In this document: piece by piece, positions 1 through 7,556 of the stretch
Position numbering within the stretch: position 1 is the stretch's first letter
How the letters are laid out: the number at the start of each line of letters is the position of its first letter
DNA from: a virus
Taxonomy: Duplodnaviria > Heunggongvirae > Uroviricota > Caudoviricetes
Length of the DNA: 7,556 nucleotides
IMG/VR virus record: IMGVR_UViG_2737471851_000002
Reading direction: 5' to 3' (one strand)
Translations under genes and position numbers: made by a program
Notes under the pieces: generated by a model
What the model was told of the DNA's origin: nothing
The model's database searches: none
Seen by the model: the letters and a program-made list of their open reading frames with translations, nothing else

Positions 1-29
1 CCTGCATCAAATGTCAGCGCATCCAGCAT
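1..29 (-). CDS. D: Tail protein D, N-terminal fragment only (ATG at 29..27, reads MLDALTFDA...; gene continues past the window start)
   Basis: ATG overlaps the U stop as TAATG (31..27) on the minus strand. Its position directly after U matches the P2 order FI-FII-E-T-U-D. Only about 9 codons are visible, so identity rests mainly on synteny. Confidence 0.5.
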
Positions 30-508
30 TATCCCGCCCCCGTCATACCCGTGAATTTAGTCGCCATACTGCCAGCCTTACCGATGAGCGACTCCGCCTG
101 TTTACCGATATCGCCATAAAGCGCGGCCAGTGATTCATCAACGCGGGTGAGCGACAGCGTAAAATCAATTTTTCGGGGTGTGCCATCTGCAAAGAAAATA
201 CTCCCTGTTTCACTCACCCTGCTGATGACATACATGCCGTAAATCATGCCGGTGCCATCCAGCAACGGCCACGCCCGGCCTTCCTCTGCCATCAGCCTGA
301 GCGTGGTCATCGTCAGCTTCCCGCCGGTCAGTTCGGGATAAAGCACGCCGGCAAGTGTGATGTTTTCCTCGCCAACACCGAGAAACTGAAAGGCATCCCG
401 TTTACCGATACGGGAATTTGACGGCCAGCGATAATCTGATTCACGCTGCATGGTCTGGTGTGGCAGCGTCTGGCGCATAAAAACAAACATACCTAACGCG
501 AGCATCAT
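29..508 (-). CDS. U: Tail protein U (P2 gpU-like, 159 aa)
   Basis: 159-aa ORF directly downstream of the tape measure gene. Length and position match P2 gpU. A strong GGAGG Shine-Dalgarno sits in the 14-nt gap after the T stop (509..522, minus strand). Confidence 0.8.
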   Translation of the reverse strand: MMLALGMFVFMRQTLPHQTMQRESDYRWPSNSRIGKRDAFQFLGVGEENITLAGVLYPELTGGKLTMTTLRLMAEEGRAWPLLDGTGMIYGMYVISRVSETGSIFFADGTPRKIDFTLSLTRVDESLAALYGDIGKQAESLIGKAGSMATKFTGMTGAG

Positions 509-522
509 TTTTCGTCACCTCC

Positions 523-2970
523 TTAACCGTCATGCATCATGCTGGCACGGGCGCGCGCACGTTTATCCCGCTCGTATTTTTCGAGCGCATCCTGTAACTG
601 GCGGTCAAGCTGTGTCCCCGGCGCAGTACCACCCGTCAGGCTGATGTGATATTCGTTTTTACTCTGGTCCACATAAGAGCGGCCAGCCGGTGCCGTAACC
701 GGCTGATAAGCCTGATAGCCTGCATAAGAGCTGGTCGCCGGAATATAACCACCGCTGCCATACGTGGCGGCTTGAGTTCTGGCGGCGGTCTGGTCAAGTG
801 TGTCTGACTCTTTGTTGATAACACCGAGTTTTTCCAGTACCCAGTCAATTCCGCTGCGCAGTTTGTTGAACGCATTAAGCGGCAGCATCAGCGCGTCAGC
901 CAGTGCCTGCCCGAACATGACGCCAGTATCACGGCAACGGTTCAGGGTGTCCTGGGTGGCTTTGACCGGGGCAATCAGGTTTTTAAACCACTGCCACGCG
1001 GCCTGTAACTTTTCGCCCAGCCAGTCAAACACCGGCTTAAGTGGCGTGAACAGTTCCCCCACCGGCGCAAATGCCGCTTTCAGCCCTTCCATCACACCGC
1101 CAAAGAATGCGCTGACAGGCTCCCAGTATTTACGGATAAGCAACGCCCCGGCGACAATGGCGGCCACCACGGCCACAACCGGCCAGCTAATCGCCCCGAT
1201 GGCGGTCATAACAGCACTGCCAACCGTCGTGAAGATTGCCCCCATTGCGCCTGCTGCCGCGATGATGGCATTGATGCCGGTGATAACCGGCCAGGCTACA
1301 AGACCAATGGCACCGATGATGCCAGTAAGCGCCAGCGCGCCACCGGCAATTAGGCCAATGGTTGACGCCAGTGATTTGTTTTTCTGGATCCAGCCGTCGA
1401 GTTTTAACACATACTTTGTGGCCGTCTGCGTGAGCTTACGCAGTGCGCCTTCCTGCTGGTCAAACAGGTCAGTCCCCACCGCTTCATAAGCGGACTGAAA
1501 CTCCTTAAAGTCACCGCCGAGGTTGTCCTGCATGATTTTAACCAGCTCTTCCGTTTTACCGTCTGAGGCTTTCAGTGTGGCGGTCAGCTTATCCAGTTTT
1601 CCGCTTGCAGCCGCTGCCAGTAAAACGTTCGCTGATTTCAGGGCTTCCTCACCAAAAATGGTTTTAAGGTATTCCCCCTTCTGAGACGTTCCCAGCTTGT
1701 GTTTATCAAAGCTGGCCTGAATCTCTTTCAGAATGGTGAACAACGGACGCATATTTCCCTTTTTGTCCGAGGTTTTAACGCCAAGCTCTTTGAGTGCATC
1801 CCATGCTTTTCCAGTCGGTGCCTGTAATCGGGTGACAACGGCACTGCCACCCGTACCCGCCATTGACCCCCTGATGTTATTGTCATGCAGCACACCTGTC
1901 ATGGCCGCTGCCTGTTCAAGACTTACACCTGCCGTCCTCGCAACCGGACCGAGGTAAGTCAGTGCATCACTGAGTCCCTGAAAATCAGCCGCCGACTTAT
2001 TCATCGTTGCCGACAACACGTCGCCCACATGGCTGACATCATCATTTGACAGTTGAAAGGATGCCTTAGTCCCCAGCAACAGTTGCGCGTTTTCTTCCAT
2101 CGACCGCTGATTCGCCAGTGCCATATTCAGCGTGACCGGCGTTGCCGCCTGAATAGCCGCAGCATCTCCACCCGCTTTCGCAATGATAATCTGCGCACCG
2201 GCCGCATCATCCGCTGAGGCGGCGGTATTGTCGCCGAGCTGGCGCGCCTGTTTGCGGAGCGCGGCCATTTCGGCGGAATCTTTTGCCACACCGAGCACGG
2301 CCTGCAATTCTGAGTTTTTCTGCGCAAACTCATAACCGGGCATCAGCAGCTTAACTCCGGCCATCGTTCCCGCCGCCGCAATCCCCACACCGGCAGCGCC
2401 CACTGAGGCCATATTTCCGGCCAGTTCCTTTCCGGCCTGATAACGCTGTTTTACTGCGTTAAGTTTTGCCTGTTGCGCACTGACACGCACCAGCGCATCA
2501 CGCTGACGGTTAAGCTGTGCGGTGGTTTCACTGATACGGTTTTTCAGTCCCTGCTCATCATGTGCAAGATTGCGGGTATTAATTCCCACAGCGGCCAGTT
2601 CCCGCTGCTGGCGTTTAACGGAATCTGTCAGGCGGTTATATTTCGCCTGTAAGTCCTCCGCCGCACGCTTTGCGGATTCCAGGACTTTCGCCTGAGCACG
2701 GGTCGGACGTTCGGTGTTTTTAAACTGTGTGGCAAGGGCTTCGGCCTCCTGCCGTGCCTTTTCAAGTGCATGACCAGTCACGGCGAGCTGTGCACTGGTC
2801 TTGCGGAATCCCTCAATACGGGATGCGTGACCGTTCAGCTCGCGCAGTGATTTTTGTGTTTCCCGGATATCCCCCGACAGCGACTTGCTCGCTGTGCGGA
2901 TGGATTTAAACGGGCGGGATGCCTGGTCAACAGCCCTGAGCAATACCTGTAATTTTACATTGTTACTCAT
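523..2970 (-). CDS. T: Tail tape measure protein (P2 gpT-like, 815 aa)
   Basis: 815-aa ORF, the same length as I recall for P2 gpT. It has an Ala/Gln/Arg/Glu-rich, coiled-coil-like N-terminal region and Gly/Ala-rich hydrophobic stretches (e.g. GNMASVGAAGVGIAAAGTMAGV and IGLIAGGALALTGIIGAIGLVAWPV), both typical of tape measure proteins. It lies immediately downstream of E/E'. Confidence 0.9.
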   Translation of the reverse strand: MSNNVKLQVLLRAVDQASRPFKSIRTASKSLSGDIRETQKSLRELNGHASRIEGFRKTSAQLAVTGHALEKARQEAEALATQFKNTERPTRAQAKVLESAKRAAEDLQAKYNRLTDSVKRQQRELAAVGINTRNLAHDEQGLKNRISETTAQLNRQRDALVRVSAQQAKLNAVKQRYQAGKELAGNMASVGAAGVGIAAAGTMAGVKLLMPGYEFAQKNSELQAVLGVAKDSAEMAALRKQARQLGDNTAASADDAAGAQIIIAKAGGDAAAIQAATPVTLNMALANQRSMEENAQLLLGTKASFQLSNDDVSHVGDVLSATMNKSAADFQGLSDALTYLGPVARTAGVSLEQAAAMTGVLHDNNIRGSMAGTGGSAVVTRLQAPTGKAWDALKELGVKTSDKKGNMRPLFTILKEIQASFDKHKLGTSQKGEYLKTIFGEEALKSANVLLAAAASGKLDKLTATLKASDGKTEELVKIMQDNLGGDFKEFQSAYEAVGTDLFDQQEGALRKLTQTATKYVLKLDGWIQKNKSLASTIGLIAGGALALTGIIGAIGLVAWPVITGINAIIAAAGAMGAIFTTVGSAVMTAIGAISWPVVAVVAAIVAGALLIRKYWEPVSAFFGGVMEGLKAAFAPVGELFTPLKPVFDWLGEKLQAAWQWFKNLIAPVKATQDTLNRCRDTGVMFGQALADALMLPLNAFNKLRSGIDWVLEKLGVINKESDTLDQTAARTQAATYGSGGYIPATSSYAGYQAYQPVTAPAGRSYVDQSKNEYHISLTGGTAPGTQLDRQLQDALEKYERDKRARARASMMHDG

Positions 2971-3390
2971 TCGTGTTTCCGCTTCGCCGGAGCGCCTTTT
3001 CGCGCCATGTGATGAGTTCGGTCAGGCTCATGGGATACAGTTCTGATGGCGGCCAGTGAAATATCACTGCCACATCCGCCATCAGGTCATCGACCGACAG
3101 ATTTTTCGGGAACGTCACTGCACCGAGTTCGGCGACAAAAAACCGACCACCTTACCGGCCAGCGCCACAAGGTCAGGCAGTTCCAGCGCGGCGACTTCCT
3201 GCTCGGTCAGCATCGGTGCCGTCATGCGCGGCAGCACCTTAATCAGTGCATCGACTTCTGAGTTTGCGACCGCAGCCAGACTGACACCGCGCAGCGTCCC
3301 CGCACTGGGTTTCATCAGCGTGACCTGTTCGATAACCTGCTCACCACGCCTGACCGGATTGTCCAGGGTAATCACATTTTCTTTGTTCAT
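2963..3390 (-). CDS. E+E': Tail assembly chaperone E+E', made by a programmed -1 frameshift near the end of E; predicted about 141 aa
   Basis: Hand translation of the -1 frame from the slippery site is open for 57 codons (FFVAELGAVTFPKNLSVDDLMADVAVIFHWPPSELYPMSLTELITWREKALRRSGNTNE) and stops at TAA 2965..2963, overlapping the T start as ATGAGTAA. The predicted length is consistent with the roughly 142-aa P2 E+E' product as I recall it. Confidence 0.7.
3115..3390 (-). CDS. E: Tail assembly chaperone E (P2 gpE-like, 91 aa)
   Basis: 91-aa ORF between the tube and tape measure genes. It ends ...VVGFLSPNSVQ, with a TTTTTTG slippery heptamer just before its stop. Confidence 0.85.
   Translation of the reverse strand: MNKENVITLDNPVRRGEQVIEQVTLMKPSAGTLRGVSLAAVANSEVDALIKVLPRMTAPMLTEQEVAALELPDLVALAGKVVGFLSPNSVQ
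3136..3142 (-). other. Slippery heptamer TTTTTTG (within GGTTTTTTG) for the E to E' -1 frameshift
   Basis: Read directly on the minus strand at the G-F-L codons of E. A T6G site is the frameshift site described for the P2 tail operon. Confidence 0.7.
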
Positions 3391-3418
3391 GGTTTTCTCA
3401 CTTCTGAATCGGGGTTAA

Positions 3419-3439
3419 CCGGTCAGCCAGACTGACCGG
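3419..3439 (-). promoter_or_regulatory. Perfect 8-bp inverted repeat (CCGGTCAG, 5-nt spacer, CTGACCGG) between FII and E; predicted stable RNA hairpin
   Basis: Seen directly, 8 nt after the FII stop and 29 nt before the E start. No U-tract follows on the transcript (the next bases are UUAACCCC), so it is not a canonical intrinsic terminator. Confidence 0.4.
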
Positions 3440-3446
3440 ATGAAAA

Positions 3447-3965
3447 TTACAGGCCGATATTGCGGCGGTGTTGCTCCAGCCGGTCGACGCCATTCACCTT
3501 CTCAATCATGTTGATGGTGTCGATTTCGACCAGTTCCTTACCGTCCATCGTCAGCCGGAAATAGGTGCAGACCACGGAGATTTTCGACTCGGTGTCTTCT
3601 CCCTGTTTCCCCTCGCCGGTGTCGATTTCTTTCTGACGTCCACGCATGACCACCTCGACGGCCACAGTTTCGCCGGTATCGTCGCGCTGGTAAGAGCCTG
3701 CAAAACGAATCGGCACAGCATCCACACCGATTGCGGCGTAAAGCTCCCAGATAACCGAATCCGGGAAGCCCCCGAGCGACCACTCCATTGACAGTGCATC
3801 GTCATCAAGGCCGAGGTCTACCGGTGCGCTGCCGTTCATCCCCGCACCGCGATAGTTTTCGAGCTTACGGGTCAGTTTTGGCAGCGTGACGGACTTTGCA
3901 ACGCCCTGATAGCTGTAGCCGTTCAGAAAGACGTTCATTAACTTGAGTTTGCGCGGCATTGCCAT
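3447..3965 (-). CDS. FII: Tail tube protein (P2 gpFII-like, 172 aa)
   Basis: 172-aa ORF directly downstream of the sheath gene. A GGAG Shine-Dalgarno lies in the 12-nt gap after the FI stop. Length and position match P2 FII. Confidence 0.9.
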   Translation of the reverse strand: MAMPRKLKLMNVFLNGYSYQGVAKSVTLPKLTRKLENYRGAGMNGSAPVDLGLDDDALSMEWSLGGFPDSVIWELYAAIGVDAVPIRFAGSYQRDDTGETVAVEVVMRGRQKEIDTGEGKQGEDTESKISVVCTYFRLTMDGKELVEIDTINMIEKVNGVDRLEQHRRNIGL

Positions 3966-3977
3966 CGGTCAGGCTCC

Positions 3978-5168
3978 TTAATTGCTGTTAACCGAGGTGA
4001 CCAGATTTGCCAGGTATTTATCGGTAATACGCTGGCGCAGGGTCAGGTTTTCGAGAGGAGGCACCGGGGTATAGTCGTAGTCGATATACAGTTTTCCGGC
4101 CTTGAGGGTTTCCGCATCGTTGGATTCTTCGCTGAACCAGCAGGTCGCATCCACGATATAGCCGTTTGTTTTCAGCTCACGGAATTTGGCATTGATGCCG
4201 TCAACGATGTCGCGAATCAGCGTTGCGGTGATGGGCTTGTCCACCGCCCACATGTGCGCCTCAGCCATCGTGTCGGCCAGCACCTGCGCGGTGCGGGTGT
4301 AGTTTTCAAAGAGGAACAGCGGGTCATCGGAGCAGGTACGGTTACCCCAGAAGCGGAAACCGTCGCGGCGAATCAGCGTTGTGACGCCTGACTCGTTAAG
4401 CAGGTCAGCATCGGTGCCGGACTCCTGCAAATCCCAGAATACAGATGCGCTGATGCCGGTAACACCGTTCACCCCGACATTGGACAGCGTTTTATGCCAG
4501 CCCTGCTCCTGGTCGATTTTAGCGCGCAGACCCAGCGCACGGGCGGTGGCATACGCGGTGGCAGTGGTACTGGTGACCGTATCCCATGCGAGGAAATCCG
4601 GCCAGATGACCATCAGCTCACGCTGGCTGAAATTCTGACGGTAGGCTTTCACCTCGGAAATGGTTTTACAGCCCCATGCGCTGATATACCCGAAAGCGCG
4701 CAGCTTCTGACAGACTGATGCCAGTGCAACAGCCACCTCTTTGGTGTCCAGTCCCGGCACGCCGAGAATACGCGGTTTAACACCAGTTACCGACTCCGCC
4801 GCCAGCAGGGCTTTCAGTCCGGTGTACTGACCGTTTTCGTCGGTGGTGCCGATGATATTGGAAACGGTCTGCGCGAGTTTCGTTTCTTCGTCGTCGCCGG
4901 TGCCGTCTTCCACACGCACGACAACGGTGACCGGTTTTGACTGGTCGGCGATGGCCTGCAACGATGCCGCCAGCGTGCCTTTTTTACCGGCCTTTGCAAT
5001 TGCGCTCTGCACATTGGTAATCAGCACAGGTTTATTGAGGGGGAAGGTTTCCGCATCCGCATCGCTGGCCGTGCAAACCATGCCGACAATGGCAGTGGAT
5101 ACAGTGGAAATGACGCGGGTGCCATCGTTAATCTCCAGCACCTGCACGCCATGATGATAGTCACTCAT
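3978..5168 (-). CDS. FI: Contractile tail sheath protein (P2 gpFI-like, 396 aa)
   Basis: 396-aa ORF, the same length as I recall for P2 FI, and first gene of the FI-FII-E-T-U-D block. A GGAG Shine-Dalgarno sits 8 nt upstream of the ATG. Confidence 0.9.
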   Translation of the reverse strand: MSDYHHGVQVLEINDGTRVISTVSTAIVGMVCTASDADAETFPLNKPVLITNVQSAIAKAGKKGTLAASLQAIADQSKPVTVVVRVEDGTGDDEETKLAQTVSNIIGTTDENGQYTGLKALLAAESVTGVKPRILGVPGLDTKEVAVALASVCQKLRAFGYISAWGCKTISEVKAYRQNFSQRELMVIWPDFLAWDTVTSTTATAYATARALGLRAKIDQEQGWHKTLSNVGVNGVTGISASVFWDLQESGTDADLLNESGVTTLIRRDGFRFWGNRTCSDDPLFLFENYTRTAQVLADTMAEAHMWAVDKPITATLIRDIVDGINAKFRELKTNGYIVDATCWFSEESNDAETLKAGKLYIDYDYTPVPPLENLTLRQRITDKYLANLVTSVNSN

Positions 5169-5257
5169 CCGTTTAACTCCGTGGTTAATGGGTGCAACTA
5201 TTTTCTGTTGGGCAGTGCATGAGACGCTATTTGACCTGGCTGGTCAGTGGATGAAAC

Positions 5258-5295
5258 AACAGATAAAGAAAAGGCGGGCAATCAGCTTGCCTGCC
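5258..5295 (-). terminator. Candidate rho-independent terminator on the minus strand
   Basis: Minus-strand RNA reads GGCAGGCAA, loop GCUGAU, UUGCCCGCC (9-bp GC-rich stem with one A-C mismatch), followed directly by UUUUCUUUAUCUGUUGUUU. It lies about 130 nt after the stop of the cargo ORF and about 90 nt before the FI start. Confidence 0.45.
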
Positions 5296-5345
5296 TTGAT
5301 TTGTACTCTCTCTGTTTCCAACTGACAAATTACGTAACCAAAATT

Positions 5346-5361
5346 CTGTCAAATCTGACAG
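5346..5361. promoter_or_regulatory. Inverted repeat CTGTCA-AATC-TGACAG (TGT-N8-ACA core); possible regulator binding site
   Basis: Seen directly in the intergenic region between the cargo ORF and FI. A second imperfect dyad, TGT-N9-ACA, lies at 5313..5327. Neither has the TGT-N12-ACA spacing I recall for Ogr-dependent P2 late promoters. Confidence 0.25.
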
Positions 5362-5428
5362 CCTGTTTTGAGCGAAGAGCGGACCTGAGATTGTGGTATG
5401 CTAATTTATGGGGAGCAGGTCAATTGTA

Positions 5429-6253
5429 TTAGTTATCTTTTTGCTTTTCTTTATCCCATTTCTTTGCAGTGGTCTGATACCACTCTTCACGTGCTCGTTG
5501 TTCCTCGGCTCTGTCACTTGAATTATAGTTGTCTGTTTTAATTTTTTTGCTTCCCTGGGAAATCGGCCTCCAGTCTTCTCTAATCTTTTTCATCTGCTCA
5601 GCTATCTGTGTCATTGGACTCCTTGCACCTAAGTAGCTAACCCCCTCGAAAGAAGCCATATCATAAGAATACTCATTCCGCTCTCTTTCAGTTGAGCCCG
5701 GCTGTTTAGACCAGCTAATACTAACAGAATAAACTTGATCTTTAATCTGGTCATACTTACAAAGACTGCTGTTGAGGGAATGGCCGTTTTTCAATACGCT
5801 AACCTTGCTAAATGGTATACCTTTATTTTTTCTATGTTCTGCATTAACCAGTGGGGGATTAAATCCGACTTCAATATCATAGGCTGGGGCATTTCCGGTA
5901 TTAGCAATATTGATATCAAAATAAAAAGCAGCCCAAGAATTTGGTTCAAGAGTCACAACGACATGAGGTTGAACTGATGCGTCAACCATCCTTTTTGTCT
6001 CGTCTGCTAATAGCCTTGTTACTCTCCACAAGAAAAATGTAGCAACTGCTGTTAGCAATGCTGCCAAAGCGGAGATATCGGCACTTAAATCGCCGTTCGT
6101 CTGCGGGTCACTGCCCGGCATCGGGCAAAGGCTCACTTTCGGGCAGGCGTTGGCGACAATCACTGGCGTCAGTGCAGGCCGGACGCTGGTGCAACCGGCG
6201 CACAGCATCAGGCAGGTCAGCGCCATACCAGCGGCGAAAATCCTCGTTTTCAT
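5429..6253 (-). CDS. lysC: LysC-like o-spanin lipoprotein start (embedded in lysB) whose frame runs on into a lower-GC cargo segment; predicted 274-aa chimeric product
   Basis: ATG at 6253..6251 with a GAGG Shine-Dalgarno 9-12 nt upstream, inside lysB in another frame. The N-terminus MKTRIFAAGMALTCLMLCAGC is a lipoprotein signal with a lipobox-like LCAGC, followed by a Pro/Cys-rich segment, as in Rz1/LysC o-spanins. The frame has no stop until 5429..5431. Downstream come a hydrophobic stretch (ISALAALLTAVATFFLW, about 6026..6076) and about 190 aa of unrecognised sequence ending in a charged tail (KKWDKEKQKDN). The start assigned by the ORF track at 6370 has no ribosome binding site and is probably not used. 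Confidence 0.55.
   Translation of the reverse strand: MKTRIFAAGMALTCLMLCAGCTSVRPALTPVIVANACPKVSLCPMPGSDPQTNGDLSADISALAALLTAVATFFLWRVTRLLADETKRMVDASVQPHVVVTLEPNSWAAFYFDINIANTGNAPAYDIEVGFNPPLVNAEHRKNKGIPFSKVSVLKNGHSLNSSLCKYDQIKDQVYSVSISWSKQPGSTERERNEYSYDMASFEGVSYLGARSPMTQIAEQMKKIREDWRPISQGSKKIKTDNYNSSDRAEEQRAREEWYQTTAKKWDKEKQKDN
5430..5990. other. Lower-GC cargo segment (about 40% GC by hand count, against roughly 55-60% in the flanking phage genes)
   Basis: GC was hand-counted in 60-nt blocks and ranged from 33% to 52%. The coding frame uses codons rare in enterobacterial and phage genes (ATA, AGA, AGG). The segment lies between the lysis cassette and the sheath gene, adjacent to FI where P2 has its Z/fun locus. 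Confidence 0.6.
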
Positions 6254-6533
6254 TAAGTAACCTCGTGATGGTTTTCTCGCGCTGTGCTTCACGTTTCGCG
6301 GCGTTCTCCAGTTCCTGACGCAGTGCCACCTGCGCCAGCTCGTTTTTGCCTGCCCTGGTAAGGGCAACATGAAGCTGGTTTTTCAGCATGGTGATGGTCG
6401 TCTGCTGTTCACTGGCGACGTTGTTCGCCCTGTCCAGCGAGGCGCGCAGGCTGGCATTTTTATGTTTCACCAGAAACAGACCGGCCACCGCCAGTGATAA
6501 CAACACAACCAGCACAGTCATCAGCTTTGACAT
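6108..6533 (-). CDS. lysB: i-spanin LysB (Rz-like, 141 aa)
   Basis: N-terminal transmembrane segment (MSKLMTVLVVLLSLAVAGLFLV) followed by a charged, helical periplasmic domain. A second ORF with a lipoprotein signal is embedded in another frame, the Rz/Rz1 arrangement. GAGG Shine-Dalgarno upstream. The start overlaps the lysA 3' end by 13 nt. Confidence 0.85.
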   Translation of the reverse strand: MSKLMTVLVVLLSLAVAGLFLVKHKNASLRASLDRANNVASEQQTTITMLKNQLHVALTRAGKNELAQVALRQELENAAKREAQREKTITRLLNENEDFRRWYGADLPDAVRRLHQRPACTDASDCRQRLPESEPLPDAGQ

Positions 6534-6946
6534 GGTTCCCGCCCCTCAAAACGCTGACGGCAGGCCGTACGTATCAGCCGGAAAAACAGCGACGCCACAA
6601 GATAAATCAGCGCAGTAAAAATCCACCCGGCAGCGACCAGCGAGATAAACGTCACCACCATCACCACCAGAGCCGCCACCCGTCTGCACCACGGCACCGG
6701 CTGCAAAAACAGCGACGTGACAATCTTCACGGCCAGCGATTCCGGCGGCAGCTCCCGTCCGTAGCGTTCCAGTACATACTCAGTGGCATACACACCGACA
6801 CCACCGGCAACCACACAGATAACCGTCGCCAGAATCGCCCAGGTGGCAACAAAACTGACGGCCACGCTCTGCGGGTAAATCAGGGACAGTGCCAGCATCA
6901 GCGCCAGCAACACGTTCAGCATCAGTGAAAGGGATAATTTCTTCAT
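6521..6946 (-). CDS. lysA: LysA-like membrane protein (lysis timing or antiholin-type accessory, 141 aa)
   Basis: 141-aa ORF with several predicted transmembrane helices, sitting between the endolysin and lysB as in P2. GGAG Shine-Dalgarno 9-12 nt upstream. Confidence 0.75.
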   Translation of the reverse strand: MKKLSLSLMLNVLLALMLALSLIYPQSVAVSFVATWAILATVICVVAGGVGVYATEYVLERYGRELPPESLAVKIVTSLFLQPVPWCRRVAALVVMVVTFISLVAAGWIFTALIYLVASLFFRLIRTACRQRFEGREPCQS

Positions 6947-6960
6947 GGTGTTGACTCCGT

Positions 6961-7458
6961 TTAAGCCGGTACGCCGCCAGCGGTACGCCAGACGGTGACC
7001 AGTTTTTCCAGTGAATGCTCACGCTGACCGTAACCGGCACCCGGCAGGGACGCCCAGATATTGCGACAGCGTGAAATGGCGCGCTCAATGCGTCCCGCCC
7101 GGATGTCATCCAGTGCACCGCGTTCGCGGATCAACTGAATGGCGAGCCTGTCCTGTGACAACGGACTGAAATCCGGCAGGGCAAGCTGTTTGCGGTAATG
7201 CGGCCAGAACAGGTAAAGCTGCTGATAGCGACCGGAGGCCGTTGATTTTTCACCGCGACGGTTAAACACCTTCGCCGGTCGGCCATGCGCGAACGGGTGG
7301 TCACTGTAGTCGGTGAAAATTTCCGGCTTTCCGTCCAGTCCGGTGACTATCACGTCATAGCCCCGGTTTTTCGTCAGCGGATGGTTCACCGTCCCTTCGG
7401 ACACGGCCAGCATGTCGAGAAAGGCGGCGATATTCTGATGCGTGTTAATTACCGGCAT
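6961..7458 (-). CDS. K: Endolysin, lambda-R-like lytic transglycosylase (P2 gpK-like, 165 aa)
   Basis: N-terminal motif FLDMLAVSEGT and C-terminal IWASLPGAGYGQREH closely resemble lambda R (LDMLAWSEGT ... IWASLPGAGYGQFEH) as I recall it. Length and position match P2 K. Confidence 0.9.
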   Translation of the reverse strand: MPVINTHQNIAAFLDMLAVSEGTVNHPLTKNRGYDVIVTGLDGKPEIFTDYSDHPFAHGRPAKVFNRRGEKSTASGRYQQLYLFWPHYRKQLALPDFSPLSQDRLAIQLIRERGALDDIRAGRIERAISRCRNIWASLPGAGYGQREHSLEKLVTVWRTAGGVPA

Positions 7459-7556
7459 TACGGTTTCCCCCTGCCCTTAAAGCGGCGCTGAATGGCAATC
7501 TCAATCACCTGATAACCGGCGATACCCAGCATGGAGCCGATGCCGCACACCGCAGG
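7458..7556 (-). CDS. Y: Holin, C-terminal fragment (the gene starts beyond the window end)
   Basis: Open frame entering from the window end reads ...PAVCGIGSMLGIAGYQVIEIAIQRRFKGRGKP and stops at TAA 7460..7458, overlapping the K start as TAATG. Its position immediately upstream of the endolysin fits the P2 holin. Only 32 codons are visible. Confidence 0.5.
   Translation of the reverse strand, partial: PAVCGIGSMLGIAGYQVIEIAIQRRFKGRGKP

What the first reader, a model, noticed from the sequence alone, without database searches (positions are those of the whole stretch)
2963..3145. Intact E/E' -1 frameshift cassette with E' stop overlapping the tape measure start
The T6G slippery heptamer sits at the G-F-L codons of E. 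The -1 frame is then open for 57 codons and ends in TAA embedded in ATGAGTAA, so termination of E+E' coincides with the T start codon. This preserves the chaperone to tape measure stoichiometry mechanism and argues that the tail module is under selection, which is notable given the apparent absence of baseplate genes.
Basis: partly seen in the sequence, partly recalled or inferred. Interest (0 to 1): 0.45.

Follow-up and report, generated by a model that had tools for sequence, protein, structure and literature searches.

The report
Phage P2 E/E' tail-chaperone frameshift site
This is the already well-described programmed -1 ribosomal frameshift of phage P2 that makes two tail-assembly chaperones (E and E+E') from one start. 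It sits here in a P2-type prophage that has only just lost its baseplate genes, so it is ordinary and its intactness says nothing about selection.

Summary
All features are on the minus strand.

- Gene E (3390..3115, 91 aa) carries the in-phase heptamer T TTT TTG at 3142..3136, over its G-F-L codons.
- The -1 frame then runs 57 codons to TAA at 2965..2963, inside ATGAGTAA, which also holds the tape-measure (T) start at 2970.
- The fused product is 142 aa and 15.5 kDa.

The stretch differs from phage P2 at 9 of 461 bases. P2's reference record annotates the same E+E' join, the same shift site and the same 8-nt overlap with T. Pfam places Phage_TAC_7 before the shift and Phage_P2_GpE after it. 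In 15 relatives sampled across 418 phage records, the slippery site and a 54-71 codon -1 extension are kept.

The window equals an intact E. coli prophage minus one clean 8,400-bp deletion, with a single synonymous change in 7,556 bases. No time has passed for decay. The stop/start overlap is a lineage trait that is absent in distant relatives, not the stoichiometry mechanism.

Verdict: already known, low interest.

The parts
3115..3390 (-). Gene E: the 0-frame tail assembly chaperone, 91 aa, stop TGA at 3117..3115
   Evidence: ORF list and translation. Pfam Phage_TAC_7 covers residues 7-85. Aligns to P2 E in NC_001895.
3136..3142 (-). Slippery heptamer T TTT TTG in X XXY YYZ phase. It covers the last base of Gly83, then Phe84 and Leu85.
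   Evidence: Same position as the P2 feature annotated 'site of -1 translational frameshift'. A T-run heptamer sits at the equivalent position in 14 of 15 divergent relatives, and A AAT TTT in the 15th. Phe84 is invariant in the protein alignment.
2963..3136 (-). E' segment: 57 sense codons in the -1 frame plus the TAA stop (2965..2963). It is translated only as the C-terminal part of E+E' (142 aa, 15.5 kDa).
   Evidence: Pfam Phage_P2_GpE covers residues 104-139 of the fusion. The only 2 base differences from P2 in this segment are synonymous in the E' frame. Residues D106, E125, W129, A133 and R136 are invariant across relatives.
2963..2970 (-). ATGAGTAA octamer: the T start codon (2970..2968) overlaps the E' stop (2965..2963)
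   Evidence: P2 has the same 8-nt overlap, with E+E' ending at 19857 and T starting at 19850. The motif is present in 8 of 16 cassettes compared. Four relatives have T starting 2-53 nt after the stop.
523..2970 (-). Gene T: tail tape measure protein, 815 aa, the presumed client of E and E+E'
   Evidence: Pfam PhageMin_Tail and NCBIfam TIGR01760. The identical protein occurs in many E. coli assemblies.
3447..3965 (-). Gene FII: tail tube protein, 172 aa, upstream neighbour of E
   Evidence: Pfam Phage_tube, E = 1e-59.
3978..5168 (-). Gene FI: tail sheath protein, 396 aa, first gene of the F operon
   Evidence: Pfam Phage_sheath_1, Phage_sheath_1C and Gp18_domIII_N.
29..508 (-). Gene U: tail protein, 159 aa, downstream of T
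   Evidence: Pfam Phage_P2_GpU.
3147..3153 (-). Shine-Dalgarno-like AAGGTGG, 4 nt 5' of the heptamer. A possible but unproven stimulator.
   Evidence: Strongest anti-SD-binding 9-mer of 310 positions around E, at -8.4 kcal/mol. The synonymous-recoding control is not significant.
6074..6077 (-). Junction of the 8,400-bp deletion (TATC microhomology) that removed the 3' end of lysC, plus R, S, orf30, V, W, J, I, H, G and two small ORFs. This is context for the 'missing baseplate' remark.
   Evidence: BLAST of the window against the intact prophages L001, L011 and L003.

Best explanation
This is the phage P2 programmed -1 ribosomal frameshift cassette for the tail assembly chaperones gpE and gpE+E'.

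Proposed mechanism:
1. Ribosomes translate E from ATG 3390.
2. Most continue in frame and terminate at TGA 3117..3115, giving the 91-aa gpE.
3. With tRNA-Phe and tRNA-Leu on UUU UUG, a minority slip back one base on U UUU UUG (3142..3136).
4. Those ribosomes read 57 more codons in the -1 frame and terminate at TAA 2965..2963. This gives the 142-aa gpE+E'.
5. By analogy with lambda gpG/gpGT, the shared N-terminal domain coats the tape measure protein T. The rarer E' domain recruits the tube protein. The fixed E : E+E' ratio is what tail assembly needs.

Shown here: the sequence anatomy, near-identity to P2, domain homology on both sides of the shift, and conservation of the site and the -1 extension in distant relatives.

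Inferred from the literature on P2 and lambda: that the shift happens, that it is ribosomal, its efficiency, and the chaperone role.

At this locus the cassette belongs to a prophage that has very recently lost its baseplate, tail-fibre and tail-completion genes. It is sequence-competent, but its products have no tail to build unless those parts are supplied in trans.
For: - Anatomy is exactly as described.
- The 551-nt region is 98.0-98.9% identical to the 25 best of 74 Peduovirus records, and 95-99% to all 74.
- It differs from the P2 reference at 9 of 461 aligned bases. One change is an amino-acid change (R14 vs K14). Both changes in E' are synonymous in the E' frame.
- NC_001895 annotates E+E' as a 2-piece join with a '-1 translational frameshift' site at the same column, and T starting 8 nt before the E+E' end.
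- Pfam hits: Phage_TAC_7 on residues 7-85 and Phage_P2_GpE on residues 104-139. PHROG tail families match both halves.
- tblastn finds the two-frame arrangement in 418 phage records, 399 of them covering at least 80% of the query.
- In 15 relatives with 35-76% identity, a slippery heptamer sits at the homologous position: T6G in 11, T7 in 1, T6C in 2, A AAT TTT in 1. A 54-71 codon -1 extension follows.
- The T-run is the only invariant nucleotide block around the site.
- Conserved residues lie on both sides of the shift.
- Literature: in P2 the shift occurs at TTTTTTG and yields 91-aa E and 142-aa E+E' (PMC3091744). [quoted passage not shown] Efficiency is 2-3 times that of lambda G-T (PMC5009743). 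All three cite Christie et al. 2002.
Against: - Nothing in the sequence argues against it.
- No protein evidence exists for this particular element.
- No stimulatory RNA structure is detectable. That matches what is reported for P2, so it is not a real objection.
- The functional relevance at this locus is doubtful, because the baseplate and tail-completion genes are deleted.
Confidence: 0.93

Rival explanations
1. Transcriptional slippage. RNA polymerase adds one extra U on the T6 run, so a subset of mRNAs encodes E+E' in a continuous frame. No ribosomal frameshift would be involved.
For: A one-base insertion in a homopolymer run gives the same protein as a -1 ribosomal shift. One relative has T7 at the site (Zymomonas pZM41), and T7G and T7C sites are reported in Xanthomonas and Stenotrophomonas relatives (PMC3931495). 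Longer runs favour polymerase slippage.
Against: - From my own knowledge, six T is short for efficient bacterial transcriptional slippage.
- The conserved feature is a heptamer in X XXY YYZ phase, not just a run. P88_4B11 uses A AAT TTT, which has no long homopolymer.
- The field treats the P2 site as ribosomal (PMC5009743; PMC3091744).
Confidence: 0.03
2. E' is an independent small gene, translated from GTG 3118 as a free-standing 51-aa 'GpE family' protein. This is how PGAP and other gene callers annotate it.
For: RefSeq annotation of the near-identical prophage lists a separate 51-aa CDS. Other callers list 51- or 39-aa products.
Against: - There is no usable ribosome-binding site. The best anti-SD match upstream of GTG 3118 is -5.3 kcal/mol with a 1-nt gap.
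- The literature states that E' lacks an RBS (PMC3931495).
- The candidate internal start is not conserved: callers pick different starts.
- The in-phase heptamer is conserved.
- The curated P2, PSP3 and Wphi records annotate a join.
Confidence: 0.02
3. The cassette is intact here because the remnant tail module is still under purifying selection in its host. It might, for example, supply sheath, tube, chaperones and tape measure to another element.
For: All F-operon ORFs in the window are full length. The region upstream of FI is identical to that of intact prophages. P2-type sequences are common in E. coli: 1,820 of 5,426 complete genomes match the window. A helper in trans is therefore conceivable.
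Against: - The window differs from an intact prophage by one deletion and 1 synonymous SNP in 7,556 nt. There has been no time for selection to act or for decay to show.
- The junction was not found in 5,426 complete E. coli genomes, PLSDB plasmids, GTDB species representatives, IMG/VR or JGI metagenomes. No lineage is seen to maintain it.
- Other members of this prophage family carry different, independent deletions that do cut into tail genes, such as the R::FI fusion in L018.
Confidence: 0.03

Closest known systems
Phage P2 gpE / gpE+E' programmed -1 frameshift in the FI-FII-E-E'-T-U-D operon (Christie et al. 2002, J Bacteriol 184:6522; reference record NC_001895)
   Same: - Same genes in the same order.
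- Same T TTT TTG heptamer on the G-F-L codons.
- Same 91-aa and 142-aa products.
- Same 37-nt reach of E' back into E.
- Same ATGAGTAA overlap with T.
- 452 of 461 aligned bases are identical.
   Different: - One conservative residue differs (R14 here, K14 in P2).
- Eight silent base changes.
- The surrounding prophage has lost R through G by deletion.
Phage lambda gpG / gpGT tail assembly chaperones (-1 frameshift at G GGA AAG; Levin et al. 1993; Xu, Hendrix and Duda 2004, 2013, 2014)
   Same: - Same genomic position, between the major tail or tube gene and the tape-measure gene.
- Same logic: a short abundant product and a rarer -1 extended product sharing an N-terminus.
- Same presumed role in coating the tape measure and recruiting tube subunits (PMC5009743).
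   Different: - No sequence similarity is reported between the E/E' and lambda proteins (PMC3931495). The Pfam families hit here are Phage_TAC_7 and Phage_P2_GpE.
- The heptamer differs.
- Efficiency in P2-type phages is reported as 2-3 times higher.
- P2 has a contractile tail and lambda a non-contractile one.
E. coli dnaX -1 frameshift (A AAA AAG with an upstream SD-like element and a downstream stem-loop)
   Same: Both are bacterial -1 tandem slippage on an X XXY YYZ heptamer made of a homopolymer run ending in G. An SD-like sequence lies upstream in both cases (AAGGTGG here).
   Different: - No downstream structure here (z = -1.05 and -1.52; 0 conserved pairs).
- The SD-like element lies only 4 nt from the heptamer, against about 10 nt in dnaX (my own knowledge).
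- The SD-like element here is not distinguishable from an amino-acid constraint.
- The dnaX shift truncates the protein, whereas this one extends it.

Membership tests
P2-type gpE / gpE+E' tail chaperone frameshift cassette | Located between the tail tube gene (FII) and the tape measure gene (T) of a contractile-tail module | tested here: met
   On the minus strand the order is FI 5168..3978, FII 3965..3447, E 3390..3115, E' to 2963, T 2970..523, U 508..29.
P2-type gpE / gpE+E' tail chaperone frameshift cassette | In-phase slippery heptamer (X XXY YYZ; T TTT TTG in P2) a few codons before the stop of the upstream ORF | tested here: met
   T TTT TTG at 3142..3136, with 6 codons left in E.
P2-type gpE / gpE+E' tail chaperone frameshift cassette | A second ORF in the -1 frame, open across the heptamer, with no start codon and ribosome-binding site of its own | tested here: met
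   The -1 frame is open from 3151 to 2966. The only candidate start, GTG 3118, has no correctly spaced SD. This agrees with PMC3931495.
P2-type gpE / gpE+E' tail chaperone frameshift cassette | Sequence homology of both halves to P2 E and E' | tested here: met
   Pfam PF10109 (45.9 bits, cut-off 25) and PF06528 (76.3 bits, cut-off 23). Nucleotide identity to NC_001895 is 98%.
P2-type gpE / gpE+E' tail chaperone frameshift cassette | Arrangement conserved in relatives, with coding constraint in the -1 frame | tested here: met
   418 phage records show two-frame matches. All 15 sampled relatives keep a heptamer and a 54-71 codon extension. Invariant residues lie in the E' part.
P2-type gpE / gpE+E' tail chaperone frameshift cassette | The frameshift product is actually made and is essential for tail assembly | not testable with these tools
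   Reported for P2 itself by Christie et al. 2002, as cited in PMC3091744, PMC3931495 and PMC5009743. The original paper is not held in the library.
Lambda gpG/gpGT family (sequence family) | Detectable sequence homology to lambda gpG / gpT | tested here: not met
   The Pfam scan returns only Phage_TAC_7 and Phage_P2_GpE. The literature states there is no sequence similarity. The relation is functional and positional, not family membership by sequence.
dnaX-type stimulated -1 frameshift | Downstream stimulatory stem-loop or pseudoknot | tested here: not met
   Fold z-scores are -1.05 (86 nt) and -1.52 (241 nt). RNAalifold on 15 relatives predicts 0 pairs. There is no Rfam hit.
dnaX-type stimulated -1 frameshift | Upstream SD-like stimulator selected at the nucleotide level | tested here: inconclusive
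   An SD-like element is present in 11 of 14 relatives and ranks first in the window. Synonymous recoding reaches the same strength in 5-43% of trials.

The most novel reading that the evidence does not exclude
The baseplate-less remnant is not dead. Its intact, still promoter-linked F operon (sheath, tube, E, E+E', tape measure, U) would be kept and expressed. It would supply tail-shaft parts and correctly proportioned chaperones in trans to a co-resident P2-type prophage or satellite. The intact frameshift would then reflect use rather than recency.
Probability: 0.03. Interest if true: 0.4.

Novelty: already known. Interest (0 to 1): 0.07.

Why it matters
It matters little as a discovery. 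The site is the textbook P2 example of the frameshift conserved in long-tailed phage tail-chaperone genes, and it is near-identical to the experimentally studied sequence.

Two practical points follow:
- Automatic annotation still splits E' off as a free-standing 39-51 aa 'GpE family' gene instead of a frameshift join. A scan that flags the cassette is correcting a routine annotation error.
- An intact recoding signal inside a degraded prophage is evidence of selection only if the degradation is old. Here, comparison with an intact sibling shows the deletion is essentially new.

Tried and rejected
**Downstream stimulatory RNA structure.**
- Single-sequence folds are not better than shuffles.
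- There is no consensus structure in 15 relatives and no Rfam family.
- A 5-bp hairpin starting 2 nt after the heptamer appears in the MFE fold. It is not conserved and lies too close to act as a stimulator. Rejected.

**Upstream SD-like stimulator.**
- It is striking by position but not significant once the amino-acid sequence is held fixed. Left as inconclusive.

**Free-standing E' from GTG 3118.** Rejected for lack of an RBS and lack of a conserved start.

**Source of the window and of the deletion junction.**
- Exact-protein look-ups of the LysC-fusion ORF, in both its 313-aa and 274-aa forms, found nothing.
- Exact junction strings were absent from GTDB representatives, IMG/VR and JGI metagenomes.
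- No record spans the junction in complete E. coli genomes or plasmids.

**Widening the comparative sample.** A profile scan of viral contigs failed because the alignment has no stretch conserved enough to seed the search.

**The primary paper (Christie et al. 2002).** It could not be opened by DOI, PMC id or PubMed id. Its content is cited second-hand from three open papers.

**Solved structures.** The PDB sequence search found no solved relative of E+E'. The only hit had E = 0.88 and is noise.

**The GGGAAAC heptamer flagged inside FII by my first scan.** Its '-1 frame' is simply the real FII frame. It is a scanning artefact.
Full report
**1. The observation**

All relevant genes lie on the minus strand.
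- E is 3390..3115 and encodes 91 aa.
- Its codons 83-85 are GGT TTT TTG (3144..3136). The heptamer T TTT TTG (3142..3136) is therefore in the X XXY YYZ phase required for tandem -1 slippage.
- Reading on from base 3136 in the -1 frame gives 57 sense codons (VAELGAVTFPKNLSVDDLMADVAVIFHWPPSELYPMSLTELITWREKALRRSGNTNE) and then TAA at 2965..2963.
- The local sequence is ACACGAATGAGTAAC. The ATG of the 815-aa tape measure gene T (2970..2968) and the E' stop share the octamer ATGAGTAA.
- The fusion protein is 142 aa and 15,465 Da. E alone is 9,665 Da.

On chance:
- A 57-codon open run occurs in about 9% of composition-matched shuffles.
- Only four in-phase X XXY YYZ heptamers exist in the 2,363 codons of the nine minus-strand ORFs I scanned.
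- This is the only one near a gene end whose -1 frame runs past the 0-frame stop.

**2. What it is**

The 551-nt region is 98.0-98.9% identical to the 25 best of 74 Peduovirus (P2-like) phage records, and 95-99% identical to all 74.

Against the phage P2 reference NC_001895:
- It differs at 9 of 461 aligned positions.
- One change is conservative (R14 here, K14 in P2).
- The two changes inside E' are synonymous in the E' frame.
- The record annotates E (276 nt), E+E' as a two-piece join noted '-1 frameshift; essential tail protein', a 'site of -1 translational frameshift' at the homologous column, and T beginning 8 nt before the E+E' end.

Family searches agree. Pfam places Phage_TAC_7 on residues 7-85 of the fusion and Phage_P2_GpE on residues 104-139, both well above their cut-offs. 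PHROG tail families match both halves.

The neighbours are the P2 F operon: sheath FI, tube FII, then E/E', tape measure T and U.

**3. Conservation beyond close relatives**

A tblastn search with the fused protein finds two-frame matches in 418 phage records, 399 of them covering at least 80% of the query. Hosts include Escherichia, Klebsiella, Yersinia, Salmonella, Burkholderia, Ralstonia, Pseudomonas, Vibrio and others.

I fetched 14 of them, spanning 76% down to 35% protein identity, and dissected them together with P2.
- All carry a slippery heptamer at the homologous position: T6G in 11, T7 in 1, T6C in 2, and A AAT TTT in P88_4B11.
- All have a -1 extension of 54-71 codons.
- In the nucleotide alignment, the T-run is the only invariant block around the site.
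- In the protein alignment, the Phe encoded inside the heptamer is invariant.
- Invariant residues lie on both sides of the shift: G31, L33, R34, G35, P54 and R55 in E; D106, E125, W129, A133 and R136 in E'.

The -1 frame is therefore a real coding frame under purifying selection in the family at large.

**4. Mechanism**

Open papers summarise the primary work of Christie et al. 2002.
- In P2 the -1 shift occurs at TTTTTTG and yields 91-aa E and 142-aa E+E' from one start. No downstream structure is present (PMC3091744).
[quoted passage not shown] In the window, the -1 frame is closed upstream at 3154..3152, which gives exactly 37 nt.
- Efficiency in P2-type phages is 2-3 times that of lambda G-T. 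In lambda, the ratio of the two products is what tail assembly requires: the shared domain binds the tape measure and the extension binds the tube protein (PMC5009743).

My own checks agree.
- There is no fold better than shuffles downstream (z = -1.05 and -1.52).
- There is no consensus structure and no Rfam hit.
- There is no usable SD in front of the GTG that gene callers use for a free-standing E'.

Shown here: the anatomy, the homology and the conservation. Inferred: the slippage itself, its efficiency and the chaperone role.

**5.

The window lacks baseplate genes for one specific reason.
- Compared with the near-identical intact prophage in E. coli EC6563, it lacks a block of about 8.4 kb.
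- Compared with the prophage of assembly GCA_004283795.1, window 7556..6074 is 100% identical to L011 8978..10460. Window 6077..1 matches L003 6894..12970 with a single mismatch, at window 92, which is synonymous in U. Exactly 8,400 bp (L011 10461..18860) are missing.
- The junction shares 4 bases of microhomology, TATC.
- The lost block holds the 3' end of lysC, R, S, orf30, V, W, J, I, H, G and two small ORFs.

With 1 difference in 7,556 nt, the deletion is extremely recent or an artefact. Intactness of the frameshift cassette is what neutrality predicts, so it cannot be read as evidence of selection on the remnant.

The junction is not present in 5,426 complete E. coli genomes, PLSDB plasmids, GTDB species representatives, IMG/VR or JGI metagenomes. 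Sibling prophages show other independent deletions, including one that fuses R to the C-terminus of FI (L018). This prophage family simply decays by deletion.

**6. The stop/start overlap**

- ATGAGTRA is present in the window, P2, 186, PSP3, YenM_31.17, KP12, SEN8 and Kp4882-2.
- In PhiBP82.2 the annotated T start lies 2 nt after the E' stop.
- In VHML, Asp37 and Alfacinha1 the T ORF starts 26-53 nt after it.
- In the remaining four relatives the motif is absent and the T start is uncertain.

The overlap is therefore a lineage feature of compact gene packing, not part of the conserved mechanism.

T has a weak SD (-3.5 kcal/mol, against -14.5 for U). Reinitiation by the minority of frameshifted ribosomes is conceivable, but it is untested.

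**7. Verdict**

This is a correct reading of a known element, the P2 E/E+E' programmed -1 frameshift. Its novelty class is 'already known' and its interest is low. The added claims about selection and stoichiometry are not supported.

The only mildly new item is the SD-like AAGGTGG 4 nt upstream of the heptamer.
- It is the strongest anti-SD match around E, and a similar element recurs in 11 of 14 relatives.
- It is largely accounted for by the conserved [K/E]-V residues.

Noticed in passing
window 6074-6077 (junction); fusion ORF 6253..5429, minus strand: A clean 8,400-bp deletion with TATC microhomology removes R through G. It fuses the N-terminal ~58 residues of the Rz1-like lipoprotein LysC (signal peptide and lipobox LCAGC included) in frame to about residue 15 of a 230-aa hypothetical protein. 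The junction was not found in any collection searched.
   Followed up: yes
window 5429-6077, minus strand (intact copy: L011 18817-19509): There is a low-GC cargo gene (38-42% GC against about 56% around it) in the P2 Z/fun position just upstream of FI. It encodes 230 aa with an N-terminal hydrophobic segment. It matches phrog_11802 (unknown function) and has no PADLOC match. Apart from the LysC match to the fused N-terminus, Pfam gave nothing for this part. It is a candidate lysogenic-conversion or defence gene of unknown function.
   Followed up: partly
window 3147-3153, minus strand: A Shine-Dalgarno-like AAGGTGG lies 4 nt 5' of the slippery heptamer. It is the strongest anti-SD 9-mer of 310 positions around E (-8.4 kcal/mol). 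Similar elements occur in 11 of 14 divergent relatives. However, synonymous recoding of the same residues reaches equal strength in 5-43% of trials, so a stimulatory role is unproven.
   Followed up: partly
L001 11960-12115; L003 9853-10008; L004 9889-10008: RefSeq/PGAP and other gene callers annotate E' as a free-standing 51-aa or 39-aa 'GpE family phage tail protein' rather than as a frameshift join with E. This looks like a systematic annotation error across E. coli prophages.
   Followed up: partly
L018 10534-10989; L005 739-2312 and 12463-12885; L009 929-2305; L013 7817-10001: Sibling copies of the same prophage, with identical LysB or T proteins, carry other independent deletions. They include an R::FI-C-terminus fusion, a portal gene abutting a truncated J, a truncated D with U missing, and loss of the head genes. 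This prophage lineage is decaying repeatedly by deletion.
   Followed up: partly
window 2971-2992, minus strand (upstream of the T start): The tape measure gene has a very weak ribosome-binding site (GAAGCGGAA, -3.5 kcal/mol) compared with U (-14.5) and FII (-8.4). This is consistent with low T output, or with partial dependence on ribosomes terminating at the overlapping E' stop.
   Followed up: no

Follow-up and report, generated by a model that had tools for sequence, protein, structure and literature searches.

What has become of the tail genes in a P2-like prophage whose lysis genes run almost directly into the tail sheath operon? In the stretch of DNA analysed in this work, a contig of 7,556 bp to which we refer as the window, the end of lysB (6108) and the start of FI (5168) have just 939 bases between them (5169-6107), in agreement with the distance of about 0.9 kb between the same two positions reported in the initial annotation. 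In P2, R and S serve tail completion, V, W, J and I form the baseplate and spike, and H and G provide the fibre and its assembly; within the 7,556-bp window none of these genes lies between lysC and FI. Two explanations had been proposed, either that about 8 kb of tail genes were lost from an element whose lysis, sheath, tube and tape measure genes look intact, or that the prophage belongs to a lineage with a rearranged late region. We conclude with high confidence that the window represents the late region of an E. coli prophage of P2-like type (Peduovirus, R18C-type) after one recent microhomology deletion of 8,404 bp. What was removed, how the joint was formed, whether it is real and what is left for the cell are discussed below.

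The genes which remain are those of a Peduovirus late region (Table 1). According to the ORF list all real genes are on the minus strand, with the transcription order Y-K-lysA-lysB-lysC ... FI-FII-E-E'-T-U-D, and K, lysA, lysB, lysC, FI, FII, E/E', T and U stand in the order of P2 on this one strand. P2-type phages among the phage records share 97-98% DNA identity with the window over positions 1-5384 (BLAST). The match of lysB to TIGR03495 (cutoff 92.75) covers the profile from end to end, the endolysin K gene is 100% identical at the DNA level in three intact draft prophages (L015-L017), the exact T protein is present in 141 collection blocks, and the exact LysA protein carries the PF28015 LysA tag in 201. 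The window spans a complete contig, so that the further contig sequence in which the initial annotation had wished to look for gpR/S/V/W/J/I/H/G homologues does not exist. Both ends of the window (1 and 7556) lie inside conserved genes, D and Y, and in the alignment to E. coli EC6563 position 7556 corresponds to L013 29958. Just 5' of the stop codon of E, at 3131-3137 on the minus strand, there is a GGTTTTTTG run (TTTTTTG), with E' in the -1 frame; we take the GGTTTTTTG run at this place to be the programmed frameshift site of P2 E/E'. A search of the window against Rfam returned zero RNA families.

Table 1. Features of the 7,556-bp window and the basis of their assignment
Feature	Position	Strand	Basis or remark
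Gene D, first 29 bases	1..29	-	Cut by contig end; aligns to L013 14001-14029, 'phage late control D family protein'
U, tail protein, 159 aa, intact	29..508	-	PF06995 on identical gene
T, tape measure, 815 aa, intact	523..2970	-	TIGR01760, 331 bits
E and E', tail assembly chaperones	2963..3390	-	PF10109 and PF06528 on identical genes
FII, tail tube, 172 aa, intact	3447..3965	-	TIGR01611, 166.5 bits
FI, tail sheath, 396 aa, intact	3978..5168	-	Pfam Phage_sheath_1 and related domains; identical gene in L003-L012
Conserved FI-upstream region, retained	5169..5384	-	97-98% identical in P2, Wphi and others to 5384; 100% in intact relatives
3' untranslated end of the cargo module	5385..5428	-	Homology to P2-type phages with other cargo ends at 5384
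Cargo gene, codons 16-230 and stop; promoter and first 15 codons deleted	5429..6077	-	Continuous ORF; phrog_11802
Joint, 4-bp microhomology GATA (TATC on the coding strand)	6074..6077	.	Arms 1-6077 and 6074-7556 overlap by 4 bases
lysC, Rz1-like o-spanin, codons 1-60; C-terminal 36 codons deleted	6074..6253	-	NF038368 P2_Rz1, 81 bits
lysB, Rz-like i-spanin, 141 aa, intact	6108..6533	-	TIGR03495 phage_LysB, 173.6 bits
lysA, 141 aa, intact	6521..6946	-	NF038378, 120.9 bits
Endolysin K, 165 aa, intact	6961..7458	-	ORF; counterpart in relatives annotated 'glycoside hydrolase family 24 protein'
Holin Y, 3' end	7458..7556	-	Cut by contig end; aligns to 'phage holin family protein' of E. coli EC6563 (L013 29860-30141)

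We asked whether traces of the missing block could be found in the window. When it was searched by tblastn with the R, S, V, W, J, I, H and G proteins of a 100%-identical intact relative and with three small accessory proteins of the same segment, zero matches were obtained, so that the absence of the block noted in the initial annotation is borne out with the relative's own proteins. The sole matches given by proteins of the deleted segment were residues 1-51 of LysC (in its 87-aa call) and residues 12-230 of a 230-aa protein, here called the cargo, whose gene lies next to FI in the relatives.

The intact relatives themselves were found by exact-protein look-up with the tape measure and LysA proteins of the window, which led to draft E. 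coli genomes carrying both. The right arm of the window (6074-7556) is 100% identical in L015, L016 and L017, and so is the left arm as far as these three cover it (approximately 4925-6077). Identity over both arms is 100% in drafts such as AATDLD010000003.1 and 96.4-99.7% in EC6563 (NZ_CP095856.1). Two blocks of AATDLD010000003.1 (GCA_012725145.1), L006 and L016, were merged into one reference, and from this merged contig the window differs by the absence of exactly 8,404 bases and by one mismatch. This only mismatch, at window position 92 in U, is synonymous, and since a single synonymous change in 7.5 kb is the sole other difference from the intact relatives, the deletion must be very recent. 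The initial annotation had proposed an alignment to P2 and related prophages for locating the breakpoints; in our alignments these fall in lysC and in the cargo gene, with a gap of 8,404 bp. In the intact relatives the segment in the gap encodes, in P2 order, proteins with the Pfam domains P2_Phage_GpR, Phage_tail_S, Phage_base_V, GPW_gp25, Baseplate_J, Tail_P2_I, Phage_tail_fib and Caudo_TAP. The order in phage R18C and in EC6563 is lysB, lysC, R, S, an antisense orf, V, W, J, I, H, G, two small antisense orfs (one of them DUF3606), the 230-aa hypothetical gene and FI. What was removed is thus the 3' third of lysC, R, S, the antisense orf of 261 aa, V, W, J, I, H, G, a 92-aa orf, the DUF3606 orf, and the promoter and start of the cargo gene. 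The 261-aa antisense gene (phrog_2407, of unknown function; L016 11931-12716), which in this lineage lies between S and V, marks another accessory-gene position, and it was lost in the deletion. The loss of about 8 kb supposed in the initial annotation therefore stands and is now measured against arms that are 100% identical; what has to be corrected is the picture of an intact lysis cassette, for lysC is truncated.

Could the gene order of the window instead be a lineage-specific arrangement of the late region, with baseplate and fibre genes placed elsewhere in a functional phage? The one argument for this is that the genes are absent from the window. The relatives which are identical on both arms have the canonical order, and the closest ones keep lysC-R-S-V-W-J-I-H-G-(cargo)-FI. 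R18C (94.9%; BLAST, phage records) and many prophages in complete E. coli genomes (up to 99.7%) match positions 1-6077, and a match to the whole window in a single piece was found neither among the phage records nor among the complete E. coli genomes. Related phages sharing the lysC-cargo-FI order, which according to the initial annotation would speak for a lineage of this kind, were looked for; the joint is in none of the phage records and in 0 of the 5,426 complete E. coli genomes, and it occurs on two draft E. coli contigs only. Moreover, the breakpoints cut two open reading frames, lysC and the cargo gene, unlike what would be expected of an evolved arrangement. The data thus refute a rearranged lineage, the probability of which we consider negligible.

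A deletion within the canonical late region being what the data show, we turned to its joint. One breakpoint lies after codon 60 of lysC and the other at codon 15/16 of the 230-aa cargo gene, and the bases GATA are present in both parental sequences at this place; a microhomology of at least 4 bp would be found at a random joint with a chance of 0.016. No IS or recombinase gene and no long repeat was found in the parental segment of L016. A few shared bases in the absence of long repeats, IS elements and recombinases are the signature of an illegitimate, microhomology-mediated deletion, of which we can only infer the enzymatic route. Illegitimate recombination at TATC on the coding strand would have removed the 8,404 bp in one event. 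Site-specific recombination and IS-mediated deletion were also considered and rejected, as the parental segment of the identical relative has neither an invertase nor an IS and the homology at the joint is only 4 bp.

More questions are raised by the rarity of the joint. A 301-bp query spanning it was not covered by any of the 5,426 complete E. coli genomes, and an exact search with its 22 bases found no match in the GTDB representative genomes, IMG/VR or the JGI metagenomes. The two carriers are the 7,556-bp contig analysed here and JUBZ01000089.1 of GCA_000797575.1 (L012), and the isolates from which they come may not be independent. The second contig, of 4,305 bp, corresponds to window 1828-6132 and ends 55-59 bases beyond the joint on the lysC side. 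Could the joint have arisen artificially, through a chimeric read or an erroneous join in a draft assembly of short reads, so that the real prophage is intact? The window is a short contig with both ends within conserved phage genes, the joint is unknown in every large collection that was searched, and the second carrier contig ends only 55 bases past it, all of which would agree with an artefact. However, two contigs of unequal length carry the joint, each with its own GenBank protein record; a 4-bp overlap is too short to bridge a k-mer assembly graph, so that reads must span the joint; and the 7,556-bp contig extends more than 1.4 kb to either side of it with no other anomaly. An artefact therefore seems to us very unlikely.

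The same contig ends bear on another explanation, which accepts the deletion as real. A second P2-like prophage, or a subpopulation of undeleted elements, might carry R, S, V, W, J, I, H and G and could complement the loss in trans. The ends of the window in the highly conserved P2 genes D and Y and the break of the sister contig suggest a repeat, as would result if the source cultures contained another P2-like element or were mixed populations; a break 55-59 bases into the lysC side is what one would expect if lysC continues along another path of the assembly. Nevertheless, contig breaks may have other causes, and the joint is traversed without a branch in the 7,556-bp assembly. We regard complementation as a possibility of rather low probability. 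It is compatible with a recent 8,404-bp deletion as the best explanation for the locus, from which it differs only in its consequence for the cell.

The truncation of lysC and its outcome were both overlooked in the initial annotation. lysC starts at 6253 inside lysB, in a different frame, and its native product has 96 aa when read from MKTRIF and 87 aa in the gene call of L017. A full-length LysC o-spanin is not encoded in the window: 60 of the 96 codons are kept, and the family models match the N-terminal two thirds only (NF038368 over profile positions 2-66 of 85, Pfam LysC, PF23793, over positions 1-50 of 69). The remaining codons of lysC and of the cargo gene agree in frame, for which there was a one-in-three chance, and form a fusion ORF of 274 aa, LysC(1-60)::cargo(16-230), at 6253-5429 on the minus strand, which is part of a continuous ORF at 6370-5429. 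In gene calls it appears as a 'hypothetical protein' of 230 aa that begins at the ATG at 6121 (MPGSDP...), and this product is found under two GenBank protein accessions, KHH12486.1 and KIG44073.1, one for each contig carrying the joint. Exact-protein look-ups of the fusion ORF from three alternative starts gave no match, and the version from the ATG at 6121 is the only one recorded. Could the fusion have acquired a function? Expression from the late O operon might yield a functional, lipoprotein-anchored membrane protein whose retention has been selected for. The LysC signal peptide and lipobox would place the N-terminus of the fusion in the periplasm, and the transmembrane helix of the cargo, followed by R/K-rich residues, would hold its beta-sandwich on the native, probably cytoplasmic, side. 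If this were true, the fusion would amount to an uncharacterised protein of lysogenic conversion or exclusion that has been re-wired for late expression. We think it extremely unlikely.

What is the cargo gene, then, and how did it come to the joint? The initial annotation described the junction as filled by lower-GC cargo. The drop in GC is real, to 0.38-0.42 over approximately 5250-6000 as against 0.55-0.59 in the flanks, and for the cargo gene itself the value is about 0.40 versus 0.57. The gene was not inserted at the joint, however, but was already resident in the G/FI hotspot. In P2 the Z/fun locus, which lies within the tail genes, is a known hotspot for accessory and defence genes (PMC13586616; see also PMC9122126). 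The cargo of the intact relatives occupies the same G-FI position as Z/fun, whereas the copy in the window is truncated and promoterless. An intact 230-aa gene is present in R18C and in the E. coli relatives (L016 19230-19922), where it stands between G and FI together with orf92 and the DUF3606 gene, as an accessory gene (moron) of the Z/fun position would. Other relatives have a different cargo at the G/FI position (L018, L020), and the point at which P2-type phages with other cargo lose homology to the window, 5384, is the edge of the hotspot module.

The cargo protein had no match in Pfam, NCBIfam or PADLOC, and its PHROG, phrog_11802, is labelled 'unknown function'. We also asked if it might belong to an anti-phage defence system, and in PADLOC neither the cargo protein nor its neighbours matched a family. 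For the cargo protein 234 homologues are detectable, some of them labelled 'lysogenic conversion protein from bacteriophage P2-EC53', and the family is well conserved, with invariant motifs such as NTGNA and PPL. The AlphaFold model, which is confident (pLDDT 84), has a long hydrophobic helix at the N-terminus, a beta-sandwich of seven strands, and two charged helices at the C-terminus. Comparison of this model with the PDB gave generic Ig-like beta-sandwich folds only, none at E <= 0.001. Homologues occur in P2-like prophages of many Enterobacterales, and distant ones in an integrase island in Xanthomonas (L023) and in a Mob_Pre/Prim-Pol element in Erythrobacter (L025). Since homologues are thus present in unrelated mobile elements, the cargo behaves as a free-moving single-gene accessory module. 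This uncharacterised family of 230-aa proteins, widespread in mobile elements, seems to us a more promising subject than the deletion itself, which for its part illustrates that the cargo of the Z/fun hotspot can go together with core genes.

What does the deletion mean for the element? With the R-S-V-W-J-I-H-G block gone it would be unable to build a baseplate, fibres or a completed tail, and hence infectious particles, and it would not be expected to serve as a helper for satellite P4. The V operon would have been lost together with its promoter. The FI-FII-E-T-U-D operon, on the other hand, could still be transcribed, since the region upstream of FI (5169-5384) has been left unaltered and its conservation extends to P2-type phages. 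The spanin pair is probably inactive and the spanin step of lysis lost, because LysC is without its C-terminal third and now bears a foreign transmembrane segment. The cargo would no longer be expressed from its own promoter. The initial annotation had also proposed mitomycin C induction; this may be uninformative for the element, since P2 itself is not SOS-inducible and the immunity region lies outside the contig. One might ask if such an element could be a tailocin. R-type tailocins are bacteriocins derived from P2 tails which have kept the baseplate and fibres and lost the head genes. They share with the window the relation to P2, the lysis cassette, sheath, tube and tape measure, but the reading is ruled out because the baseplate and fibre genes are exactly those which are missing.

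We looked in more depth at the region upstream of FI. The late promoter P_F is presumably located here, an assignment made only from the conservation with P2-type phages. The exact TGT-N12-ACA motif, which we take to be the late-promoter dyad, is absent from it, and a version with one mismatch was read by eye at 5258-5241. The region contains two hairpins, at 5346-5361 and at 5271-5297, the latter followed by a T-run on the coding strand. A sigma-70 promoter scan of 5000-6600 found no promoter. A plus-strand ORF of 45 aa (5188-5325) runs antisense to the region, and R18C (L001 14575-14715) has it annotated as 'hypothetical protein'. The terminator-like hairpin overlaps with this ORF, which is unlikely to be a true gene.

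How does the element compare with known ones? The intact E. coli P2-like prophages at ogrK/pflB share with the window the lysis genes, the 230-aa cargo and FI-FII-E-E'-T-U, and keep the 8.4 kb from the 3' end of lysC through the start of the cargo gene which the window is without. R18C (Peduovirus R18C, MN016939) and P2 have the same late gene order as the window, and R18C also has the same cargo 5' of FI; both are complete phage genomes, unlike the window. Defective P2 elements and frequent P2 pseudogenes are already on record (PMC13586616). In the E. coli prophages of E94/E92 and LZHX12 and in the drafts L005, L009 and L011 we found late-region deletions which, like that of the window, spare the sheath, tube and tape measure genes. 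Their breakpoints and extents differ from those of the window, which indicates independent deletion events. In E94/E92 the deletion runs from R to within H. In LZHX12 (L021) it starts in lysC, as in the window, and joins lysC to J, with a fibre lesion in addition. In L005 the portal gene is joined to the C-terminal part of J and U-D are damaged, in L011 the portal gene is joined to a truncated tube gene, and in L009 W and J are not called. The window is accordingly a case of ordinary prophage decay of an already known kind, well resolved, and not a new layout of a phage genome. In annotation it should be entered as a defective prophage of P2-like type, its lysC::hypothetical fusion being treated as a pseudogene, and it should be counted neither as an intact phage nor as a tailocin or a new genome architecture. 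Beyond this practical point it is of little importance. It does show cleanly, at base resolution, how prophage decay begins, with one microhomology deletion unaccompanied by other mutations.

Some further observations concern the relatives. In close relatives at the ogrK-pflB site (L002, L005, L009, L011, L021, L022) the late region has been altered in several different ways, by deletion, frameshift or rearrangement; that of TO73 (L022) is rearranged and has multiple frameshifts. In L019 an IS (DDE_Tnp_1) is located between G and orf92. Lastly, L014-L020 include, at approximately 1-2400, the other P2 hotspot, between the replication region and the portal gene Q, and the cargo in this place differs although the lysis region is identical: it consists of an OLD-like ATPase/TOPRIM protein, of HATPase_c_3 and Methyltransf_35 proteins, or of a D12 methyltransferase.

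Follow-up and report, generated by a model that had tools for sequence, protein, structure and literature searches.

A probable intrinsic terminator abutting the PF promoter in the late region of a P2-like phage

We identified a hairpin with an adjoining U-rich tract on the minus strand of a 7,556-nucleotide stretch of viral DNA (hereafter the window; IMG/VR record IMGVR_UViG_2737471851_000002), located upstream of the tail sheath gene FI. We propose, with a probability of about 80%, that it is a canonical intrinsic (Rho-independent) terminator of the P2-like phage backbone, positioned upstream of the PF promoter. A sequence-only reading of the window had already suggested a terminator at this place, and the suggestion appears well founded: the anatomy is canonical, the location is intergenic, the score is the highest in the window and the position is conserved across P2-like phages. 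It would almost certainly be an ordinary, unsurprising terminator of a much-studied phage family, and the records examined do not annotate it. Gene assignments based on the list of open reading frames (ORFs), Pfam, phage matches and the annotation of P2-type genomes (Table 1) indicate that the window is a P2-like (Peduovirus) late region in which all real genes are on the minus strand.

Table 1. Positions of the hairpin, the neighbouring promoter and repeat features, and the genes of the window
Feature	Position	Strand	Basis
Terminator stem-loop (putative)	5271..5297	minus	sequence, RNAfold, d-score, homologous hairpins in relatives
5' arm, AAGGCAGGCAA	5297-5287	minus	sequence
Loop, GCUGA, 5 nt	5286-5282	minus	sequence
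3' arm, UUGCCCGCCUU	5281-5271	minus	sequence
U-tract, UUUUCUUUAUCU	5261..5272	minus	sequence
Homologue of the P2 PF activator (Ogr-type) binding site	5236..5261	minus	NC_001895 feature aligned to the window
PF core by homology	5192..5205	minus	alignment to NC_001895
FI tail sheath gene, ATG at 5168	3978..5168	minus	Pfam Phage_sheath_1, E 9.8e-34; ORF list
Right inverted repeat of the Z-region cargo	5294..5385	minus	AJ512682 repeat_region annotation mapped to the window
In-frame lysC::cargo fusion ORF, 274 codons	5429..6253	minus	split match, Pfam LysC
U	29-508	minus	
T (tape measure)	523-2970	minus	
E	3115-3390	minus	
FII (tube)	3447-3965	minus	
lysB	6108-6533	minus	
lysA	6521-6946	minus	
K	6961-7458	minus	

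Read on the minus strand from 5297 to 5261, the element is AAGGCAGGCAA GCUGA UUGCCCGCCUU UUCUUUAUCU. The stem contains 11 bp, six of them G-C pairs, including one A.C mismatch (5292/5276). The 9-bp core with a single mismatch that had been described earlier (GGCAGGCAA/UUGCCCGCC, A5292.C5276) is correct and is lengthened to 11 bp by two A-U pairs, and the loop, given there as 6 nt, measures 5 nt. The U-rich tract follows the stem directly, as had been claimed. Nine of its 12 bases are U (T-score 4.38), and the first two can pair with A5297 and A5296, closing the stem. RNA folding, which had been proposed as a check, yields -14.5 kcal/mol and z = -2.75 for the minus-strand hairpin (RNAfold), and only 2 of 200 dinucleotide shuffles fold equally well. 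The hairpin is intergenic, lies on the sense strand for all flanking genes and is found 131 nt past the stop codon of the cargo gene (5429-5431).

We scanned both strands of the whole window with a d'Aubenton-Carafa-type terminator score, the values of which are approximate. The minus-strand hairpin ranked first, with d = +10.5. Its geometry, its U-tract, its above-chance score and its place past a gene end are those of intrinsic terminators. It shares with E. coli-type intrinsic terminators a GC-rich stem of 9-11 bp, a 5-nt loop, an adjoining U-tract, an intergenic position past a stop codon and orientation specificity. Nothing fundamental separates it from them, although the window allele has the A.C mismatch and a register that is shifted relative to its closest relatives. 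One other site in the window scored above zero (3162-3143, d = +3.1); it is the T-run of the E/E' frameshift and is coding. The hairpin and TTTTTTG at 3135-3163 (minus strand) coincide with the annotated -1 frameshift site that makes P2 E+E', and we rejected this second-best terminator-like site, within a coding region, as a terminator.

For the survey of relatives we collected 160 loci around FI homologues from viral contigs together with P2, R18C, P2-EC53 and E. coli EC6563, and reduced them to 110 distinct 170-nt FI-upstream regions. A terminator was scored where a hairpin of -9 kcal/mol or lower was followed by at least 5 T in 8 nt. By this measure 68 of the 110 regions carry a sense-strand terminator, with the stem ending 93-133 nt from the FI ATG (97-109 nt in all but two of the 68), as against 13/110 on the antisense strand and 9/330 in shuffled regions. 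About nine different stem sequences occupy the same position among these relatives: the E. coli group has AGGCGGGC-N5-GCCCGCCT, and the stems of more distant phages include AACGGGC, AAACGGGC, AGCCCTCC, AAAGCGGGC, GCCCCGC and CGGGCGGGC. The T-tract columns TTTTCTTT are invariant among 33 distinct relatives. The structure is therefore kept in relatives despite sequence change, as in intrinsic terminators; an RNA terminator would be expected to show just this combination of a fixed stem and T-run position with changing stem sequence.

In the close E. coli family, which has diverged too little for the purpose, covariation did not reach significance: 95.5% of cells are paired, there is a single compensatory pair, and 30 of 500 shuffles do as well. 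As the close family is uninformative in this respect, we rely on positional conservation and on stem turnover in the distant relatives. About 40% of the relatives have no hairpin; it is thus common and not essential. One class of relatives without the hairpin has a DNA invertase gene whose end falls within the promoter region, about 60 nt from the FI ATG; another class also lacks the hairpin. The invertase class includes our loci L008, L020, L022 and L027 (about -659 to -60 from the FI ATG) and the phages pro483 and S164. The invertase is of the Hin/Gin type and co-directional with FI, with no terminator between the two genes, and the hairpin has been replaced together with the upstream half of the activator-site region. 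None of the phage records that we found annotates the hairpin as a terminator, nor is a terminator here mentioned in those papers citing Nilsson et al. 2004 (Mol Biol Evol 21:1) and Haggard-Ljungquist et al. 1992 that we consulted.

In cargo-free phages the hairpin follows the stop codon of the tail-fibre gene G within about 5 nt (for example, CCGCAATAAACACAGGCGGGC). In cargo-bearing genomes the inserts are found between the G stop and the hairpin, so that 1.1-2.9 kb separate the G stop from the FI ATG downstream. Given its place directly after G in cargo-free phages, we conclude that this is a backbone terminator upstream of which cargo has been inserted; as judged from gene order, the hairpin belongs to the phage and not to the cargo gene. 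Morons of temperate phages are inserted genes that have their own promoter and a downstream terminator. The arrangement here resembles the moron organization in that two late operons flank the cargo and a terminator beyond it shields the downstream phage genes. It differs in that a terminator of the window type pre-exists in cargo-free genomes and is not brought by the moron, the cargo landing upstream of it.

A comparable terminator is annotated in P2 itself. The P2 'putative rho-independent terminator for V operon' (NC_001895 15639-15666) is likewise proposed to end the tail-fibre operon ahead of the F operon, but differs in sequence (AATGGCAAGTG...CACTCGCCATT). Its place is also different: it follows G immediately, within the AT-rich fun(Z) insert, and the PF-side hairpin is found about 1.9 kb further downstream. 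P2 also has a degenerate copy of the window hairpin (about 17520-17554) directly before the activator site, which is not annotated.

Directly downstream of the hairpin, the window aligns with the Ogr-activated PF promoter as mapped in P2. The NC_001895 feature 'activator binding site; activation of pF promoter' (17555-17583) corresponds to about 5261-5236, where TGTTG...CAGCC of the window aligns with GGTTG...CAACC of the P2 activator-binding site. The homologous site starts directly after the U-tract, which runs straight into it. The 'transcription start site for F operon' (17626-17628) corresponds to about 5194-5192, and the P2 FI ATG (17652) to 5168. By homology, the window has a -10-like GAAAAT at 5205-5200 and a start site, CAC at 5194-5192, that is 24-26 nt upstream of the ATG of FI, the first gene of the F operon (FI FII E E' T U ...). 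The activator site, -10 region, start and FI ATG of P2 thus all align downstream of the hairpin, although the hairpin abuts the annotated promoter and is not part of it. The genomes of phages Wphi and L-413C share 95-96% identity with the window over the 142-bp region that extends from the hairpin to the ATG, and the window promoter is of this sequence type, being only about 76% identical to that of P2.

The sequence-only reading had argued that a terminator here requires either an FI promoter within about 90 bp upstream of the gene or a sheath operon dependent on read-through. The first of these is borne out, with the PF activator site, mapped start and FI ATG of P2 all contained in 100 aligned bp. 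As the P2-mapped features align directly upstream of FI, read-through is not needed to express the sheath operon. We found no sigma-70 consensus promoter in the window, which is consistent with the activator dependence of PF, and no gene for an Ogr-family activator within the window. A 45-aa plus-strand ORF (5188-5325) spans both the PF promoter and the terminator; its equivalents are annotated as hypothetical in several phage records (R18C gp25), and it is probably a spurious call.

From the anatomy and energetics of the hairpin and its place before PF, we predict a terminator that closes the tail-fibre operon (V-W-J-I-H-G) on its 3' side and immediately precedes the activator-dependent promoter. 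RNA polymerase coming from the upstream genes would first copy the GC-rich stem into RNA, then pause at the U-tract and be released about 10 nt before the PF activator-binding site, with RNA 3' ends expected within the U-tract. The upstream traffic would come from G or a cargo gene in intact phages and from the lysC::cargo fusion in the window. We infer an insulating role, in which late transcription from upstream and constitutive moron transcription in the lysogen would be kept out of the tail genes, the activator site would be spared the passage of transcribing polymerases, and FI expression would then depend on PF itself. In annotation, such a terminator would mark where transcription of the tail-fibre/cargo unit of P2-like prophages ends. 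It would also fix the right-hand limit of the G-FI cargo hotspot, where cargo is always upstream of the hairpin, and so may help to delimit defence-gene cassettes. With a U-tract that reaches the activator site of the late promoter behind it, the arrangement may serve as a compact example of operon insulation; it opens no new question.

The efficiency of termination may vary between alleles. The common allele, ...AGGCAGGCGGGCTGATTGCCCGCCTTTT... (GGCAGGCGGGC), folds at -17.7 kcal/mol, and common alleles range from -17.1 to -17.7 kcal/mol. The window allele, GGCAGGCAAGC, has GG replaced by AA in the 5' arm and folds at -14.2 kcal/mol. This change breaks the usual register, and the window fold instead uses an upstream AGGC repeat, with the register shifted by 4 nt and the A.C mismatch. 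The window allele is weaker than usual, and P2's own copy is weaker still, at -11.0 kcal/mol. Termination by the window allele may therefore be less efficient than usual and read-through appreciable. These values could also be taken to mean that the hairpin is a decayed, leaky relic of a G-operon terminator, with a 5' arm mutated both here and in P2, that terminates poorly and has little functional effect, FI expression being set by PF regardless. That many P2-like phages manage without a terminator at this place would agree with such decay. However, the 3' arm and the T-tract are intact, and a fold of -14.5 kcal/mol followed by nine U in a 12-nt tract still scores as a terminator. In addition, the identical allele occurs in E. 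coli EC6563, where it adjoins an intact prophage tail-fibre and cargo region upstream of the tail genes. We consider a relic unlikely.

The hairpin might alternatively act at the DNA level, forming together with the neighbouring right inverted repeat a recombination site or boundary for the exchange of cargo between G and FI. Many kinds of cargo, pointing in either direction, have entered exactly in the interval from the stop of G to the hairpin. GenBank entries AJ512676-AJ512683 annotate flanking inverted repeats of the Z region, and many cargo inserts end with the right-hand repeat, which as annotated ends 2 nt before the canonical hairpin. In the window the right inverted repeat forms the 3'-UTR of the cargo gene and touches the hairpin, the 5' arm of the window allele using the last 4 nt of the repeat. 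Moreover, the hairpin is kept beside divergent cargo (18 distinct loci, P2 fun(Z) included) as well as beside co-directional cargo (34 distinct loci). Its stability does not differ between the two orientations (p = 0.67 for 34 vs 18 loci that are not phylogenetically independent); a lower stability beside divergent genes would have pointed to relaxed selection there. In the genomes with divergent cargo there is nothing obvious that needs termination, which counts against a terminator.

Other observations oppose a DNA-level element. The hairpin occurs in cargo-free genomes, it lies outside the annotated repeat, whose inverted partner I1 covers only 5352-5384, and we found no copy of it at the left cassette boundary. 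Distant relatives swap the whole stem sequence and yet keep a stem and T-run on the sense strand only, a pattern that fits an RNA signal and not a site recognized in DNA or by a protein. We therefore regard a recombination element as very improbable. We also considered the repeat, the hairpin and PF together as a fixed landing pad for the exchange of defence or cargo cassettes, in which the hairpin would set the insertion point, either by folding as DNA or by bounding the homologous exchange. This would explain why the hairpin is retained beside genes that point away from it, but we find it highly unlikely. The right inverted repeat itself is conserved, holds a perfect palindrome, CTGTCAGATTTGACAG (5361-5346), and a second TGTCAG motif, and flanks many kinds of cargo. 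Its partner I1 is a 33-nt sequence, 73% complementary, that lies beside the G stop in E. coli EC6563 (positions 5162-5194 of our locus L003).

The intrinsic terminator that we favour is predicted to act on minus-strand transcripts. The sequence-only reading had stated that the signal is present in the minus-strand sense only, which holds for the tail and not for the fold: the plus-strand tail, GAUUUGUACU, is far poorer than UUUUCUUUAUCU, but the plus-strand hairpin is the more stable one (-18.1 kcal/mol, z -4.6, a perfect 11 bp; RNAfold), because the A.C mismatch becomes a G.U pair. A simple scanner accordingly lists the full 11-bp stem on the plus strand only, and on the minus strand only an inner stem of 5 bp. 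On these grounds the hairpin might be bidirectional and also stop plus-strand (antisense) transcripts leaving the FI region. Bidirectional terminators have a good U-tract on both strands, and the one on the plus strand is poor. The plus-strand hairpin is absent from the six best plus-strand candidates in the d-score scan of the window, the best of which reaches only d = -2.6. The FI side has no plus-strand gene or promoter, and the low antisense count among the relatives also speaks against termination in that direction. We give this alternative very little credence.

We dismiss as having negligible probability the proposal that the hairpin is the 3' end of a small regulatory RNA, made of the 91-nt repeat and the terminator and either derived from the 3'-UTR or independently transcribed: the segment of about 130 nt that links the cargo stop to the terminator stays conserved where the cargos are unrelated and gives a weak Rfam STnc150 match ending at the terminator (18.1 bits, E 0.07-0.09), but the gathering threshold is 60 bits, no sigma-70-like promoter was found, and the TTGACA of the palindrome has a spacer of only 14 nt to any -10-like hexamer. 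The Rfam scan of the region returned sub-threshold matches only, to STnc150 (18 bits) and to a human lncRNA fragment. STnc150 maps to the icdA/STM1239 intergenic region of Salmonella (PMC2515195), an unrelated locus that does not belong to a P2-like phage. Given this placement and the sub-threshold score, we rejected the identity with STnc150 as a chance match combined with a generic resemblance between terminators.

The last ORF before the predicted terminator is unusual. It joins in frame the N-terminus of lysC (o-spanin; 6253-6078), with its ATG at 6253 and an intact lipobox LCAGC, to a cargo protein of the P2-EC53 ORF1 type (6077-5429) that lacks about 15 N-terminal codons. The junction falls at 6074-6077, in a TATC microhomology. 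For the region 5100-6600, matches to known phages and E. coli prophages come only in two separate pieces, which meet at this junction. The FI-side piece is a cargo ORF1 of the P2-EC53/R18C type, a 230-aa 'putative lysogenic conversion protein', and the other is lysB/lysC. Normal genomes have about 10 kb between them (the rest of lysC, R, S, V, W, J, I, H, G and the early cargo region), the loss of which would also remove the cargo promoter. We did not find the exact lysC::cargo junction in species-representative genomes, IMG/VR viral contigs or metagenome contigs, and no contiguous match crosses it in 5,426 complete E. coli genomes or 50,697 phage records. The fusion is either a unique defective prophage that has undergone a deletion or an assembly chimera.

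This qualifies the earlier description of a 'cargo and lysis transcript' insulated from the FI operon. A terminator before FI is supported, but such a transcription unit arises only from the deletion of about 10 kb or from an assembly artefact. In intact relatives the hairpin ends a unit made of the tail-fibre genes (V-G) and the cargo, and here it is the first terminator met from the lysis genes. We identified an intact homologue of the cargo part (window 5429-6077) at positions 3330-4022 of L003. It is 230 aa long and, judging from its sequence, has a hydrophobic N-terminal segment. The intact cargo ORF1 has no Pfam or PADLOC match, and next to it the opposite strand encodes a DUF3606 protein and carries a 92-aa ORF. 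The locus is possibly an uncharacterised lysogenic-conversion or defence cassette.

Follow-up and report, generated by a model that had tools for sequence, protein, structure and literature searches.

An in-frame fusion of the spanin gene lysC to a Z-region cargo gene, very probably the scar of an 8,404-bp deletion in a defective P2-like prophage of Escherichia coli

[quoted passage not shown] The P2-like phages have a two-component spanin instead, in which the i-spanin is LysB and the o-spanin is LysC, a protein of 96 aa whose gene starts in the +1 frame inside lysB. In lambda, the C-terminus of the o-spanin contacts the i-spanin; in a set of 528 two-component spanins the combined periplasmic length is at least 62 residues, and periplasmic cysteine was found in 0 of the 58 known u-spanins (PMC6139136). 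It has been speculated that u-spanins could originate when an o-spanin loses its stop codon and so acquires a TMD at its C-terminus, and the annotation of o-spanins was described as a problem in the same work (Kongari et al. 2018, PMC6139136). The P2 Z/fun locus has been named as a defence locus, and defective P2-like elements that retain accessory genes have been reported in E. coli (PMC13586616). In the Z region of P2-EC53 a gene is annotated as 'ORF1, putative lysogenic conversion protein' (AJ512682), and literature searches on P2-EC53 and on the assembly accession found nothing.

The DNA analysed in this report, called the window below, is a stretch of 7,556 bp that is evidently a whole draft contig, as an exact look-up of the chimeric gene product placed it on two contigs of which the longest has just this length. 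According to its list of open reading frames, with names taken from homologues, it contains part of an E. coli P2-like (Peduovirus) prophage with every gene on the minus strand (Table 1). The homologous matches of its lysB carry the RefSeq name 'Rz-like lysis system protein LysB'. In intact relatives R, S, V, W, J, I, H and G intervene between the lysis cassette and FI, whereas in the window FI follows the lysis cassette directly. The window ends 28 nt past the stop of U on one side and inside the holin gene Y on the other, and these end positions suggest repeat-induced contig breaks and thereby at least one further P2-like prophage in the source genome.

A first-pass annotation had proposed that the lysC frame does not terminate at a stop of its own and runs for 274 codons into cargo, and this is what translation gives: the minus-strand frame is open from the ATG at 6253-6251 to the stop at 5431-5429. 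The mechanical open reading frame reaches upstream to 6370, but the real start is at 6253, and it was taken as such because a GAGG Shine-Dalgarno sequence stands 7 nt upstream and because model position 2 of NCBIfam P2_Rz1 (NF038368) aligns with residue 5. The lipoprotein signal and the Pro/Cys-rich stretch that had been cited in support of this start are likewise present, as are the hydrophobic helix at residues 60-78 with R/K residues behind it, the hydrophilic region of about 190 residues and the Lys/Glu-rich tail, and translation and hydropathy bear out the suggested architecture, in which a lipoprotein signal is followed by a TM helix and a novel domain.

Table 1. Features of the window (coordinates of the window, "." where no strand applies) and internal deletions in related prophages.
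Feature	Position	Strand	Basis
Endolysin K	7458-6961	-	ORF list and homologue names
lysA	6946-6521	-	ORF list and homologue names
lysB (i-spanin), intact, 141 aa	6108..6533	-	ORF list; 100% identical to intact prophage L020
lysC Shine-Dalgarno GAGG, 7 nt upstream of ATG	6261..6264	-	Read from sequence; identical in P2-like phages
lysC::ORF1 chimeric frame	6253-5429	-	ORF list, translation
LysC lipoprotein signal peptide and lipobox, codons 1-21	6191..6253	-	Translation, hydropathy, NCBIfam NF038368 match
Remaining LysC-derived part, codons 22-59, Pro/Cys-rich, predicted periplasmic	6078..6190	-	LysC comparison
Deletion junction, 4-bp microhomology TATC (lysC codon 59/60 and ORF1 codon 15/16)	6074..6077	.	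Base-by-base comparison with L005, L003
Cargo transmembrane helix, chimera residues 60-78	6020..6076	-	KD19 = 1.85; AVATFFLWRVT motif; long AF2 helix
Seven-strand beta-sandwich, chimera residues ~98-198	5660..5962	-	AF2 model
C-terminal helices and Lys/Glu-rich tail, chimera residues ~213-274	5432..5617	-	AF2 helices H153-172, H185-213; conserved QIAEQxKKIREDW motif
ORF1 native stop codon, now stop of the chimera	5429..5431	-	ORF list, translation
Z region right end and spacer upstream of FI, kept	5169..5428	.	Sequence comparison
FI tail sheath gene	3978..5168	-	ORF list, comparison with intact relatives
Tube FII	3965-3447	-	ORF list and homologue names
E	3390-3115	-	ORF list and homologue names
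Tape measure T	2970-523	-	ORF list and homologue names
U	508-29	-	ORF list and homologue names
Related prophage: terminase P joined to J, ~10.4 kb lost, 2-bp overlap	one of L009 (~2053), L015 (~9006-9021), L013 (~1506)
Related prophage: P joined to tube FII	L009, L015, L013 set
Related prophage: 0.5-kb deletion in V-J, 3-bp overlap	L009, L015, L013 set

The first 60 residues of the chimera are those of a P2-like LysC. They are identical to LysC of P2_4C9 (60/60) and similarity is absent beyond, so that the alignment recommended in the first-pass annotation for finding the end of homology places it at residue 60. The profile matches are cut short in the same way: Pfam LysC (PF23793) is covered at model positions 1-50 of 69 only, with 28 bits for the chimera versus 60 bits for the native protein, and NCBIfam P2_Rz1 at model positions 2-66 of 85. 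In common with P2 LysC the chimera has the start codon, the Shine-Dalgarno sequence, the +1-frame site within the 3' part of lysB (6533-6108), the signal peptide and the lipobox; the predicted lipoprotein signal is MKTRIFAAGMALTCLMLCAG followed by Cys21 as the lipidated residue, with Thr-Ser at +2/+3. It differs in that 214 foreign residues stand in place of LysC residues 61-96, so that Cys70, Cys80 and the last third of the family model are missing. Seen in this light, the chimera is a truncated and fused LysC derivative and probably no functional family member, and since the missing 36 C-terminal residues comprise both cysteines and complete the family model, the o-spanin function has probably been lost with them.

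Beyond the junction, codons 61-274 correspond to residues 17-230 of ORF1, a membrane-anchored cargo protein of 230 aa. Residues 56-274 of the chimera align with residues 12-230 of the native protein at 99% identity over 219 aa, and the phrog_11802 profile is matched at positions 12-230 of 230 (E = 9e-139). The length of the open frame is thus not due to chance, because past codon 60 the reading follows a conserved gene of 230 aa in its native frame. The change of origin can also be followed in the base composition, where G+C goes from 0.55-0.60 to 0.38-0.44 across the junction, and in the division of the region by megablast, with matches to P2-like lysB-lysC on the lysis side and to the P2-EC53 Z region, phage R18C and many E. 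coli prophages on the other side. Residues 60-78 of the chimera, ISALAALLTAVATFFLWRV, form the sole hydrophobic segment besides the signal in the hydropathy profile and contain a motif, AVATFFLWRVT, that is nearly invariant among 46 ORF1 homologues.

When the chimera is compared with ORF1 of the Z region (AJ512682; phrog_11802; also in many E. coli P2-like prophages and in phage R18C), the identity over residues 17-230 is 97-100%, and the stop codon, the downstream spacer and the position beside the FI sheath gene are the same. The promoter, ribosome-binding site, start and 16-residue N-tail are gone, and the chimera has a 60-residue lipoprotein leader instead; by the annotation of AJ512682 the -10 signal, the ribosome-binding site and the ATG are all located upstream of the breakpoint, and the window lacks them. 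As a protein the chimera therefore retains the parts of the ORF1 family (about 230 aa with a short N-tail, TM helix, beta-sandwich and C-terminal helices), with only the variable N-tail replaced. As an independent gene, with promoter, ribosome-binding site and start of its own between G and FI, ORF1 no longer exists in the window, from which G is deleted as well. Downstream of the chimera, positions 5297-5379 match the 'right inverted repeat' of AJ512682 with 85.5% identity, the left repeat is not retained in the window, and hairpin-like sites are found at 5271-5297 and 5346-5361.

An intact prophage for comparison was found by exact look-up of the K and T proteins of the window, in assembly GCA_012725145.1 (AATDLD010000003.1; loci L020 and L010), where one contig has both. 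Window positions 7556-6074 are identical to L020 9903-11385, and positions 6077-5365 to L020 19786-20498, both with 100% identity, and the rest of the window compared with L010 has 1 base different in 6,077. The window is accordingly the intact prophage minus L020 11386-19789, a segment of 8,404 bp, and the endpoints within the intact prophage read ...GCCGATATC followed across the breakpoint by CGGCAG, and ...ACACTTATC followed by TCCGCT. The absent segment contains R and S for tail completion, V, W, J and I for the baseplate, H and G for the tail fibre and a 261-aa ORF on the opposite strand, together with lysC codons 61-96 and the 5' end of ORF1 (the first 16 codons, the promoter and the ribosome-binding site); two small cargo ORFs, one of 92 aa and a DUF3606 ORF, were also lost. 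Two origins had been offered in the first-pass annotation, and the comparison separates them: one of them, that lysC lost its own stop where recombination joined the two segments, agrees with the sequence, and the other, a newly captured cargo gene, can be put aside since the TM helix and the hydrophilic domain belong to one pre-existing gene, the Z-region ORF1, minus its first 16 codons. A sequencing error whose correction would restore the lysC stop is excluded, because the 3' end of lysC is physically absent and not out of frame.

From these comparisons we consider it very likely that the 274-codon frame marks the scar of a recent deletion, at a short match, in a P2-like E. coli prophage that is now defective, and that it is an ordinary by-product of decay. 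In the simplest scheme one event, independent of RecA and mediated by microhomology, would have removed the 8,404 bp and joined the TATC in lysC codon 59/60 to the TATC in ORF1 codon 15/16, and the frames of lysC and ORF1 would have matched by chance (one in three), which would give the in-frame fusion. A ribosome starting from the lysC Shine-Dalgarno sequence and ATG would then read LysC residues 1-60 followed by ORF1 residues 17-230, and the frame stays open past the junction because it is ORF1's own. The tail-completion, baseplate and tail-fibre genes are all lost, and therefore the prophage is defective and the fusion is most simply regarded as a by-product. Three other E. coli assemblies, recognised by loci with an identical tape-measure protein and compared with L020 and L010, carry the same prophage with 100% identity and with different internal deletions (Table 1), and these three independent deletions in the same prophage lineage, together with the lack of other database sequences with the junction (see below), are the grounds for reading the fusion as ordinary decay. 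To be set against this reading is that the in-frame result and the kept predicted topology of the cargo part are compatible with selection, although chance alone would give the frame in 1 of 3 cases. The cryptic P2-like prophages of E. coli resemble the present case in that essential morphogenesis genes were lost by internal deletion and accessory genes were kept; the difference is that the breakpoint pair of the window yields an in-frame fusion of a lysis gene and a cargo gene, which occurs in no other record. The type of event is well known and the lysC::ORF1 fusion itself is undescribed.

Site-specific recombination at the 'inverted repeats' of the Z region was considered and rejected, as the breakpoint is at neither of the annotated repeats. 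The left (L002 3-115) and right (L002 1983-2073) repeats of AJ512682 showed no mutual complementarity by blastn-short.

The junction is found in two E. coli draft contigs, of which one is the window itself; both records are short draft contigs and may not be from independent isolates. The other, GenBank contig JUBZ01000089.1 (4,305 bp, equal to window 1828-6132), is identical across the junction base for base and ends 59 nt into lysC, which is exactly the stretch still held in common with intact lysC; this end point would fit the presence of another P2-like prophage in that genome but does not prove it. Of 5,426 complete E. coli genomes and 50,697 phage records none had the junction, and the junction 25-mer had no exact match in the genome, viral and metagenome contig collections. 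At the protein level, exact look-ups of the 313-aa and 274-aa products gave no match, and only a 230-aa gene call from Met45 is recorded. In a search of 5.8 billion protein sequences no other protein spanned both halves, the maximum query coverage being 80%, and LysC homologues with the same extension, which would have pointed to a long native form, were accordingly not encountered. Matches of 263-275 aa that at first resembled long LysC homologues (P0005, P0011, P0019, P0129) are upstream-start miscalls of native ORF1.

Such a distribution leads to the question of whether the junction could be an artefact of assembly or library preparation, with lysC and the ORF1 of an intact prophage wrongly brought together in the contig, for instance by chimeric reads in a genome with several P2-like prophages. 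In line with this, the window is a whole short draft contig that ends in phage genes, as happens where repeats break assemblies, the other contig with the junction stops just 59 nt into lysC, no complete genome has the junction, and both flanks are identical to an intact prophage elsewhere. However, with only 4 bp in common the two sides could not have been joined by a k-mer or overlap assembler unless reads spanned the junction, and the identical junction is present in two contigs of different lengths and under two GenBank protein accessions. Furthermore, L006 passes the junction from the cargo side unbranched, which speaks for the lack of an intact ORF1 5' end in that assembly, and real deletions of the same kind are seen in the sister prophages on contigs of at least 0.3 Mb. 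We therefore consider an artefact to be very improbable.

It appears very improbable to us that the fusion is a selected new gene, either a u-spanin-like tether that replaces the LysB-LysC contact or a cargo effector with an altered N-terminus that is made only in late expression. The frame has been kept, the lipobox and the outer-membrane sorting residues Thr-Ser (+2/+3) are intact and are followed by a TMD, the predicted orientation of the cargo domain is unchanged, and the N-tail is the least conserved part of the ORF1 family; the loss of a stop codon whereby an o-spanin gains a TMD is moreover the origin speculated for u-spanins by Kongari et al. 2018 (PMC6139136). With the T1 gp11 u-spanins the chimera would have in common that a single polypeptide, encoded at the end of the lysis cassette, combines an N-terminal outer-membrane lipoprotein signal (Cys21, then Thr-Ser at +2/+3) with a TMD for the inner membrane, as predicted from its sequence, but there is no sequence similarity, and where those proteins have a long, beta-rich, Cys-free periplasmic domain the chimera has a Pro/Cys-rich linker of only 39 residues, against the minimum combined length of 62, that holds Cys37 and Cys43. 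Its TMD, at residues 60-78 of 274, is not C-terminal and has 196 residues after it. The fusion was moreover found in one lineage only, the same event destroyed the tail genes so that no virions are left for the lysis cassette to release, and the sister prophages have unrelated deletions. That the fusion is a natural example of the path to u-spanins described by Kongari et al. 2018, tethering the membranes or jamming lipoprotein sorting, is in our opinion very doubtful. If it were true, the lipidated N-terminus would be offered to the Lol pathway when the late operon is turned on, with the protein kept in the inner membrane by its TMD and the cargo domain kept there with it, and a new lysis or toxicity phenotype would follow. 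A fusion that is made and active would give a handle on whether an o-spanin leader with a TMD behaves like a u-spanin, and nothing in our data indicates that it does.

Taken as a deletion scar, the fusion has several predicted consequences. With the genes lost, the prophage would no longer be able to build tails. The cargo domain, which has lost its lysogenic promoter, would be made only upon Ogr-dependent transcription of the late lysis operon, since the ORF1 promoter is gone and no sigma-70-like site was found within 5100-6400; the deletion would in this way have shifted a cargo gene from lysogenic to late-operon control. Upstream of FI, a search for a strict TGT-N12-ACA late-promoter dyad was negative. 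The N-tail of native ORF1 contains 0 Lys/Arg and has a net charge of -2, and four Lys/Arg are located within 15 residues past the helix, and from this charge distribution alone an N-out/C-in orientation is predicted by the positive-inside rule. The chimeric product, if made, would be exported, lipidated at Cys21 and then stopped by the ORF1 helix as a stop-transfer anchor. The predicted result is an inner-membrane protein with a lipidated periplasmic tail of 39 residues and the beta-sandwich in the cytoplasm. Cleavage of the lipoprotein signal would put the N-terminal side of the chimera outside, and its topology would be equal to that predicted for native ORF1.

As a case of prophage decay, the locus offers a breakpoint resolved to the base, a near-identical intact parent and sister deletions, and together they illustrate how a prophage may be disabled in one step while a cargo gene survives. 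It also gives reason for caution in annotation. GenBank and RefSeq have at window 5429-6121 (minus strand) a 'hypothetical protein' of 230 aa that starts from Met45 of the LysC frame (KHH12486.1, KIG44073.1, WP_040079308.1), a call that hides both the truncated spanin and the fusion. The length of this call is by coincidence that of native ORF1 (230 aa), by which the fusion is masked.

The cargo family is arguably the more interesting object, being widespread and located in phage and satellite hotspots. In the protein database search the ORF1 family, of about 230 aa, was found in Enterobacteriaceae, Pseudomonas, Rhizobium and Caulobacter, and from the alignment and the AF2 model (mean pLDDT 84.8) its members begin with an N-tail that varies, followed by a TM helix that hardly does, a beta-sandwich of seven strands and, at the C-terminus, two helices. 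ORF1 had no Pfam or NCBIfam match, and neither the chimera nor native ORF1 matched a family in PADLOC-DB v2 at E <= 0.1; searches with the fold gave matches to generic beta-sandwiches or uncharacterised phage proteins only. The contexts of the family resemble cargo or defence hotspots, as in the P2 Z/fun locus, in a P4-type satellite beside an AbiJ_NTD4 protein and at the Pseudomonas and Rhizobium loci described below, and from genomic context as the only basis a role in membrane-anchored exclusion or defence is a reasonable guess.

A variant of ORF1 with 190-220 aa and 68-70% identity is common in E. coli, and in this variant the N-tail and TM helix are replaced by 'MAKFSKPLHHFR' (L026, L027 4001-4627; P0027, P0045, P0054, P0062 and others); the 5' end of the ORF1 family has therefore been disrupted more than once. 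The neighbours of the variant are an IS-type HTH_Tnp_1 ORF, an AbiJ_NTD4 protein and a P4-type primase. Distant homologues are also found outside P2-like phages (L029 5001-6657; L028 5001-6520). In Rhizobium the homologue is preceded by a DUF6680 protein and immediately followed by a CAP12-PCTIR TIR-domain protein, and in Pseudomonas putida it shares a small island with a capsid gene and an integrase and is followed by an unannotated ORF of 270 aa. Both loci may be two-gene modules.

Some further observations concern gene calls in and around these loci. In intact P2-like records (L004 1920-2078; L016-L025 ~11233-11496) lysC is usually called with 52-87 aa as compared with 96, from a start downstream of the lipoprotein signal, which is the annotation problem that Kongari et al. 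2018 described for o-spanins. On the plus strand beneath the chimera of the window, the ORFs at 5735-5977 and 6058-6318 are without family matches. Two overlapping plus-strand ORFs in the spacer between ORF1 and FI, at 5188-5325 and 5247-5432, both match phrog_11095, at profile positions 1-33 and 22-71 of 76, and they may be one small family split over two frames, either as a frameshifted small gene or as a family of spurious calls.

Follow-up and report, generated by a model that had tools for sequence, protein, structure and literature searches.

A DUF8453 cargo gene truncated by deletion in a P2-like prophage: a candidate membrane-anchored anti-phage protein, probably silenced at this locus

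The window, by which we mean the whole stretch of 7,556 nucleotides analyzed here, holds the late region of a P2-like (Peduovirus) prophage, with all of its genuine genes on the minus strand. Its features are:

29-508, minus strand: gene U
523-2970, minus strand: gene T, tape measure
3115-3390, minus strand: gene E
3447-3965, minus strand: gene FII, tube
3978-5168, minus strand: gene FI, sheath
5169-5383, minus strand: conserved P2 backbone ahead of FI, 79.5% identical to P2 17433-17700; its counterpart in P2 holds the pF late-promoter region
5271-5297, minus strand: terminator-like hairpin within the conserved P2 backbone
5384-5428, minus strand: 3' untranslated end of the cargo cassette, from the ORF1 stop codon to the restart of P2 homology
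5429-6077, minus strand: last 649 nt of the DUF8453 / P2-EC53 ORF1 cargo gene, encoding native residues 16/17-230 and ending with the stop codon (5429-5431)
5429-6370, minus strand: 313-aa ORF (ATG 6370), a chimera of lysC and the cargo gene
6074-6077: deletion junction, a 4-bp microhomology (GATA on the plus strand, TATC on the minus strand) common to lysC codon 60 and ORF1 codon 16
6078-6253, minus strand: lysC, an Rz1-like o-spanin gene, codons 1-59/60 of 96 (5' part), which encode the signal peptide and the lipobox LCAG|C
6108-6533, minus strand: lysB
6521-6946, minus strand: lysA
6961-7458, minus strand: gene K, endolysin

After lysC, P2 and intact relatives carry R, S, V, W, J, I, H and G, and beyond these the Z/fun interval and FI. 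All eight genes from R to G are missing from the window, and the prophage is therefore tail-defective. Homology to P2 upstream of FI covers window positions 5120-5383 only and ends at 5383, equivalent to P2 17433, inside the G-FI interval; the annotation of P2 places an activator site at 17555-17583 and a transcription start at 17626-17628. The hairpin at 5271-5297 would terminate cargo transcripts ahead of FI. The DNA at 5429-6077 has a GC content of about 0.405, compared with 0.446 in the spacer at 5169-5428 and 0.563 in the remaining window, and its GC3 is 0.356 against 0.59-0.69 for FI, FII, T, K, lysA, lysB and U. Eight E. coli codons counted as rare (AGA, AGG, ATA, CTA, CGA, CGG, GGA and CCC) make up 8.8% of the cargo segment and 1.3-5.0% of the neighboring genes. 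An earlier note made from the letters of this DNA had described a low-GC, rare-codon segment beside FI and interpreted it as cargo gained by horizontal transfer at the P2 Z/fun hot spot; composition, position between G and FI, and the point at which P2 homology ends all agree with that description. Membership of the hot spot is assigned by position, with the FI-side P2 flank present and the G side deleted in the window; in intact relatives the cassette lies between the tail-fiber assembly gene and the sheath gene, as does the copy of phage R18C (QDP43518.1).

By sequence comparison, the cargo segment is a known accessory gene of P2-like prophages, namely P2-EC53 Z-region ORF1, which corresponds to PHROG 11802 and DUF8453. 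A megablast of window 5170-6110 against phage records matched AJ512682 ("Bacteriophage P2-EC53 proviral Z-region, ORF1") and phage R18C with 97.1% identity over positions 1-908, and other P2-like phages matched only the first ~215 bases beside FI. The segment 5429-6077 is 100% identical in nucleotide sequence to E. coli CFSAN061770, APEC O78 and others, and its translation equals residues 17-230 of the 230-aa protein of WP_000569052.1 and CFSAN061770. P2-EC53 ORF1, R18C, WP_000569052.1 and WP_042002648.1 thus represent the same gene, with 97-100% identity over window 5170-6077. The native 230-aa product starts with MIEF(I/V)AEHINTVSTLISALAALLTAVATFFLWRV in AJ512682, R18C and CFSAN061770. The match to PHROG 11802 (function unknown) has E = 1.3e-138 over profile positions 12-230 of 230; an orthologue with 99.1% nucleotide identity to the window segment is named DUF8453 by PGAP, and WP_042002648.1 is a DUF8453 record. 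AJ512682, published in 2004, annotates a 693-nt CDS (CAD54906.1, "putative lysogenic conversion protein") together with a ribosome binding site (RBS), a -10 signal and flanking inverted repeats; our repeat search did not recover the long inverted repeats annotated there. P2-EC53 ORF1 has the same position and orientation beside FI and the same 3' flank as the window copy, which differs in lacking codons 1-16, RBS and promoter, in being fused to lysC codons 1-60, and in having lost the DUF3606 gene, the 92-aa ORF and the left inverted repeat of the P2-EC53 cassette.

The DUF8453 gene itself is therefore already catalogued and is not new, and the domain that the earlier note had called unrecognized has these three names. 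Annotations of the E. coli copies mostly read "hypothetical protein", the newest "DUF8453 domain-containing protein". Scans of the native and fusion proteins against NCBIfam and the copy of Pfam used here returned no family above threshold except LysC, a profile search of the PDB found no sequence relative of DUF8453, and a literature search on P2-EC53, WP_000569052 and DUF8453 found no paper. Family motifs were not found in the supplements of Vassallo 2022 or in the portion covered of those of Rousset 2022. Of 5,426 complete E. coli genomes, 105 carry the 649-nt segment, 84 of them at 99% identity or above; since about 1,620 of the complete genomes carry the adjacent P2 lysis module and P2 itself has the unrelated Fun(Z), the locus is variable among relatives, as had been supposed. 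The view that the cargo is neither a tail nor a lysis protein also stands, the sole lysis matches falling on the fused LysC part. The cargo coding sequence extends beyond the boundaries first proposed, 5429-5989: it runs to the junction at 6077, and natively 44 nt further.

Alignment by blastn to the intact prophage of E. coli CFSAN061770 (locus L003) places window 1-6077 at L003 7832-13908 and window 6074-7556 at L003 22739-24221, so that about 8,834 bp (8.83 kb) are missing relative to that prophage. An illegitimate deletion of ~8.8 kb ran from inside lysC to ORF1 codon 16. The lost DNA includes the 3' end of lysC, R, S, an inserted ATP-binding-protein (ATPase) gene, V, W, J, I, H and G, followed by the 92-aa ORF, the DUF3606 gene, the AT-rich region upstream of ORF1 and the first 44 nt of ORF1 itself; the left inverted repeat annotated for the P2-EC53 cassette is likewise deleted. 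The crossover lies in the Ile60 codon of LysC and the Ile16 codon of ORF1 and keeps the frame, giving a LysC(1-60)::ORF1(17-230) product of 274 aa from the ORF at 5429-6253, which begins at the lysC ATG 6253. That the N-terminus derives from lysC, as suggested earlier, is borne out by NCBIfam P2_Rz1 (NF038368), which matches residues 44-108 of the 313-aa ORF at 80.8 bits (cut-off 27, E 6.1e-23, model positions 2-66 of 85), and by a Pfam LysC match of 27.7 bits. Fusion residues 1-60 align with P2 LysC, an Rz1-type o-spanin, including the lipobox, and this likeness is confined to the N-terminal part of the fusion. P2 LysC has 96 aa and its last 36 are lost, so the fusion is not an intact spanin. 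The remaining genes of the window are full-length, which makes the deletion event look recent. The earlier note had allowed that the segment might be what is left of a decaying structural gene (R or G, for example); it is instead the remnant of a cargo gene. It had overlooked the 8.8-kb deletion that made this promoter-less remnant in a tail-less prophage.

The native protein, as modeled by AF2 (pLDDT 86), comprises an N-terminal helical part, a beta-sandwich and a charged C-terminal part, which fall in the window as follows:

5975-6073, minus strand: transmembrane helix (native residues about 17-32) and juxtamembrane helix, together residues 17-49; the most conserved part of the family, TAVATFFLWRVTxxLAxETKRM
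5987-5989, minus strand: internal ATG, encoding native residue Met45; of 63 homologues, 56 have M here and 7 have L
5660-5962, minus strand: seven-strand Ig-like beta-sandwich, native residues 54-154, including the motif NTGNAPAYDI
5435-5617, minus strand: two charged C-terminal helices, native residues 169-229 (AF2 helices H169-188 and H201-229)

The model has one continuous helix over residues 2-49, and Kyte-Doolittle hydropathy peaks at fusion residues 65-70. Ten positions are invariant in all 63 aligned sequences (T24, A25, A27, T28, L31, T35, L38, A39, E41 and T42), and the helix motif TAVATFFLWRVT..LA.ET.RM is retained in the window copy with every invariant position kept. In the alignment the first C-terminal helix is conserved (QIAxQxKKIREDW) and the tail is variable; residues 1-16 are the least conserved part of the native protein. 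The positions T24, T28, L31, T35, L38, T42 and M45 follow a 4-3-4-3 spacing and form one face of the continuous helix, and this conserved face with heptad spacing suggests that the transmembrane helices of DUF8453 pack against each other as an oligomer. The conserved N-terminal transmembrane helix had been overlooked in the earlier reading, which took about 190 aa as the functional unit; at 230 aa the native protein is longer, and the helix that is conserved best lies upstream of the ATG at 5989. The earlier impression of CARDB- or DUF11-like strands had no counterpart at the level of Pfam profiles, where neither family gave a match at E <= 1.

Charge is distributed in the same direction in all 63 sequences, with a mean of 0.25 K+R in the 15 residues before the hydrophobic core versus 3.68 in the 15 after it. 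From this contrast and the positive-inside rule, an N-out/C-in topology is predicted. The native protein is thus predicted to be a single-pass inner-membrane protein with a short acidic N-terminus outside and the sandwich and charged helices in the cytoplasm. The top Foldseek matches suggested a pilin-like reading of the helix-plus-sandwich arrangement, which was rejected because a prepilin motif is lacking and the charges point to a topology opposite to that of a pilin. A pore-forming effector of the SLATT type was likewise rejected, since two transmembrane helices are needed and DUF8453 has one; the profile matches were all sub-threshold (SLATT_4 at E 0.39 and 10.6 bits against a cut-off of 55, DUF4231 at E 0.1).

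Homologues are widely distributed. A word-based search yielded 126 relatives, which belong to Enterobacterales, Pseudomonas, Rhizobium and Caulobacter, and a profile built from 63 of these retrieved 1,970 cluster representatives when E was limited to 1e-3 and 161 when it was limited to 1e-30, mostly of 215-245 aa. In species-representative genomes we located 65 loci in alpha-, beta- and gamma-proteobacteria. When ORFs were called and clustered for three genes on each side at 64 loci, the largest neighbor cluster was common to just 5, so that a conserved partner gene was rejected and the DUF8453 gene appears to stand alone. The Pfam families that recur among 150 neighbors within two genes on either side are those of integrases, resolvases and transposases, and PADLOC matches in the same set include type I and IIG restriction-modification, AbiD, CapP, DRT reverse transcriptases, TIR-NLR, SIR2, MzaA, RmrT, mad2 and DpdH (a raw list, read without a background rate). 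Individual neighborhoods illustrate this mobility. The Pseudomonas homologue sits in a satellite-like island; in Rhizobium a triplet consists of DUF6680, the DUF8453 homologue and a CAP12/PCTIR TIR gene; a metagenomic element carries integrase, relaxase, resolvase and Fic, with a reverse transcriptase and SIR2_2 further along the locus; and a Klebsiella islet holds a homologue with two integrases. A 70%-identical E. coli variant adjoins an AbiJ_NTD4 gene beside a P4-like satellite primase (L010-L013), and the end of an IS3-type insertion sequence (IS) element has taken the place of its first ~38 codons; other E. coli copies have frameshifts or truncations. DUF8453 itself, as native or fusion protein, matched no family of PADLOC-DB v2.0.0 at E <= 1, a collection that includes the PD-T4, PD-T7 and PD-lambda systems. 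The P2 Z/fun locus has been described as a second defence-enriched hot spot, with three validated systems in addition to fun (PMC9519451), and it is cited as a site of antiviral defence, with a defence hot spot reported within the P2 tail genes (PMC13586616).

Comparison with known systems gives partial likenesses. P2 Fun(Z) (AAD03288.1) occupies the same G-FI hot spot and belongs to a non-essential lysogenic-conversion locus. It is the classical occupant of Z/fun and blocks T5. At 528 aa and on the opposite strand, it is unrelated to DUF8453 (BLASTP best E 1.5). HK97 gp15, P22 SieA and T4 Imm are single-gene, membrane-anchored exclusion or abortive-infection proteins, and DUF8453 resembles them as a small prophage-encoded, presumptive inner-membrane protein of the kind that is expressed in lysogens from a stand-alone gene; unlike them, it has a large conserved domain predicted to be cytoplasmic, and no sequence or fold relationship to them was found. 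Scores against the cytoplasmic Ig-like gating domains of Kir and KirBac channels (1xl4, 1u4f, 6c3o, 9mh8 and Kir7.1) fall within the range of generic Ig-like folds, and the comparison is an analogy only, as DUF8453 has a single transmembrane helix, lacks a selectivity filter and is not similar in sequence to these channels.

The expression of the window copy is constrained by what the deletion removed. The RBS and -10 signal annotated in AJ512682 upstream of the start codon lie within the deleted DNA; start codon, RBS and promoter of ORF1 are missing, and the window does not hold a complete gene. A simple consensus scan found no sigma-70-like site in 5150-6600 and none upstream of the intact gene either, so promoters cannot be excluded by such a scan. 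Translation of the fusion can start at the lysC RBS, GAGG, located 7 nt before ATG 6253. In the operon annotation of P2, lysC belongs to the late O operon, and P2 late operons need Ogr and replication. With promoter, RBS and start codon lost and only an Ogr-dependent late operon left, the role of ORF1 in the lysogen is probably lost, and the cargo function is probably silenced in the lysogen of this window.

An anti-phage factor expressed in the lysogen is the best fit for a gene that stands alone, is mobile and AT-rich and sits in validated defence hot spots, and whose product would combine a membrane anchor, a conserved helix face and a cytoplasmic domain. A known cargo gene was cut by the illegitimate deletion and left as the in-frame LysC fusion. 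We propose that the native gene is a moron that stands alone and travels with prophages, satellites and integrative islands, and that its product most likely protects the lysogen against other phages. This protection may take one of two forms: in abortive infection, the cytoplasmic sandwich would sense infection and an oligomeric transmembrane bundle would damage the membrane; in exclusion, the protein would block genome entry at the inner membrane. For the window copy, the sole route to a product would be a LysC fusion expressed from the Ogr-dependent late operon, and the function of this copy in the lysogen is probably lost. On balance, we lean towards this overall explanation of a truncated DUF8453 cargo, a presumptive membrane-anchored anti-phage protein, probably silenced in the window; for DUF8453 in general, an anti-phage role has in our view about an even chance.

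Several other readings of the window copy deserve consideration. The LysC::ORF1 fusion may still be functional, with the LysC signal exporting the N-terminus, the helix acting as a stop-transfer sequence and the cytoplasmic domain intact, in which case it would be active whenever expressed from the late operon or by read-through. The predicted N-out/C-in topology fits an exported N-terminus, all invariant residues from T24 onward are retained while the replaced residues 1-16 vary most in the family, the lysC RBS is good, and the full-length state of the other window genes makes the deletion look recent; the LysC signal would keep the native orientation, and the fusion could stay active when expressed. 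This reading is nevertheless rather improbable, as the native promoter is gone and the late operon requires Ogr and replication, the consensus scan gave no promoter-like site, a 60-residue lipid-anchored extension may disturb assembly, and neither the 313-aa nor the 274-aa frame was found as a protein in the gene collection, where no exact match to either exists. Far less credible is a stand-alone, soluble 186-aa product from ATG 5989 as the active cargo domain. The earlier note was right that this ATG is in frame and would give 186 aa, AAAAAGG stands immediately before it, and gene callers did produce 190-aa "MVDAS..." proteins (P0056 and P0063) for the truncated E. coli relative. Those entries derive from copies cut by the IS3-type element and so are pseudogene calls; moreover, the methionine corresponds to an inner position (45) of every full-length homologue, and AJ512682, R18C and CFSAN061770 all have their native start 44 codons before it. 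The Shine-Dalgarno-like AGG touches the ATG without a spacer, and the conserved helix would be missing from such a product. Together, the internal methionine, the missing spacer and the missing helix make such a product unlikely. Equally hard to credit is that the lysC-ORF1 junction is an artefact of assembly or cloning from an intact source prophage. The junction 35-mer was not found in viral and metagenome contig collections and the two flanks are adjacent in no complete E. coli genome, so that its biological reality rests on one sequence; against this, a 4-bp microhomology is typical of illegitimate recombination and would be too short for k-mer assembly collapse, and defective P2 remnants are common (PMC13586616).

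The role of the native protein itself can also be read differently, as another lysogenic-conversion protein acting on the envelope or host physiology, or as an accessory to phage lysis or assembly. The label given by the 2004 depositors refers only to lysogenic conversion, no defence family of PADLOC is matched, the gene encodes a single-pass membrane protein between late operons on the same strand, and an N-terminal helix with a beta-sandwich also occurs in pilins and TRAP subunits. However, homologues reside in satellites and in integrative and chromosomal islands that carry neither lysis nor tail genes of P2, and this counts against a part in the P2 life cycle; their neighborhoods are rich in defence genes, and the missing prepilin motif and the opposite predicted topology speak against a pilin. 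We therefore regard a role other than anti-phage activity as unlikely, though less so than the readings of the window copy set out above.

For annotation of the window, the prophage is to be treated as tail-defective and the 313-aa ORF as a chimera made by deletion, not as a new protein. An anti-phage role for the native protein remains the reading that we prefer. In one specific and tentative version of it, a cytoplasmic Ig-like sensor would control an oligomeric single-helix bundle that depolarizes the infected cell, and DUF8453 would be a widespread, previously unrecognized single-gene anti-phage family, with members at the P2 Z/fun hot spot, at a hot spot of a P4-like satellite and in integrative islands. 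If this were true, the LysC fusion of the window would provide a natural test of whether the N-terminal 16 residues are dispensable. As a putative single-gene defence family with intact alleles in APEC O78, CFSAN061770 and phage R18C, DUF8453 offers a cheap and well-defined candidate for a phage-defence screen.

An approximately 8.8-kb deletion, with a 4-bp microhomology at positions 6074-6077 of the window, has removed R, S, V, W, J, I, H and G from the prophage, and without these genes it can make neither a baseplate nor tail fibres. The late genes left in the window are all still full-length ORFs. The o-spanin LysC (6078-6253, minus strand) keeps only its first 60 of 96 residues, and the lysis cassette is damaged despite intact K, lysA and lysB.

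Upstream of the sheath gene FI, the window contains the following features:
5271-5297: strong hairpin of 11 pairs with T-runs, past the cargo stop codon and before the FI promoter region
5247-5432, plus strand: 61-aa ORF overlapping the FI-upstream region

The hairpin is kept in intact prophages, including that of E. coli CFSAN061770 (L003 13102-13128), and is likely a terminator shielding FI from cargo transcription. A small "hypothetical protein" is annotated in phage R18C (L002 4078-4218) at the position matching the 61-aa ORF, which is probably not a real gene.

The intact CFSAN061770 prophage carries further genes:
L003 14444-14954, plus strand: DUF3606 gene (59 aa) and 92-aa hypothetical gene, part of the Z cassette of intact prophages
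L003 20411-21655, plus strand: 414-aa "ATP-binding protein" gene, flanked by S and V and encoded on the opposite strand

In intact prophages, an AT-rich spacer of approximately 490 bp separates ORF1, the DUF8453 cargo gene, from the divergent DUF3606 and 92-aa genes, and L085 (4185-4695) shows the same arrangement. The "ATP-binding protein" gene is absent from the window and occupies the place where P2 instead has the non-essential orf30; this S-V position is possibly a further cargo slot within the tail genes.

Neighborhoods surrounding other DUF8453 homologues include:
L008 8782-9114, L015 7724-8050, L022 6739-7077, L023 6731-7057 and L024 6729-7118: ORF of approximately 110 aa
L010, L011 and L012 6001-6627, and L013 1649-2311: 70%-identical DUF8453 variant, convergent with an AbiJ_NTD4 gene
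L007 7430-9657, Rhizobium brockwellii: DUF6680, DUF8453 homologue and CAP12/PCTIR-type TIR protein, three tightly packed genes on one strand

The largest neighbor cluster found is the ORF of approximately 110 aa, directly downstream of and convergent with the DUF8453 homologue in five otherwise different loci; the P2 context has no equivalent of this ORF. In each of the four E. coli loci that were examined, the N-terminal ~38 codons of the 70%-identical variant are swapped for the end of an IS element, which accounts for the many 190-220-aa "MVDAS..." or "partial" proteins in databases. In two of these loci (L010 and L012), the variant and AbiJ_NTD4 pair adjoins the primase of a P4-like satellite. 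The Rhizobium triplet could be a multi-gene defence locus with DUF8453 as a membrane component.
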